From Alphaproteobacteria bacterium (lineage in GTDB: Bacteria > Pseudomonadota > Alphaproteobacteria > UBA7887): a DNA stretch of 64,000 nt. The stretch covers positions 1,360,981 to 1,424,980 of the forward strand of contig OZ241752.1 in the NCBI GenBank assembly GCA_965201155.1. The letters are read 5' to 3'. Each line of letters begins with the position of its first letter. Position 1 is the stretch's first letter. The translations under genes were made by a program, and so were the position numbers. Below the pieces are notes generated by a model that worked only from the letters and a program-made list of their open reading frames with translations, searched no databases and was not told the origin of the DNA. This document shows, one piece after another, positions 1-64,000 of the stretch.

Positions 1-697
1 TGGACAGCGCCCGCGCGTAATACGGTTCCGCCGCGTCGTGATTTTCCGCCTCATGGTGAATCATGGCCAGTTGGTCGAGGCTTTCGGCGACCAGGGGGTG
101 CTGCGGCCCGACATGATGCTGCAGGCGTTCCAGCACCCGCTGCTGATGCGCTTCAGCAGCGGCGAAGCGCTGCGCCCGCCGGTAGAGGCCAGAAAGCTGA
201 AAATGCGCCAAAATTGCGTCCATCTCCGCCTCCGCGCCCAGCGCATCGCGAATTTCGACGGTGCGCGCCAACTGTCTGGCGGCGTCGCCATAGCGGTATT
301 CGGCCTGGGCGATCTGGCTCAGCGCCGCAAGGCTGTCAGCAACCGGCACGGAGGCGGGGCCGAACAGGATCTCGCGCGTCGCCAGCGCGCGGTCATGCAG
401 CGCCGCCGCGGCCGCCAGACGGCCCTGGCGCTGGTGCACGACGGCGAGATTGAACCACGCCATGGCGGTGTGTTCATGGTCGGGGCCGAGCGCAGCTTCA
501 TTAGCGGCGGCGGCTTCCTCGGCCGCGGCCTGTGCGGCTTCCCTATCGTTGCTGCCGAGCAGTTCCAGGGTGGTGCGGTTGCGGGCTTCGGCGAGGCGCG
601 TCAGCACGGAATCCGCACCGTCCTGCGCCGGTGCGGGACCGGCGGCCGCCAGCGCCGCCACGATCGCGATTGCGGCGATCAGCTTTCGCATAGTCAT
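1..697 (-). CDS. TPR-repeat exported protein (N-terminal part; runs off left edge)
   Basis: The reverse-strand frame is open from ATG at 697 (alternative ATG at 691) to the window edge. It is absent from the ORF track because no stop lies in the window. The translation starts MTMRKLIAAIAIVAALAAAGPAPAQDG (signal peptide), followed by TPR-like helices (..WFNLAVVHQRQGRLAAAAALHDRALATREILFG..). The + strand ORF 38..775 is its antisense shadow. Confidence 0.6.
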   Translation of the reverse strand, partial: MTMRKLIAAIAIVAALAAAGPAPAQDGADSVLTRLAEARNRTTLELLGSNDREAAQAAAEEAAAANEAALGPDHEHTAMAWFNLAVVHQRQGRLAAAAALHDRALATREILFGPASVPVADSLAALSQIAQAEYRYGDAARQLARTVEIRDALGAEAEMDAILAHFQLSGLYRRAQRFAAAEAHQQRVLERLQHHVGPQHPLVAESLDQLAMIHHEAENHDAAEPYYARALS

Positions 698-771
698 GTT
701 GAGCGCTTTCCCCTTGCGAAGTTTCGGACCCGCCGACGCAGTGCGGCGCACACAGGCGTTTACAATCTTTC

Positions 772-1362
772 ATGATGGTCTATGGTGCGCCCGCCGCGCC
801 ATGCCGCACCGATTTTTCCGCACAACCCTCTGGACAACCACACTGGACCGCCGTGAGCGACAGGGTCGAAAAACATGTCATCGCCTGCATCGTCGATAAT
901 GAATTTGGCGTGCTGGCGCGCGTTGTCGGCCTGTTTTCAGGCCGCGGTTACAATATAGAAAGCCTGACGGTCACGGAAGTGGATGCCGAGGAGAGCCTTT
1001 CCCGCATCACGCTGATTACCTCCGGCACACCCATGGTGATCGAGCAGATCAAGGCGCAGTTGGGACGTCTGGTGCCGGTCCATACCGTCGTCGACCTGAC
1101 CATGGCGGGGCCGCATGTGAGCCGCGAGCTGGCGCTGGTGAAGGTACGCGGACGCGGCGAGGCGCGCGTGGAATCGCTGCGCATCGCGGATATTTTCCGC
1201 GCCCGCGTCGTGGACAGTTCGATTGAGTCGTTCGTGTTCGAACTGACGGGCGCGGCGGACAAGATCGACGCCTTCATCGCGCTGATGCGCCCGCTTGGCC
1301 TGGTCGAGGTGGCGCGCACGGGCGCCGCCGCCATCGCCCGCGGGGCGGATGCACTGCAATAA
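772..1362 (+). CDS. ilvH: acetolactate synthase small (regulatory) subunit
   Basis: ACT-domain signature HVIACIVDNEFGVLARVVGLFSGRGYNIESLTV, and it lies immediately upstream of ilvC. The start is uncertain: ATG 772 or in-frame GTG 853. Confidence 0.9.
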   Translation: MMVYGAPAAPCRTDFSAQPSGQPHWTAVSDRVEKHVIACIVDNEFGVLARVVGLFSGRGYNIESLTVTEVDAEESLSRITLITSGTPMVIEQIKAQLGRLVPVHTVVDLTMAGPHVSRELALVKVRGRGEARVESLRIADIFRARVVDSSIESFVFELTGAADKIDAFIALMRPLGLVEVARTGAAAIARGADALQ

Positions 1363-2415
<1,053 letters not shown>

Positions 2416-2420
2416 GGGCG

Positions 2421-4001
2421 CTATTCCGGTATGTGGCCGCGCACGCCGCGGATCAGCGGCAGGCCCAGCAGCGACAGGGCGAGGCATATGGCGACGACGG
2501 TCGTCACTTCGTTGAACGCCTGAATCTGGGCCTCCTGCGCAGCCATGCGGGCAATCATCTGAATGCTCGCAATATCGGTGTCCACGCCGCTGCCGAGCAC
2601 CGGCCCCAGGCGCCCGCCGAACAGGCCCAGTAACTCGCCGCTGGAATACCATGCCTCGCCCGTCCATTCGCGCAGCCGGTGATAGTGGACATCCGCGCGG
2701 ATCACCAGCCACGCATTGGCAATCGCCACCGCCACCGCCGCGCCCAGGCGCATGGTGAGCTGAAACATTGCGGTGCCGTCCTTCACCTGCTCGACCGGCA
2801 GGCGGCCCAGCGCCAGACGCACCATCGAGAGGAAACAGAACTGGGTCGCCACGCCGCGAATGATCTGCGGCAGCAACAAGCTCTCGAAGCTGGTGTCGAC
2901 ATGCAGATGCGCTTGCAGCCATGTCCCCAGCCCGAGCATGGCAAAGCCGGCAAGCGCGATCGTGCGGAGGCGGAAATACTTGACCAGGGTCGGCATGGCG
3001 AAGCCGGCAACCATCATCGACAGCCCCAGCACGAACAGCCATGTGCCGATTTGCAGCGTGTTGAGGCCGATGACACGCGCCAGAAACAGCGGCAGCAGAT
3101 AGAGCGGCACGAACAGTCCGGCGCCGAATATGGCGACATAGGTGGTGCCGATAACAAAATTGCGGTTGCGAAATATCCGCAGGTCGATGAACGGATGCGT
3201 GGCCGTGAGTTCGCGCCACAGCAGCAGAATTCCGGCCGTTACCGTGATTCCGGTGAGGGTGAGAATCATGGAGGAATCGAACCAGTCTTCGCGCCGCCCG
3301 CGTTCCAGGACGATCAGCAGCGACATGAAGAATACGGCGAGCAGGAGAATTCCCGGCAGGTCGATGCGGCGCGCGAGGCTCCAGTCCGGGCGGTCGAAGT
3401 CATAGAACAGGATGACGAGCAGCGTGGCGCCGAGCGCGAAGGGAAGGTTGAACAGGAACAGCCACGGCCATGACAGCGATTCGCTGATCCATCCGCCCAG
3501 GCTGGGGCCGAGAGCGACGGCGCCGGTGCCCAGCAGCGAGACGATGGCGCTGAGCAGATTCTGGTAGCGGGCGGGGAAGGAAGCGTAAATGGTGGACAGC
3601 ACCATGGGGGCGATGGCGCCGCCGCAAAATCCCTGGAGCGCGCGGAACACGATCATGGATTCAATGTCCCACGCGCTGGCGCAGCCGACGCTGGCGGCGG
3701 CAAAGCCGAGCGAGCACATGGTGAACAGGCCGCGCGTGGAAAACAGGCGCGACAGCCAGCCCGACAGGGGGATCATGATGACTTCGGCGATCAGCGCCGA
3801 TGTCAGCACCCAGCTCACTTCCTCGGGGCTGGCGGCGAGCCCGGCGCGGATCTCGTCAAAGGAACTGCCGACGATCTGAATGTTGAGCACGGCGAGGAAC
3901 ATGCCGAGCGCCATGCCGACAAAGGCGAGAAGTTCGCGCGCCCCGAGTTTTCGTGCGTCGCGCACCGCGGCTGCGTCGGTGCGCGACATGGTGTTCGCCA
4001 T
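2421..4001 (-). CDS. MFS transporter, DHA2 (EmrB/QacA-like, 14-TMS) family
   Basis: About 525 aa of repeated hydrophobic segments with MFS motifs (GWLSRLFSTRGLF). Start trimmed from the track's 4034 to ATG 4001, which has a GAGG upstream. Confidence 0.85.
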   Translation of the reverse strand: MANTMSRTDAAAVRDARKLGARELLAFVGMALGMFLAVLNIQIVGSSFDEIRAGLAASPEEVSWVLTSALIAEVIMIPLSGWLSRLFSTRGLFTMCSLGFAAASVGCASAWDIESMIVFRALQGFCGGAIAPMVLSTIYASFPARYQNLLSAIVSLLGTGAVALGPSLGGWISESLSWPWLFLFNLPFALGATLLVILFYDFDRPDWSLARRIDLPGILLLAVFFMSLLIVLERGRREDWFDSSMILTLTGITVTAGILLLWRELTATHPFIDLRIFRNRNFVIGTTYVAIFGAGLFVPLYLLPLFLARVIGLNTLQIGTWLFVLGLSMMVAGFAMPTLVKYFRLRTIALAGFAMLGLGTWLQAHLHVDTSFESLLLPQIIRGVATQFCFLSMVRLALGRLPVEQVKDGTAMFQLTMRLGAAVAVAIANAWLVIRADVHYHRLREWTGEAWYSSGELLGLFGGRLGPVLGSGVDTDIASIQMIARMAAQEAQIQAFNEVTTVVAICLALSLLGLPLIRGVRGHIPE

Positions 4002-4110
4002 ATGCGCCGCCTCGTGTCTTCGCCCCCGGCGCAAGAGGACGGCGCACCCTGCATCACGCGAAGGCGCGCCGCTTGCCTGCGTCCGTTACGGACGCAGGGA
4101 CTATATCACC

Positions 4111-5493
4111 TTAGCTGGTGGCGAGCGGTGCGGCGAGAACCATGGGGTTGCCGTTGCGCTCGACGAGCAGCAGCAGCGACGGGTTGCCGGCATCAACCGC
4201 ATCTGCAATGGCGGCCCTGAGCGCTGCGGCATCGGTGACCGGGCGCCAGCCGGCCTCGCGAATGACATCGCCGGGCCGCATGGCGGCCTTGTCCGCCGGC
4301 CCGCCCGTCATCACCGCCACCACGGTGAGGCCGTTGCCGTCGGCGGCCGGCGCCACCTGCACGCCCAGGGTCATCGCCGCCCGCGGTTCGAGCGCCTGCG
4401 CCACCGCCGCCGGCTTGCTGTCCTGGGCCACTGCGACCTCGAACGCCATGGGCTTGCCGTCGCGGAATCCGGTGACGGCCACCGTCGTGCTGCCGGGGGT
4501 CGCCGAAACCATGCGGGCGAGATGGCGCGGGTCTTCCACTTCCTGCCCGTTCCAGCGCGTGATGACATCGCCGGTGCGAATTCCGGCTGCGGCGGCGGGG
4601 CTTTGCGGGTGCACGCGCACGACCAGCGCGCCCGCAGCCTCGTCGAGGCCCAGCGCCTCGTTCAGCGTCTCGTTCAGCGTCTGGATGTTGACTCCCAGCC
4701 ATCCGCGCACCGCCTGGCCGTGCTCGCGCAACTGCGCGATGATGGGTGTGGCCAGCGCCGCCGGAATGGCGAAGCCTATGCCGACACTGCCGCCATTGGG
4801 CGACACGATGGCGGTATTGACGCCGATTACCTTGCCGTCGAGATCGAATAGCGGGCCGCCCGAATTGCCGCGGTTGATCGGCGCGTCCGTCTGCAGGAAG
4901 TCGTCATACGGTCCGGCATTGATGTCGCGTCCGCGCCCGGAGATGATTCCGGCGGTGACGGTGCCGCCAAAGCCGAACGGATTGCCGATCGCCAGCGTCC
5001 AGTCGCCGACGCGCAGGGCATCGGAATCGCCCCATTCAAGCGCCGGCAGAGGGGCGCCGGCATCAACCTTGAGCAGTGCAAGGTCGGTTTTCGGGTCGGC
5101 GCCGATGAGCGCCGCGTCAAGGGCCTCGCCCGTTGCCAGCGTTACGGTAATGCTTTTCGCATCGGCGATGATGTGGCTGTTGGTTACGATGGCGCCGTCC
5201 GCGTCGATGAGGAAGCCCGAGCCGCTGGCCATGGCGCGCGGTGCGGCGCCGGGGCCGGACCTGCCGAAGCGCCGTTCGAAAAATCTTTCGAGCGGCGTGC
5301 GCGGCAGCTGGGCCGCGGCGCCCTCGCGTTCCACGGTGATCGCCACGACGCCGGGCGACAATGCCTCGACCAGATTGGCGAAGCTTTCGGCCGGGTGCGC
5401 CTGCGCGGCAGCCGCCGGCGCGATACCTGCCAACACGGCAACCATCAGGGCCGTCCGGCGCCCGGCGGCACCGGTGGTGTTTGGGTGAATCAT
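4111..5493 (-). CDS. periplasmic serine protease, DegP/HtrA (Do) family with two PDZ domains
   Basis: Trypsin-like triad context: GSGFLIDADGAIVTNSHI.., DLALLKV, GNSGGPLFDLDGKVIGVNTAI. A signal peptide follows M at 5493. Confidence 0.9.
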   Translation of the reverse strand: MIHPNTTGAAGRRTALMVAVLAGIAPAAAAQAHPAESFANLVEALSPGVVAITVEREGAAAQLPRTPLERFFERRFGRSGPGAAPRAMASGSGFLIDADGAIVTNSHIIADAKSITVTLATGEALDAALIGADPKTDLALLKVDAGAPLPALEWGDSDALRVGDWTLAIGNPFGFGGTVTAGIISGRGRDINAGPYDDFLQTDAPINRGNSGGPLFDLDGKVIGVNTAIVSPNGGSVGIGFAIPAALATPIIAQLREHGQAVRGWLGVNIQTLNETLNEALGLDEAAGALVVRVHPQSPAAAAGIRTGDVITRWNGQEVEDPRHLARMVSATPGSTTVAVTGFRDGKPMAFEVAVAQDSKPAAVAQALEPRAAMTLGVQVAPAADGNGLTVVAVMTGGPADKAAMRPGDVIREAGWRPVTDAAALRAAIADAVDAGNPSLLLLVERNGNPMVLAAPLATS

Positions 5494-5692
5494 GAGTTTC
5501 GCCCCTTGCTTTATTTCTCCGCACAGCCCGCAGAGGACTGCGCCGCCAGACCTCGTCAGCGCGACCGGGAAAGACAAGGGGGCAAGGGGTGTAATCCGAA
5601 TTGATCGCAAAACATTCGCGATACTGCCGGATTACGGCCGGAAACAAGGCAAAACTGCCCGCATTCGGACAGATTTCGTAAATCGGCCGGGA

Positions 5693-6649
5693 TCAGAAAT
5701 CGAAGTCGTAATCCTCGTCTTCAGATGTCCCGGCAGAGGGTTCGGGACGCGGACGCACCGCATTCTCGATCGGCGGCAGACTGAGAATATAGTCCGCCAC
5801 CGCCGCCAGGTCGTCGGCGGCAAGGTGGCTGGAGCCGTGCCGCACCAGCGCCGCCATGGTGTCCTGCACATCATCGCCGGAAGGCGTAAAGCCGGTTTGC
5901 AGTAGCCACACGATATCGCCGGCGCTCCAATCCGCTATGCCTGTTTCATGGGGGGTGATGTTGGGTACGCTGCTGCCGTCCGGATTTTGGCGGTGGCCGG
6001 CATAGTCGAGTCCGTGCACGAAACCGCCCAGCGGATTGCGCGCGGTGTGGCATTCTGCGCAATGCAGCAAATGGCGTGACAGATAGGCGCCGCGGTTCCA
6101 GCGCGCGCTGCGCTCGGGGTCGGGGGTCCAGGGCCGGGGTGCGAAGAACAGGAACCGCCAGCCCATATTCACCGCCCGCAAATTGAACGGCGCCTGCAGC
6201 TCATGCCGCCGGTTCGCCTTGTCCACCGGTTCCAGCGCCCGCAGATAGGCCCACATATCAGCGAGATCGGCGCTCGTGAGGGCGCTGTAGGCGGGATAGG
6301 GGAAGGCCGGATAATAGGGGGCGCCTGCAGGGGTGAGTCCCCAACGCATGGCGCGTACGAAGTCCGCTTCGCTCCAGCCCCCCAAGCCGTGCGTCTCATG
6401 GGGCGTGATATTGGGTGCGTAGAACACCCCGAACGGCGACTCGACGGCGCCGCCGCCGGCCAGCGGCGGACCGCCGGCCGCGTCAGTGTGGCAGGCAACG
6501 CAGCCGCCGGCGCGAATGAGGTACGCGCCGCGCGACGCGGCGTCCTGCTCCTCGCCGGCGACCGGCGCTTGCGCGCCCGCCGGCAGTCCCGTCAGAAGAA
6601 AGGCAACGAGAGTGCCGGCAAGCCGGCGTCTATTGCTTCTCGCGGAAAT
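5693..6649 (-). CDS. di-haem cytochrome c
   Basis: Second haem motif CAECH lies in the track ORF 5693..6427. The same frame stays open upstream and encodes a first CVACH motif plus a signal-like RRLAGTLVAFLLTGLPAGAQA. No ATG/GTG/TTG is available in that extension, so I propose ATT at 6647-6649 as the start (see findings). Confidence 0.7.
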   Translation of the reverse strand: MSARSNRRRLAGTLVAFLLTGLPAGAQAPVAGEEQDAASRGAYLIRAGGCVACHTDAAGGPPLAGGGAVESPFGVFYAPNITPHETHGLGGWSEADFVRAMRWGLTPAGAPYYPAFPYPAYSALTSADLADMWAYLRALEPVDKANRRHELQAPFNLRAVNMGWRFLFFAPRPWTPDPERSARWNRGAYLSRHLLHCAECHTARNPLGGFVHGLDYAGHRQNPDGSSVPNITPHETGIADWSAGDIVWLLQTGFTPSGDDVQDTMAALVRHGSSHLAADDLAAVADYILSLPPIENAVRPRPEPSAGTSEDEDYDFDF

Positions 6650-7094
6650 TGTCGTGGCATCCTCCGCAGGTCTTGCCTAGCACACCGAGAGCGCTGCGAA
6701 TCTGGCTGATATCGTTGGTCGCGGCAGCCGCGATCATCGCGTCTGCAGCAGCGATCGAGTCGTTCAGCGCGGCGGAAAATTCGTCCCCGCGCTCCCAGAT
6801 CGTCGCCAGCGCGCGTGTCTTGCCGGCTTCCTTGCCGGTGCCGGCGGGAAACAGCACGTCCGCGGCGCCAAGCCCGTCGCGGATTGCCTGCGCATTTGCG
6901 GAGACGTTGGCCAGACTGCTGATCTCGCCCTTGGCGACCATGGCAAGGTTGCTGATGTTCGCGCCGACGGAATGCATCACGTTAGTGCGGTATTTGATTA
7001 TGTGTGTCGGCTCGTCGGCGGCAAACGCCGCAGCACCGGCGAACAAGCCGCCCGCGACAATGAACACACCCATGAGTCTGACCCAGTGGACCAT
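6630..7094 (-). CDS. cytochrome c' (class II cytochrome c)
   Basis: C-terminal haem motif CGGCHDNFR, four-helix-bundle-like sequence and a signal peptide. GGGAGGAAAGC precedes ATG 7094. Confidence 0.85.
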   Translation of the reverse strand: MVHWVRLMGVFIVAGGLFAGAAAFAADEPTHIIKYRTNVMHSVGANISNLAMVAKGEISSLANVSANAQAIRDGLGAADVLFPAGTGKEAGKTRALATIWERGDEFSAALNDSIAAADAMIAAAATNDISQIRSALGVLGKTCGGCHDNFREKQ

Positions 7095-7246
7095 GCTTTC
7101 CTCCCGTTCCGGGTTGGACACCGTGCCGGCGGCGGCGCCGGCAAGGTCTGCATTGTGCGCAGGAAACCCCGCGGGGGCAAGCCCGTGCGGGTTTCCCGCT
7201 TGTACCGCGGGCGGGGATGGCGTATCAGCCCCGGCAGTGACGAAAC

Positions 7247-7936
7247 ATGCAACACGCTGACGGCGGAATGTCCGCGCCCCGTCTTGTGGTCGGAATCAGC
7301 GGCGCGTCCGGCGCCGTCTATGGGGTGCGGCTGCTCGAGATACTCCGGGACCTGCCGGTGGAAAGCCACCTTGTCATCAGCGCGACGGCCGAAGTGACCA
7401 TCGCCCACGAAACCGACCACAAGATCGCTGAGGTCAAGGCGCTGGCCGATGTCTGTCACGCGGTGGGCGATCTGGCGGCGGCGCCGTCCAGCGGCTCGTT
7501 CGGGACGATGGGGATGATCGTCGCCCCCTGCTCGGTGCGGTCAATGTCGGAGATCGCCGCCGGGCTGTGCAGCAATCTGCTTACCCGCGCCGCCGATGTG
7601 ACCCTGAAGGAACAGCGACGCCTGGTTCTGATGGTGCGCGAGACGCCGCTCCACGCGATCCATCTCGCCAACATGACCCGCCTCGCCGAACTCGGCGTGG
7701 TGATCGCACCGCCGGTGCCGGCATTCTATGCGCGTCCGCCAACGCTCGAAGCAATGGTGGATCACACATTGGGGCGGGTGCTGGACCTGTTCGGCCTGGA
7801 CTCGGGCGGCGTGCGCCGCTGGGACAAGGGTGCGCAGCGGCGCACCCGTCACACCTCGGGGCAGGCGGCGGCGCGTGCGGCCAGCACGTCACCGGCGCGC
7901 GACAGCGCCGGCGGGGTGTCGAGAAACCGCAAATAG
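7247..7936 (+). CDS. ubiX: flavin prenyltransferase UbiX
   Basis: RLVVGISGASGAVYGVRLLE..MGMIVAPCSVRSMSEIA..LVLMVRETPLH. The 3' tail overlaps the convergent gene. Confidence 0.9.
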   Translation: MQHADGGMSAPRLVVGISGASGAVYGVRLLEILRDLPVESHLVISATAEVTIAHETDHKIAEVKALADVCHAVGDLAAAPSSGSFGTMGMIVAPCSVRSMSEIAAGLCSNLLTRAADVTLKEQRRLVLMVRETPLHAIHLANMTRLAELGVVIAPPVPAFYARPPTLEAMVDHTLGRVLDLFGLDSGGVRRWDKGAQRRTRHTSGQAAARAASTSPARDSAGGVSRNRK

Positions 7937-8373
7937 GCGCGCAGATTGTGTCGGATATCGGCAGCCCGCTGCGCCGGCGCGCGGGCGGCAGCGGGACTCT
8001 CTCTGTGATGGTGAACCAGCAGCGTCTGCGTAATGCGCTCGGCGGCAAGTTCCGCTGCCTTGACTTGCTGCCGCAGCGCACTGGCGGCCTCCGCCGCCGC
8101 GGCCGGAGGAGCGGATTTGAGGGCGCGCCGTACCGCCCGCAGCGGTGCCACCGCATCACGGTTCCAGGCGGCGGTGGCGGCGTCGAGGCGGTGTAGATCA
8201 GTACCGGTCAGGCGCCCGCCGCCAGTGGCGCCCAGCCAGCAGCAGAACAGCAGGATGTTCACATTCGCCCCGCACGACTCCTGCAGTTCGAGGCAGGCGC
8301 TCTCCACTCCGGGCGCGCCGTAGAGCGCCACGGACCAGCGCCAGAATCGATCCTCGGCGGACACGGGCTGCAC
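7849..8373 (-). CDS. conserved hypothetical protein, DUF2390/TIGR02444-like
   Basis: FWRWSVALYGAPGVESACLELQESCGANVNILLFCCWLG matches my recollection of that family. The track ORF (to 8700) is over-extended across the divergent DUF465 gene. The start is GTG 8373 or ATG 8460. Confidence 0.6.
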   Translation of the reverse strand: MQPVSAEDRFWRWSVALYGAPGVESACLELQESCGANVNILLFCCWLGATGGGRLTGTDLHRLDAATAAWNRDAVAPLRAVRRALKSAPPAAAAEAASALRQQVKAAELAAERITQTLLVHHHRESPAAARAPAQRAADIRHNLRAYLRFLDTPPALSRAGDVLAARAAACPEV

Positions 8374-8481
8374 CGCCGCCTCGTTATTTGCCGGGCCGGG
8401 CGGTCTTTGCCCGGAAGGCGGTTTCTGATAGAATTTCGGCAATACAGGGTTCCTCAACATCAAGAAAGGTTGAAGCCTCAA

Positions 8482-8679
8482 ATGAATCAGGAAACAATGG
8501 TCGAGCATCTTGAAAGATTGCGCCTCGAACATTCGGCACTGGACCGCCAGATTCACGAAATGACAAGCGGCGGTATTTACGACGATATTCAAATTTTGAG
8601 ACTGAAGAAACGAAAACTCGAGATCAAGGACCAGATGGGCCGCATCGAAAACACACTGGTACCGGACATCATCGCCTGA
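8482..8679 (+). CDS. DUF465 (YdcH-like) small protein
   Basis: [27 protein letters not shown]...[15 protein letters not shown] is the typical DUF465 pattern. Start is ATG 8482. Confidence 0.75.
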
Positions 8680-8705
8680 ATCCGCGAACATCCGACACAC
8701 CGAAT

Positions 8706-9200
8706 ATGAGCGCCGCGCCGCAGGTTGGCGTCATCATGGGCTCCCAGTCCGACTGGGAGACGATGCGCCACGCCGCCGACACGCTGTCCGCGCTGGGCGT
8801 GGCCGCGGAAGTGCGCATCGTCTCCGCCCATCGCACCCCCGACCGCCTGCATGAATATGCGCAACAGGCGCAGGCGCGCGGCTTGAAAGTCATCATCGCC
8901 GGCGCCGGCGGCGCGGCGCATCTGCCCGGAATGGCAGCCGCCGGCACATTACTGCCTGTGCTCGGCGTGCCCATGCAATCGCGCAGCCTGAACGGGATCG
9001 ACAGCCTGTTGTCGATCGTGCAGATGCCGGCGGGCGTTCCCGTCGGCACATTGGCGATCGGACGCGCCGGCGCGGTAAATGCTGCGCTCATGGCGGCCTC
9101 CATCCTCGCTCTCGAGGATGCCGAGATCGCCGCAGCCCTGGCGCGCTGGCGCACGGCGCAGACCGACGCAGTGGCGGAAACGCCGCATGACGGCGGCTGA
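8706..9200 (+). CDS. purE: N5-carboxyaminoimidazole ribonucleotide mutase
   Basis: [41 protein letters not shown]. Confidence 0.95.
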
Positions 9201-9218
9201 CCCGCCGCCCCATTCCCC

Positions 9219-10307
9219 TTGTCCGAAAGCCCGTCCGATCCCATCGTGCCCGGCGCCGTGATCGGTGTTCTCGGCGGCGGCCAGTTGGGTCGCATGCTGG
9301 CGATGGCGGCGGCGCGGCTCGGCTATCGCACGCATGTCTTCTGCCCGGAACGTGACGCGCCGGCCACTCATGTCGCAGCGGCGGCGACCATCGCCGATTA
9401 CCAGGACGATGCGGCGCTGGACCGCTTCGGCGCGGCAGTGGATGTGGTCACACTGGAGTTCGAGAATGTGCCGCTGCATGCGCTGGAGCGGCTGGCGGCG
9501 CTGATCCCGGTGCGTCCTGGCGCGCGCGCCCTGGCGGCGGCGCAGGACCGCATTGCCGAAAAGAGCCTGATGGCGTCGCTGGGCGTGCCCACCACTCCCT
9601 GGGCGCCCGTGGACGGGCCGGAAAGTCTGGCCGCCGCGCACGCGCATCTGGGCGCGGACTGCATCCTCAAGACAACGCGGCTGGGCTATGACGGCAAGGG
9701 GCAGGTTGCAGTGACGCCGGCGACCGACCCGGCGGCCGCCTGGCGCATCCTGGGCGGGGCGCCGGGGATTCTCGAGGCACGCGTCGATTTCGCCTGCGAG
9801 ATTTCCGTCATCCTGGCGCGCACCGCCGATGGCCGCACCGCCTGCCATGACGTGGTGGAAAACCGGCATGTTGACGGCATTCTCGACACCAGCATCGCGC
9901 CCGCACGCATCGCTGAGGAGATGGCCGCAACGGCGCGCGGCGCAGCGCTGCGGATCGCTGAGGCGCTCGCGCTGGTCGGCCTGCTGGCGGTGGAAATGTT
10001 CGTGACCCGCGACGGGCGGGTTCTGGTGAACGAGATCGCCCCGCGCCCGCATAATTCCGGCCATTGGACGCTGGATGCCTGCGTCACCAGCCAGTTCGAG
10101 CAGGCGGTGCGTGCGGTGTGCGGGCTGCCGCTGGGCGCAACCGACCGGCTGGCCGACGCCGAAATGCGCAATCTGCTGGGCGGGAGCGCGTCGGAATGGC
10201 GGCACTGGCTGACCGACGGGGCGGCGAAGCTGCATCTTTACGGTAAGGCGGAAGCGCGCCCCGGCCGCAAGATGGGGCATGTGACGCGGCTTATTCGGCG
10301 CCGCTGA
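9219..10307 (+). CDS. purK: N5-carboxyaminoimidazole ribonucleotide synthase
   Basis: ATP-grasp protein, IGVLGGGQLGRMLAMAA.., directly downstream of purE. Confidence 0.93.
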   Translation: MSESPSDPIVPGAVIGVLGGGQLGRMLAMAAARLGYRTHVFCPERDAPATHVAAAATIADYQDDAALDRFGAAVDVVTLEFENVPLHALERLAALIPVRPGARALAAAQDRIAEKSLMASLGVPTTPWAPVDGPESLAAAHAHLGADCILKTTRLGYDGKGQVAVTPATDPAAAWRILGGAPGILEARVDFACEISVILARTADGRTACHDVVENRHVDGILDTSIAPARIAEEMAATARGAALRIAEALALVGLLAVEMFVTRDGRVLVNEIAPRPHNSGHWTLDACVTSQFEQAVRAVCGLPLGATDRLADAEMRNLLGGSASEWRHWLTDGAAKLHLYGKAEARPGRKMGHVTRLIRRR

Positions 10308-10956
10308 AACCGCGCCGGGCGCGGGTCCTTCCGACGGCGCGCAGCATGCATTCCAGCGGCCGGCCGAGCACCGCGGCAGCGCGTGTCACGCCCGCGCCGG
10401 CCTTGCCCAGGCGCAGCGCGTCGGCGATGCGCCGGTCGACAAAGGCGGCCGTGACGGCAAAATCCTCGCTGTTGTCTCCCAGCCAGCACATCAGCGAGGC
10501 CGAATAGACGCCCGCCAGCAGCGCCCGTTTCGTGTACCAGTCGAATTCGGTAGCGGTGTCGCCGGCGGTGCGCCATATGGCGTCGACAGTGCGCGCGAGC
10601 CGGCGCAGCGCGGCTGCGGCGCGCAGCGGCGGTGCATTATGCACTGCGAGGCGGCGAATCGCCGGGCGCCAGGACGCCATCACCTCCAGGCGGGCGCGAA
10701 CCAGCGCAGCAATGCGTTCGCGCACCGGCAGGCCGGCAAGCTCCCCGGGGGCGAACCGCTCCAGCGCGCGTGCGTCGAACAGCGCATCCAGCGCATCCAG
10801 GGCCTCAGGCAGCCCGTTCGGGAAACAGCGCCGCGCCAGGCTTCGGTCGAAGCCGCAATCCTGCGCCGCATGTTCGATGCAGGCCCACGACCAGCCATCA
10901 CCGGCGGCGCGCGCCGCTGCCGCCTCCAGGATCGCCGTGCGTTCAGCCGCCGGCAT
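10291..10956 (-). CDS. COQ9-like (ubiquinone-biosynthesis associated, TetR-fold) protein
   Basis: C-terminal FDWYTKRALLAGVYSASLMCWLGDNSEDFAVTAAFVDRRI resembles the COQ9 WYT[RK]RA motif region. Confidence 0.7.
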   Translation of the reverse strand: MPAAERTAILEAAAARAAGDGWSWACIEHAAQDCGFDRSLARRCFPNGLPEALDALDALFDARALERFAPGELAGLPVRERIAALVRARLEVMASWRPAIRRLAVHNAPPLRAAAALRRLARTVDAIWRTAGDTATEFDWYTKRALLAGVYSASLMCWLGDNSEDFAVTAAFVDRRIADALRLGKAGAGVTRAAAVLGRPLECMLRAVGRTRARRGFSGAE

Positions 10957-11518
10957 CAGTGCCGGGATCCCCCATCCAGCGCCGGTTGCGGCGAATTTCG
11001 GATACGAAATGCAGCGTACTCATGTCGGTCATGCGCATGGGATAGAGAATCCCGTCGAGATGGTCGCATTCATGCTGCACCACCCGGGCGTGGAAGCCGT
11101 TAACGGCGCGTTCGATCAACGCACCGTCGGGACCGACGGCGTGATACCGCACACGGCGCGGGCGCGGCACAGCCCCGCGCAGGCCGGGTACGGAGAGACA
11201 TCCTTCCCAATCTACCGCGATATCGCTGCCCAGAGGTTCGATGACGGGGTTGATCAACACGGCCAGCGGCGGTTCGCCTGCCGGATCGCCGGGCGGCTCA
11301 TCGGCCGGCGCCTCCGGGTCGCCCGGCATCTCGAAGATGACAACGCGCAGCGGCACATGCACCTGCGGCGCCGCGAGGCCGGCCCCGCCGATATCATCCA
11401 GGGTTTCGCGCATATCCGCGATCAGGCGGTGTATATCGGAATGGGTAGGGTCCTCGACCGGCGTGGCGCGCTGTTCGAGAACCGGATGCCCCATGCGGGC
11501 GATTTTGAGTATGGCCAT
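10943..11518 (-). CDS. def: peptide deformylase
   Basis: GAGLAAPQV, EGCLSVPG and HECDHLDG motifs. Start trimmed to MAILKIARMGHPVL (ATG 11518). Confidence 0.93.
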   Translation of the reverse strand: MAILKIARMGHPVLEQRATPVEDPTHSDIHRLIADMRETLDDIGGAGLAAPQVHVPLRVVIFEMPGDPEAPADEPPGDPAGEPPLAVLINPVIEPLGSDIAVDWEGCLSVPGLRGAVPRPRRVRYHAVGPDGALIERAVNGFHARVVQHECDHLDGILYPMRMTDMSTLHFVSEIRRNRRWMGDPGTDAGG

Positions 11519-11578
11519 GCGCCGTACTATGCGCCGCCCGCAGCGGCCGGTCAAAACGAAACGGGGAGAATCCAGGGG

Positions 11579-11911
11579 ATGATCGCGGTGATTTTCGAGT
11601 TCACGGTCGCGCCGGGCGGGGAAGACGCCTATTTCGGCTGGGCGGAGCGTCTGGCGGCATCGGTGCGGGAGGTTGACGGGTTCCTTTCCGTGGAACGCTT
11701 CGAGAGCCGGACGCGGCCCGGCAGTTTTGTATCCCTGTCATTCTGGCGCGATGAGGCGGCGGTTACCGCATGGCGCGCGCATCCGGTTCACGGCGAGGCG
11801 CAGAATGCGGGCAAGGACGGGGTGTTTTCGTCGTTTCGCCTGCGCGTGGCGCAGGTCTCGCGGGAGATCGCCTTTTCAGCGGCGGAGGGGCGGCGGGCGC
11901 GTGCATTGTAA
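11579..11911 (+). CDS. antibiotic-biosynthesis-monooxygenase (ABM) domain protein
   Basis: Only the last 110 aa of track ORF 10532..11911 look real: MIAVIFEFTVAPG..GFLSVERFES..SLSFWRDEAAVTAWR. Confidence 0.75.
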   Translation: MIAVIFEFTVAPGGEDAYFGWAERLAASVREVDGFLSVERFESRTRPGSFVSLSFWRDEAAVTAWRAHPVHGEAQNAGKDGVFSSFRLRVAQVSREIAFSAAEGRRARAL

Positions 11912-11940
11912 CGGCCCGGAACCGGGCCAGACGTAGAAGT

Positions 11941-11966
11941 GGCTGCCGCGCCACAGCGCGGCAGCC
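11941..11966. terminator. perfect 10-bp stem / 6-nt loop hairpin between convergent genes
   Basis: GGCTGCCGCG-ccacag-CGCGGCAGCC lies between the ABM gene end (11911) and the small-peptide gene end (11999). No U-tract on either side. Confidence 0.4.
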
Positions 11967-11998
11967 ACGAGTATCAGCCTGGAATGAGGCTCGCTAGC

Positions 11999-12130
11999 CT
12001 ATTCGCCTTCTTCCGCAGCTGCGCAACAACCACCTTCGTCCGCGAAGGTCGGGCCAACGACGCCCATGGTGGCGACGACGGCGAGGGGAAGGACGGTCGA
12101 GGTCAGCAGACGGCTGCGAGTTTTGCTCAT
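11999..12130 (-). CDS. 43-aa predicted exported peptide with vicinal Cys pair
   Basis: Below the ORF-track size cutoff. ATG 12130 is preceded by AAGGGAG at about 8 nt. Translation is MSKTRSRLLTSTVLPLAVVATMGVVGPTFA|DEGGCCAAAEEGE, a Sec-type signal followed by a 13-aa acidic tail. Confidence 0.5.
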   Translation of the reverse strand: MSKTRSRLLTSTVLPLAVVATMGVVGPTFADEGGCCAAAEEGE

Positions 12131-12211
12131 AACGATACTCCCTTGTTGCAGTGACTTGAATGGCTACCTATATGCCGCACAGGCATCAGGGTGTCAAGCA
12201 CAGGCTGAAAA

Positions 12212-12982
12212 ATGGATATCGATGCGCTCAGGGAACGTCTCATTCGGCGCGAGGAAGCACCGGTGCGAAAGCCGCTATGGGCGGTGCCAGCGCACCGCGC
12301 AACAAAGATGGCAGCCGCCGGCCGCGCCGTAAACGAAAGCCTGGAGGCGCTGGCCCAAGACAATACGACTCCCGTCACTGCCGTGATGAAGGCAAAATCC
12401 GGTCCAGAACAGTGGATGCACTATCCCGAGGGAGACATTCGCGACCGGAAAACTTTCGCTCAATATTATTTTCATTCTCACCCGACGCAGTTGCGCGGCG
12501 GTGAATACGGACATTTTCATACATTCATTCGCGCCCGCGGCATTCCTGAAGGAGTAGCACCGGCTGCCTTGCCCCCGGAAATCGAGCGCCCCATGGGGCG
12601 GAAGGCCATTTGCCACCTTGTTGGCATCTCGATGGACCGCAGCGGCGAGGCCAAACAACTCTTCACTGTAAACCGTTGGGTGACCAAGGAAAGTTGGTAT
12701 TCCGCCGCCGATACGATCGCTTTGCTGGACAGATTCGAGGTATCCGAGACCGCTGCGAATCAACCCGCGAATCGCTGGATAACCGGGATGCTGCGTCTGT
12801 TCCGACCTCAGATCGAATGGCTGCTCAACGAGCGTGATTCTGCCATTCGCGTATGGCAGGCCGGCAATCCCGATGCCGAAAAACCCGTATGGGAGGACCG
12901 CCGGCTGGAAGTGACTTCGGTTGTCGATATTTCGGTTCCTGCGCAAATTCGCCTCGTGGAGGCGGCAGCGGCGCGCGCCTAG
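12212..12982 (+). CDS. conserved hypothetical protein with His-rich motif
   Basis: 256-aa ORF with coding-like composition and motif YYFHSHP..GEYGHFHTF. I cannot name the family with confidence. Confidence 0.6.
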   Translation: MDIDALRERLIRREEAPVRKPLWAVPAHRATKMAAAGRAVNESLEALAQDNTTPVTAVMKAKSGPEQWMHYPEGDIRDRKTFAQYYFHSHPTQLRGGEYGHFHTFIRARGIPEGVAPAALPPEIERPMGRKAICHLVGISMDRSGEAKQLFTVNRWVTKESWYSAADTIALLDRFEVSETAANQPANRWITGMLRLFRPQIEWLLNERDSAIRVWQAGNPDAEKPVWEDRRLEVTSVVDISVPAQIRLVEAAAARA

Positions 12983-13027
12983 TTCCGGCCACCCGATCTT
13001 GCCGGGGCACGGGCGCGGCGCGTATGA

Positions 13028-13999
13028 ATGCCCCTGATGATCAGCCCCGCCGTTCCGCTCCCGCGCGCTTTCACGCGCCGCCATCTGCTCGGCATTGCCG
13101 GCATGAGCGCGGCTGAGATCACGACGCTTCTCGACCGTGCCGACCGCTATGTGACGCTGCATCGCGAAGGCCGCAAGAGCGCCGCTCTCCACGGGCGCAC
13201 GCTCATCAACCTCTTTTTCGAGACATCCACGCGCACGCGCACATCCTTTGAACTGGCGGGGAAACGGCTGGGCGCGGACGTCATCAACATGCAGGCGCAG
13301 ACAAGCGCCATCAAGAAGGGCGAAACGCTGATCGATACCGCCATGACGCTGAACGCCATGCGCCCGGACGCGCTGGCGGTGCGGCATCCGGATTCCGGCG
13401 CGGTCAAGCTGTTGAGCGAGAAAGTGGCGTGCGCGGTCATCAATGCCGGCGACGGCAGCCATGAACACCCCACCCAGGCGCTGCTGGACGCCCTGACCGT
13501 GCGCCGGCGCGTCGGCCGCATCGCCAGCCTGCGCGTGGCCATCTGCGGCGATATTCGCCACAGCCGCGTGGCGCGGTCCAACATCTATCTTCTCAGCACA
13601 CTCGGCGCGCGGGTGCGTCTGATCGCCCCGCCGACCTTGCTGCCGGCGGCGGCCTCGCGCCTCGGCGTCGAAGTGTTTCACGACATGGCCGCAGGTCTTG
13701 AAGACTGCGACGTGGTGATGATGCTGCGCCTGCAGGGCGAGCGCATGCAGGGAACCTATGTGCCTTCGGTGCGCGAGTATTTTCATTTCTGGGGGCTCGA
13801 CGAGGCGAAGCTTGCACGCGCCCGGCCCGACGCCCTCGTGATGCACCCCGGACCCATGAATCGCGGCGTCGAGATCGACAGCGAAATCGCCGACAATGTC
13901 ACACGCAGCGTCATTCTCGATCAGGTGGAACTTGGCGTCGCCGTGCGCATGGCGTGCCTTGAGGCGCTGCTCTCCGGCGCTGCTGCTCCGGTCGACTGA
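13028..13999 (+). CDS. pyrB: aspartate carbamoyltransferase catalytic subunit
   Basis: [15 protein letters not shown] and HPTQALLD motifs. Confidence 0.95.
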
Positions 14000-14001
14000 C
14001 C

Positions 14002-15309
14002 ATGCCCGCCCCGGGACGCACCGCCTATATCAATGCCCGCCTTGTCGATCCGGCCAGCGGCCTGGACAGCCAGGGCGCACTGCTGACCGAAGGACGCCGG
14101 ATTGCCGATCTCGGCCCGTGCCTGTTTGCCGACGGCGTGCCGGACGGCATTACCGTGGTGGATTGCGAAGGTCACTGCCTGGCCCCCGGGCTGGTCGATA
14201 TGCGGGCGCATCTGCGCGAGCCGGGCGCCGAGCACAAGGAAACGCTGGCGAGCGCCAGCCGCGCCGCCGCGGCAGGCGGGGTGACGAGCATCGCGTGCAT
14301 GCCCAATACGGATCCGCCGATCGACCAGACCGCGTTGATCGAATTCATCGCCCGCCGCGCGCGCGAGACCAGCCTCGTCAAGATCTACCCCGTCGCGGCA
14401 ATCACCCGCGGCCGCGAGGGACGTGAACTCACGGAAATCGGCCTCCTGAAACAGGCCGGCGCAGTGGGGTTCTCGGACGCCGACCGCGCGCTCATGGACA
14501 GCCGCATCATGATGCGCGCGCTGACCTACGGCGCTGCCGTGGGCGCCTTGATCATGCAACACCCCGAAGACCATTCGCTGACCGCCGGCGGCGTGATGAA
14601 CGACGGTGAACTGGCCACACGGCTCGGCCTTGCCGGCATGCCTGCTGTCGCCGAAGCGATCATCGTGGAACGGGACCTGCTGCTCGCCGAGACCGCCGGC
14701 GCACGCTACCATGTGGCACATCTTTCGACCGCCGGCGCGGTCGACGCCGTGCGGCGGGCAAAGGCGCGCGGCGTGCCGGTGACATGCGCCACCGCTCCGC
14801 ATTATTTCACCCTGAACGAAAATGCGGTGGCCGACTACCGCACCTTTGCCAAGGTGCGCCCGCCGCTGCGCAGCGAAGCCGACCGGCTGGCGATTGTCGA
14901 AGGGCTGGCGGACGGCACCATCGACGCCATTGTCAGCGACCATGCGCCCCACGACCAGGACTCGAAACGCACGACCTTCGCCCAGGCCGAGTTCGGCATA
15001 TTGGGCCTGGAAACCATGCTGTCCCTGTCATTGGTGCTGCTGCATGAGGGACATATGGACATGGCGTCGCTGCTCGCCAGAATGACCTGCGCGCCAGCGC
15101 GCCTGCTGGGGCTGGAACAGGGCGCCCTCATGCGCGGCGCACCCGCAGACCTCGCGGTGATCGACCCTGACCGCCCATGGGTGATTGAACCCGCCCGCCT
15201 GCTCTCCAAATCGAAGAACGCCCCCTATGAGCGCCATACGGTGCAGGGACGCGCGGTGCGCACCATTGTCGGCGGCGAAACCGTCTATCCGTTCCCGGAG
15301 GCCGCGTGA
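14002..15309 (+). CDS. pyrC: dihydroorotase / dihydroorotase-like (amidohydrolase) protein
   Basis: Amidohydrolase fold (DMRAHLREPG.., HVAHLST, SDHAPH), adjacent to pyrB. Confidence 0.9.
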   Translation: MPAPGRTAYINARLVDPASGLDSQGALLTEGRRIADLGPCLFADGVPDGITVVDCEGHCLAPGLVDMRAHLREPGAEHKETLASASRAAAAGGVTSIACMPNTDPPIDQTALIEFIARRARETSLVKIYPVAAITRGREGRELTEIGLLKQAGAVGFSDADRALMDSRIMMRALTYGAAVGALIMQHPEDHSLTAGGVMNDGELATRLGLAGMPAVAEAIIVERDLLLAETAGARYHVAHLSTAGAVDAVRRAKARGVPVTCATAPHYFTLNENAVADYRTFAKVRPPLRSEADRLAIVEGLADGTIDAIVSDHAPHDQDSKRTTFAQAEFGILGLETMLSLSLVLLHEGHMDMASLLARMTCAPARLLGLEQGALMRGAPADLAVIDPDRPWVIEPARLLSKSKNAPYERHTVQGRAVRTIVGGETVYPFPEAA

Positions 15310-15974
15310 TGCCCGACCCGCTCGGCGGATTTTCCTACACTTGGCCGCTTTACGCCGCCAGCATGGCCGCCTTTCTGCTCGGTTCCATACCGTTCGGGCT
15401 GCTGCTCACGCGCCTTGCCGGCACCACCGACCTGCGCAGCGTCGGCTCAGGCAATATCGGCGCGACAAATGTCCTGCGCACCGGTCGCAAGGGACTGGCC
15501 CTGCTGACCCTGTTGCTGGACGGCGGCAAGGGGGCGGCGGCCGTGTTCGTGGCCGGTTATTACGGCCCTGATCTTCAGGCGGTGGCAGGCACGGCCGTGG
15601 TGCTCGGCCATATGTTTCCGCCCTGGCTGATGTTTCGCGGCGGCAAGGGCGTGGCGACGCTGTTCGGGGTGTTGTTCGTGGTGAGCTGGCCGGCGGGGCT
15701 GGCCGCCGGCGCGGTATGGCTGGCGGCCGCCGCGGTGTGGCGCTATTCGTCGCTCGCCGCCATTCTGGCGATGATGGCCGCGCCGGCGGCGTTCCTGACC
15801 ATGCTGGAAGGCCAGTTCGCCGGCTGGCTGCCCGCTTGGCTGCCGGGCGAGCCGCAACAAATGCAGATGACGACGCTGCTGGCGGTGATCGTGATCCTCC
15901 GCCATCACGCCAATATCCGGCGGCTCCTTGCGGGCGAGGAGCCGCGTATCGGCGGCGCGCCGCCGGCGTCCTGA
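15306..15974 (+). CDS. plsY: glycerol-3-phosphate acyltransferase PlsY
   Basis: GSIPFGLLL..SVGSGNIGATNVLRTGRKGLALLTLLLDGGKG. The start overlaps the pyrC stop in an ATGA arrangement. Confidence 0.93.
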   Translation: MMPDPLGGFSYTWPLYAASMAAFLLGSIPFGLLLTRLAGTTDLRSVGSGNIGATNVLRTGRKGLALLTLLLDGGKGAAAVFVAGYYGPDLQAVAGTAVVLGHMFPPWLMFRGGKGVATLFGVLFVVSWPAGLAAGAVWLAAAAVWRYSSLAAILAMMAAPAAFLTMLEGQFAGWLPAWLPGEPQQMQMTTLLAVIVILRHHANIRRLLAGEEPRIGGAPPAS

Positions 15975-15980
15975 CCGCGC

Positions 15981-16358
15981 TCAGGCGGTGCCGCCGCCCG
16001 CTTCGTCGCCGATGAAGCGGTTGGGGCGCAGGAAAATGGAAAGCGCGACTCCGCCGTCGGGCGACCAGGCGTCATGGCGGCTGCCGGCCGGCCGCCAGAC
16101 AAACTGCCCGGCCTGCGCCATGCCTTCCTCATCCTGCAGGCTGCCCTCCAGCATGTAGGTCTGTTCGATGTCCTCATGCACATGGTCGGGCAGGCGCGCG
16201 CCGGGTTCGAATTTGAACAGCGCCGTGAGCAGCCCCCGTTCGTCGTCACGCATCAGCACCTTGGCGGAAATGCCGGGAAACCGCGTCGGCGTCCAGTCGA
16301 GCGCGGATGTATCAATATAGCACGAGGCAAGGTCGGCCGCGCCGGTTGCGTCGGGCAT
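15981..16358 (-). CDS. cupin-domain protein (ChrR-like cupin)
   Basis: FEPGARLPDHVHEDIEQTYMLEGSL..WRPAGSRHDAWS. ATG 16358 is preceded by CAGGAGG. The track ORF is over-extended to 16607. Confidence 0.7.
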   Translation of the reverse strand: MPDATGAADLASCYIDTSALDWTPTRFPGISAKVLMRDDERGLLTALFKFEPGARLPDHVHEDIEQTYMLEGSLQDEEGMAQAGQFVWRPAGSRHDAWSPDGGVALSIFLRPNRFIGDEAGGGTA

Positions 16359-16530
16359 GAAAGCCTCCTGTCTTCGGTGATTCTGCCCCGAAGACTGCGA
16401 AACCCGGAGCTTGCTTGTCAAATCCCCGCAACAAGTGATTGCTCTCGCCTGCATGGAGGCGGAAACTGGACGTGCGCCGTGATTTCGCGCTATGGATTGC
16501 GCCGCAGCATCGCTTGGGCGGGATTTGCAA

Positions 16531-16893
16531 ATGGGCGCAGACACGGTAACGCGGCTCTTCACATGGTTTCGCGGTGCGCGCGTAGGCGCGGACGAAGCCG
16601 GAAACATATATTACCGCGAGAGGAAGCCCCCGCGCGGGCGGCGTGAACGGCGCTGGGTCGTGTATGCCGGCGAGGTGGAGGCGTCCGCAGTGCCGCCGGA
16701 CTGGCAGGGGTGGCTGAACCATACCCGGGAGGCGTCCCCCGCCGAGGCGCCGAGCCTGAAGCGCCCCTGGCAGAAGCCGCATGAACCGAACCGCACCGGC
16801 ACCCCCGCAGCGTGGCGGCCGCCGGGAGCGCTGCTGAGCGGAAGGGAGCGGGACCGCGCGACCGGCGATTACGAGGCCTGGACGCCGGACTAG
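16531..16893 (+). CDS. NDUFA12 (complex I B17.2)-like protein
   Basis: GADEAGNIYYRER..RRWVVYAGEVEASAVPPDWQGWLNHT. Confidence 0.8.
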   Translation: MGADTVTRLFTWFRGARVGADEAGNIYYRERKPPRGRRERRWVVYAGEVEASAVPPDWQGWLNHTREASPAEAPSLKRPWQKPHEPNRTGTPAAWRPPGALLSGRERDRATGDYEAWTPD

Positions 16894-16901
16894 AAACCGC
16901 A

Positions 16902-17540
16902 ATGCTGGAAGCACGGGGCATTCGCCATGGCTATGGCGGCGAGGTCGTTGTTTCGGTCGAGAAATGGGCCGCCGAGCCGGGCGAGCAATGGCTGATCTCC
17001 GGCCCCTCGGGCTGCGGCAAGACCACCCTGCTTCACATACTGGCCGGCCTGCTGCGCGCCGCCGCCGGCGAAGTGCGCATCGGCGGTACGGCACTGTCCT
17101 CGCTGTCCGGCGCCGCGCTGGACCGGTTTCGCGGCCGCCATGTCGGCATCGTGTTTCAGCAGCTCCACCTTATTGAGGCGCTGACGGTGCAGCAGAATCT
17201 CATGCTGGCGCAGTCGCTGGCGGGGCTGGATGCGGCGCCGGCGCGGGTGGAGGAAATGCTTGCCGGGCTCGGCCTTGCCGACAAGCTCCGGGCGCGCCCC
17301 CATACGCTCAGCCGCGGTCAGGCGCAGCGGGTGGCGCTGGCCCGCGCCCTGATCAACCGCCCGGCGATCCTGCTTGCCGATGAACCCACATCCAGCCTTG
17401 ACGACGCCAATGCCGAGCAGGCCATTGCGCTGTTGCGCGACCGCGCGGCGGTGCACGGCGCTGTGCTGGTGGTGGCGAGTCATGACCGCCGCCTGCGCGG
17501 CCTCTTCGCGCAGCGGCTCGACCTGACGCGCGCGGCATGA
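16902..17540 (+). CDS. ABC transporter ATP-binding protein (LolD/FtsE-like)
   Basis: Walker A GPSGCGKTT, signature LSRGQAQRVALARAL and Walker B ILLADEPTS. Confidence 0.9.
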   Translation: MLEARGIRHGYGGEVVVSVEKWAAEPGEQWLISGPSGCGKTTLLHILAGLLRAAAGEVRIGGTALSSLSGAALDRFRGRHVGIVFQQLHLIEALTVQQNLMLAQSLAGLDAAPARVEEMLAGLGLADKLRARPHTLSRGQAQRVALARALINRPAILLADEPTSSLDDANAEQAIALLRDRAAVHGAVLVVASHDRRLRGLFAQRLDLTRAA

Positions 17541-18808
17541 ACGCGCTCGCATTGTCGCTTGCCTATCTGCGCCGGCGCCCGCTGACAACGGCGCTGAATC
17601 TGGCGCTGCTGGCGATCGGCGTCGGCACCATCGCGCTGTTGCTGCTGTTCGCCGACCAGTTGCGCAGCACGCTGGAGCGTGACGCGCGCGGCATAGACAT
17701 GGTGGTGGGCGCCAAGGGCAGCCCCATGCAGCTGATCCTCTCCAGCGTGTTTCATGTCGATATCCCGACCGGCAATATCCGCCTCGGCGACGCCCGCGAA
17801 CTCGCGGTAAATCCCATGGTGCGGGCGGTGTTTCCCCTCGGCCTAGGCGACACGTTTCGCGGCTGGCGCATCGTCGGCGCCGAACATGCCTTTGTCGAAC
17901 TGTTCGACGCGGAACTGGCTCAGGGCGCCCTGTGGCAGGCGCCTCTGGAAGCCACCGCAGGCGCACTTGCGGCGGAGGCCGCCGGTCTTGAAGTCGGTGC
18001 GCAATTCGTCGGTTCGCACGGCATGGCCGGAGGCGGCGCCGCGCATGAGGAAACACCCTTTCGCGTGGTCGGCGTGTTACGGAAAACCGGCACGGTGCTC
18101 GATCGCCTGATCCTCACCTCCATGGAGAGCGTGTGGGCCGTGCACGAGCCCCACGCCCCAGCCGACGCTCCCGGCGAATCCGGCCATGATGATCACGAAA
18201 ATGAACAAGACACCGCTGCCGTGCCGGGGGCAGGCGGCCTGCTCCTGCCGCATGACGATGCCGACCGCGAAATCACGGCGCTTCTGGTTCAGTTCCGCAA
18301 TCCGATCGCCGCCGCCATCCTGCCTCGCCTGGTCAATATGAACACCCCCATGCAGGCCGCCCTGCCCGGTTTCGAGCTTGCGCGCCTCATGCGCATGATC
18401 GGCCTTGGAATTGACGGCTTTCGTGCCTTTGCGTGGGTATTGGTCGTCAGCGCGGGCCTCGGAATCTTCGCCGCCCTGTCGCAGGCTCTGGCGCAGCGGC
18501 GTTACGACATTGCGGTGATGCGGGCGCTGGGGGCGGCGCGCGGCGCCATCCTGCGCCAGATACTTCTTGAAGGCGCCTTGCTGGCGGGCGCCGGCGCCGT
18601 ATTGGGTCTTGTGCTCGGACATGCGGCGGCGGAAATCGCCGGCGGCTGGCTGTGGCGGGAATATCAGACGCCGCTGGAGGGCCTGGCTTGGGCAGAAGGC
18701 GAAATCTGGCTGTTGCCGGGAGCGCTGGCGCTCGGCATCGCCGCTGCGATTATTCCCGCCTGGCATGGTTTCCGAATGGATATTTCCGCGGTGCTGGCGC
18801 GCGGCTGA
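17537..18808 (+). CDS. ABC transporter permease, FtsX/MacB-like
   Basis: N-terminal TM helix, a large extracytoplasmic domain and a C-terminal FtsX-type 3-TM bundle. The start overlaps the stop of the ATPase gene. Confidence 0.85.
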   Translation: MNALALSLAYLRRRPLTTALNLALLAIGVGTIALLLLFADQLRSTLERDARGIDMVVGAKGSPMQLILSSVFHVDIPTGNIRLGDARELAVNPMVRAVFPLGLGDTFRGWRIVGAEHAFVELFDAELAQGALWQAPLEATAGALAAEAAGLEVGAQFVGSHGMAGGGAAHEETPFRVVGVLRKTGTVLDRLILTSMESVWAVHEPHAPADAPGESGHDDHENEQDTAAVPGAGGLLLPHDDADREITALLVQFRNPIAAAILPRLVNMNTPMQAALPGFELARLMRMIGLGIDGFRAFAWVLVVSAGLGIFAALSQALAQRRYDIAVMRALGAARGAILRQILLEGALLAGAGAVLGLVLGHAAAEIAGGWLWREYQTPLEGLAWAEGEIWLLPGALALGIAAAIIPAWHGFRMDISAVLARG

Positions 18809-18913
18809 GGCGCACCCGCACGCATAACGGGTTGAAATCGCGCTTGCCACTTCCGATAGTGTAGACATGACACACTGCACTCCCGTGATGGTGGCAGCAG
18901 CGCGGAGGCCGGC

Positions 18914-19369
18914 ATGAAACGCAACATTGTCGAGACGCTGATCGGCGCGGTCGTCCTGGTCGTTGCCGGCGGGTTTTTCCTCTTTGCCTATTCCCGTGCC
19001 GATGTCGGCGCAGCCGCCGGCTATCCCGTGCATGCCGAGTTCTCCGCCGTCGGCGGGCTGACGGAAGGCGCCGATGTGCGCATCAGCGGCATCAAGGTGG
19101 GCACCGTCTCACGCCTCGCGCTGAACCCGGAAACCTTCCTCGCGCGCGTGACGATGACCATCCAGGACGATGTGGAACTGACCTCCGACACGGCGGCGCT
19201 GATCAGTATCGAGGGACTGCTGGGCGGCGCCTACGTCTCGCTTGAACCGGGCGGCGAACTCGATACCATTCCGCCCGATGGCAACATTCTCTTTGCCCAG
19301 GCGGCCCCCGACATCATCAGCCTGATGTCGCAGCTTGTCTTCAGCAGCGCGGGAGGGCCGGGCCAATGA
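18914..19369 (+). CDS. mlaD: MCE-domain outer-membrane lipid asymmetry protein MlaD
   Basis: MKRNIVETLIGAVVLVVAGGF..GLTEGADVRISGIKVGTV. Confidence 0.85.
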   Translation: MKRNIVETLIGAVVLVVAGGFFLFAYSRADVGAAAGYPVHAEFSAVGGLTEGADVRISGIKVGTVSRLALNPETFLARVTMTIQDDVELTSDTAALISIEGLLGGAYVSLEPGGELDTIPPDGNILFAQAAPDIISLMSQLVFSSAGGPGQ

Positions 19370-19608
19370 CCGCCTTGTCCGGCGGGCGCAAGGACCCGCC
19401 CGCAGTGCCGCCCGTCTGGCGCACGCCCGAGGGCACGCCGGTCGCCTGCGTCGAGAAGATCAAGGTTCTCAACGAGAACATCACCGAAATTCGCGAAATG
19501 TGCCGGGACGCGCTGGAAGACGCCGTGCTGATGGGCTGCGACGAACAGCAGATTCGCGCCGTGCTGCTCGAACTGGTGCGGTCCCTGGAAGAACCCTTCA
19601 AGGATTGA
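19366..19608 (+). CDS. hypothetical small protein
   Basis: 80-aa ORF whose start overlaps the mlaD stop (ATGA). Composition is coding-like; no family recognised. Confidence 0.45.
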   Translation: MTALSGGRKDPPAVPPVWRTPEGTPVACVEKIKVLNENITEIREMCRDALEDAVLMGCDEQQIRAVLLELVRSLEEPFKD

Positions 19609-19643
19609 ACCTGCGCGCGCGTCAAGCGTCCGCCGGTCTGGGC

Positions 19644-20084
19644 ATGAGAGGGGCAGCCATTCTTCTGGCGGCGGGGCTGGCCACCGCCGCCGCAGCGGCC
19701 GACGACCCCTTTGCGGACCGCTGGGACTCGATGAGCGCAGCGCGCCTCGAAGCCCTCGACAAGGTCACCGGGCGCGTGTCCATGGTGGAACTGCCGCTGG
19801 AGGAGCGGGCGCGGTTCGGCACGCTGCTGATTCAGGTTTTCGCCTGCCATCGCCGTCCGCCCGAATTTCCGCCCGATGCGGCGGCGCTGCTGGAGATTGT
19901 CGAGCAACGCCGCGATGACACGCCGATACAGCCGCTGTTCCGCGGCTGGATGTTTGCGTCGAGCCCCAGCCTGTCGGCGCTGGAACACCCGGTTTATGAT
20001 GTGATCGTGCGCGACTGTGTGGTGCTGCCGGAGGCCAGAAGCGGCAGCCACGCTGAAGGCGGGGCGGATTCCGACAGCGAATAG
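19644..20084 (+). CDS. DUF2155 domain protein
   Basis: Signal peptide [18 protein letters not shown], then ..[46 protein letters not shown]. This is the typical neighbour of NDUFA12-like and mlaD genes. Confidence 0.75.
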
Positions 20085-20668
20085 AAGTCGCCGCGCACCT
20101 GCAATGCCAGCGCAAGGCGGCGGGAATAAGCGTTGCGCGAGATTTCAACCGCCCCGAACTGCGCGAGATGCGCCGTGTGGAACTGTGTATCAAGCAGTTG
20201 AAACCCGCCGGCGGCCAGCCGGGCGACCAGGTGCGCCAGCGCTACCTTGCTGGCGTCGCGGGCGCGGCTGAACATGCTTTCGCCGAAAAACGCGCCGCCC
20301 AGCGTAACCCCGTACAGCCCGCCGACAAGGCTGTCGCCGCGCCAGCACTCCACCGAATGCGCGTGGCCCAGCCGGAACAGGTCTTTGTAAAGCCGTTCCA
20401 GCGGACGGTTGATCCATGTGTCCTCGCGCCCTGGCGCCGGTTCGGCGCAGGCGCGTACCACGCCGGCAAAATCCCTGTCGATGCGAATGTCATAGCCCCC
20501 GCGCCGCACCGTCTTCGCCAGCGAGCGCGGCAGGTGAAAGCGCTCGAGCGGCAATATGCCGCGCTGTTCCGGGTGAACCCAGTAGATGGTGGGATTGCCG
20601 CGCTTGTCCCCCATGGGAAACACCCCCACCGCATAGGCCCGCAACAGCGTTTCGGCCGTGATACGCAA
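19994..20668 (-). CDS. aat: leucyl/phenylalanyl-tRNA--protein transferase
   Basis: [43 protein letters not shown]. Confidence 0.93.
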
Positions 20669-20924
20669 TCCGCACGCCCTCCCGTTCCCTGCGGCTGTTC
20701 CGGCCGCACCGCATCAGAATACCCGCAAGTCCGGCGCCATGAAGGCCGCCGGCTGCCGCGCCGGGGAGGTAGGACGATGACCGGACCGGGGCTGTCGCCG
20801 CGACCGGAGGCTGGGGCGGCATCGGGCGGGCTGTCTTTCATTTTTCTTCCTCTTCGGAAGGAAACAATTTGACAAGCCGCGAACACGCCGTAGGTTCCAC
20901 GGCGTTCTGTCACAACATATTCAT

Positions 20925-22210
20925 AAGGGAGGCTCTCAAAATCGCCCATTTTTCTCATTTATGTGGTATAATCCGGGTTGTTGTCTCGGGAGGCGGATTT
21001 GATGGGCCTGCCGGGTTTTTTCGATCTTGAAGAACGGTTCGCAAAGCTTGACGGATTGGGCGATCCGTTGGCGAAGCTGTCCGGTTCTGTGAACTGGGAA
21101 GGGTTTCGCCCGGCGCTGGACGCGGCACTGTCGAAGCCGCGCAAGAGCAATGCCGGTCGCAGGGAATACGACCGGGTTCTCATGTTCCGGGTTCTGGTCT
21201 TGCAGCAAATGTACAACCTGAGCGACGACCAGACGGAGTTCCAGATCCGCGACCGCTATTCGTTCGCCCGGTTCCTGGGGCTGCATCCCGAGGATACGGT
21301 GCCCGATGCAAAGACCATCTGGCGGTTTCGGGAGAACCTGAAACTCGCGGAGGCGTTTGACAGCCTGTTTTCGGAACTGTCCTCGCAGATCGAGGGCCAG
21401 GGCTATGTGGCGCGCAGGGGACAGATCGTGGATGCGAGCTTTGTGAAGGCGCCGCGTCAACGCAACAGCCGCGACGAGAACGCACAGGTGAAGGCGGGGA
21501 AGGTTCCGTCCGAATGGTCGCAGAAGAAGCGCCGTCACAAGGACACCGACGCACGCTGGACGCGCAAGAGAAATGAAACCCATTACGGATACAAGAACCA
21601 CATCAGCGTGGACCGTGCGTATCGTCTTGTCCGTCGCTGGGAGGCGAGCGATGCGGCGTGTCACGACAGCAAGATGTTCGAACAGGTGCTTGATGAGACG
21701 AATACCAGTGGCGCCGTCTGGGCCGACAGTGCCTACAGCAGTCGCCACCATGAGGCGTTGCTGGCCGAACGGAGCTGGCGCAGCCACATTCACCGCAAGG
21801 GGCATCGCAACCGCCCCTTGCCTGTGCGCTCCCAGGAAGCCAACCGCAAGCGTTCGAAGGTGCGCGCGGTCGTCGAACATGTCTTTGCTCAACACGAAGC
21901 GATGGGCGGCAAGCGGGTCAGGACTATCGGCATGGTCCGGGCACGCTTCAAGATCGGCATGATGAACCTGGTGTACAACCTGCGTCGGCTTGCCTGGCTG
22001 CGGGCGAACCACCGGCCCCTCTGCTGCGACAGGGTTCAATAGAATGCCGAACACGGGGGGCCTATGTGCCCTGTGAACCGTTTCAGGCTCTCCAACCGCT
22101 GTCGGGAACCGTTTTCCTCACCTGATCCGTGACCCCACGGAGTGCTTCATCCCCACAAAACCGACAAATCAACCGAGGACAACAAAAACTAAATTACGAG
22201 AACCTCCCTT
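20925..22210 (+). mobile_element. IS5-family insertion sequence (~1.29 kb)
   Basis: Imperfect terminal inverted repeats: AAGGGAGGCTCTCAAAAT (20925-) versus the reverse complement of the right end, AAGGGAGGTTCTCGTAAT (-22210), about 15/18 matches. It is flanked by CAT on both sides (20922-24 and 22211-13) and encloses the transposase ORF. Confidence 0.65.
21002..22042 (+). CDS. IS5-family DDE transposase
   Basis: MGLPGFFDLEERFAKLDGLGDPLAKL..WEGFRP..RREYDRVLMFRVLVLQQMYNLSDDQTEFQIRDRYSF..DASF..HYGYK..ADSAY..VEHVF. Confidence 0.9.
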   Translation: MGLPGFFDLEERFAKLDGLGDPLAKLSGSVNWEGFRPALDAALSKPRKSNAGRREYDRVLMFRVLVLQQMYNLSDDQTEFQIRDRYSFARFLGLHPEDTVPDAKTIWRFRENLKLAEAFDSLFSELSSQIEGQGYVARRGQIVDASFVKAPRQRNSRDENAQVKAGKVPSEWSQKKRRHKDTDARWTRKRNETHYGYKNHISVDRAYRLVRRWEASDAACHDSKMFEQVLDETNTSGAVWADSAYSSRHHEALLAERSWRSHIHRKGHRNRPLPVRSQEANRKRSKVRAVVEHVFAQHEAMGGKRVRTIGMVRARFKIGMMNLVYNLRRLAWLRANHRPLCCDRVQ

Positions 22211-22520
22211 CATACAGATTTCTCCTGAAGACACTTTGTATTTGCCGGTAAATTCCGGGTGTGCGGACATTACTTCACCGCGACGCAATGCGCTAGTCAT
22301 AGGGAACAGAATCAGAAGCCCTGACAATGAAACATGGCATGGTCAACTGCTTGCGATTATGGTTTCTTGAATAAAGAAATGGTTCCTGAGTGACAGGAAA
22401 GAAGATTCATGGAAAAATGACATTACCGTCGCCGGGCCGCGCTTGCGTTGCTTCGTGGCGTTGCGGCGGAGGCCGAGGCAGCGATAATGGCGGCAGGGCA
22501 GCTTGGCAGGGGGGATCAAC

Positions 22521-23297
22521 ATGAGCGGGCAAAGAATTGTCGTCGTCACCGGCGGGGCAAGCGGGATCGGGCGCGCCTGTGCCCACCGGTTCGGGCACGC
22601 CGGTGATTCCGTCGTCATCGCCGACATCAACCGCGCGAACGGTGAGCGCGTCGCAGCGGAAATCGCCGAATCGGGCGGGACCGCGCGCTATGCAACCCTG
22701 GACGTTGCAGAGGCGAACTCGATACAGGCGCTGGCCGAAGCACTGGGGACAGTGGATATTCTGGTCAATTCAGCGGGGTTGCTGCAGAACGCCACCCGCA
22801 CCGCCACCATGGATCTTGCCGAGCATGACCGCATATGGGCGGTGAATTATCGCGGCACCTATTTGTGCTGTCAGGCGTTCGCGCCCGCCATGCAGGCCGC
22901 CGGTCGCGGCGCGATCGTTAATATCTCCTCCACTTCGGCGGCGCGCGCCTTCCCCCTGCACGCCTACGGGCCGGGCAAGGCGGCCATCGACCAGTTGACG
23001 GCGATCCTCGCCGCCGATCTGGGGCCGGACGGCGTGCGCGTAAATGCGGTGATGCCCGGCTATGTCCGCACCGAGCAGATGCAGGCGCGCATCGACGCCG
23101 GCTATCGCGATCCGTCAAAAATGGAAGAACAGAGCGCCTTCGGGCGCATGGTGGAGCCGGCGGAAATCGCCGATGGCGTGTTTTTCCTGTGCTCCGACGC
23201 CGCCCGCGCCATCACCGGCATCGTGCTGCCGATCGATACCGGCTGGCTCGCCCGCGTCACCTATGTGCAATATCCCGGCTGGCCCCCGGAGGAATGA
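22521..23297 (+). CDS. short-chain dehydrogenase/reductase (SDR)
   Basis: TGGASGIGRA cofactor motif, NSAG, and a Y..K active-site region (AYGPGKAA). Start is ATG 22521. Confidence 0.9.
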   Translation: MSGQRIVVVTGGASGIGRACAHRFGHAGDSVVIADINRANGERVAAEIAESGGTARYATLDVAEANSIQALAEALGTVDILVNSAGLLQNATRTATMDLAEHDRIWAVNYRGTYLCCQAFAPAMQAAGRGAIVNISSTSAARAFPLHAYGPGKAAIDQLTAILAADLGPDGVRVNAVMPGYVRTEQMQARIDAGYRDPSKMEEQSAFGRMVEPAEIADGVFFLCSDAARAITGIVLPIDTGWLARVTYVQYPGWPPEE

Positions 23298-23332
23298 GCA
23301 CCCCGCCACGCTGCGTAAGGCGCAGTCTCACG
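23088..23332 (+). repeat. direct repeat copy 1 (SDR 3' end + ~35 bp downstream)
   Basis: Aligns with 26215..26452, including exact runs of 46 nt (ttcctgtgctccgacgcc..gtgctgc) and 53 nt (atcgataccggctgg..ggctggcc). This copy holds a 15-nt segment (aaaaatggaagaaca) that is missing from copy 2. Confidence 0.85.
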
Positions 23333-23448
23333 CACTTCCCGACGAATTCGGTCATGTCGGCGCCTATGTCGCCCGGGCTGATCCGAAATATCGGGAAAGC
23401 CCGGTATTCGGCGTCGCGGGCATCGTCCTGCCAGCCAGTGAGGTGCGG
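23332..23448 (+). pseudogene. possible DUF3800-like N-terminal fragment
   Basis: The frame reads ALPDEFGHVGAYVARADPKYRESPVFGVAGIVLPASEVR, resembling the DUF3800 'yiDEsG...fvlaGvv' N-terminus. There is no start codon and no continuation. It begins exactly where repeat copy 1 ends. Confidence 0.3.
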
Positions 23449-23529
23449 TGGGATATCAGCGCGATTCGTTCCGGTCGAATTCCCGCTTCTCATAGATGGT
23501 CGCGATTTGCCTACCATCCCAGACGTAGC

Positions 23530-23754
23530 AATGCCCACGATGTAGGAAATACGCTCCAGCGTATCCTTGGGGAGCACGACGTTCGGATCCTTCTTCCATT
23601 TGAAGAAGGTCGATCGGGCCGCCATGCCGAGAAGGATCATCTGTTCCCCGGTCGAAAGGCTCCAGAGTTCCGCAATCCGAAAGAACGTGCGCAGCGCCGG
23701 GCCGGACAGGTCCTTGCGATCCACTGCCATCGCCGAGTGTGCTTGTGCAGCCAT
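23530..23754 (-). pseudogene. Xre/ParS/MbcA-type antitoxin, N-terminal HTH part only
   Basis: MAAQAHSAMAVDRKDLSGPALRTFFRIAELWSLSTGEQMILLGMAARSTFFKWKKDPNVVLPKDTLERISYIVGI matches the antitoxin Xre-like HTH domain. The expected DUF2384 C-domain and the downstream RES toxin are absent. The remainder of track ORF 23257..23787 is read-through into unrelated sequence. Confidence 0.55.
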
Positions 23755-24233
23755 GATGTGATCCACATATATTGTTATCTGCAACATAGTCTATCAATGG
23801 ATCAGCCACAAGAACTGTCGGATTGTTGCCGGTAGCACGCGGTACCCGCTGTGACGCGTGGCTTCAGGGCCCGATGCAAAACGGCGGAATTCCTTGCCGC
23901 GGGATCGGTCGGCCAGTACACTGGAACCCTTATGGAGGATGTGCGCGTATCCGAAGCTCGTCGACACAAGCGACGAACATGGTGCTCGCCCGCGCCACTC
24001 ACCGCATGATCAACAAGAAAGCAGGAAAGGCCGCACGACAAAACTCGGTGCCGAGGTGATGGCCGTGGCGCACCGCTTATGCAGAGGCGGCGCACGCGGC
24101 CGTGCTTCGCGGACACAGGCGCGGCGTCGTACGATTGTCCGCACCGCGACGGGTTCGATAAGACAAGGCGAACCGCGGTGGCTGCGAGGGGAACGAGCAG
24201 GCCTGCTTCGCCCGGCGGCGCTTTGATTGTCGG

Positions 24234-25163
24234 ATGATTACGTACCTGTCCGGCGACCTGTTCCAATCGCCCGCAAAAGTCCTGGTCAACACGGTCAATA
24301 CCGTCGGCGTGATGGGCAAGGGCATCGCGCTCGAATTCAAGCGCATCTACCCCGAGATGTTCAAGGCGTACCGCAACCACTGCGAGAGGGGTGACCTCAG
24401 GATCGGCCATCTGTTCCTCTACAAGACGCCGCACAAGTGGATACTGAACTTCCCGACCAAGAAGCACTGGCGCAGCCCGTCGCGGGAGGAGTACATTGAG
24501 GCAGGTCTCAAGAAGTTGCGGGCCAGTTGTTCCGAGATGGGGATGACGTCGATTGCGTTCCCGGAACTTGGGTGCGGAAACGGCGAACTCGATTTCGAGA
24601 CGCAGGTGAAGCCGCTCATGGAGCGGTATCTGGGAACCCTGTCCGTGCCGATATTCATCTATCTGACCGGCGCAAAGACGGATCCTCCGGAACACAGGAA
24701 CGTGCGCAGCATCAGGCAGTGGCTGCGATCCGAGCCGTCAGCGCTGCCGTTCGACGAGATCTGGCCGGATGTTGTTAATACTCTGCGTCAGCGGTGCGAC
24801 TTCGCGACGCTGTCCAAAGGCAATCCTTTCACGGCCACTGTGACGGCCGATCCTCCAACCATCACGATTACATCTGGCCGCGGGACCACGCGGATACTCA
24901 CCGCTGATCTGCGGCGGTTCTGGCAGCAGTTGCGCGACTTCGGCCTGACGCACGGAAGTATCGCACCCGACCACCGGTTCACCTCCTATCTACTGCCGGT
25001 ATTCGCCGAACTGCCGTATGTGAAACCCGTCAAGTTGTCAGAGTCGTCGAGCAGGCTGCGGAAAAACCCCGCGGCAGGGCTCCTGGTGGTCCCGCCTCCG
25101 ATGCCGGAAGTGCCAGCGACGATGGATCTGTTCGCAAGGCTGGACGATGGCGCAGAAATCTGA
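24234..25163 (+). CDS. DarG-type macrodomain protein (ADP-ribosyl glycohydrolase antitoxin-like) with ~150-aa C-terminal domain
   Basis: MITYLSGDLFQSPAKVLVNTVNTVGVMGKGIALEFKRIYPEMFKAYRNHCERG..ILNFPTKKHWRSPS..IAFPELGCGNGELDF is near-collinear with DarG macrodomains such as M. tuberculosis Rv0060, from memory. Confidence 0.85.
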   Translation: MITYLSGDLFQSPAKVLVNTVNTVGVMGKGIALEFKRIYPEMFKAYRNHCERGDLRIGHLFLYKTPHKWILNFPTKKHWRSPSREEYIEAGLKKLRASCSEMGMTSIAFPELGCGNGELDFETQVKPLMERYLGTLSVPIFIYLTGAKTDPPEHRNVRSIRQWLRSEPSALPFDEIWPDVVNTLRQRCDFATLSKGNPFTATVTADPPTITITSGRGTTRILTADLRRFWQQLRDFGLTHGSIAPDHRFTSYLLPVFAELPYVKPVKLSESSSRLRKNPAAGLLVVPPPMPEVPATMDLFARLDDGAEI

Positions 25164-26151
25164 TGCAGGTGAGATCCTCGAATACATGCAGCAGTTGCCG
25201 TCCCGCCTGAAGCTTGATCGCAATCGGCGCTTCTGGTCGCGTTGGCTGTTCCGTTCGGATCACGTCGAGAACGCCGCGGAAATCTTGAACAGCGGCGTTC
25301 TGCTGTCGCGGGCAGCGGCCGAGCGCAAAAAATTGATCCGGGTGGACAGTGGAAGCCCCCAGTATGTGAACCAACTATCCGCTTCGCACGGGAACCTGGT
25401 CCGGCTCTACTTCCGCCCTCGAACGCCCACGCAATACGCAAACGAAGGGATTCGGCCCCGAGACCGGATCGAATAAGGGGCGCACATGCCGGTGCCGGTG
25501 TATCTGCTGTTCGCGGCAAGCCTGCTGGGCGAGGAGGGGGTGTCCTTCACCAAGGGCCGACTGGCTGATGGAACGGAGGTCGGCGACACGGCCGAGTTCC
25601 TCAGATCCATCGCCTTTGGCGACGTGTATCACGACAGCGGTGTGGGCCGTCTCGGCGAGTCCTCCGGACGGTCGGATATTCTGAATGCGCGGCACTCGGA
25701 GGTCGTGGTGGAGAACGAACTCGCGCTCGATACATTGAGGCACATTGTCTGCCGGTCGGCGGCGGAACGGGAAACCCTGTTGAACCTGCTTTCTCCCCAG
25801 GCAAAGAACCGGTGGCCGCGGAGGATCCATGTCGACGAAGGGCATCGAAGGATGTTCGAGAAGCGCGGCACGTTCGTGCAGACGGCGGATCTGTCGAGCG
25901 ACAAGTCCCGGTTCCGGTTCTACCCGGACATTGAGGCAAGCATGCAGGGACCGTTCGACTTGGCCATCGAGTGGTCGTCTGGAGATCGTACTGCGGGTGC
26001 CCGGCAGGAGGACTTCATGGTGTCGAGCCGCCCGGTCACCTATCGGCTAAGACAGGCCGCGTCGAGATACAAGGTTCGTATAACGCTGGACGACAATTTG
26101 GCCTATCTTGGCACCTTCGACGAACAGTACAAATCCGATCTGCTGTTCTAG
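25147..26151 (+). pseudogene. DarT-like (DUF4433-type) ADP-ribosyltransferase, interrupted by one in-frame TAA (track ORFs 25147..25476 and 25486..26151 share a frame)
   Basis: N-piece: WLFRSDHVENAAEILNSGVLLSR and LVRLYFRPRTPTQY (compare DarT HITHIDNL and YVPFYFCPRSPMLY). C-piece: VSFTKGRLAD and ARHSEVVVENELAL (compare FTDRHA and QAEFLV; candidate catalytic Glu codon at 25699-25701). The start overlaps the macro gene by 17 nt. Confidence 0.65.
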
Positions 26152-26214
26152 GATTTTTCCGAAATTCAGCCCGTGTGATGGTCCTTGATCATGACCTCGC
26201 CCGCGTTGCCGCCG

Positions 26215-26409
26215 CGTATCGACGCCGGCTGTCGTGACCCGTCGAGCGCATTCGGGTGCATGGTGGAGCCCGCGGGAATCGCCGACGGCGTGCATTTCCT
26301 GTGCTCCGACGCCGCCCGCGCCATCACCGGCATCGTGCTGCTCATCGATACCGGCTGGCTCGCCCGCGTCACCTATGTGCAATATCCCGGCTGGCCGCCG
26401 GAGGACTGA
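26215..26409 (+). pseudogene. 3' remnant of an SDR gene
   Basis: Encodes RIDAGCRDPSSAFGCMVEPAGIADGVHFLCSDAARAITGIVLLIDTGWLARVTYVQYPGWPPED, paralogous to the C-terminus of the intact SDR at 22521..23297. No 5' part is present. Confidence 0.8.
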
Positions 26410-26452
26410 GCGGGCTGCCGCCGCGTATCGGCGCTATGCAAGGCGCAGGCGC
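26215..26452 (+). repeat. direct repeat copy 2 (degenerate SDR 3' end + convergent hydratase 3' end)
   Basis: See copy 1. Identity is about 96% over the last ~130 nt and lower (~80%, with a 15-nt deletion) over the first ~80 nt, by eye. Confidence 0.85.
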
Positions 26453-27222
26453 GCCGTCCCCAATGCGCCCAGATCGGCCGTGAGCCGGTCGCCGCGTGCA
26501 ATCGGCAGCGGCAAGGTCGTGGTGCCGGTGGTCACCACCTGGCCCGCCTCCAGGGTGGTCCCCAGCGAAGTCACTTCATTGACCAGCCATGCCAGCGCCT
26601 CGCGCGGGTCGCCGAGCACCGCGCTGCCGCCGCCGGTATGTTCCGCCCCGTCGGCATTGCGCATTGCCGCAGGATGCCGCGACAGGTCCTGCTCGCGCCA
26701 CGCATCGGGGGCCGGCGGGCCGAGAACGAATTCATGCGCGCAGGCATTGTCGGCGATCAACTGCGCCGCACCCGCAATGGTGAAATCGCGGAAGCGTGAA
26801 TCCGGGAGTTCTATTGCCGGATGCAGCGCGGCGACGGCGTCCAAAATTTCATCTACATGCCAGGGCGCGGCGCGGGGCGCCAGGGGCCTGCCCAGGCGGA
26901 AGGCGAATTCGGCCTCGGCAACTGCCATATGGTTGCCGCCGAACGCGATGACCGCACCGTCAGCATGGACCCGCGACGCCAGCAGGCGGCCGGCGAGCGG
27001 GCCGTCCACGCCCAGATGCGCCTGCCCTGCGGCGCTGCTGGCCGCGATCTTCCAACCGGCAAGCGGCATGGTCTCGCGCACTTCGAACTGCGCTTGAACG
27101 GCGTAGCCGCCGGCTCGGGTTTCGGGACGCAGCGGCGCCGGCAGCGCCTCCATGCGTGTGCCGTCCTGCCAGTGAGTCCAGATCAGGTCCGCGGCGCCGC
27201 GCGCCGCCTCGGTGTTCAGCAT
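26434..27222 (-). CDS. 2-keto-4-pentenoate hydratase-like (FAH-fold hydratase/decarboxylase family)
   Basis: GWKIAASSAAGQAHLGVDGPLAGRL..EAEFAFRLG..GQVVTTGT. Start trimmed to MLNTEAARG (ATG 27222). Confidence 0.8.
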   Translation of the reverse strand: MLNTEAARGAADLIWTHWQDGTRMEALPAPLRPETRAGGYAVQAQFEVRETMPLAGWKIAASSAAGQAHLGVDGPLAGRLLASRVHADGAVIAFGGNHMAVAEAEFAFRLGRPLAPRAAPWHVDEILDAVAALHPAIELPDSRFRDFTIAGAAQLIADNACAHEFVLGPPAPDAWREQDLSRHPAAMRNADGAEHTGGGSAVLGDPREALAWLVNEVTSLGTTLEAGQVVTTGTTTLPLPIARGDRLTADLGALGTARLRLA

Positions 27223-27354
27223 GGAGCGGTGCTCAGTGGTTGCGGACGGCGGGGCCGGACGTGGTTTCCATGGTCGACATACCGGCGTGGTCCAGCAGCC
27301 GGTCCGCCGCCGCCATGATGACAATTACCGCCAGAAACGCCGCCATCATCGCTT

Positions 27355-28587
27355 TCACGAGGTTGTCTTTCCATGCGGTTCGTGCAGTTCGGTGCTTTCG
27401 CCCGTCACTTCCTCGTACCAGAGCGAATGATGCTCCTTCGCCCATTGCTTCTCGACGCGGCCTGACTTCATCGCATCGAACGCGCCTTCCATGCCCACTG
27501 TACCGAGATAGATATGCGCGAGAATGACGGCGATGAACACAAACGCGACGATGGCGTGCCACACCTGCGCGAGCTGCATTTCCTCATGCGGGGCAAGCGT
27601 AGTCGGCAGTTCACCAAGCCCCAGCGCCTGCGGAATGCCGAGCATGTTCAGCTTTTCGAACGTGGCGGCGAACATCGGCAGTTCAAACGGAAACAGCAGC
27701 GACAGCCCCGATACGGAAATCGACGCGCCGAACACGATGACAATCCAGAAAATGATCTTCTGGCCGGCATTAAACTTGCGCGCCGGGACATGCGTGTTGC
27801 GGGAGAACAATCCGCCCCCTTTCGCCAGCCACACCAGATCGGCGCGGTTGGGGAAATTGTGCGCGACCCACGATACGAACACCAGAACCAGCGCCAGAAT
27901 GAAGGCCCAGCTCACATTGTTGTGGACCCATTTCGACGCCATCGCCAGGACGGCGAAGCTCTCCTTGCCGAACAGGGGTATCAGCGCCGTGCGTCCGAAC
28001 AGCACGATCAGCCCGCTTATCGCCAGCAGGACGAAAGACCCGGCGAGCAGCCAATGGCCGAACCGCTCGACGGCATTGAACCGCAGCAGCGTTTCGCCGG
28101 TCTTTGCCCCGTGCAGGCGGATTCTGCCGCGCCATAACAGGAACAGCGCCAGCAAGGCGATGGTGCCGCCCAGCAACCACGCGCCCCAATTGCTGAGAGG
28201 CCCCCGGCGAAATTCCAGCCAGCGCATGCCGCCATCCTGAATCAGCACGTCGGCGGCGGGGCCGCGTGCCGACACCGTGATGTCAGCGCTGCCGTAACGC
28301 ACGGCGCGATAGACCTCCGCGTCGGAGACGCCGCCCAGCGCGCCCAATTGCGCTGCTATCGCCGCTGCGGCGTTGGGGTCACCGACGGCGTTGCGGCGAA
28401 AGGTGTCGTCGACCGGTTCGCCGCGCTGGCGTGCGAGAATGTCTTCCAGAGTCTGCGCGCCGCCGGTCTCGGCGCGCGATTCATCGGCTTCCTCGCTGCC
28501 GTCAGCGGCGCTTTCCTGCGCATCTGCGCCTGTCGGGAGCAGCACCCACAGGGCCAGAACCGCGAGAAAGCACCGCGCGCCTTTCAC
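27355..28587 (-). CDS. formate dehydrogenase gamma (cytochrome b) subunit with long N-terminal periplasmic extension
   Basis: C-terminal half matches FdnI/FdoI-type 4-TM cytochrome b (..NAGQKIIFWIV..HAIVAFVFIAVILAHIYLG..). The N-terminal ~190 aa begin with a signal peptide. Confidence 0.85.
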   Translation of the reverse strand: MKGARCFLAVLALWVLLPTGADAQESAADGSEEADESRAETGGAQTLEDILARQRGEPVDDTFRRNAVGDPNAAAAIAAQLGALGGVSDAEVYRAVRYGSADITVSARGPAADVLIQDGGMRWLEFRRGPLSNWGAWLLGGTIALLALFLLWRGRIRLHGAKTGETLLRFNAVERFGHWLLAGSFVLLAISGLIVLFGRTALIPLFGKESFAVLAMASKWVHNNVSWAFILALVLVFVSWVAHNFPNRADLVWLAKGGGLFSRNTHVPARKFNAGQKIIFWIVIVFGASISVSGLSLLFPFELPMFAATFEKLNMLGIPQALGLGELPTTLAPHEEMQLAQVWHAIVAFVFIAVILAHIYLGTVGMEGAFDAMKSGRVEKQWAKEHHSLWYEEVTGESTELHEPHGKTTS

Positions 28588-28590
28588 CGC

Positions 28591-29184
28591 TCAGCCGCTT
28601 TTCTGGTCATAGGCCGTCCCCCAGCCCCAGGCACCGGAGCCGAAGCCGCGCGCCACTATGCGCTCGCGGTAGATGCCTGAAACGACATCACCGTCGCCCG
28701 CCAGCAGCGCCTTGGTCGCGCACATCTCGGCGCAGATGGGCAGTTTGCCTTCGGCAATCCGGTTGCGGCCATATTTGGCGAATTCAGCGGAAGAATGTGT
28801 TTCTTCTGGGCCGCCGGCGCAGAATGTGCATTTGTCCATCTTGCCGCGGGAACCGAAATTGCCCGCTTGCGGAAACTGCGGCGCCCCGAAGGGGCACGCA
28901 TAGAAGCAATAGCCGCAGCCGATGCACAGGTCCTTGGAGTGCAGGACCACCCCGTCCTCGGTCTGATAGAAGCAATCGACCGGGCACACCGCCATGCAGG
29001 GCGCATCGGAACAATGCATGCAGGCCACCGAGATCGAGCGTTCGCCCGGCTGGCCGTCATTGATCGTCACCACCCGGCGCCGATTGATCCCCCACGGCAC
29101 TTCGTGCTCATTCTTGCACGCGGTGACGCAGGCGTTGCATTCGATACAACGCTCGGCGTCGCACAGAAATTTTGCTCGCGCCAT
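28591..29184 (-). CDS. formate dehydrogenase iron-sulfur (beta) subunit
   Basis: Multiple CxxCxxCxxxCP ferredoxin motifs (CIECNACVTAC, CMHCSDAPCMAVCP, CIGCGYCFYACP). Confidence 0.9.
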   Translation of the reverse strand: MARAKFLCDAERCIECNACVTACKNEHEVPWGINRRRVVTINDGQPGERSISVACMHCSDAPCMAVCPVDCFYQTEDGVVLHSKDLCIGCGYCFYACPFGAPQFPQAGNFGSRGKMDKCTFCAGGPEETHSSAEFAKYGRNRIAEGKLPICAEMCATKALLAGDGDVVSGIYRERIVARGFGSGAWGWGTAYDQKSG

Positions 29185-29195
29185 CTGTTTTCTCC

Positions 29196-32090
29196 CTATG
29201 CCGTGTAAATCTTGCAGAGAGTGGCTTTGGTCTCCTGCATTTGCGTCACCGAGTCATAGCCATAGGTCTGCGCCGTGTTGCAGCTTTCGCCCAGCACATA
29301 GGGGTCAGTCCCCGGCGGGTATTTGTGCCGCAGGTCCTCGCCCTGGTAGTGGCCGCCGAAATGGAACGGCATGAACGCGACGCCCGCGCCCACCCGTTCG
29401 GTAACCATGGCCATCACCTTGACCCGCGAACCTTCCGGCCCCTCGACCCACACTTGCGCGCCGTTCCGCACGCCGAGATTGTTGGCGTCGCGCGGATTGA
29501 TCTCCACGAACATGTCCTGCTGGAGTTCTGCAAGCCACGGATTGGAGCGCGACTCCTCACCGCCGCCCTCATATTCGACGAGGCGCCCCGATGTCAGGAT
29601 GATCGGATACTCGCCCGAGAAATCCTGTTTCTGGATCGATGCGTACATGGTGGGCAAGCGGTAGAACTTGCGGTCGTCATAGGTCGGGTAGTCCGCCACA
29701 AGGTCGCGACGCGGGGTGTAGAGCGGCTCGCGGTGAAGCGGTATCGGGTCCGGGAAGGTCCACACCACCGCCCGCGCCTTGGCATTGCCGAACGGTGCGC
29801 AGCCATGCTTGATGGCGACCCGCTGAATGCCGCCGGAAAGATCGGTTTTCCAGTTGGTCGCAGGGCCGGCAACAGCGTCGATCACCGCCCGTTCCCCGGC
29901 CGTGAGATCGCCGTCCCACCCCAGGTCCATCAGCATCTGCATGGTGAACTCGGGATACCCGTCCTGAATTTCCGAACCCTCGGAATATACGCCTTCCGCC
30001 AGCAGGTTCTCGCCGTCGCGCTCGACGCCGAAACGGGCGCGGAAGGTCAATCCGCCTTCCGCCACCGGCTTCGACATGTCATAGAGATTGGGCGTCCCCG
30101 GATGGCCCATTTCCGGCGTGCCCCATGACGGCCAGGGCATCCCGTAATAGTCGCCGTCCGCCGGGCCGCCGATCGCCTGAAGCGTCGTGCGGTCGAACGT
30201 GTGCTGATTGGCCATATGGAGCTTGATCCGCTCCGGCGACTGGCCGGTATAGCCGATCGTCCACATGCCGCGGTTGAATTCGCGCGTCACATCCTCGACC
30301 ACCGGCTCGTCCGGCCCCTCCATCGCGATATTGCGGAAGAACCGGTCTGCCCAGCCGAACTTTCTGGCGAATTTCGCCATGATGACCTGGTCGGGGAGAC
30401 TCTCGAACAGCGGCTCCACCACCCGCTCGCGCCATTGCAGCGAGCGGTTGGAGGCCGTGACCGAACCACGCGTTTCAAACTGCGTCGATGCGGGCAGCAG
30501 ATACACGCCGTCGGTGCGGTCATGAAGAATGGCCGATACGGTGGGATATGGATCGATCACCACCAGCATGTCCAGCTTCTCCATTGCGGCCTTCATTTCC
30601 TTGCCGCGCGTCTGCGAGTTCGGCGCATGGCCCCACAGCACCATCGCCCGCACATTGTCGGGCTGGTCCATATTGGCCTTGTCTTCCAGCACCCCGTCGA
30701 TCCAGCGCGACACCGGAATGCCGGTCAGGTTCATGAGGCTGGATTCCGTTCCGTCAGCGCCGGAAACGGTCGTGAAACGGCGTTTCAGCCAATCGATATC
30801 CTCGTCCCACACGCGCGCCCAATGCCCCCAGGCGCCCTCGGAAAGGCCGTAATATCCGGGCAGCGTGTGCGACAGGACGCCAAGGTCCGTCGCGCCCTGA
30901 ACATTGTCATGGCCGCGGAAGATATTGGTGCCGCCGCCGGACACGCCCATATTGCCCAGCGCCAGCTGCAGGACACAGTAGGCGCGGGTGTTGTTGTTGC
31001 CGTTGGTGTGCTGGGTACCGCCCATGCACCAGATCACCGTGCCCGGGCGGTGGTTCGCCATGGTCCGCGCGATGCGCCGCAACTGCGCGCCCGGCGCGCC
31101 GGTCACGCGCTCCACTTCCTCCGGCGTCCAGCGCGCCACTTCCTCGCGAATCTGGTCCATGCCCCAGACGCGGGTGCGGATGAACTCCTTGTCCTCCCAC
31201 CCGTTGCTGAAGATGTGCCACAAAATCCCCCAGACCAGCGCCACATCCGTGCCGGGGCGGAAGCGCAGATATTCATCGGCATGGGCGGCCGTGCGGGTGA
31301 AGCGCGGATCGCAGACGATCAACGGCGCGTTGTTGCGCTCCTTCGCCCGCAGCACATGCAGCAGCGACACCGGATGCGCCTCGGCGGGGTTGCCGCCGAT
31401 CAGCAATATGGCGCGGCTCTTGTGAATGTCGTTATAGGAGTTGGTCATGGCGCCATAGCCCCATGTGTTGGCAACCCCTGCAACCGTGGTGGAGTGGCAG
31501 ATGCGCGCCTGGTGGTCCACATTGTTGGATCCCCAATAGGCGGCGAACTTGCGGAACAGATAAGCCTGCTCATTGCTGTATTTCGCTGAACCCAGCCAAT
31601 ACACGCTGTCCGGCCCGCTTTCCTCGCGGATGCGCATCATCCCGTCGCCGATCTCGTCGATCGCCTGTTCCCAGCTCAGGCGCTTCCACACGCCGCCTTC
31701 CTTCTTCATGGGATATTTCAGGCGGCGTTCGCCATGCGCGTGCTCGCGCACCGACGCGCCCTTGGCGCAATGGGCGCCGAGATTGAACGGGCTGTCCCAA
31801 CCCGGCTCCTGGCCGACCCAGACGCCGTTATTCACCTCGGCGATGACCGTGCAGCCGACCGAACAATGGGTACAGACGGACTTCCTGGTCTCGACTTCCC
31901 CCATCACCGCCGGCGCCGCCTCGGCGCGCGTGACCCGCCCGCCGCTGGCGCCGATCGCCGCCAGGCCGCCAATGGCAAGGCCGGAGCCGCGCAGAAACGC
32001 GCGCCGGTCCACCGTCCGTTCGGCAAAACCGTTCGGACGCACCGTCTGCCGCGCGCGTCGCACCACCGGATTTGTTTTCTTCCTCAGCAT
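29196..32090 (-). CDS. formate dehydrogenase alpha (molybdopterin) subunit, Tat-exported, Cys-type
   Basis: Tat motif DRRAFLRGSG, a 4Fe-4S Cys cluster (CTHCSVGC) and active-site context HQARICHSTTV, with Cys where selenoenzymes carry Sec. 964 aa without an internal stop. Confidence 0.95.
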   Translation of the reverse strand: MLRKKTNPVVRRARQTVRPNGFAERTVDRRAFLRGSGLAIGGLAAIGASGGRVTRAEAAPAVMGEVETRKSVCTHCSVGCTVIAEVNNGVWVGQEPGWDSPFNLGAHCAKGASVREHAHGERRLKYPMKKEGGVWKRLSWEQAIDEIGDGMMRIREESGPDSVYWLGSAKYSNEQAYLFRKFAAYWGSNNVDHQARICHSTTVAGVANTWGYGAMTNSYNDIHKSRAILLIGGNPAEAHPVSLLHVLRAKERNNAPLIVCDPRFTRTAAHADEYLRFRPGTDVALVWGILWHIFSNGWEDKEFIRTRVWGMDQIREEVARWTPEEVERVTGAPGAQLRRIARTMANHRPGTVIWCMGGTQHTNGNNNTRAYCVLQLALGNMGVSGGGTNIFRGHDNVQGATDLGVLSHTLPGYYGLSEGAWGHWARVWDEDIDWLKRRFTTVSGADGTESSLMNLTGIPVSRWIDGVLEDKANMDQPDNVRAMVLWGHAPNSQTRGKEMKAAMEKLDMLVVIDPYPTVSAILHDRTDGVYLLPASTQFETRGSVTASNRSLQWRERVVEPLFESLPDQVIMAKFARKFGWADRFFRNIAMEGPDEPVVEDVTREFNRGMWTIGYTGQSPERIKLHMANQHTFDRTTLQAIGGPADGDYYGMPWPSWGTPEMGHPGTPNLYDMSKPVAEGGLTFRARFGVERDGENLLAEGVYSEGSEIQDGYPEFTMQMLMDLGWDGDLTAGERAVIDAVAGPATNWKTDLSGGIQRVAIKHGCAPFGNAKARAVVWTFPDPIPLHREPLYTPRRDLVADYPTYDDRKFYRLPTMYASIQKQDFSGEYPIILTSGRLVEYEGGGEESRSNPWLAELQQDMFVEINPRDANNLGVRNGAQVWVEGPEGSRVKVMAMVTERVGAGVAFMPFHFGGHYQGEDLRHKYPPGTDPYVLGESCNTAQTYGYDSVTQMQETKATLCKIYTA

Positions 32091-32161
32091 TCTGTTTCTC
32101 CCTGCGCGCGCCGCCCGGCGCCCGATTGCATGTTCCTCAGAGAGTGTCTTCCGACATATCC

Positions 32162-32350
32162 TCAGAAACGTGCGCTGTCGTAATAGGCGCGGACATGCGT
32201 TGTTTCCTGCAACCCCTCGCCGTCAACCTCGCCTGCCGCGGCCGGTGCTGCGCCAGCGGCTGCAGCAATCGCCGCCGCGGGCGCCGCCAGCGCGGCCTGT
32301 TTCAGAAAGTCGCGGCGGCTGGCGCCGTTGCCGTCGGTTTCCCTGTCCAT
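32162..32350 (-). CDS. small twin-arginine-signal protein of formate dehydrogenase loci
   Basis: MDRETDGNGASRRDFLKQAALAAPAAA.. . AGGGAGGTGA precedes ATG 32350. It lies immediately upstream of the alpha subunit. Confidence 0.65.
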   Translation of the reverse strand: MDRETDGNGASRRDFLKQAALAAPAAAIAAAAGAAPAAAGEVDGEGLQETTHVRAYYDSARF

Positions 32351-32390
32351 GGGTGTCACCTCCCTGCCTTGTAGGTTCATCATTCGCGGT

Positions 32391-32990
32391 CTATTCGGCC
32401 TGCATCCGAAACGCCTCGGTTTCGATCTCCATGAACGCCCGCCCGGCGGCGCCGACCGGCTGATAGAAGCGCGCACATAATGCGCATTCCAGATCAGAAA
32501 AGAAATGCCCCGCCCACGGCGCCACATGGTCGTCAAAAAACTGCCGTGTCCGCACTGCCGGCGCCGGCGCGCCAAGGCGCCCCGAAATCAGCGCCGCCAT
32601 CATTTCCAGCACGCTGGCGATATGGTCTTCCGGATCGTTCACATCGGCGGCGCGGCGAATGGCCAGTTGCGCCATGGAATCCCGCAGCGCCGCCAGCGGT
32701 TTCTCATTCAGGAACCCGGTCATGTAGTAACTGCCGTAAGGCACCAGCTCGCCCCGCCCGACGCCGATAAACAGCGTGTGAAACTCGTCCGCCACCGCCT
32801 CCGGCGTCGCTCCGGCCGCTGCTTCGCGGAGCGCCTGCACCGCCCGCCCCAGCGCGCTGTCATTGCCCTCCAATGCGGCGATCTTCCGCAGCAGCGCCGC
32901 ATCCGGGGGCGCCGCCAGCAACGCGCCGAGAAAGTCATAGAGATCGGCGCGCAGCCTGTCTTCCGCCGTCGGCGCGGCTTCTTCGCTCAT
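32391..32990 (-). CDS. TorD/DmsD-family redox-enzyme maturation chaperone
   Basis: ..ADEFHTLFIGVGRGELVPYGSYY..EDHIASVLEMMA.. . ATG 32990 overlaps the upstream stop in an ATGA arrangement. Confidence 0.8.
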   Translation of the reverse strand: MSEEAAPTAEDRLRADLYDFLGALLAAPPDAALLRKIAALEGNDSALGRAVQALREAAAGATPEAVADEFHTLFIGVGRGELVPYGSYYMTGFLNEKPLAALRDSMAQLAIRRAADVNDPEDHIASVLEMMAALISGRLGAPAPAVRTRQFFDDHVAPWAGHFFSDLECALCARFYQPVGAAGRAFMEIETEAFRMQAE

Positions 32991-33598
32991 CCCGCCGCCT
33001 CCGCTGCCGGTTCGGCAAAGGTGAAGCGCATGCGCCGCCGCCCCGGCGGCAGCGCTGTCGGCTCGGGCAATTCTTCCTCCGCCTGCGTCTCCTGCTCCTG
33101 CTGCAGCGCCGGTAACGGCGCGGCCTCCTGACACTCCACAGCAAGGGCCGGCATCTCCGCAATCGCCGCCGGCGGGTCGGCCGCCGGCGGGGCAGGCACG
33201 GCCGCATTCAGCCGCGCAACCATCCCCTTGCCCACTTCATAGGCGGTCTGCAGCGCCTCCACCACGGTCGCGCCGTCCGTGTAGTCCTCGCCATATTCGA
33301 CCAGATTGTCGAGATTCGCGAGCACCGGATCGGACACCCAGAGACGCCTGAGCGCACGCCGCCGCAAATGCTCCGGCACCGCATCGGCCATGAACGCGGT
33401 GAAATCATCGCCGCGCCGCAGGCTGTCCGGGTCGGGCAGGTTCAGTTTCGCGAGAATTTCGCCGTCGGACTTTTGCGGTTTTCCCGTGTCCTGAACGGCG
33501 CCTTCGCCGGCAACGCCGCGCGCCGCCTGCTCTTCGGCGCGCGCTTCCGCCGCCACTGCCGCCTTGCGCCGGCTCCAGAAATCGCCGCGCCGCGTCAC
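32987..33598 (-). CDS. DUF3306 domain protein
   Basis: FWSRRKAAV..LNLPDPDSL..DFTAFMADAVPEHLRRRALRRLWVSDPVLANLDNLVEYGEDYTD. Confidence 0.7.
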   Translation of the reverse strand: MTRRGDFWSRRKAAVAAEARAEEQAARGVAGEGAVQDTGKPQKSDGEILAKLNLPDPDSLRRGDDFTAFMADAVPEHLRRRALRRLWVSDPVLANLDNLVEYGEDYTDGATVVEALQTAYEVGKGMVARLNAAVPAPPAADPPAAIAEMPALAVECQEAAPLPALQQEQETQAEEELPEPTALPPGRRRMRFTFAEPAAEAAG

Positions 33599-34185
33599 TG
33601 CTCCGGTCTTCCCCCGGCGCGCCGCGGCGCCCGGTAGACATCCGACATCTGGCGAATGCGCGGGTCGCCCCTGCCGTCTTCCGTCAGGTCCACGCGGGTG
33701 CGGTCGCGCCGCCGCTTGACGAACGCCTCTTCCTCATGATGCCGCGCGACAAAATCACTTACAAAGGCCGCCAGCCCGGCCGGCATCGGCACTGGCTCGA
33801 CCAGTTCTTCGCCGCTGTCCATATAGTCCTGCGCCTCGAACGGCGACGCCGTGGCCAGCACCATCGCCGGCCCGTCCGCCGGCAGAGCGGGCGGCCGCAT
33901 CACCACGTAGACCATGGGGGTCCGCGCCGCCAGATTGGTGCGGTACGCCTCGGTATCCGACGCCCACAACTCCAGCGGCACCGTCGCGGCGTGATATTCC
34001 ACACTCTCGCCTTCGCGCCGCAATTCGCGCCAGGCTGCGGCGCCGGCGCCGGGCAGCACGGCCACTGCCTTCCACGCCCAGCGCGCCCAGCGCGTCACTC
34101 CCGGCGAGCGGCGAATCACCACCCCCAGCGGCAGCGTTGCCGCGGCACGCGGCCCGCCGCCATGCGGGCCGGCCTGTTTCAGCAT
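33595..34185 (-). CDS. DUF3305 domain protein
   Basis: LGVVIRRSPGVTRWARWAWKAVAVLPG..LELWASDTEAYRTNL. First gene of the FDH operon. Confidence 0.7.
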   Translation of the reverse strand: MLKQAGPHGGGPRAAATLPLGVVIRRSPGVTRWARWAWKAVAVLPGAGAAAWRELRREGESVEYHAATVPLELWASDTEAYRTNLAARTPMVYVVMRPPALPADGPAMVLATASPFEAQDYMDSGEELVEPVPMPAGLAAFVSDFVARHHEEEAFVKRRRDRTRVDLTEDGRGDPRIRQMSDVYRAPRRAGGRPEQ

Positions 34186-34363
34186 TGCCGCCCGCCCGCG
34201 CGTATTCTGTTTCGCAACATCTTCACGGCGTTCCGATTATGCGCTCCCCCGCCCCGGATATCCAGTGAAAATGCCCGTGCACGAAGACGAGGCAAGCACC
34301 GCTGGTCTTGACCGGCAAAGCGGGTATAGTAGCGCTAGTAACAACAGTCGAAAGCTCAAGGCG

Positions 34364-34852
34364 ATGACTCGAACGCCCCTGTTCGTTCTGGCCCTGGCGG
34401 CGCTCACCGCCCTGCCGGCAGCAGCCAATCGCGGAATCCCCGATTTCGCCCTGCCGGACCCCGCCGCGGAAGCCGAAAGCGAACCCCTCGACATCCAGGC
34501 TGGCTATGACGCAATCGACGCCGGCGATTACGAAACCGCCATCACCGTGTTCGAAGCGGTGCTGGATAAGGACCCGCGCGACGCCGAAGCGCACAACCAG
34601 CTCGGCTATGTGCATCGGCGGCTGCAGGACTTCCCCCGCGCCTTCAGCCATTACCGCACGGCGCTGTCCATAGACCCTGCGCACACCGGAGCCCACAACT
34701 ATATCGGCGAGGCCTATCTCGAAACCGGCCAGCTCGAAATGGCGGAGGGCCATCTGCGCGAACTCGACATGATCTGCCTGTTCGGATGCGACGACTATTA
34801 CGAACTCGCCCAGGCGGTCGCGCTTTACAAGGCCAACAACAACACAAGCTGA
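34364..34852 (+). CDS. TPR-repeat secreted protein
   Basis: Signal peptide MTRTPLFVLALAALTALPAAA followed by TPR units (..AEAHNQLGYVHRRLQDFPRAFSHYRTALSIDP..). Confidence 0.7.
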   Translation: MTRTPLFVLALAALTALPAAANRGIPDFALPDPAAEAESEPLDIQAGYDAIDAGDYETAITVFEAVLDKDPRDAEAHNQLGYVHRRLQDFPRAFSHYRTALSIDPAHTGAHNYIGEAYLETGQLEMAEGHLRELDMICLFGCDDYYELAQAVALYKANNNTS

Positions 34853-34865
34853 CCCCGCGCCGGCG

Positions 34866-35906
34866 ATGACGCCAGGTTCGCGCGCGCCGCGCCGCGCCGA
34901 CCGCGCCTTGCGGCAGCTTCTGGCCGGCGCCGGGCGCGCCCCCCGCATCGGCATTCTCGGCGGGTCCTTCAATCCCGCGCATGAAGGCCACCGCGCCGTC
35001 AGCCTGCGCGCCCTGCGCGAATTGCGGCTGGACATCGTGCTGTGGCTCGTTTCGCCCCAGAACCCGCTCAAGCCGGCGCACGGCATGGCGCCGCTGGCAC
35101 AGAGGCTGGCAGCCGCAAGGCGTGCGGCGGGGCGGCACCGCATACGCGCCTCAGCCATTGAGGACGCTCTTGGCACCCGCTACACTATCGACACGGTGCG
35201 CGCCTTGCGCCGCCGCTGGCCGCATGTACGATTCGTCTGGCTGCTCGGCGCCGACAATATGCTGCAAATGCCGGAATGGCGCCGCTGGCCGGCCCTGTTC
35301 CGCGCCATTCCCGTTGCCGTGTTCGACCGCCCTCCCTGGTCTGCGGCGGCGCTGCGCGGCAGGGCGGCAGCGCGCTTTGCCCGCTATCGGCGGCGCCCGC
35401 CGGGCCTTGCCGGCGCCGCCCCGCCCGCATGGACATTCCTTGGCGGCCGCCCGCATCCCGAATCCGCAACCCGCCTGCGCGAATTGTGGCGCCGGACCCA
35501 CCCCGCGCCGGCGGAAACTGCCGCGCCGGAGGAGCCAGTGATCAGCGAAAGCAATCCCTCCCCCTGGGCGGAGACGATCCGCCATATCGCGGTCGGCTCG
35601 CTCGAAGACGACCAGGCCAGCGACATCAAGGTGATCGACCTCGCCGGCAAGACCTCCATCGCCGACCTCATGATCATCGCCAGCGGCCGCTCCGAACGCC
35701 ATGTCACCGCCGTCACGCAACATCTTGCCGAACGGCTGAAGAAACGCGGCATGCCACCGCGCTCCATCGAAGGACTGCCAAAGGCTGACTGGGTGCTCGT
35801 AGACGCGGGCGACGTCATCGTCCACATCTTCCGCCCCGAAGTGCGCCAGTTCTACAACCTCGAGAAAATGTGGGCCGTGCCGCTCCCGGAACCCGCCGTC
35901 CAATGA
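34866..35906 (+). CDS. nadD: single ORF encoding NadD (nicotinate-nucleotide adenylyltransferase) fused in frame to RsfS (ribosomal silencing factor)
   Basis: The N-part has GILGGSFNPAHEGH..LLGADN. The C-part (from about aa 225) has ..DIKVIDLAGKTSIADLMIIASGRSERHV..DAGDVIVHIF..YNLEKMW. No stop separates them. An internal GTG at 35538 is preceded by GGAGGAG. Confidence 0.85.
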   Translation: MTPGSRAPRRADRALRQLLAGAGRAPRIGILGGSFNPAHEGHRAVSLRALRELRLDIVLWLVSPQNPLKPAHGMAPLAQRLAAARRAAGRHRIRASAIEDALGTRYTIDTVRALRRRWPHVRFVWLLGADNMLQMPEWRRWPALFRAIPVAVFDRPPWSAAALRGRAAARFARYRRRPPGLAGAAPPAWTFLGGRPHPESATRLRELWRRTHPAPAETAAPEEPVISESNPSPWAETIRHIAVGSLEDDQASDIKVIDLAGKTSIADLMIIASGRSERHVTAVTQHLAERLKKRGMPPRSIEGLPKADWVLVDAGDVIVHIFRPEVRQFYNLEKMWAVPLPEPAVQ

Positions 35907-37456
35907 CGGCGCCCGTCATCCTGTGCATCCTCGACGGCTGGGGTTGTGCGGCACCGGGGCCCGACAACGCCATCGCTCGCGCCCGCACCCCGGTATGGGA
36001 CCGCCTCACCGCGCAATGGCCCTGCGCACAGCTCGATGCCGCCGCCGGCGCGGTCGGCCTGCCGCCCGGCCAGATGGGCAATTCCGAAGTCGGCCACATG
36101 ACCATCGGCGCCGGACGGGTGATCCTCCAGGACCTGCCGCGCATCGACCGCGCGGTCGCCGACGGCGCCCTCGCCGCCTCGTCTGTGCTCGCCCGCCTCG
36201 CCGCGCGGCTGCGCGGCAGCGGCGGCACCTGCCATCTGCTCGGTCTCTTGTCCGCCGGCGGCGTGCACAGCCACCAGGACCATATGCGCGCCCTGGCCGA
36301 AACCCTGGCCGCCGCCGGCGTGCGCGTCGCCATACACGCCTTTCTTGACGGGCGCGATACACCGCCCCGCTCGGCCGCCGCCGCGCTCGCCGCCTTCGAG
36401 AACCACATCGCCGGCAACCCGCTGATCTCCATGGCGACGCTGTGCGGCCGCTATTTCGCCATGGACCGTGACGGCAATCATGACCGCACCGCACGCGCCT
36501 GGGCCTTGTTGATGTCCGCCGAAGGCGCCCGCGCCGCCGATTCCACCGCAGCCATTGCCGATGCCTACCGCACAGACACCGGCGATGAGTTCGTGCCGCC
36601 GACCGCGCTCGGCAGCTATGCCGGCATGGCCGACGGCGATGCGCTGGTCATGGCCAATTTCCGTGCCGACCGCGCCCGCCAGATATTGAGCGCCCTGCTG
36701 GAGCCGGATTTCACGGCATTCCCGCGGCCCCGCATCGCCGCGTTCGCCGGCGCCGTCGGCATGACCGCCTATTCCGCCGCGCTCGACCGACGGATGGAAA
36801 CGCTCTTCCCGCCGCCGCAAATCGCCGATACGCTCGGCGCCGTCACCGCCGCCGCCGGAATGCGCCAGCTACGCACCGCGGAAACCGAGAAATACGCACA
36901 TGTGACATTCTTCCTCAATGGCGGCCGCGAAGAGCCGTTCCCCGGCGAAACCCGCCGCCTCGTGGCGTCGCCGAAAGTGGCGACCTACAATCTGGCGCCG
37001 GCCATGTCTGCCGCCGCCGTCACCGACGGCGTGGTCGCCGCGCTTGCCGACGGAGACACCTCCCTCATCGTGGTAAACTTCGCCAATACCGACATGGTGG
37101 GCCATACTGGCGATCTCGATGCCGCCATCGCCGCGGTGGAAACGGTGGACCACTGCCTCGGGCGCATCGCCGCTGCGGCTGCCGAAACCGGAGCGCGGCT
37201 GCTCGTCACCGCCGACCACGGCAATGCCGAACAGATGCGTGACCCGCACACCGGCGCCGCCCACACCGCCCACACCACCAATCCGGCGCCGCTGATCCTC
37301 GTCGGCGCCGCAGGCGACCGCCTGGAAAACGGCGGACTGGCCGATGTTGCCCCCACCGTGCTCGACTTGCTGGGCCTGCCGCGGCCGGCGGCCATGACCG
37401 GACGCTCGCTGCGAATGAAGGCGGCGGAGCATGCGCCGCGTCTTGCGCTGGCTTAG
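35903..37456 (+). CDS. gpmI: 2,3-bisphosphoglycerate-independent phosphoglycerate mutase
   Basis: PVILCILDGWG..NSEVGHMTIGAGRV..ADHGNAE. ATG 35903 overlaps the upstream stop. Confidence 0.95.
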   Translation: MTAPVILCILDGWGCAAPGPDNAIARARTPVWDRLTAQWPCAQLDAAAGAVGLPPGQMGNSEVGHMTIGAGRVILQDLPRIDRAVADGALAASSVLARLAARLRGSGGTCHLLGLLSAGGVHSHQDHMRALAETLAAAGVRVAIHAFLDGRDTPPRSAAAALAAFENHIAGNPLISMATLCGRYFAMDRDGNHDRTARAWALLMSAEGARAADSTAAIADAYRTDTGDEFVPPTALGSYAGMADGDALVMANFRADRARQILSALLEPDFTAFPRPRIAAFAGAVGMTAYSAALDRRMETLFPPPQIADTLGAVTAAAGMRQLRTAETEKYAHVTFFLNGGREEPFPGETRRLVASPKVATYNLAPAMSAAAVTDGVVAALADGDTSLIVVNFANTDMVGHTGDLDAAIAAVETVDHCLGRIAAAAAETGARLLVTADHGNAEQMRDPHTGAAHTAHTTNPAPLILVGAAGDRLENGGLADVAPTVLDLLGLPRPAAMTGRSLRMKAAEHAPRLALA

Positions 37457-38561
37457 GCTCCTGGCGCCGGCGGCGGCCGCACTGTGGGCGGTTTCCGCCG
37501 CCGCGCAGGAAGCCGCCCGGCCGTTCGCCCTCCCCGACCCTGTCGGCGCCCTGGCGGCGGAAATGCGCACCATTCGCACCGAGTGGCGCGAAATCGCCGC
37601 CGCCATCGAGGCCCATGAGGCCGAACAGCACACCACCGGCGCCGCACTCCGGGCGCTGGACCGCGACCATGAACGCCGCCGCGCCGCCTACCGCGCCGAC
37701 CGCCGCCGGCTTGCCGCGCTGCTCGCGCCGCTGGCCCTGCTGGCGCGCGCGCCGCCGGAAAGCTCCTCCGCCCCCTCGGAAGACCGGGCGGTCGCCGCAC
37801 ACCATGCCTCTGTAATCGAATATCTCGTTCCCGTACTCGCCGACCGCGCCGCCGAGGCCGAGGCGGACATTGACCGCCTCGCCCGCTCACGGACTGCGCA
37901 GGCCGCCCGCCTCGACGGTTTGAACGAAGCAAAATCGCTGCTGACGCGCGAACAGGCCGGTCTGCAGCGGCTGCTGTTGCGCAAATCCAGCGCCCTCGCG
38001 CTCTCGATTGCCGCCCGGCGCGAACCTGCGGTGCTTGGCCCTGATGACGCCGCCGCCGGGCCGGCGATCGCCGACACGCCGCCGCCAACCGAGCTTGCCG
38101 CCCTGCCCCCGCCGCCCGATACCACCGACGCACCGCAGGAGGGGCCCGCCATCGCCGCAATTTCGCCCGGCGGCGCGCGCTGGCCCACGGCAGGGTCCGT
38201 CCGCAGCAATTTCGGCGAGGCAGGCGAAGCCGGTGGGCGCAGCCAGGGCATAGCCATAGAAACCTCGCCCGGCGCGCAGGTCGTGGCCCCGGGCGGCGGG
38301 CGCATCGTGTTTGCCGGACCGTTCCGCAGTTACGGCCGACTCTTGATCATCGAACATGACGATGGCTATCATAGTCTGATGTCGGGCTTCGGGCGGATCG
38401 ACGGACAGGTTGGTGACCGCGTGGCAGCCGGCAACCCGGTGGGCGAAATGCCGGCAGAGGCGGAAAACGGCGCTGTTCTGTATGTGGAGGTTCGCCGCGA
38501 CGGCCAGCCGGTGGACCCGATCCCATGGCTGTTATCGGACGATCGAGAGGTAAGGGGATGA
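37431..38561 (+). CDS. M23-family peptidoglycan hydrolase activator/endopeptidase (EnvC-like)
   Basis: Signal peptide, a coiled-coil N-half and a C-terminal LytM domain (GIAIETSPGAQVVAPGGGRIVFAG..YGRLLIIEHDDGYHSL..). Confidence 0.85.
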   Translation: MRRVLRWLRLLAPAAAALWAVSAAAQEAARPFALPDPVGALAAEMRTIRTEWREIAAAIEAHEAEQHTTGAALRALDRDHERRRAAYRADRRRLAALLAPLALLARAPPESSSAPSEDRAVAAHHASVIEYLVPVLADRAAEAEADIDRLARSRTAQAARLDGLNEAKSLLTREQAGLQRLLLRKSSALALSIAARREPAVLGPDDAAAGPAIADTPPPTELAALPPPPDTTDAPQEGPAIAAISPGGARWPTAGSVRSNFGEAGEAGGRSQGIAIETSPGAQVVAPGGGRIVFAGPFRSYGRLLIIEHDDGYHSLMSGFGRIDGQVGDRVAAGNPVGEMPAEAENGAVLYVEVRRDGQPVDPIPWLLSDDREVRG

Positions 38562-39847
38562 CCCGCAAGCTGCTCGGCCTCGGCGCCGCCCTGTGGTTGG
38601 TCCAGGCACTCGCCGGCGCAGACGCCGCCGCCAACTCGGAAACCTACCGGCAACTCAACCTGTTCGGCGATGTGTTCGAGCGCGTGCGCGCCGAATATGT
38701 CGAGGAAGTCACCGACGAGAAACTCATCGAAGCGGCGATCAAGGGCATGCTCGCCGCGCTCGACCCCCATTCCGGCTATCTGCCGCCCGGCGACTTCCAG
38801 GACATGCAGGTGCAGACCCGCGGCGAATTTGGCGGCCTCGGCCTCGAAGTCACCATGGAAAACGGCCTCGTCAAGGTCATATCCCCCATCGACGACACAC
38901 CCGCCGCCCGCGCGGGAATGCAGCCCGGCGACTTCATCAGCCACGTCGACGGCGAACAGATCCACGGCCTTTCGCTCTCGGAAGCCGTGGACCGCATGCG
39001 CGGACCGGTCAAGTCGCAGGTCACCATCACCGTCCTGCGTGAAGGCATCGCTGCTCCGTTCGATGTCAACCTGACCCGCGATGTCATACGTATCCGCTCG
39101 GTGCGCTGGCGGGTGGAAGGCGATATCGGCTACATCCGCATCACCTCCTTCAACGAACAGACGCGCCCCGGCCTTGATGACGCCGTTGACGACCTGCACG
39201 AGGAGCTTGGCGACGACATGAAGGGCGTCGTGCTCGACCTGCGCAACAATCCCGGCGGCCTGCTCGACCAGGCCGTCGCTGTCAGCGACGCCTTTCTCGA
39301 ACACGGGGAAATCGTCTCCACCCGCGGCCGCCGCACCGACAGCACCCAGCGCTTCAACGCCGAAGCCGGCGACCTGATCGACGGCTTGCCCATGGTAGTG
39401 CTGATCAATGGCGGCTCCGCATCGGCGTCCGAAATTGTCGCTGGCGCCCTGCAGGACCACGAACGCGCGGTGATTCTCGGCACCCGCTCATTCGGCAAGG
39501 GCTCTGTCCAGCGGCTGCTCCCCCTCGCCGGAAAGAGCGCCATGCGGCTCACGATCGCGCGCTATTTCACGCCCTCCGGCAGTTCCATCCAGGCCACCGG
39601 CATCGAACCCGACATCGAAGTGCAGCGCACTGTCATCGAAGCGGTGGAAAACGGCGAGTCCCGCCGCGAGTCCGACCTGCGCGGCAGCCTGGACGCTGAA
39701 TCGGAAAACGGGGCTGACGCCGAGGAAACCCCCGACGACGCGCAGCAGGCCGCGGCGGACGACGCCGACAACACCCTGATCGACTATCAGTTGCGGCGGG
39801 CGCTCGACCTGCTGGAAGGCGTGGCGCTCTACAACAGCAACTCCTGA
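38558..39847 (+). CDS. C-terminal processing (S41, tail-specific) peptidase
   Basis: PDZ domain plus S41 motifs (..VVLDLRNNPGGLL..SASASEIVAGALQD..GTRSFGKGSVQ). The start overlaps the envC-like stop in an ATGA arrangement. Confidence 0.92.
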   Translation: MTRKLLGLGAALWLVQALAGADAAANSETYRQLNLFGDVFERVRAEYVEEVTDEKLIEAAIKGMLAALDPHSGYLPPGDFQDMQVQTRGEFGGLGLEVTMENGLVKVISPIDDTPAARAGMQPGDFISHVDGEQIHGLSLSEAVDRMRGPVKSQVTITVLREGIAAPFDVNLTRDVIRIRSVRWRVEGDIGYIRITSFNEQTRPGLDDAVDDLHEELGDDMKGVVLDLRNNPGGLLDQAVAVSDAFLEHGEIVSTRGRRTDSTQRFNAEAGDLIDGLPMVVLINGGSASASEIVAGALQDHERAVILGTRSFGKGSVQRLLPLAGKSAMRLTIARYFTPSGSSIQATGIEPDIEVQRTVIEAVENGESRRESDLRGSLDAESENGADAEETPDDAQQAAADDADNTLIDYQLRRALDLLEGVALYNSNS

Positions 39848-39883
39848 ACCCGCCTGCGGCCCTGCCGCGGCGCGCCCCATCCC

Positions 39884-40375
39884 ATGATCTCGCACGCCCT
39901 GCCCTGGCGGCCGTGCGTCGGCATCATGCTGCTGAATCGCGACGGCGAGGTGTTTGTCGGGCGGCGGGTGGATTTCGCCACGCTCGCATGGCAAATGCCG
40001 CAGGGAGGCATCGACCCGGGGGAGCAGCCGCGCGCCGCCGCCCTGCGCGAACTCGCTGAGGAAACCGGCATAACCGCCGTCGAAATCATCGCCGAAAGCG
40101 CCGTCTGGCACCGCTACGACCTGCCCGCCTCGCTTTTGGGCAAGGTATGGAGCGGCCGCTATCGCGGTCAGGAGCAGAAATGGTTCGCCATGCGCTTCCT
40201 TGGCCGCGACGAGGATATCGACCTGACGGCCCACAAGCCGGAATTCTCGACTTGGCGGTGGCTCGCCCCCGCGGACCTCGTCGCCACCGTGGTGCCGTTC
40301 AAACGCGCCGTCTACGGCGCGGTGCTCGAGGAATTCGCGCCGCTGCTGGCCCCGTTCACACCGCCCCGGCGCTGA
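39884..40375 (+). CDS. rppH: RNA pyrophosphohydrolase (Nudix)
   Basis: [39 protein letters not shown] Nudix box. Confidence 0.9.
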
Positions 40376-41171
40376 ACCCGCCGACCCGCCAGCGCACCCA
40401 GCGCCACCCCGCCCGCCCGGCCCACAGCGCCAGCAAGCCGCGCGGATTCATCCCCGCCGCTTTCATGATCATCCGCAGGCACAGGTCGAAATGCACCCGC
40501 CTGTAGAGGCGGTAGGCCCGCCGCGCATAGGCGCGCGCGCTGCGCCGCCGGCTATAGGGCAGCGGCAAATCGTTCGCGCAGTGAAATGCGAACGCCAGTT
40601 CATCATCGCGTAACTCGCCGACCCGCCCTGCCGCCACCCATATGCGGCGCCAGCGCCCGATGCCGTCGCGCGCCAGATAGCGTTTAAGCGTGTCGTGAAA
40701 AAGCTTGTAATGGCGAAATTCATCAGCCGCGATCAGACGGCATATTTCCTTCAGCACCGGCTCCCGCGCTGCGCTGCTCACCGCGCTGTAGAAGGACGAT
40801 GTGCCTGACTCCACCACGCAGCGGGCGATCAGTTCGCCGCTGCGCGAGCCGCGCACCGAAGCGGCAGCGTCCAACGGCAGCCGGTATCCGGCCGTGAACC
40901 GCGCGAAGCGGGCGCTGAAGTCGAACGCCGGATCGGCCATCTCCGCCCAGCGCGCCAGCGCCTTGCCATGGCGCACTTCCTCCGCCGCCCACTCCGATAT
41001 GGCAGCGTGAAACGCCGCATCATCCGCGAATACGCCATGGAGATAGGTTTCGTAATCGCCGCCATTATGTTCGACAATGGCGGCGGCTTTCACCATAGCC
41101 AGCAGCTCCCTGTCAACCTTGTCCGCGTCGAACTGCTGCCACGGAACATCGTCCAGCGTCCAGCTTTTCAT
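40356..41171 (-). CDS. ferritin-like di-iron (acyl-ACP desaturase-like) domain protein
   Basis: Two E..H-type motifs ([11 protein letters not shown] ; [11 protein letters not shown]). Start trimmed to MKSWTLDD (ATG 41171). Confidence 0.65.
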
Positions 41172-41408
41172 CGCCAAGCCAAACACGCAATTCCCCAGTC
41201 CTGACAACATAAACCATAACACATTCCGCCACTTACGACAACATAAGGCGTCCTTGGGCGCTATGCGGGCTATCGCCCTGGACACACATCGGAATGCCGG
41301 AGACTCTTTCGGTATGAGATCGTTTTTCGTGCGATAGTGGACATGCGTGATCTTGATCACAAAATTGCCGGAGACAGGCCCTCATATCCGAATCCGGGAG
41401 AGAGCCCG

Positions 41409-42101
41409 ATGACCAGGTTTCGAACATCAACCGACGATCCCCGGGATCTCCCCGCCTACACGATCCCGGAAGCTGCCCGCTATCTCGCTGTGCCTCCGGC
41501 GACCATTCGCTATTGGTCGGTGGGTCGTGGCACCACCGCGCCGGTGATTGAGGTGCCCGGGCACGTGCCGACGCTGCTTTCCTTTCTCAATCTCACGGAA
41601 CTGCATGTTCTTGCTGCTATTCGGCGCAAGCACGAAGTGAAAATGCCGAGCATCCGAAGTGCGATCCAATACCTGGCAGCGCATGCTCAAGGCGCGATGG
41701 ACAAGCGCTATCCGCTCATCAGCCGCGAGCTGGAAACCGATGGGCTGGACCTGTTCATCCAGCAATACGGGCAACTGATCACTATCAGCCGTGCAGGCCA
41801 AACGGCCATGCGGGAGATCATCAGCGCGGCGCTTCGCCGGATCGACCGCGACCCCGCCGGCGTCCCGATCAAGCTCTACCCGTTCACCCGGGCCGCCATG
41901 GACGACACACCCTCGATGGTCGTTATCGACCCCAGGCTCTCCGCCGGGCGCCCTGTCATCGCCGGCACCGGACTCGCCACCCAGCTCATCGCCGAACGCT
42001 ACAAGGCAGGGGAATCCATCGGTGATCTGGCGCACGACTATGAGCGCGAACATGAGGAAATCGAAGAAGCGATCCGATGCGAGCTCCAGGCTGCCGCCTG
42101 A
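41409..42101 (+). CDS. VapB45-like antitoxin (N-terminal HTH + C-terminal DUF433)
   Basis: HTH YTIPEAARYLAVPPATIRYW. DUF433 region VVIDPRLSAGRPVIAGTGLATQLIAERYKAGESIGDLAHDY. Confidence 0.75.
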   Translation: MTRFRTSTDDPRDLPAYTIPEAARYLAVPPATIRYWSVGRGTTAPVIEVPGHVPTLLSFLNLTELHVLAAIRRKHEVKMPSIRSAIQYLAAHAQGAMDKRYPLISRELETDGLDLFIQQYGQLITISRAGQTAMREIISAALRRIDRDPAGVPIKLYPFTRAAMDDTPSMVVIDPRLSAGRPVIAGTGLATQLIAERYKAGESIGDLAHDYEREHEEIEEAIRCELQAAA

Positions 42102-42486
42102 GCCAACGTTCTTCCTCGATCGCAGCCTCGGCAGGCACATCATCGCGGACCGGCTTCGATCGGAGGGGATGGCGGTGGAGGTGCACGACGACTACCTCGC
42201 GCCGGACGCGCCGGACGAGGAGTGGACCGCGTTCGTCGGACGCACGCGCTGGGCGGCAATCACGAAAGACAGGAACATCCGCTATCGAGCCGCCGAGCTT
42301 GAGGCGATCCGGCGGCATTCGGCACGGGTCATCGTGATTCGAATGAAGAACGCAACCGGACCGGACATCGCCGAGTCGCTGGTGAAGGGTAGGCGCCGTA
42401 TCGCTCGCTTGGCGGCTAGGATTCCCCCTCCGTTCGTGGCCGGTATCCATGCCAACGGCACGGCCAAGAGGTACGAAATCGTCTGA
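42052..42486 (+). CDS. VapC45/DUF5615-like PIN-like domain toxin
   Basis: FFLDRSLGRHIIADRLRSEGMAVEVHDD..DEEW..AITKDRNIRY..VIVIR. The gene overlaps the antitoxin 3' end; the start (ATG 42052 or 42040) is uncertain. Confidence 0.65.
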   Translation: MRKSKKRSDASSRLPPEPTFFLDRSLGRHIIADRLRSEGMAVEVHDDYLAPDAPDEEWTAFVGRTRWAAITKDRNIRYRAAELEAIRRHSARVIVIRMKNATGPDIAESLVKGRRRIARLAARIPPPFVAGIHANGTAKRYEIV

Positions 42487-42601
42487 CGCTCGCTGCTGTC
42501 GCTCTACACGCCTCCGCCGCACATAACCAGGGTGAGCAGTGTAAACGCAATCATCGTCCCTTCACGGACTGGCTTTCGTAGCCAAGAAGCATAGCACACA
42601 C

Positions 42602-42627
42602 AAAAAAGAGGCCCTCCGAACGGAGGG
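42602..42627 (-). terminator. intrinsic terminator (minus strand)
   Basis: The reverse strand reads CCCTCCG-tt-CGGAGGG followed by CCTCTTTTTTG. It lies 80 nt downstream of the small membrane-protein gene. Confidence 0.7.
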
Positions 42628-42707
42628 TCGATGGTGATGTCAGGCTGGGCGAACCATATCTCGCCCATCAAGGGTACCCGACAGCAAATGCACCGCCGCG
42701 GACTGGC

Positions 42708-42905
42708 TCAACTCGCGGTAGGTGCGTGCCGCTCCGACTGACCGCCGCGCCTAGTAAATTCCTGAAACAATCCTTCCAGCCGGGCCATGCGTTCGCGCAG
42801 ATCCGCAATGTCACGCCGTACTTCGTTCACCCCCCGCGCCAGATAGAGGTTCAAGCCTGCCAGCACCAGCGCCGCGCCGATAATCGTGAGCGTTTCCTGT
42901 GTCAA
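42708..42905 (-). CDS. small single-TM protein
   Basis: MTQETLTIIGAALVLAGLNLYLARG.. followed by a charged helix. It sits downstream of the lipoprotein gene and upstream of the terminator. Confidence 0.5.
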   Translation of the reverse strand: MTQETLTIIGAALVLAGLNLYLARGVNEVRRDIADLRERMARLEGLFQEFTRRGGQSERHAPTAS

Positions 42906-42930
42906 GGAAACTCACCCTCAGGAGCCAGTT

Positions 42931-44193
42931 TCACCCCCCTGCCATGTGCAGAGGCACTAGGAACAGTCCGGCCGCTCCGCCCACATGGCCATTCACGAAA
43001 TGACCGTCGAAGATCAGGAACGCCGCCTGCGGGTGCGGCTCCCCGGTCCCGAGAACCCTGCCATTGAACTTGCCGGCAACGCCGCCGCCCATGGCCGCAC
43101 CGCTGAAAGTGGAGCGATGCATCCCGCTCAGGGGATGCTCCGAACCATACTCCTTGAACATTCCGTCGAGCCTCAGCAGCCATGCCGGATCGATCATATC
43201 TCCGTGGCCGTCCAGGAAATCCTTTACGGTTCCCTTTACTTTGAACATGTGATCCGTCATGCTGAAATCAGCCGTCAGCATGGCGTCGGCGGTAAATTGG
43301 TCGGTCTCGACAACCGTCGCTTCGCCGCGCTCGCTGAAGGTCTTCCTGGCATATATGCCTGTCGCCGGACCGCTATAGGTTGCTCTGCCCTCCAGGCCAT
43401 CAACCGTCCGATGGAAATCGCTCGGGCGGGTGACGGCGCGGCTGGTTCTGAGCGGCTTGAAGGCATAGGTCATGCCGCCCGACGCATCCATGGTGCTCTC
43501 CAGCCAATAGCCGAAGGCGACATAGCCGGCCTCCACATCACCCATCGTCTCATTGGCGTAGACGACAACCGTGTCCCTCACCGACTCATCCTCATTGACG
43601 CGCGTGTAGGTCGCGCCCGTCCACCCCGCAATCATGGCAGGCGCGGCCTGCGACATGGTGAACGCCGCGTCTTCATCCACAACCGCCTGGTCGTCCATTG
43701 TCTTGAGGCCGACAGCCATGACCTTGCCGTCCTCGCCATATCTGAGATCGGCCATGCCCGCGGGGCCATCGGCGCCGCGCATCAGCGCCATGGCGATCCC
43801 GGTCCGTTTGGCTTGCCTCATCCTCTCTTCTTGCGCCAGCCGCATCGCATAGGCCTCGGAATTCTCCGCCGTGACCGCGCCGCCTTCCGAGGTGGCGGAG
43901 ACTGCCCCGTCATTGGCTACCGTCACCTCCAGCATGCAGGCAGGACCGTCGGCGGCGCAATGAAAGTCGATATCGCCGAACAGGAACCTGCCGCCGGCGG
44001 CGATCGTGACGCTCTGGCCCGCGTCCGGTGTGTCATAGCCGGAGGTCACCATGCCGAGATCGACCGGCTCCGGCATCGGGCCACCGCCGCCGCCACCGCC
44101 GCCGCCGGACGGGGAAGACGAACCACCGCCGCCGCAGCCCGCCACGACAAGCGAGACCGTCGCAACCGCGAGAGAACTTCTGAAGAATGTCAT
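42931..44193 (-). CDS. lipoprotein with TbpB/fHbp-like C-terminal beta-barrel domain
   Basis: Lipobox LVVAGC followed by a Gly/Ser linker (GGGGSSSPSGGGGGGGGG). The C-terminal pattern ATYSGPATGIY..FTADAMLTADFS..VKGTVKDF..FSGAAMGGGVAGKFNG..GHFVNGHVGGAAG is typical of the transferrin-binding-protein-B-like barrel. Confidence 0.75.
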   Translation of the reverse strand: MTFFRSSLAVATVSLVVAGCGGGGSSSPSGGGGGGGGGPMPEPVDLGMVTSGYDTPDAGQSVTIAAGGRFLFGDIDFHCAADGPACMLEVTVANDGAVSATSEGGAVTAENSEAYAMRLAQEERMRQAKRTGIAMALMRGADGPAGMADLRYGEDGKVMAVGLKTMDDQAVVDEDAAFTMSQAAPAMIAGWTGATYTRVNEDESVRDTVVVYANETMGDVEAGYVAFGYWLESTMDASGGMTYAFKPLRTSRAVTRPSDFHRTVDGLEGRATYSGPATGIYARKTFSERGEATVVETDQFTADAMLTADFSMTDHMFKVKGTVKDFLDGHGDMIDPAWLLRLDGMFKEYGSEHPLSGMHRSTFSGAAMGGGVAGKFNGRVLGTGEPHPQAAFLIFDGHFVNGHVGGAAGLFLVPLHMAGG

Positions 44194-44570
44194 CGATGGA
44201 GGACTCCCTGTGATCCGGTTGGGGAGCCTCCGAAGAAAAGACCTCTCAAGAGGCCTCTGCGCTCAATGCACACAAAGAGGCTCCATAATAAAGAGCCCGT
44301 AAGTTACTTGTGCATACTATCACGATTACCCACGCCTGACAAACAACACCCACCGCGTCAAGATGCGGCTTAATCCCGTTTTGTGACCCCGCATTATTCA
44401 TGACACTGGAAAATGTGGCGCGGATTGCGTGGAATGTGGCGGTTCGCCAAGGCGCGCGCCTTGATGCCGCGTTTCTCAGTGGCCAGAGCAGCCAACAGGC
44501 TGCGGTGTGGAGGAACAAGCGGCACTGGTTGGCTTCCCAGCGATGGCAGGAAGTGCGGTCAGAGCCGGAG

Positions 44571-44835
44571 ATGGAAATCCGGGATATATGGCTGGACATA
44601 AGACGGAGACTGGTCGCGAGCAGTACTGCACAGCACCAGGCAGTTGCGCTCGTTCGCGCGCTGTCTGGCCGAGGGCAGGGCGGATGCAGATCGCATGCGG
44701 CGTGTAGCCAAAGCACTGGTTGCGGGTGAATGGCCAAACTCCGGCGGGATTCTCGCGGCGCTGCGCCGCTCGCCGCTGGTCGGCGCCGATCTCGACCTGA
44801 CGCGCCCGCGGGATGAAGAGCGCAGGGTTGATATT
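44571..44835 (+). pseudogene. decayed VapB-type antitoxin
   Basis: The C-terminal ..ILAALRRSPLVGADLDLTRPRDEERRVDI is typical of VapB/FitA-like tails. The N-terminal MEIRDI..RRRL lies in another frame (frameshift near 44625), and there is no stop before the vapC start. Confidence 0.45.
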
Positions 44836-45111
44836 TGGGGCGTTATCTCCTCGATACCAACATCATCAGCAATATCGTCAAGGCGAAGCCGGCGGTATCC
44901 CTGCCCGACTGGATGGCTGCGGAGCGCGATGAAGACCTGTGTGTTGCCTCTCTGACCATTGCGGAGATCCGGCGCGGCATTCTGGAACGGCCGCGCGGCA
45001 GGAAAGAAAAATGCTCTTGAAGCCTGTCTATCGAACTCGCCTTCCCCCGGAACAACGCAGATTCTACCACATCAACCGGGAACCTCGGGCGATTTCGAGA
45101 GGTTCCCATAA
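44835..45111 (+). pseudogene. decayed PIN-domain VapC toxin
   Basis: TTG start, GRYLLDTNIISNIVKAKP..SLTIAEIRRGI, then a premature stop at 45020. The remainder (..KKNALEA..ILP..) is recognisable only after frame changes. Confidence 0.6.
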
Positions 45112-45216
45112 GTCCGGTCATTCGCCGGGTGCGGGGAGCTACCGCCATTCCTTGCAATTCAGAGCATATGCCCGTAAAAAAACTCGACGCTGCAAACAGG
45201 CCGGACGGGCGGAATA

Positions 45217-45495
45217 ATGGACGCACAGATGGAGCGGAGCGTTGCTGCCTTCAAACAGATGGAAGCAAAGCTGATTGAGGAGCATGCGGGGCGGATTGCG
45301 CTGCTGCATGACGGGGCGCTGGTAGCCATCTACAACGACGCTGGCGACGCCTACAGCATAGGGTGCGAGAAGTTCGGGCCGGGAAATTTCTGCACGCAGC
45401 ATATCGGCGCCGCGCCCAGGTCATTGGGATTTGCGGCGGCGCTGGCATTCGGCATGCTGCAGGGGGACATTCGCTCACGATGTACCGCCGAATAG
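45217..45495 (+). CDS. hypothetical protein
   Basis: 92-aa ORF (..GRIALLHDGALVAIYNDAGDAYSIGCEKFGPGNF..). It weakly resembles small DUF5678-type proteins. Confidence 0.4.
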   Translation: MDAQMERSVAAFKQMEAKLIEEHAGRIALLHDGALVAIYNDAGDAYSIGCEKFGPGNFCTQHIGAAPRSLGFAAALAFGMLQGDIRSRCTAE

Positions 45496-45900
45496 CTCAA
45501 TATCCTTGTTCGTTAAGGGGCGATGGGTTCCTCCGTCGCAAATCTCGAAGTCTGTGAGTACCAAATTCCGCATGATTGTCTTTCGCCGGTTCCCTCCCAA
45601 TCCATGAATATTCCGGTGGCAGGAGTCCCCGGTCGATGACGGTTCGGTGGTGAGCCGGCAGTCGTCCGGGAGCGTGCCATGACGTATTCGCCAGAATACA
45701 TGGGGATGGTCAACCACACTGTGGTAGAAACGAGTGATATGCCGGCACTCGCAGCCGCTTGTTGTCCGAGCGCAGGCAGTTTCAAATACTGATATTCCCC
45801 TTCCGCTGGACGACGGCTGAAATGCCTGGCTGAGGAAGCGTCCCCTCTCCTTGCTGAAATAGGCCGGGTGTAATAGACGAATGAGTTCTTCGGCAACCAC
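45475..45900 (-). CDS. hypothetical Cys/His-rich protein (frame B)
   Basis: GTG 45900 is preceded by GGGAG at 7 nt. Translation: VVAEELIRLLHPAYFSKERGRFLSQAFQPSSSGRGISVF..CHRNIHGL.. . It overlaps the tail of the 45513..46253 ORF in another frame (see findings). Confidence 0.4.
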   Translation of the reverse strand: MVAEELIRLLHPAYFSKERGRFLSQAFQPSSSGRGISVFETACARTTSGCECRHITRFYHSVVDHPHVFWRIRHGTLPDDCRLTTEPSSTGDSCHRNIHGLGGNRRKTIMRNLVLTDFEICDGGTHRPLTNKDIELFGGTS

Positions 45901-46253
45901 GCCAAGTCTCCCAGATGCGCTTCGAATTTGCTCATCGAGATGTTGCCGTATTCCCGGTCCTGATCCGGTTCATCACGAATCTCATGGACAAGGTCCATCC
46001 TGCCATTACTGTGACACTGGATTTCCAGGATGTCATTGTTGCGGTAGCCAGCGACCAATACATCGCCGTCGATACCGGGGAAGGCTTCGATGTTACGGGC
46101 TCCGTAATCGACGAGAAGTGTGTTGACAGCGAGCGCAGTATCCACCGCAATCCCGGCGGCACCGGTGCCGGTGCCGTAGTGCCATCCGTCCGGCAGTTCC
46201 GCAAACGCACGGATTTGCCGCATGATCGCCTGCTCCAGGGTTTGGTCAGTCAT
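45513..46253 (-). CDS. hypothetical protein (frame A; only the first ~120 aa look protein-like)
   Basis: MTDQTLEQAIMRQIRAFAELPDGWHYGTGTGAAGIAVDTALAVNTLL.. . The start forms ATGACTGA with the stop of the upstream 83-aa gene. The tail beyond about 45890 is low-complexity. Confidence 0.5.
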   Translation of the reverse strand: MTDQTLEQAIMRQIRAFAELPDGWHYGTGTGAAGIAVDTALAVNTLLVDYGARNIEAFPGIDGDVLVAGYRNNDILEIQCHSNGRMDLVHEIRDEPDQDREYGNISMSKFEAHLGDLAWLPKNSFVYYTRPISARRGDASSARHFSRRPAEGEYQYLKLPALGQQAAASAGISLVSTTVWLTIPMYSGEYVMARSRTTAGSPPNRHRPGTPATGIFMDWEGTGERQSCGIWYSQTSRFATEEPIAP

Positions 46254-46497
46254 CCAATTGTTCCTCCGGAGAGACAAAATTCGCTGTCAGGTTCGCGTTG
46301 AGTTCGTAGGCGGGCTTCCCGTCAGCGCCCGGCTCGTCCATCCGCATGATCTCGATCACCGAAATCTTCAAACGAACCAATGTGCCATCCTCCAGCTTCA
46401 GGCGAGTCACCGGCTCGCTGGACTCAACGACGTCCAGAACGGTGCCTCGCTCCATCGCTCCAGTCTGAGGATGAGCTCTCTTCTTTCGAAATGCCAT
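46246..46497 (-). CDS. hypothetical small protein
   Basis: 83 aa with GAGGG 8 nt upstream of ATG 46497. It is translationally coupled to the next gene. Confidence 0.5.
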   Translation of the reverse strand: MAFRKKRAHPQTGAMERGTVLDVVESSEPVTRLKLEDGTLVRLKISVIEIMRMDEPGADGKPAYELNANLTANFVSPEEQLDD

Positions 46498-47239
46498 CTG
46501 ACCGCCCTCAGTCAGTCGTCTTTACATCAGCGTCTCGGACGCGCGCAGTATCTCTGCGCGCCGCTATTGCCGCACAGCACGGCAGCCACGATCTCGTCAG
46601 GTGTACCATCAATTATGACGACTTCCCCCATCCTGGCCTTTGTCAGCCGACGGGCAGTCAGCGGCTTCCTGCGGGAGGATTCTCGCATAAAAGGCCTCCC
46701 TGCCCGAATGGATCCTGTGAACGCGCTCGCCACGTTCAATAGTCACACAACACGAATGACGCAAGCCGGGCAAACGGCCGCAGCACGCGGTGGCTGCCAC
46801 TTTGCGTTTTCGCTCCGTCTCCGTCGTGCGCCAGCGATCCGCGCCCCGAATACTGGCTGTGCCTTCGTGGGCGGAATTGGCGGATTTTGCGCAACACGTT
46901 GCGGGGTTGCGATATCAGATGACGCGCGACAGTGTGGGCAACCCGGATTTCAATATCTGGGTTTCGCTCACATCACAGACCGGCGACGCAGATGGAGCGT
47001 CAAGACGGCATAGTATGAAAAAAGGCAATGAGGCACCGAAGCGCCCCAAAGCCTGCAATGCGAAATATCGCCGTTTCTCCCGGCGACGTCAAGCCTTTTC
47101 GGCATGAGTGTTGCGTCCGCGTCAGCCGTAACCGCATCATCGGCACATACGTCTGCGCGACTGCGTGCGGCAAGACCCGCATGATGAACCCGGTTGTTTT
47201 CCTTGAGGCCGGCGTTGTTGTTGCGCGGTTTGGCGAAAT

Positions 47240-47812
47240 TCACATTGTTTCCTGATACGCGATCGCGTGTTTTTGGATGCGGTTGGTGGCGAGCAGGGTG
47301 AGGATCTCAAGGCGGTGGCGCCATGCTCGGCGCTCCCGGAGCCTGCGTGCCAGCACTGGCAGGCCGCGAAGCGTGTTTGATCTGCAAATGGCAGGGGCGA
47401 TCTGGAGGGGCTTCAGGTGCCTTGCAGTCCGGGATTTGCGTAAATCGAACATGATCTGGTCGATGGATAATCGCGACATTTCGCATACGGCCAGGACAGT
47501 TTCGGCACCTCGCCGATCAATGACATAGCCTGCGGCGCCGCCGTGCCAACCATACAATTTGTGCAGGCCGCGACCAGAGGGTGTTGTTCCGACACAGGGA
47601 CCGAATAATCGCCGCTTGCCGGAGGATGATTCGAGTCTCAGGAGACTCGTACCCCGCGGCCACCAGTTCACAGACTCGAGGAGCGACGGCGTGTCAGCGG
47701 CGACGGCCGCATCATCCTCAAGTATCAACGCAGCCGGGTGCGGCGTGGCAAGGAGCGCTTTCATGGCCTCGCAATGGCTCCTTCTGCTCCCTTCCGAGCC
47801 CTGACTTCGCAT
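47240..47812 (-). pseudogene. glycosyltransferase family 25 (LPS) gene lacking its N-terminal ~80-90 aa
   Basis: ..SHCEAMKALLATPHPAALILEDDAAV..GGAAGYVIDRRGAETVL..SIDQIMFD matches the central and C-terminal parts of GT25. No N-terminal part appears in any frame of the 157-bp upstream spacer. Confidence 0.6.
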
Positions 47813-47969
47813 GCGTGTTGGCGGCAGGCGGGAACCGTCAATCGCAGATATCCGCTCCTACCAAATCAATGAGCAACGTCAGGGGATTTCGGGGAGCCTC
47901 TCCCGGAGCAATTTGGCAGTCGCAATTCGGTTATGATGCGGACCAATGTGACGCGCGCCGAAATTTGGT

Positions 47970-48782
47970 ATGGAGCAGATCATGACACCCATTTCATGCT
48001 ACATTCGGACACTCAATGAAGAGCGCCGGATAGCGCGCACCATTCGCGCCGCAATGTCTGTCGCCAGTGAAGTGGTAGTTGTGGATTCCGGGTCCTCTGA
48101 CGCAACGGTTGCCATTGCGGAGAACGAGGGTGCGCGGGTGATTGAGCAACCCTGGCTTGGCCGGGGGCGTCAGAAGCGGTTCGGAGAGGAAGCCTGTCAA
48201 CATGACTGGCTTCTCGATGTCGATGCCGATGAGATTCTCAGCGGCGAGTTGATCGAGGAAATTCGTACGCTCTTCGCGACGGGGGAACTTGCCGCAGACA
48301 TCTACACGTTTCCCTTGGTGATGGTTGATCCCACAGGGCGTGTGTGGCGCAAAGCCAAGTCTCGGCGTTGCGCCAAACTCTATGATCGGCGAAAAATTCG
48401 TATGCCCGCGCACGGAGCATGGGACCAGTTTGTTATACCGGACAATCTCAAGGTCGAGCGTCTGAAAGGAGCTTTGCTGCATCACAGTTTCGGCGATATA
48501 AGCCGTTTTTCGCGTAAACAAAGCCATACCATGACTCAAAGGATTCGGCATCTTGACCGGAGACCGTTTTACGAGAGCGTATTCAAGGTATATTTCATGT
48601 TGCCATTTTATTTCTTCAAGCGATATGTCCTGCGCAGCATGTGGCGTGAGGGCGCTTACGGATTTATGTGCGCCGTATCAGGTGCGTATAATCATTGGCT
48701 CAGAGACGCAATGCTGTACGAAAAGTATTTCCTGCATGTAGAGGTTAGTGAGCCAGAGCCCGTCGAAGATATCGAACGGTAG
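47970..48782 (+). CDS. glycosyltransferase family 2 (KdtX/WaaE-like LPS core)
   Basis: ISCYIRTLNEERRIARTI..VVVVDSGSSDATVAIAE..LLDVDADE. Confidence 0.85.
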   Translation: MEQIMTPISCYIRTLNEERRIARTIRAAMSVASEVVVVDSGSSDATVAIAENEGARVIEQPWLGRGRQKRFGEEACQHDWLLDVDADEILSGELIEEIRTLFATGELAADIYTFPLVMVDPTGRVWRKAKSRRCAKLYDRRKIRMPAHGAWDQFVIPDNLKVERLKGALLHHSFGDISRFSRKQSHTMTQRIRHLDRRPFYESVFKVYFMLPFYFFKRYVLRSMWREGAYGFMCAVSGAYNHWLRDAMLYEKYFLHVEVSEPEPVEDIER

Positions 48783-48921
48783 TGGTGGTGCCGTTGTCAG
48801 CGTAATCGAGAAAAAACAAATCTCTTTTGGAGTCATTCCTATATAACTTGTTGATATATCATTTATTTCCAAAACTGGTGGTCAAAACTGGACCGAGTGC
48901 CGCGTTGACGATGAGGTTTCC

Positions 48922-50739
48922 ATGTACCGGAAGGCAGATATACCCCGGCGGGGTGGCAAGGTGTTTGGCGAGATTGTGCGGCGGGGGCTTTCGCGCAGGC
49001 GGGTGCTTGTCGGGGGGGCTGCAGCGGCGGTGGGGTTTCTCGGCCTCGGGCGGGCGCCGGGGGCGGCGCCGGCGGTCGGGTTTGCGCCGGTGCGGGTGGC
49101 TGACGGGCATGGACCGGTGCCGGTGATTTCGCCGGACTACAATTATTCAGTGCTAATCCCGTGGGGGGAGCCGGTGGCACCCGGCGGGCCGCAGTTTCGC
49201 CATCCGCCGGCGCCGGACGACCAGGCGCGGCAGATCGGCATCGGGCATGACGGCATGACGTTCTTTCCGCTGGGCGAAAACGGCAGTCGCCGCGGCCTTC
49301 TGGCGGTCAATCACGAGTTCGGCGCCAATATGCGCGTTATCGGCACACCGGCGCCGGCGACGCCGGACGATGTACGCTCGGCGCAGCATGCGATTGGCGC
49401 CGCCGTGGTGGAGATCGAGGAGCAGGAATTCGGCTTGTGGCAGCCCGTGGCAAGCCGGTATGCGCGGCGGATTCATGCGCGAACGCCGATAGCCTTTTCC
49501 GGCCCCGCCGCCGACAGTGCGTTTCTGCGTACGCCGTGCGGCGCCGCCCCCGCAGGAATGATCAACAATTGCGCTGACGGCGAGACGCCGTGGCGCACAT
49601 GGCTTACCTGCGAGGAAAATATCCACTTCTATTTCGGCCATCATGCCGGCAATGACTTCAGCGCCGCCGGCGCGCCGGAGGCCCCTACCCCGGCCCAGGC
49701 GCGTTATGGCTTCCGTTTTCAGCCTTCCGGTTATGGCTGGGAGCGTTTCGATCCGCGGTTCGACCTGCGCCATCCGGGGCATGTCAACGAGGAAAACCGC
49801 TTTGGCTGGGTGGTGGAGATCGACCCGTTCGACCCGGCGCGTGTTCCGGTCAAGCGCACGGCGCTGGGGCGGTTCAAGCATGAAGGCGCCGCGGTCACGG
49901 TGGGCGCCGGCAATCGTGTCGTCGTCTATATGGGCGATGACGAGCGTTTCGAATATATCTACAAGTTCGTTTCCGATGGCGACCACGCCGCCCTGCGGGC
50001 GCGCGGCGAAAGCCCGCTGGACCGGGGCGTTCTGTATGCGGCGCGGTTCCATGAGGATTTCACCGGGGAGTGGCTCCCGCTCGCCCCGGACAACCCGGCG
50101 GTTCGCCGCGCCGGCTTCACGAGCCAGGCCGAAATCGTGACCTTTGCCCGCCTGGCGGCCGATGCGGCGGGCGCGACCCCCATGGACCGGCCGGAATGGG
50201 CGGCGGTGGCGCCGGGCGGCGATGTCTACATGTCGCTGACCAACAACAGCGAACGCAGGGCGGCCGACAACGCCAACCCGCGTGCGCCCAATCTTCACGG
50301 GCATATCGTTCGCTGGCGCGACCGCGGCGATGCGACCGGGTTGTCGTTCGACTGGGACATCTTTCTCATTGCCGAGGAAACCCACGGCACCGAGGCATCA
50401 TTCGCGGCTCCGGACGGGTTATGGGCCGATCCGGACGGACGGTTGTTCATCGAGACGGACGGGCGGCAGAGCGACGGTCTCAACAATCAGCTTCTGGTGG
50501 CCGACACGGCGACCGGCGCGGTGCGCCGCCTGCTCACCGGGGTTACCGGCGACGAGATCACCGGCATTGCCTCCACGCCGGACCAGCGGACGTTGTTCGT
50601 CAATGTCCAGCATCCCGGTAATGGCGATCCGCGCGTCACCAATTTTCCTGTCATGAACGCTGTGCCGGACGGCGTGACGCCGCCGCGCGACGCAACGCTG
50701 GTCATCACGCGCCGCGACGGCGCTATTGTCGGTTCATGA
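48922..50739 (+). CDS. phoX: PhoX-family alkaline phosphatase (DUF839), Tat-exported
   Basis: SRRRVLVGGAAAAVGFLG Tat signal, plus ..LAVNHEF..DGETPWRTWLTCEEN..GRFKHEGA..MDRPEW..LFVNVQHPG. Confidence 0.9.
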   Translation: MYRKADIPRRGGKVFGEIVRRGLSRRRVLVGGAAAAVGFLGLGRAPGAAPAVGFAPVRVADGHGPVPVISPDYNYSVLIPWGEPVAPGGPQFRHPPAPDDQARQIGIGHDGMTFFPLGENGSRRGLLAVNHEFGANMRVIGTPAPATPDDVRSAQHAIGAAVVEIEEQEFGLWQPVASRYARRIHARTPIAFSGPAADSAFLRTPCGAAPAGMINNCADGETPWRTWLTCEENIHFYFGHHAGNDFSAAGAPEAPTPAQARYGFRFQPSGYGWERFDPRFDLRHPGHVNEENRFGWVVEIDPFDPARVPVKRTALGRFKHEGAAVTVGAGNRVVVYMGDDERFEYIYKFVSDGDHAALRARGESPLDRGVLYAARFHEDFTGEWLPLAPDNPAVRRAGFTSQAEIVTFARLAADAAGATPMDRPEWAAVAPGGDVYMSLTNNSERRAADNANPRAPNLHGHIVRWRDRGDATGLSFDWDIFLIAEETHGTEASFAAPDGLWADPDGRLFIETDGRQSDGLNNQLLVADTATGAVRRLLTGVTGDEITGIASTPDQRTLFVNVQHPGNGDPRVTNFPVMNAVPDGVTPPRDATLVITRRDGAIVGS

Positions 50740-50863
50740 CCGATGTTTCCCGTGAAACACTGCCGGCAGCGCCTGGCTTCTCGCGGCCGCGGGGCGGTGG
50801 ACGCAGGTTGTTTCCCGCCGCCATCCATGGTAGCCAGCGCCCGCTGACTTCAAGGGGAATGAC

Positions 50864-51361
50864 ATGAGCGACGAAACGGGCGCGGCGCCGCAACCGCAAG
50901 GCGCCGCCCAGGTGACATTTGCCGTGCGCGCGCAGTACATCAAGGACTTGTCCTTTGAAAACCCCGGCGCCGCACAGGCCGCCGCCGGAGGGGAGCCGCC
51001 GAAGGTACATATTTCCGTCACGGTCAATGGACGGGAAATGGGCGAGGAAACGCATGAAGTCGAACTGAAGCTGGAAGTGCGCGCCGAACGGGGTGAGAAT
51101 GTGGCGTTCATCGCCGAGCTGACCTATGCCGGCATGTTCCATGTCAGCGGCGTGGCGGCGCCGCAATTGCGTCCCTTGATCATGGTGGAATGCCCGCGGT
51201 ACCTTTTTCCGTTCGCGCGGCGCATCATTGCCGACTGCACACGCGATGGCGGCTTTCCGCCTCTCATGCTGGACCCGATCGACTTCGCGGCGCTGTTCCG
51301 GCGTTCGGAATCCGCGCGCCAGAATGCCAATGGCGGACAGGGCGGACAGGCACTGAATTAA
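50864..51361 (+). CDS. secB: protein-export chaperone SecB
   Basis: QYIKDLSFENP..AELTYAGMFHV..IMVECPRYLFPFARRIIADCTRDGGFPPLMLDPIDF. Confidence 0.93.
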   Translation: MSDETGAAPQPQGAAQVTFAVRAQYIKDLSFENPGAAQAAAGGEPPKVHISVTVNGREMGEETHEVELKLEVRAERGENVAFIAELTYAGMFHVSGVAAPQLRPLIMVECPRYLFPFARRIIADCTRDGGFPPLMLDPIDFAALFRRSESARQNANGGQGGQALN

Positions 51362-51501
51362 CCGCATGCGACATGAATGATGTGTCGATGACTCCATGCC
51401 GCTGCGGCCAGACAGGTTTCCGTTTTCCGACATTTCCTCAGCATATAGACTTGACCACGCGCGCAATGCTGCCTAACTAGCGGAAAACTGGAGGGCTGGT
51501 C

Positions 51502-52020
51502 ATGGATATGGACAGTATCGTCGAGAAAATGAAACGCGAGCTTGCGAAAGCGGAAGAACGCAAGACAGCGCTGGCGAAGGACATGCAGGAAGCCGAAGAC
51601 AGGGTTGCAAGGCTGAATACGGCGCTGGAGGAAATAGGAAAGCTGAGCACCCCCCGCGCCCCGGCAGCGCCGCGGCCGGTGCGCCGTTTCCGGGGCCGGA
51701 TCACCGCCAAGGACGCAATCTATCGCGCGCTGGTGGCGAATGGCGAACAGGGAGCCAAGGTGGCAGTGCTGCGCGACCGCGCCGCCCAGGAATATGGCCG
51801 CAAGATCACCCCCACCGCCGCGAGCAAGGCGCTGTGGACGCTGGGGAAAGAAGGCCGCATCCGCCGCGAAGGCTTCCTTTGGTTCGTCGTTGATGCCGGG
51901 CAGGCGCCGCTGATTGCGGCGGAGGAAACCGCTGCTGCACCCGCGGCGCAGGCTGAAAGCCCCTCGTCCGAAAGCGCACCCGGCGGCGTGCCCGCAACGG
52001 GAACCGAAGGACTGACCTAA
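51502..52020 (+). CDS. hypothetical coiled-coil / winged-helix-like protein
   Basis: 172-aa ORF with an N-terminal heptad-like segment and then ..AIYRALVANGEQGAKVAVLRDRAAQEYG... . No family recognised. Confidence 0.5.
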   Translation: MDMDSIVEKMKRELAKAEERKTALAKDMQEAEDRVARLNTALEEIGKLSTPRAPAAPRPVRRFRGRITAKDAIYRALVANGEQGAKVAVLRDRAAQEYGRKITPTAASKALWTLGKEGRIRREGFLWFVVDAGQAPLIAAEETAAAPAAQAESPSSESAPGGVPATGTEGLT

Positions 52021-52067
52021 GGAACGCCGCCCGGCGCCAAACCGGCGTACCGGGTGTCAGACAGGGG

Positions 52068-53027
52068 TCAGGGACAGGGCGGCGCCGGCGCGCTGGTCTC
52101 GAATTTGCGCCATAGCTGAAACACCGAACGCTGGAACTCGCGCTGCACCAGGGCGAGGCTGGCGTGGGGTTCCGGCAGTTCCACAAGCAGCGCTTCGGCG
52201 CGGCTGTCGCCGCGCTGCCACGCGCATGTCACATGATCGCGCACGAAACCCAGATAGTCGGCGAGAACCAAAAGCGGCGCCGGCTCGGTGATCAGCGGGC
52301 CATGGCCGGGGACCAGCCGACGCCACGGCCATGAAGCCATTTCCGCCAGATACGCCTGCCATATGGTGGCGTCGCCGTGCGGCAGGGAAGGCACGCGCCC
52401 GTTGAACACCAGATCGCCGGCGAACAGGGTGCCGGTGTTGCGGTCCATGATCATCAAATCGCCGGCCGTATGGCCGCGCTCGCGGACGATGATGTCAACC
52501 GGGCGCGCGCCGAGGTCCAGCACCATGTCAGCCTCGATCAGGCGGTCGGCAGCGCCGATATCCGTACCTGCCATCCATTCCGCGCCCGCCAGGCGGGTGA
52601 TGTTTTGCAGTATCTGTTCGCCTTCCCGCGCCAGCCATGACGCGGCGCCGCGGTGCATGACCACCTCTGCGCCGGCGTCACGAAAGACGGGAATACCGAA
52701 CGCATGATCGAAATGATGATGGGTGACGACGACATAGCGCAGCGGGCGGTCGGTATGCGCCCGGATCACGCGCAGCATCTGCTCGGCGAACAGGCGGGTG
52801 GGTCCGGTATCGACGGCGAGCACAGCGTCCTCGCCGATTATGAACCCGATATTGGCGATATTGGCGCCATTGCCGGGCGACACTTCTTCCTGCGCGCCCC
52901 ACATGACGTAGACGCCGGGGGCGATTTCCTGCGGCGCCAATTCATAGTCGGTTGCTGAGGCGGGCGGCGCGAGCAGCGCCGCCGTCAGCAGAAACAGCGC
53001 CGCCGGAAGTGAGTGCAGCGCTGTCAT
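52068..53027 (-). CDS. SoxH-like metallo-beta-lactamase-fold hydrolase, secreted
   Basis: Signal peptide, the THHHFDH zinc motif and GHTAGD. Confidence 0.85.
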   Translation of the reverse strand: MTALHSLPAALFLLTAALLAPPASATDYELAPQEIAPGVYVMWGAQEEVSPGNGANIANIGFIIGEDAVLAVDTGPTRLFAEQMLRVIRAHTDRPLRYVVVTHHHFDHAFGIPVFRDAGAEVVMHRGAASWLAREGEQILQNITRLAGAEWMAGTDIGAADRLIEADMVLDLGARPVDIIVRERGHTAGDLMIMDRNTGTLFAGDLVFNGRVPSLPHGDATIWQAYLAEMASWPWRRLVPGHGPLITEPAPLLVLADYLGFVRDHVTCAWQRGDSRAEALLVELPEPHASLALVQREFQRSVFQLWRKFETSAPAPPCP

Positions 53028-53053
53028 GCCGGGGTTTGCGAACGCGGCGCCGA

Positions 53054-53815
53054 TTACATGGACGGCGCCGGGCTCATCAATTCAAACGCGAGGCCGCCCG
53101 TATCGCGTGCGGCGACGTGCACGGATTGCGGCTTGCCGGGCAGATCGAAATGAAACACGGGATCGTGCGACAGGGCGGCCCAGGTCTCCAGGTCCGCCAG
53201 ACGGCCATTTTCATCCTCCAGCGCGACGCGCTCGATATGGTAGGCGGCGATGATGTCGCCGGCGTCGTCGGTGGCAAAGCCGGTGTGCATGGGATGGGTG
53301 ATCTGCACCTTCAGCCGGCTGGCGCCGCCGGCGCGGTCGAACTGTTTGAGGGCAATATCGCCGATTGATGCGACCATGTCCTCGGGCACGGTGGAGCATC
53401 CGCCGGGGCTGTTGACGGTAACGAAGGTATGCGCGACATGCCACACGCCCGAGTCATCGCGCGCGGCGACGCGCACCGGCGTGGATTGTTCGAGGCGAAT
53501 GTTCATCCCCACTGCGTGCAGCGGGCGGTGGGGATAGATACGCACGGCGGCCTGGATGGGATTGTTTTCCGCGAATACCGCGATCTCGGAAAACATCTCG
53601 CCGCGCGTCCTCACCACAACCGGCACGTTGTGCGCTTCTTCCACCCAGTCCGGCATGACAAGGCGCACCTTGTCGTCATAGACGACCGGACCGCCGGCCA
53701 GTTCGGATTCGACCATGTCCGCCCAGACGGGGGAGCGCAGCGGGTCCTGGTCGGACGCGGCAACCGCCCATGCGGGGGCGAGGGCGAGAATGAAGGCAAG
53801 AAACGCACGTGGCAT
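53054..53815 (-). CDS. fused SoxY-SoxZ-like carrier protein (paralog 1)
   Basis: Signal peptide, a SoxY-like half ending in ..VTVNSPGGCS, and a SoxZ-like half with ..ITHPMHTGF. Confidence 0.8.
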   Translation of the reverse strand: MPRAFLAFILALAPAWAVAASDQDPLRSPVWADMVESELAGGPVVYDDKVRLVMPDWVEEAHNVPVVVRTRGEMFSEIAVFAENNPIQAAVRIYPHRPLHAVGMNIRLEQSTPVRVAARDDSGVWHVAHTFVTVNSPGGCSTVPEDMVASIGDIALKQFDRAGGASRLKVQITHPMHTGFATDDAGDIIAAYHIERVALEDENGRLADLETWAALSHDPVFHFDLPGKPQSVHVAARDTGGLAFELMSPAPSM

Positions 53816-53853
53816 GAAACCAATTCCTTTCGCTGACGCCTGTTCGCCGGCGG

Positions 53854-54633
53854 CTATGTGGTGGGGTCGAGATCGCCGCTCTGGAAGCGCAGGCCGGCGC
53901 TGTCTTCCGCCGTCACGCGGACGGTGCGCTTGCCTTCCACGAGGTCGAAGAGGAACACGGGGTCGCTGGACAGTGCGGCGTGTGTGGCGAGCGTCGCGAT
54001 GGCGCCGTCTTCATCGGCCAGTTCCACGCGGTTGATGTAGTAGGCGGGCACTGCGGCGCCGTCCTCGGTGACAGCGAGGCCGGTATCCATCGGGTGGTTG
54101 ATCTTGAGTTTCACGCGGCTGGCGCCGCCGGCGCGGTCGAACTGGCGCACGGCGATTTCTCCCAGCGCGCTTGCCGCGCCGGGATTGAGCGCCGAACAGC
54201 CGCCCGGGACCAGCACGCTGACGCGCTTGTTGACCACATGCCAGACGCCGTCCGCATCCATTGCTGCGGCGCGTACGGGGCCGGAGCCTTCCAGCCTGAT
54301 ATTGAATCCGACTGCCTGGATATAGCGATGCGGAATGATTCGCACTGCCGTCTGGATCGGGTTGTTCTCGGCGAACAGGGCGATCTCGGCGACCTTGCCG
54401 AACCCGCGTGTGAGCTTGATCATCACCGGCACGCTGAACGGGTCTTCCACCGTGTCGGGCATGGCAAGATGCAGTGCGCGGTCATAGACGACCGGGCCGC
54501 CGCCCAGTTCCATCTCCACGATATCCGCCCACATGCCGGACCCGAGCGGGTCGCGCTCATTCTCGCCGGCGATGCCGGCTGCGCTGCTGCCTGTCATGAC
54601 GGCCACAAGCGCCGCCGCCAGAAGTCTCATCAT
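53854..54633 (-). CDS. fused SoxY-SoxZ-like carrier protein (paralog 2)
   Basis: Same architecture as paralog 1: ..VSVLVPGGCS.. and ..INHPMDTGL.. . Confidence 0.8.
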   Translation of the reverse strand: MMRLLAAALVAVMTGSSAAGIAGENERDPLGSGMWADIVEMELGGGPVVYDRALHLAMPDTVEDPFSVPVMIKLTRGFGKVAEIALFAENNPIQTAVRIIPHRYIQAVGFNIRLEGSGPVRAAAMDADGVWHVVNKRVSVLVPGGCSALNPGAASALGEIAVRQFDRAGGASRVKLKINHPMDTGLAVTEDGAAVPAYYINRVELADEDGAIATLATHAALSSDPVFLFDLVEGKRTVRVTAEDSAGLRFQSGDLDPTT

Positions 54634-54729
54634 GGGTCGCTCCCCCCGTTTGCCGCTGGAATACATGGCGTCGCGGAGGATTGTATATTAGTTTTCGGCC
54701 ACCGAAAAGCGAGATGAGGAGCAGAGAGC

Positions 54730-55578
54730 ATGTCGGACGGAAACGGGGCGCGCAACGCGGCAGAAAACACGCCTGATATCTCGGCGGCAGGGCTGAAGGA
54801 AATGGCGGAAAAGCTGCGCGTGCTGCTGGCGATCCGCACCATGCCGGTCGGCCTCAAACTGTTCGAGGATGTGGACGAGATGATGGCGGTGCGCGGCATT
54901 CGCACGCCGACCCCCGGGTTCCGTTTCACCGGCTGCCAGTTGGTGACGCAGGCGCGCCTTGCCGGCTTCACGCTCGGCATCGTGCATGACAATGTGCGCG
55001 GCCACAGCAATTGCGGCGGCATTTTCGGCCTCAACGAACCGGGCGAGGATTATCTCTCCGGCGAACAGATGGACGGTGTGTGGTTTGAAAACCGCGCCGC
55101 CGCGAAAGCCCATCAGGACCTGATGGTGCGCGTCCCTGCCGGGCGTTATCACGGCGTCTGCGCGTCGCCGCTGCGCAGTGCGCGTCTCGACCCGCCGGAT
55201 ATCATCCTGATCTACGCCAATCCGGCGCAGATGATCCTCATCGTCAACGGCCTGCAATGGAAACGCTACCGCCGCTATGACATGACCATCACCGGCGAGA
55301 CTGCCTGTTCCGATTCCTGGGGCCGGGCGCTGGCGACGCGCGAGACGAGTATTTCCATTCCGTGTTATGCGGAACGCCGCTTTGGCGGCGTTGCCGATGA
55401 CGAACTGCTCATTGCCCTGCCGCCCGACGAACTGGCGCGCGCCGTCGAGGGGCTGGAAGGGTTGTCGCGCGTCGGCCTGCGCTATCCCATCCCGCCCTAT
55501 GGCGCGCATATGGACCCGGCGCTGGGCATGGCGCGCAGCTATCCCGCCGGCAAGGCGCCTTCTGCCCGCGCTGGATGA
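54730..55578 (+). CDS. DUF169 domain protein
   Basis: ..LLAIRTMPVGLKLFED..FRFTGCQLVTQAR..NCGGIFGL..PDIILIYANPAQM.. . Confidence 0.8.
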   Translation: MSDGNGARNAAENTPDISAAGLKEMAEKLRVLLAIRTMPVGLKLFEDVDEMMAVRGIRTPTPGFRFTGCQLVTQARLAGFTLGIVHDNVRGHSNCGGIFGLNEPGEDYLSGEQMDGVWFENRAAAKAHQDLMVRVPAGRYHGVCASPLRSARLDPPDIILIYANPAQMILIVNGLQWKRYRRYDMTITGETACSDSWGRALATRETSISIPCYAERRFGGVADDELLIALPPDELARAVEGLEGLSRVGLRYPIPPYGAHMDPALGMARSYPAGKAPSARAG

Positions 55579-55594
55579 GCGGCGCCCGCAGCCC

Positions 55595-56419
55595 ATGCTG
55601 AGCGCCGCAGACATCGCCCGCTACCGGCGCGACGGGCAGGTCGTGCCGGACTATACCGTGCCGGCGCCGCTGCTCGCCGCCATGCGGGAAGCGCTGGACC
55701 GGCTGCTCGCCGCCAATCCCGGCCATACCAGCGATTCCATGGTGTGCCCGCATCTTGTCCATGACGGGGCGCAGGACACGCTGGAGACGCCGCTGCGCGG
55801 TGCGCCGGAATGGATGAGGTTCGCGGCAATTCCCGAAATCCTGGATATGGTTTCGCAGCTTGTCGGCCCCGACCTCGTCCTGTGGGGCACGACGGTGTTC
55901 GGAAAACCCGCCCGCTGCGGCCGCGAGACGCCTTGGCATCAGGACGCGATGTACTGGCCGATCGACCCGCCAGCCACCTGCTCGGTGTGGATCGCGCTGG
56001 ACGACGCCGCGCCCGACAATGGCTGCCTGCGTGTGGTCCACGGCTCGCACCGCGCGGGGCAGATGATGGCCCACCGGGTGGTGGGCGGGCGCGATGTGGT
56101 GCTGTCGTTCGAGGCCGAGGCGGCGGCCGATGCCGACAGCCGCGCGCATGATGTGGTGTTGCGGGCGGGGCAGATTTCCCTGCACGACATTCATTTGCTT
56201 CATGGTTCCAATGCGAACCGCTCGGGCCGGCGGCGCGCCGCGTTCGTGCTGCGCCTGATGCCGGCGGCGTCGCTGTTCGACCGCGCGCTCGGCGCCCGCT
56301 GGGCGCAAGAGGGGCGGCGGCTGGATTTCAGCCGCCGCCGCATCATTCTGGTGCGCGGCGCAAACCGGCATCACGGGAATGACTTTTCTATCGGCGCCGC
56401 GGCGGGCATTCCCGCATGA
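55595..56419 (+). CDS. phytanoyl-CoA dioxygenase (PhyH) family Fe(II)/2-OG oxygenase
   Basis: ..[47 protein letters not shown].. . Start is ATG 55595. Confidence 0.85.
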
Positions 56420-58212
56420 CGACGACGCATATTCGCAATTTCGCGATCATCGCTCATATCGATCACGGGAAATCGACGCTGGCCGACCGGCTCATCGAAC
56501 GCTGCGGCGGCCTCGATGCGCGCGAAATGTCGGCGCAAGTGCTCGATTCCATGGATATCGAACGCGAGCGCGGCATTACCATCAAGGCGCAGACTGTGCG
56601 TCTCGCCTATCGTGCCGGCGACGGCGCTGTGTGGCAGTTGAATCTCATCGATACGCCCGGTCATGTGGATTTTTCCTATGAAGTGAGCCGCAGCCTTGCA
56701 GCCTGCGAAGGCTCGCTGCTGGTGGTGGACGCCAGCCAGGGCGTGGAGGCGCAAACGCTGGCCAATGTCTACAAGGCCATCGACCAGGACCATGAAATCG
56801 TCATCGCGCTGAACAAGGTCGACCTGCCGGCGGCGGAGCCGGACCGCGTGCGCACGCAGATCGCCGACATGGTGGGGCTGGACGCCGATGATGCGCTGGA
56901 AATCTCGGCCAAGACCGGACAGGGCGTCGATGCGGTGCTGGAAGCGCTGGTCGAACGCCTGCCGCCGCCGGCCGGAGACCGCACCGCGCCGCTCAAGGCG
57001 CTGCTGGTGGATAGCTGGTACGACGCCTATCTTGGCGTCATCGTGCTGGTCCGCGTTCAGGACGGGGAATTGCGCAAGGGCCGGAAGGTCCGGTTCATGG
57101 CGACCGGCACGGCGCACCAGATCGACCGTGTGGGCGTCTTCACGCCCAAGGCGACGCCCGTGGATGCGCTGGGGCCCGGGGAAGTCGGCTTCATCACTGC
57201 TGCCATCAAGACCGTGGCCGATACGCGCGTCGGCGATACGATCACCGACGACCGCCGCCCCGCCGCCGACGCATTGCCGGGCTTCCGGCCCAGCATCCCG
57301 GTGGTGTTCTGCGGACTCTACCCCGCCGACAAGGCCGACTATGAGCGGCTGCGCGAAAGCCTTGCCAAGCTGCGCCTGAACGACGCCAGTTTCCAGTATG
57401 ATGCGGAGACGTCAGCGGCGCTGGGCCTCGGCTTTCGCTGCGGCTTTCTCGGCCTGCTGCATCTGGAGATCGTGCAGGAGCGGCTGGAGCGGGAGTTCGA
57501 CCTCGACCTCGTGACGACGGCGCCCAGCGTCATCTACCGGGTGCACAGTACTGCCAGCGCAGCGCTGGAACTGCACAACCCGGCTGACCTGCCCGACCCG
57601 GTGCATATCGCGCATATCGAGGAGCCGTGGATTCGCGCCACCATATTCGTGCCCGGCGACTATCTGGGCGGCGTGCTCGGCCTGTGCACCGACCGCCGCG
57701 GCGAACAGGTGGAACTGACCTATGTCGGCGCGCGCGCGATGGTGGTCTACCGCCTGCCGCTGAATGAAGTGGTGTTCGACTTCTATGACCGCCTGAAGTC
57801 GATCAGCAGCGGCTATGCGAGTTTCGATTATGAACTGGACGGCTACCAGACCGGCAATCTGGTCAAGGTGGCGATCCTGGTCAATGGCGAGACGGTGGAC
57901 AGCCTGGCATTCATGAGCCATTACTCGCGGGCGGAGTCGCGCGGCCGCCAGCTATGCGAAAAACTGAAAACGCTCATCCCGCGCCAGTTGTTCAAGGTCG
58001 CCATACAGGCGGCGGTGGGTGGGCGCGTGATCGCCCGCGAGACGGTGAGCGCCCTGCGCAAGGATGTGACGGCCAAATGCTATGGCGGCGACGCCACCCG
58101 CAAGCGCAAGCTGCTGGAAAAGCAGAAGCGCGGCAAGAAGCGCATGCGCCAGATCGGCAATGTGGAAATTCCGCAGGAGGCGTTTCTCGCGGCGCTGCGT
58201 ATCGAAAACTGA
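56416..58212 (+). CDS. lepA: translation elongation factor 4
   Basis: [36 protein letters not shown]. 598 aa. Confidence 0.97.
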
Positions 58213-58225
58213 GCGGCGGCGCGCC

Positions 58226-59239
58226 TCACATGTGCTCGCGTACCACCATTTCGGCGATTTGCACTGCGTTGAGCGCCGCACCCTTGCGCAGATTGTCTGC
58301 CACCACCCACAGATTCAGGCCGTAAGGCACGGTGTGGTCCTCACGCACGCGGCTGACAAGGATGTCGAACTCGCCCACGCAGTCGAGGGGCGTGGCGTAA
58401 AGCTCTTCGCCCGGGTCATCGACCAACTGGACGCCCGGCGCGATGGCCAGTGCATCGCGTGCGTCTTCAAGGTGGAGGGGTGTTTCGAACTCCACATTTA
58501 TCGCTTCAGCATGGCCGACAAACACCGGCACGCGCACGCATGTGGCGGAAACCAGGATTTCCGGATCCAGGATTTTCTGTGTCTCCTGCACCATCTTGCG
58601 CTCCTCGCCGGTGGCCCCGCCTTCGACAAAGCGGTCGATATGCGGGATGGCGTTGAAGGCGATGCGGCGCGGGAAAACCGCCGGCTCATGATGCTCGTGA
58701 AAATAGATTTTGCGCGTCTGGTCGAACAGTTCGTCCATGGCCGCCTTGCCGGCCCCCGAAACTGACTGATAGGTGGCGACGACAATGCGCTTGATGCGCG
58801 CGAGATCATGCAGCGGCTTCAGCGCCGCGACCATCTGGATGGTCGAGCAGTTGGGGTTGGCGATGATATTGCCGGGGCGAAAGCTCTCGAGCGCTTCGGG
58901 GTTCACTTCCGGCACCACCAGCGGCACGTCCGGCTCCATGCGGAACCGCGAACTGTTGTCGATGACGACGCATCCGGCGGCGGCGGCGACGGGGGCGTAG
59001 GTATCCGACACGGCGGCCCCGGGAGAAAACAGGCCGAGATCGATGCCTTCGAAATCAAAATCGTCGAGGCGGCGCACCGTCAGCGTGCGATCCTCGCCGA
59101 ACGACACTTCGCGCCCGGCGGAGCGGTCGGAGGACAGTGCAAACACTTCGTCGGCGGGGAATTCCCGTTCGGCGAGAATGGCGAGGATTTCCCGCCCGAC
59201 ATTGCCGGTGGCGCCGGCCACCGCGATCCGATATCCCAT
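58226..59239 (-). CDS. asd: aspartate-semialdehyde dehydrogenase
   Basis: MGYRIAVAGATGNVGRE..IANPNCSTIQMV.. . Start is ATG 59239. Confidence 0.95.
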   Translation of the reverse strand: MGYRIAVAGATGNVGREILAILAEREFPADEVFALSSDRSAGREVSFGEDRTLTVRRLDDFDFEGIDLGLFSPGAAVSDTYAPVAAAAGCVVIDNSSRFRMEPDVPLVVPEVNPEALESFRPGNIIANPNCSTIQMVAALKPLHDLARIKRIVVATYQSVSGAGKAAMDELFDQTRKIYFHEHHEPAVFPRRIAFNAIPHIDRFVEGGATGEERKMVQETQKILDPEILVSATCVRVPVFVGHAEAINVEFETPLHLEDARDALAIAPGVQLVDDPGEELYATPLDCVGEFDILVSRVREDHTVPYGLNLWVVADNLRKGAALNAVQIAEMVVREHM

Positions 59240-59604
59240 TTCTCTCCCGCCCCTTGTTCGGCTCCGGCGGATAGCAAATGACGCCGCCCCCGGCAAGGGT
59301 CTGCGGGAAATCTCGATCGGCCATTGTGAGGCTCAGGGCAGGCCGGCTGCGGCAGAGCACCGGCGCTGCATGATTCCCGGACGCGCGGGCGGACGCCGCA
59401 GGAGAACCGGCAGAGCGAGTCGCAGGAAGGCCGGAACGTGACCCGAATCATGTTGCAATGCAGAAAAACTCCCCGGAGACAAGACCCTGATATCAATTTG
59501 TTGCGGTTATGTTTTTCTCATCAGTGCTATTCCGAAGCGCTTTGTGGACTGAAAAACAGGAATATTTCTATTTTGGGGCTGGACAAGCGCGATCCTTCGC
59601 AATA

Positions 59605-59619
59605 GCAATGCTGCATTGC
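59605..59619. promoter_or_regulatory. perfect 7-1-7 palindrome GCAATGC-T-GCATTGC 17 nt upstream of aceA
   Basis: Read directly from the sequence. A related 14-nt arm sits at 59450-59463 (see findings). Confidence 0.3.
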
Positions 59620-59635
59620 AACATAGGGGCGAGCT

Positions 59636-60940
59636 ATGAGCCTAACCGAAGAGACAACCACTCTTGAGCAGCACTGGCGGGACGATCCCCGCTGGCAGGG
59701 AACAAGGCGCGGATATTCAGCCGCCGACGTTATACGCCTGCGCGGCTCGGTGCAGGTCGAGCATACACTGGCGCGGCGGGGCGCGGAACGATTGTGGGCC
59801 GCTCTCCAGACCGGGATCGGGGTCCGCGCACTCGGCGCTGTCACCGGCAATCAGGCGGTGCAAATGGCGAAGGCGGGGCTGCAATCCATCTATCTTTCAG
59901 GATGGCAGGTGGCGGCCGACGCCAACAATGCCGGGCAGATGTATCCCGACCAGAGCCTCTATCCCGCCGACAGCGCTCCTGATCTCATTCGCCGAATCAA
60001 TGGCGCGCTGGCTCGCGCCGACCAGATCCACCATGCCGAGGGCGACAATTCGATCGACTGGTTCCTGCCCATCCTCGCGGATGCGGAAGCCGGTTTCGGC
60101 GGCGTGCTGAATGCGTTCGAGCTCATGAAGGATATGATCGACGCGGGTGCGGCCGGCGTACATTTCGAGGACCAGCTCTCGTCGGCAAAGAAATGCGGCC
60201 ATATGGGCGGCAAGGTGGTGCTTCCGACCCGGGAAGCGGTGCAGAAGCTGATCGCAGCGCGCCTGGCGGCCGATGTCTGCGGCGTGCCTACCCTGCTGGT
60301 CGCGCGCACCGACGCGCTTGCCGCGAAACTGCTCACCAGCGATATCGATCCGAACGACGCACCCTTCGTCACCGGTGCGCGCACGGTTGAGGGTTTCTAC
60401 GAGGTGAGATGCGGCATGGACCAGGCGGTCTCGCGCGGGATCGCCTACGCGCCCTATGCGGATCTGATCTGGTGCGAGACCTCGAAGCCGGACCTCGGCG
60501 AGGCCCGCGAATTCGCGGAGGCAATCCGCGAGCGCTTCCCCGGCAAGATGCTGGCCTATAACTGTTCGCCCTCCTTCAACTGGAAGGCGAAGCTCGACGA
60601 CGCAATGGTTGCGAGATTCCAGGATTCCCTGGCAGAGATGGGATACCGGTACCAGTTCATCACGCTCGCCGGCTTCCATGCCATCAATTACGGCATGTTC
60701 GAGCTGGCTCGCGGCTATCGCCAGGGCGCAATGAGCGCCTATGTCGCACTGCAGGAAGCGGAGTTCGCGGCCGAGCCGCTGGGTTACACCGCCCACAGGC
60801 ACCAGCGCGAAGTGGGCGCGGGCTATTTCGACGCCGTTACCCAGACCGTGACCGGCGGGGCAAGCTCGATCGCAGCCCTTGCCGGTTCGACAGAGGAAGA
60901 GCAGTTCGAAGCGGCGCGGGCGGAAATCGCCGCCGAATAA
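59636..60940 (+). CDS. aceA: isocitrate lyase
   Basis: [10 protein letters not shown] active-site motif. 434 aa. Confidence 0.96.
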
Positions 60941-60959
60941 CGAGAACTGCCGCCGTTAC

Positions 60960-60991
60960 CGCGCCGGGGGCCTCCTACTTCCCCCGGCGCG
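60960..60991. terminator. perfect 11-bp stem hairpin between convergent genes
   Basis: CGCGCCGGGGG-(10 nt)-CCCCCGGCGCG lies between the aceA stop (60940) and the stop of the minus-strand gene (61023). Confidence 0.5.
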
Positions 60992-61022
60992 GGCGCTGCA
61001 CCCGACATGGCGCCGGGACTGC

Positions 61023-62153
61023 CTATTCGTCGTCGTCGCTTGCAAGTTCGCGAATGGCAGCGTTGATCAGGCGCCAGCGCTGCCCGATACGTTCGAGGTC
61101 GCCGGTGACGATCACCGGGTTACGCGCGTCATGAGCGCGGATAGCTACAGAATAGTTGTGTTGGTCGAGCAGGGCGCTGACCGACTGGGTGTTCCCCTCC
61201 ATGTCCACCTTGAAGGTGACTTGTCCCTCGGGCTCGTGTTCGCCCCGGGTTAATTTGTGCACGGTGCCGAAAAGTTTCGCATCCGGTTCGGGTTCACGGG
61301 CAAGGAAGGTGCGTGCGGCCTCCTTGAAGCCACCGGCGTCACTTTCGGAAAACCGGATGCGGCGGCGAGTCTCGGGAGTCGGTCGGGTCCTCGCCCAGCT
61401 TACGCTGACCTCCAACCCGCCGGCTCCGTCCAGGAGTTTGGCGACGGCGTCGCACAGGTTAGCGCTCACGCCCGCCTGTACCGCTCGTTCAAATGCTTCC
61501 GAGCCCTCGCCCGAATGCGCAATCTCCGCGGCACGGCGCGATGCTTCGAGCGCCTCGACAAGACGGTGGGTAACCTGGCGTTCATAGGGTTCGTCACCGA
61601 AATCGGTCCAGGACGGGTCCAGCATGGGCTGAAGCACCGGCGGCACCGGGGCCAGCATCGTGATGACAAAACTCCCATGCTCGGTCTGGCCCAGCCTTAC
61701 ATGCTGCATGTATTCCGCAGCTTCGCGATTGGCGCCCGTGCGGTATACAGGCTGTGGTCTCGTCGTGGCGCAGGCAGCCGCCAGAAGCATCTCCCTGGCC
61801 TGTGCGACCATCCGGACGCCCGCGTTGATCGGGACGGAGCCGTCATGTTCGGGCGCTGTGGCGCGAACCCGTATGACGTCCCGGTCGGCGCCTGTCAGGT
61901 CACGATAGACCGCGAGTTCGTCCTGTTCATTCACTTCACAGAAGACGGCGATGAGGCGGGAGACGACCGACGCGTAATCGGCAAGGCGGTCGCTCCGCGG
62001 CAAGATGATCTCGGGTTTGTCTTCGCCGATGTAAATGTCGGCATGATCCCCATATGGTTCCGCCTTCGCCCACCCCTCGCCTCGCGCATAAGCGGCAAGA
62101 GCCGCAGGCGAAATCGCTGTCAGGGCACCCGGGTCGAGAATTCGTATTCTCAT
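61023..62153 (-). CDS. hypothetical protein (376 aa), no family recognised
   Basis: The long ORF has protein-like composition. ATG 62153 (MRIRILDPGALTAISPAALAAYARGEGW..) is preceded by GGGGGA at about 9 nt. Confidence 0.6.
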   Translation of the reverse strand: MRIRILDPGALTAISPAALAAYARGEGWAKAEPYGDHADIYIGEDKPEIILPRSDRLADYASVVSRLIAVFCEVNEQDELAVYRDLTGADRDVIRVRATAPEHDGSVPINAGVRMVAQAREMLLAAACATTRPQPVYRTGANREAAEYMQHVRLGQTEHGSFVITMLAPVPPVLQPMLDPSWTDFGDEPYERQVTHRLVEALEASRRAAEIAHSGEGSEAFERAVQAGVSANLCDAVAKLLDGAGGLEVSVSWARTRPTPETRRRIRFSESDAGGFKEAARTFLAREPEPDAKLFGTVHKLTRGEHEPEGQVTFKVDMEGNTQSVSALLDQHNYSVAIRAHDARNPVIVTGDLERIGQRWRLINAAIRELASDDDE

Positions 62154-62605
62154 GACAAGCTTCCCCCTCTGGCTCGGTTCATCCGAAGGCATAAACCATG
62201 ATCTTGTGGGCCGGCGTAAACGCCACCTGCGTTACACCCAATATATGCGCCGCTGCGGTCATCGCGCGTTCCGATGCTTCGATAACCCCACTCCTGATGA
62301 ACCCGTCGGGGCTGTCAAGCCGTTTTTCCGGAGAGCAGGCGCATCCTGCTTGCTTCGTATCGGTGGCATATTCTCGCGCAAGCGGGGTGAACGGCCGCTT
62401 TCGGCCCCCGAACTGCCGGTTCAAACACGTCGCTGCACACGATCATGCCGCCAGCAATGCACTGGATTTCAATAGCTGTTCCGTTTGCCGGGCACGGGGC
62501 GTGTTCGCCTGCCAGAAATTACCGCTTGCACGATGCCTTGATTTGCAACACGGACGGTGTCAGATTACTGCCCAGTACCCGCCGGCAGCGTGCTGTCGGC
62601 TCAAG

Positions 62606-62637
62606 GGCTGCTCCCCGGAGCAGCCTTTGCTTATTCT
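62606..62637 (+). terminator. orphan intrinsic-terminator-like hairpin
   Basis: GGCTGCTC-cccg-GAGCAGCC followed by TTTGCTTATTCT, with no annotated + strand gene upstream. Confidence 0.45.
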
Positions 62638-62804
62638 GGGGGGCGACAGCGCAAGGGGCTGTGCCCGCCTGACAGCATTTCCGGTTCGTGCGAGCGATTG
62701 AAAGCGATCGCCGACGGCAGTATTATTGCGGCAGTCGCATCCCGCAGGACGTAGCGACCGAGCGGCGGCGCTCGCGCGAAATCTCGAAGACAGGAGTCCG
62801 AACC

Positions 62805-63566
62805 ATGCGAAACTGGCTCATTGCAGTCGGCGTGGCGCTGATGGCGGCGCCGGCGGGCGGCGTCCCCACGGATCCGCTGGCCTCCCCTGCCTGGGACGAT
62901 GTGCGGGAAGAATTCTTCGGCGGTGACGCGCTGGTGTTCGACGACATGGTGGGCCTGGCCATGCCCGCCGATGTCGAAAACGCCTTTGACGTACCGCTGG
63001 CGGTCACCCTGTCGCCGGCGCTCATCGATGTGCGGGAAGTTGTCGTCATTGCTGAAAACAACCCGATCCGCCATGTCGCGCGCCTGATCCCGCACCGCAA
63101 TATCGAGGCGGTCGGCCTCAAGATTCGCCTTGAGACCTCGGGTCCCGTTCGCGCCGCCGCGCTGGACGGCGAGGGGGTGTGGCATGTCGGCTCCACCTGG
63201 GCCAATGTGCTGACTCCCGGTGGCTGCTCGGCGCCGCCGCCGCTCGAAGGCGACGGACCTTCCAGCCGCGTCGGCGAGATCGCCATGCGCTCGTTCGACC
63301 GCGAAGACGGTTCCAGCCGCCTCAAATTCCGCATCATTCATCCGATGGATACGGGCTTCGCAATGACACCGGCGGGCGATGTCATCCCGCCCTATTTCGT
63401 CGAAACCATCGAAGTGTTCGACGACCATGGCGTGGTTCTCGAACTTGTGACCGCCGCCGCCATGGCGCCGGACCCGATTTTCACCATCGACATGCCGGGC
63501 CTGGACCAGGGCCTGCATATCAGCGCATGGGACAGCAAGGGCCTGCAATTCGAGGCGTTCCGTTGA
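62805..63566 (+). CDS. fused SoxY-SoxZ-like carrier protein (paralog 3)
   Basis: CAGGAG precedes ATG 62805. Signal peptide, ..NVLTPGGCS.. and ..IIHPMDTGF.. . Confidence 0.8.
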   Translation: MRNWLIAVGVALMAAPAGGVPTDPLASPAWDDVREEFFGGDALVFDDMVGLAMPADVENAFDVPLAVTLSPALIDVREVVVIAENNPIRHVARLIPHRNIEAVGLKIRLETSGPVRAAALDGEGVWHVGSTWANVLTPGGCSAPPPLEGDGPSSRVGEIAMRSFDREDGSSRLKFRIIHPMDTGFAMTPAGDVIPPYFVETIEVFDDHGVVLELVTAAAMAPDPIFTIDMPGLDQGLHISAWDSKGLQFEAFR

Positions 63567-64000
63567 TCGGCCGCACCGCAATCCTGCATCTGGCGGCGCT
63601 GCTCGCCGTCAGCCTGTGCGCTGCTGAAACCTTCGCGCGCGGCGACAGCTACCGCCTGAACCCGGAAGAGATCGCCCCCGGCGTCTATGTGTTCTGGGGC
63701 GCGCAGGAAGGCTATCTCGCCCGCAACGGGGGCAATATCGTCAATACCGGGTTCATTGTCGGTACGCGGAGCGTGTTGGCGATCGACGCCGGCCCCACCC
63801 GCCTCTACGCCGAACAGATGATCGACGCCATTCGCCGCGTCACCGACAAGCCCATCCGCTACGCCGTCATCACCCACCACCATCCCGACCATTCCTTCGG
63901 TATCCAGCCGTTCAAGCGCGCCAACGCGCGTGTATGGATGCACCCGGCCGGCTACGCATTGCTGGAACGCGACGGCCCGGCGCTGCTGCAATTCATGCAG
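63563..64000 (+). CDS. SoxH-like MBL-fold hydrolase (N-terminal part; runs off right edge)
   Basis: TTG 63563 overlaps the upstream stop (TTGA). The frame stays open to the window end: ..EEIAPGVYVFWGAQEG..ITHHHPDHSFG.. . It is about 55% identical by eye to the 52068..53027 product and is absent from the ORF track because no stop lies in the window. Confidence 0.8.
   Translation, partial: MIGRTAILHLAALLAVSLCAAETFARGDSYRLNPEEIAPGVYVFWGAQEGYLARNGGNIVNTGFIVGTRSVLAIDAGPTRLYAEQMIDAIRRVTDKPIRYAVITHHHPDHSFGIQPFKRANARVWMHPAGYALLERDGPALLQFMQ

Follow-up and report, generated by a model that had tools for sequence, protein, structure and literature searches.

A putative DarTG2-related toxin-antitoxin cassette with the macrodomain gene in first position and an interrupted toxin frame

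Do the two overlapping genes at 24234..26151 form a toxin-antitoxin system of the DarTG kind, how does it relate to the described subtypes, and is this copy still able to work? Enzymatic ADP-ribosylation of DNA bases has its model in the DarT enzymes, which take part in phage defence and, in M. tuberculosis, in growth control; DarT2 has lately also found use in genome editing. In the window, by which we mean the whole stretch of 64,000 nucleotides that was analysed, an intact ORF of 309 aa (gene 1, 24234..25163, plus strand) encodes a putative antitoxin composed of a macrodomain and a family-specific C-terminal domain. It is followed on the same strand by a DarT-like toxin gene of 334 codons (gene 2, 25147..26151), whose ATG at 25147 lies 17 nt inside gene 1. 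The sequence bears out both reading frames as they had been called before, and the overlap (25147..25163) would be consistent with translational coupling.

The first-pass annotation, made from the letters alone, took the first gene for a DarG-like macrodomain gene and the second for a DarT-like transferase gene, each with additional domains, and suggested that the pair was a variant or undescribed module. Profile, structure and comparative tests all uphold the main reading, and the pair is indeed a variant. "Undescribed" holds in a narrower sense: the searchable literature on DarTG subtypes, DUF4433 and the DarG C-terminal domain yielded NADAR-, macrodomain- and ARH-linked DarTG subtypes only and no description of the macro-then-DarT-Ig architecture, but public databases already label the proteins of this family as DarT-family and macro-domain proteins. 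Furthermore, the annotation merely hinted at the state of the toxin by speaking of a stop-repaired product; in the window, the toxin gene is a pseudogene. We consider it likely that the locus represents a two-gene toxin-antitoxin or defence cassette that was acquired horizontally, that belongs to a distinct DarTG2-related subtype and whose toxin was inactivated recently.

Domains and catalytic residues of the two proteins

Residues 1-149 of gene 1 (24234..24680, plus strand) are a DarG-like macrodomain, in agreement with the original assignment. The protein matches the Pfam Macro profile with an E-value of 3.5e-19 and the PADLOC DarG profile with an E-value of 1.5e-63, the latter over residues 1-149 only. 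In Foldseek, the macrodomain superimposes on that of Taq DarG (5M3E; E 2.6e-16, TM 0.90, 48% identity) and on that of Mtb DarG (5M3I; 52% identity), with a TM of 0.88-0.90 across the two structures. In Taq DarG, K80 is the catalytic lysine and W83 is the base-stacking tryptophan (PMC9967889). A phmmer alignment places the TKKHW motif of gene 1 opposite these residues, and the corresponding catalytic Lys76 (codon 24459-24461) and Trp79, three residues on, are invariant in the family. The homologues of gene 1 are 302-313 aa long and up to 81% identical to it, and all invariant columns of a 63-sequence alignment are kept in the window copy. Its score against the NCBIfam antitoxin_DarG model is 203.7 bits, which is below the cut-off of 250 and covers only model positions 1-154.

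The remaining ~150 aa, which the first-pass annotation could not place, form a real domain that appears to be confined to this family. AlphaFold2 (AF2) folds residues ~157-288 (24702..25097, plus strand) confidently as an alpha/beta domain with a pLDDT of mostly 81-95. This domain has no match in the PDB (by sequence search), Pfam or PHROG, and a HMMER search of 1.84 billion representative proteins returned only 92 matches, nearly all of which are members of the gene 1 family or their fragments. The matches of ~175 aa begin at the conserved internal Met129 and are hence fragments or miscalled ORFs. A match of 401 aa is probably a chimaera with an N6-methylase, and another, of 466 aa, is genuinely fused to a UDG-superfamily domain. 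We also considered a diverged form of the canonical DarG C-terminal domain and found no support for it at the profile level, as hhalign gave a probability of 0.6% against nine canonical DarG C-terminal domains.

Gene 2 gives significant DarT matches by both profile and fold. Its stop-repaired translation scores 60 bits (3.4e-16) against Pfam DarT (DUF4433, PF14487) over residues 38-226, where the gathering cut-off is 22.5 bits. All of its 602 homologues (about 600 protein clusters) carry a precomputed PF14487 hit; those of full coverage are 330-337 aa long, with a best identity of 74%. The structural model is an AF2 prediction of the intact homologue P0001, which is 74% identical to gene 2 (pLDDT 92). 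On the basis of this model, Foldseek and hhalign, the DarT-fold ADP-ribosyltransferase (ART) domain spans residues ~30-228 (25234..25830, plus strand). By fold, it matches the Thermus DarT structures 7OMY (E 1.8e-9, TM 0.73 on the target) and 7OMV (E ~1e-9), with further matches to Mtb DarT 7YK3 and the T. africanus DarTG protein 7OMU; the match to E. coli C7 DarT1 (8BAQ) has an E-value of 5.9e-6. The family ART is nevertheless divergent. It is only ~14% identical to the solved DarTs, and gene 2 scores 17.8 bits against the NCBIfam equivalog toxin_DarT (NF048013), far under the cut-off of 150.

Alignment of the family ART with canonical DarT2 and Thermus sequences (hhalign probability 96%) pairs R36/H39/N42, Y88, T95 and E185 with Thermus H13/H16/N19, Y71, M78 and E160, respectively. 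The catalytic Glu185 (GAG, 25699-25701) is invariant in a 20-sequence alignment and conserved in at least 90% of a 68-sequence alignment, whereas the NAD-stacking Tyr88 is invariant in both; the window copy has both residues. The YFxPRxPxxY motif is also kept, and the Thermus M78 position is occupied by an invariant threonine, T95. R82 aligns within one position of Thermus R50/R51, and the counterpart of Thermus H119 is ambiguous, as it could fall either in the FTKGR motif or in a variable loop. In the Thermus enzyme, R51 and H119 handle the thymine; neither has an unambiguously placed counterpart in the family ART.

The four DarT motifs proposed at the outset (FRSDH..N, LYFRPRTPTQY, FTKGR and ARHSEVVV) are all present and are invariant or nearly so in 68 homologues. 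One detail of that proposal had to be given up. The arginine of FRSDH had been regarded as a departure from the canonical NAD-pocket motif, but it occupies the same position in ordinary plasmid DarT2, where Burkholderia, Moraxella, Zymomonas and Sulfitobacter have WRIVH. T. africanus DarT has a tyrosine at this position.

Besides an extra N-terminal helix, the toxin has a C-terminal extension, which had been noticed earlier and which AF2 now resolves into a confident fold. In the P0001 model, residues ~240-325 (25864..26121, plus strand) make up an eight-stranded Ig/FN3-like beta-sandwich with a pLDDT of mostly 90-96. Foldseek finds weak matches of this domain to FN3 domains (3MTR, 6.7e-4; 2HAZ) and to the RsgI4 sensor domain 7CG8, and it has no Pfam or PHROG match.

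The interrupted toxin frame and its islet

Codon 110 of gene 2 is an in-frame TAA (25474..25476, plus strand), which splits the gene into ORFs of 109 and 221 aa. Each half exceeds the 22.5-bit Pfam DarT cut-off on its own (28.3 and 24.9 bits). Most homologues have a tyrosine at this site (consensus IxYGAHMPVP), and a single TAY-to-TAA change is thus sufficient to explain the stop. Elsewhere, the gene retains each of the 37 residues that are invariant in the family, and no other conserved residue is damaged. Since the TAA replaces a near-invariant Tyr110, we regard the toxin as a recent pseudogene. The mutation would separate the NAD-binding half of the enzyme from the half that carries the catalytic glutamate, and, judged from its sequence, the window copy is probably non-functional as a toxin. 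The cassette in the window is hence most likely an orphan antitoxin next to a dead toxin.

Could the cassette nevertheless be intact, with the TAA being a sequencing or assembly error or being read through, so that a working toxin-antitoxin system is present? The stop is the sole lesion in a frame that keeps every invariant residue, and it is one base away from the consensus codon. However, it is a substitution rather than a homopolymer indel and therefore not a typical assembly error, and TAA is, of the three stop codons, generally the one that bacteria read through least. Programmed recoding was rejected, since neither a stop nor a recoding signal is present at this position in any homologue. 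Furthermore, independent inactivation of the toxin is common in the family. Taken together, an intact cassette appears improbable.

It is more improbable still that the toxin is translated as two pieces, the first ending after codon 109 and the second restarting at ATG 25486 (Met114), which reassemble into an active or attenuated enzyme. The TAA and the following GGG do create a Shine-Dalgarno-like AAGGGG five nucleotides upstream of this ATG, the break coincides with residues 100-109, where the first half of the model is least confident (pLDDT 76), and the source assembly calls the 221-aa ORF as a gene (P0041). Such fragments, however, would be missing residues 110-113 and with them A112 and H113, which are nearly invariant in the AHMPVP motif; the invariance of Met114 in the family has other reasons, and none of the 80 loci examined has a homologue split at this point. 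The preferred reading remains a toxin gene killed by a recent nonsense mutation.

The module lies, as previously suggested, in a small islet next to toxin-antitoxin debris. It is bracketed by a ~220-nt direct repeat, the copies of which are 84-93% identical. The left copy (23080..23299) is the 3' end of an intact SDR gene at 22503-23297 (Pfam adh_short_C2, 2.5e-56), and the right copy (26207..26411), at the right edge of the islet, is an orphan SDR 3'-end fragment that matches the end of the adh_short_C2 profile. The islet is ~2.9 kb long and has a GC content of ~0.60 compared to 0.65-0.70 outside. Inside it, on the minus strand, is the remnant of an Xre-like-HTH (ParS/MbcA-type) antitoxin gene (23257..23787). 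Its Xre-like-HTH match (4.1e-12) is limited to residues 23-85, and all frames were searched without finding a DUF2384 domain, any other recognisable C-terminal domain or a partner (RES) toxin. A scan of the islet for promoters and terminators gave nothing above chance. For the host genome, the practical message is modest, that of a decayed mobile cassette with a dead toxin, the surviving macrodomain gene of which may still protect against DarT-type toxins.

Gene order, inheritance and decay in the family

Relatives of the pair occur in 144 of 185,579 species genomes, scattered across many phyla, and we examined 80 genome loci more closely. The macrodomain gene is directly upstream of the DarT gene on the same strand in 79 of the 80, that is, in every one of the 79 two-gene loci. 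The co-inheritance of the two genes and the conservation of their order, both of which had been named as points to check, are therefore well documented. The order also differs from that of described DarTG, as had been claimed, since the canonical plasmid DarTG2 loci examined place darT first. The overlap between the genes is 4 nt in 42 of the 79 loci, 17 nt in 11 and 11 nt in 5 (58 of 79 together); the 17-nt form seen in the window recurs in L001-L008 and other loci. Nucleotide homology to the relatives is limited to 24230-26149, and the flanking genes vary among the genomes (other toxin-antitoxin pairs, integrases, TIR, AAA_15/21 ATPases, helicases and T4SS genes). The adjacent, co-oriented and coupled genes are thus inherited together as a mobile cassette, which is a generic feature of type II/IV toxin-antitoxin operons.

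Decay in this family is one-sided. In at least 6 of the 80 loci (L009, L021, L026, L027, L028 and L077), a disrupted toxin accompanies a macrodomain gene that is fully intact, although several of these come from metagenome-assembled genomes, in which frameshifts may be assembly errors. In the Rhizobium plasmid locus L088, an IS3 element is found in place of the toxin. The reverse, a broken macrodomain gene next to an intact toxin, was found in none of the 80. The loss of the toxin beside an intact macrodomain gene, and never the other way around, fits the toxin and antitoxin roles assigned to the two proteins.

The same data bear on whether the pair is a selfish or defensive element at all, rather than a housekeeping system of reversible ADP-ribosylation signalling, for example one that controls growth, which is what has been proposed for DarTG of M. 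tuberculosis. Some copies do lie amid plain housekeeping and metabolic genes without mobile or defence neighbours, and Mtb DarTG is reported to regulate growth (PMC12170906). However, the distribution of the family is patchy, its homology is confined to the cassette, toxin decay is frequent, and the islet around the window copy is low in GC and has a duplicated target end. These observations point to a mobile and dispensable element, and we give a housekeeping function very little credence. A phage origin was rejected as well: among 2.9 million viral contigs in IMG/VR there is only one related locus, and the toxin and both C-terminal domains are without a PHROG match. Given this single viral locus and the housekeeping surroundings of some copies, the defence role of the cassette is only putative.

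Relation to known DarTG systems and a predicted mechanism

DarTG2, examples of which are the systems of Thermus aquaticus, M. tuberculosis (Rv0059/Rv0060) and EPEC, is the closest known relative. Both it and the present family are two-gene operons that pair a DarT-fold PF14487 ART with a TARG1/DarG-type macrodomain protein bearing a further C-terminal domain. They share the catalytic lysine and the stacking tryptophan of the macrodomain as well as the NAD-stacking tyrosine, the YFxPRxPxxY motif and the catalytic glutamate of the ART. The differences concern the gene order, the toxin (~334 aa with an N-terminal helix and the Ig/FN3-like domain, whereas canonical DarT has ~213 aa) and the antitoxin (~309 aa, the C-terminal domain of which has no profile similarity to that of DarG). 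In addition, both proteins fall under the NCBI equivalog cut-offs, and the ART is as distant from the solved DarTs as described above.

The other systems are further removed. DarTG1 of E. coli C7 likewise has a DarT fold within a toxin-antitoxin or defence operon for reversible base ADP-ribosylation, but its antitoxin is a NADAR protein, whereas gene 1 has a macrodomain and no NADAR hit, and the fold match to DarT1 is weaker than that to DarT2. DarHTG/DarG3 (Liu-DS3; NAR 2026, PMC13069673), which comprises a UvrD-like helicase as well as an antitoxin of the ARH type, is comparable as a non-canonical DarTG variant, likewise recognised only recently and produced by domain shuffling around a DarT toxin. 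The present family, however, keeps the DarG-type macrodomain, and neither a UvrD-like helicase nor an ARH-type antitoxin is found in the window islet or the sampled homologous loci. The Thermosipho africanus DarT-DarG fusion (PDB 7OMU) matches both the macrodomain and the ART of the family by fold and is the only PDB sequence match of the family ART profile (E 0.059). In contrast to the cassette, it joins both parts in one polypeptide, DarT being N-terminal and the macrodomain C-terminal, and has no Ig-like domain. The cassette family is a widespread and apparently undescribed relative of DarTG.

Its substrate, toxicity, mode of neutralisation and defence role can be predicted by extrapolation from DarTG2. 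In intact members, gene 1 would be translated first and gene 2 would be translationally coupled to it. With NAD+ as the donor, the DarT-fold enzyme would attach ADP-ribose to a base of single-stranded DNA, thymine being the most likely one, and this would stop the cell, or a phage that infects it, from replicating. The macrodomain of gene 1 would remove the adduct. Canonical DarG works in two ways, with a macrodomain that takes the adduct off again and a C-terminal domain that sequesters DarT (PMC7003065). The C-terminal domain of gene 1 may similarly bind the toxin and hold it inactive; as the two domains share no profile similarity, toxin sequestration is here an analogy. The Ig/FN3-like domain probably serves in regulation, oligomerisation or the recognition of a partner and trigger.

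A rival reading concerns the substrate alone. The pair could be a toxin-antitoxin system, with the rest of the mechanism unchanged, in which the transferase targets another base, RNA (e.g. uracil) or a protein. The ART is very divergent (~14% identity), and, with a threonine in place of Thermus M78 and ambiguous counterparts of R51 and H119, its base or nucleic-acid specificity could differ. Base specificity already varies between DarT1, which modifies guanine, and DarT2 (PMC11543638), and TARG1- and DarG-type macrodomains also take ADP-ribose off uracil in RNA (PMC13036486). Against this stands a macrodomain that is 48-52% identical to the thymine-ADP-ribose hydrolase DarG and keeps the equivalents of K80 and W83, a fold that is nearer to DarT2 (E ~1e-9) than to DarT1 (E ~6e-6), and one variant of the cassette that is tied to a DNA glycosylase of the UDG superfamily. 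We therefore consider a different substrate unlikely and retain thymine in single-stranded DNA as the predicted target.

Across many phyla, the family combines a near-canonical DarG macrodomain with a divergent DarT, a new antitoxin C-terminal domain and an Ig-like domain on the toxin. A near-canonical macrodomain in the company of three unusual features makes it a natural test of which features of DarTG are essential, and a transferase that prefers other sequences or bases may be found in the family. A bolder proposal can be put forward tentatively, and we hold it to be possible, if rather doubtful: the cassette would be an uncharacterised third macrodomain-linked DarTG lineage, the divergent active site of which confers a new base or nucleic-acid specificity, and the Ig/FN3-like and antitoxin C-terminal domains would together form a new sensing or neutralisation mechanism, in which, for instance, recognition of a phage protein releases the toxin.

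Two further observations concern the added domains. In the variant mentioned above, the UDG-superfamily glycosylase is fused to the antitoxin, and a TIR domain is fused to DarT. In a mirror-tree comparison, the divergence of the gene 1 C-terminal domain tracks that of the ART domain (partial r 0.39) more closely than that of the Ig-like domain (0.11), a weak signal in favour of toxin binding by the gene 1 C-terminal domain.

Architecture and folds of the two proteins

A DarTG2-like cassette that occurs in many phyla is present at this locus as a decayed copy, in which the toxin is dead and the antitoxin intact. The first-pass annotation had read it as a variant toxin-antitoxin (TA) or defence module of a DarG-like and a DarT-like protein, and this reading is supported overall. 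The observation itself is confirmed. The two overlapping plus-strand ORFs are where it had placed them: gene 1, the putative antitoxin gene (24234-25163, 309 aa), and gene 2, the toxin gene (25147-26151), whose ATG at 25147 sits 17 nt within gene 1.

Gene 1 is matched by Pfam Macro (3.5e-19) and by the 329-position PADLOC DarG model (1.5e-63), the latter restricted to residues 1-149. NCBIfam antitoxin_DarG likewise covers the N-terminal part only, at 203.7 bits against a cut-off of 250. In the AlphaFold2 model (pLDDT 80), the macrodomain (residues 1-146) superposes on those of T. aquaticus and M. tuberculosis DarG with TM 0.88-0.90, rmsd 1.5-1.7 Å and 48-52% identity. A phmmer alignment with Taq DarG places T75-K76-K77-H78-W79 opposite T79-K80-K81-H82-W83. 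In this Taq DarG motif, the lysine K80 is catalytic and W83 stacks against thymine (PMC9967889). The residues matching these two are invariant across the family in a 63-member alignment, all of whose invariant residues are kept in gene 1.

Residues ~157-288 of gene 1 are modelled as a separate alpha/beta domain. It has no match in PDB, Pfam or PHROG, no profile similarity to nine canonical DarG C-terminal domains (hhalign probability 0.6%) and just 92 matches among 1.84 billion representative proteins. These comprise ~305-aa macro proteins of the family, a few fusions, and ~175-aa ORFs that start at a conserved internal Met129 and are therefore fragments.

Gene 2 was analyzed as a conceptual translation in which an in-frame stop is replaced. 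Pfam DarT matches this repaired protein with 60 bits (3.4e-16) over residues 38-226, and PADLOC DarT with 4.5e-6, whereas the NCBI DarT equivalog gives 17.8 bits against a cut-off of 150. A homologue search returned 602 clusters with a best identity of 74%, and nearly all homologues covering the full query are 330-337 aa long. The AlphaFold2 model of P0001, an intact homologue 74% identical to the repaired protein (pLDDT 92, pTM 0.90), resembles Thermus DarT 7OMY/7OMV over residues ~30-228 (E ~1e-9, TM 0.73 on the target, 14% identity). M. tuberculosis DarT 7YK3 and the T. africanus DarTG fusion 7OMU match the same region, as does, more weakly, E. coli C7 DarT1 8BAQ. Residues ~240-325 form an eight-stranded beta-sandwich in the model that weakly resembles FN3/Ig domains and the sensor domain of RsgI4 (E ~1e-3); this Ig-like domain has no family match in Pfam or PHROG. 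Both it and the antitoxin C-terminal domain are specific to this family.

Active site residues of the ADP-ribosyltransferase (ART) domain were mapped by hhalign of the family profile against canonical DarT2 plus the Thermus sequence (probability 96%). F-R36-S-D-H39-V-E-N42 pairs with Thermus Y-H13-I-T-H16-I-D-N19, Y88-F-R-P-R-T-P-T95-Q-Y with Y71-F-C-P-R-S-P-M78-L-Y, and H-S-E185-V with Q-A-E160-F. The NAD-stacking Tyr (Y88/Y71) and the catalytic Glu (E185/E160) are therefore conserved. The position of Thermus M78 is an invariant Thr in the family; R82 lies at most one position from Thermus R50/R51, and the counterpart of H119 is ambiguous. The Arg of the FRSDH motif, previously singled out as unusual, is not so, as ordinary plasmid DarT2 proteins also have Arg there (WRIVH).

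The interrupted toxin gene and its islet

Gene 2 is a single frame from its ATG, interrupted by a plus-strand TAA at codon 110 (25474-25476). The stop splits it into two listed ORFs, one of 109 aa and one of 221 aa restarting at ATG 25486, and each half alone exceeds the Pfam DarT gathering score. The stop position is a Tyr in most homologues of the 20- and 68-member alignments (consensus IxYGAHMPVP), so that a single TAY-to-TAA change explains it, and every family-invariant residue is kept in the window copy. Such a one-step change in a gene with all invariant residues in place argues that the toxin gene was inactivated recently. The stop is hence best read as a recent nonsense mutation, a sequence error being less likely, and the window copy probably has no function as a toxin. 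At 25470-25488, the TAA and the following GGG create a Shine-Dalgarno-like AAGGGG five nucleotides before ATG 25486, the codon of the invariant Met114. Judging by sequence, this arrangement could permit reinitiation and yield the 221-aa C-terminal fragment.

The cassette lies in an islet of ~2.9 kb with a GC content of ~0.60, versus 0.65-0.70 outside, bracketed by a direct repeat. The left copy (23080-23299) is the last ~220 nt of an intact SDR gene (22503-23297), and the right copy (26207-26411) is 84-93% identical to the 3' end of that gene. Besides the cassette, the islet contains a minus-strand ORF (23257-23787) with an Xre-like-HTH antitoxin domain of the ParS/MbcA type at residues 23-85 only. 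With no DUF2384-like C terminus in any frame and no RES-type toxin partner, this ORF is the remnant of a second TA module. There is no integrase within the islet, which resembles a scar left when an element integrated at the SDR gene's 3' end. Just ahead of the SDR gene, some 1.2 kb upstream of the islet, is an IS5/IS4-type DDE transposase gene (20978-22042, plus strand; Pfam DUF772 and DDE_Tnp_1).

Decay of toxin and antitoxin genes

Screening a single genome per species gave 144 related loci; 80 of them, mostly from MAGs, were retained. In six of these 80 genomes (L009, L021, L026, L027, L028 and L077), stops or frameshifts interrupt the DarT gene beside a fully intact macro gene. The DarT gene of L061 has a late stop, and both genes are decayed in L055 and L059. 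A broken macrodomain beside an intact toxin was found in none of the 80 loci. This asymmetry matches the prediction for a toxin-antitoxin pair, although part of it could stem from MAG assembly errors. Rhizobium binae plasmid p3 (L088, 3001-5186) carries a family-type gene for a macro protein with a C-terminal domain, 42% identical to gene 1 including that domain, and an IS3 transposase directly after it, at the place expected for the toxin. This gene is an orphan antitoxin, and the window resembles it in having an intact antitoxin gene and no intact toxin gene.

Neutralization of DarT by canonical DarG is twofold: the macrodomain takes the adduct off, and the C-terminal domain sequesters the toxin (PMC7003065). 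A crude mirror-tree comparison found the antitoxin C-terminal domain of the family to diverge more in step with the ART (partial r 0.39) than with the Ig-like domain (0.11). These correlations are compatible with, and hint weakly at, a role analogous to that of the DarG C-terminal domain.

Distribution and relation to known DarTG systems

The loci come from Alpha- and Gammaproteobacteria, Chloroflexota, Acidobacteriota, Planctomycetota, Latescibacterota, Myxococcota, Nitrospirota, Bacteroidota, Verrucomicrobiota and Bacillota (Trichococcus). The macro gene is immediately upstream of the DarT gene on the same strand in 79 of 80. The stop/start overlap is 4 nt at 42 loci, 17 nt at 11 loci and 11 nt at 5 loci. 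The single exception, the alphaproteobacterial MAG L059, is a deletion remnant: at 5000-5340 the first six codons of its macro gene are joined to DarT codon ~14, and its DarT gene ends abruptly past residue ~111, a few nucleotides from the window's stop position. The window and its relatives share nucleotide homology over 24230-26149 only, exactly the two genes. The neighbours vary by genome and include TIR and AAA/VWA proteins, T4SS genes, integrases, RelB/YafQ, Phd and HicB modules, AAA_15/21 ATPases and a helicase, with plain metabolic genes instead at some loci.

Three subtypes are known from the searchable literature. DarTG1 combines a NADAR antitoxin with a guanine target (PMC11543638), DarTG2 a macrodomain antitoxin with a thymine target, and DarHTG/DarG3 a helicase with an ARH-type antitoxin (PMC13069673). 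In the canonical DarTG2 plasmid loci compared (Burkholderia, Bacillus, Moraxella, Zymomonas, Sulfitobacter, Synechocystis and Citrobacter), darT or its remnant precedes darG; an intact darT encodes ~213 aa and darG 341-366 aa. In contrast, the family has the reversed order, its antitoxin lacks the DarG C-terminal domain by profile comparison, and both proteins fall below the NCBI equivalog cut-offs. The family would nevertheless work like DarTG2, a function that we infer together with its substrate, toxicity and role in defence. Public annotation already names its proteins DarT-family or macro-domain. No macro-first cassette with a long DarT is described in the searchable literature (LeRoux et al. 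2022 being outside its scope), and this DarTG2-like cassette is apparently uncharacterised to date. For specialists in DarT, the family would be worth studying.

Several variant architectures were also seen. In a Dehalococcoidia MAG (L040, 4422-6002), a 180-aa macrodomain-only antitoxin without the C-terminal domain stands beside an intact 343-aa toxin. Agrobacterium tumefaciens pAt1D1609b (L097, 161-2976) encodes a 439-aa DUF4433 protein followed by a 491-aa macro protein, another uncharacterised architecture that is darT-first with both genes enlarged. At a Logan locus (L100, SRR26389763, 4001-7056), which retains the macro-first order, the second gene encodes a 481-aa TIR_2-DarT fusion, and the 466-aa antitoxin joins the macrodomain and the family C-terminal domain to a UDG-superfamily DNA glycosylase, a fusion that supports a link to DNA bases.
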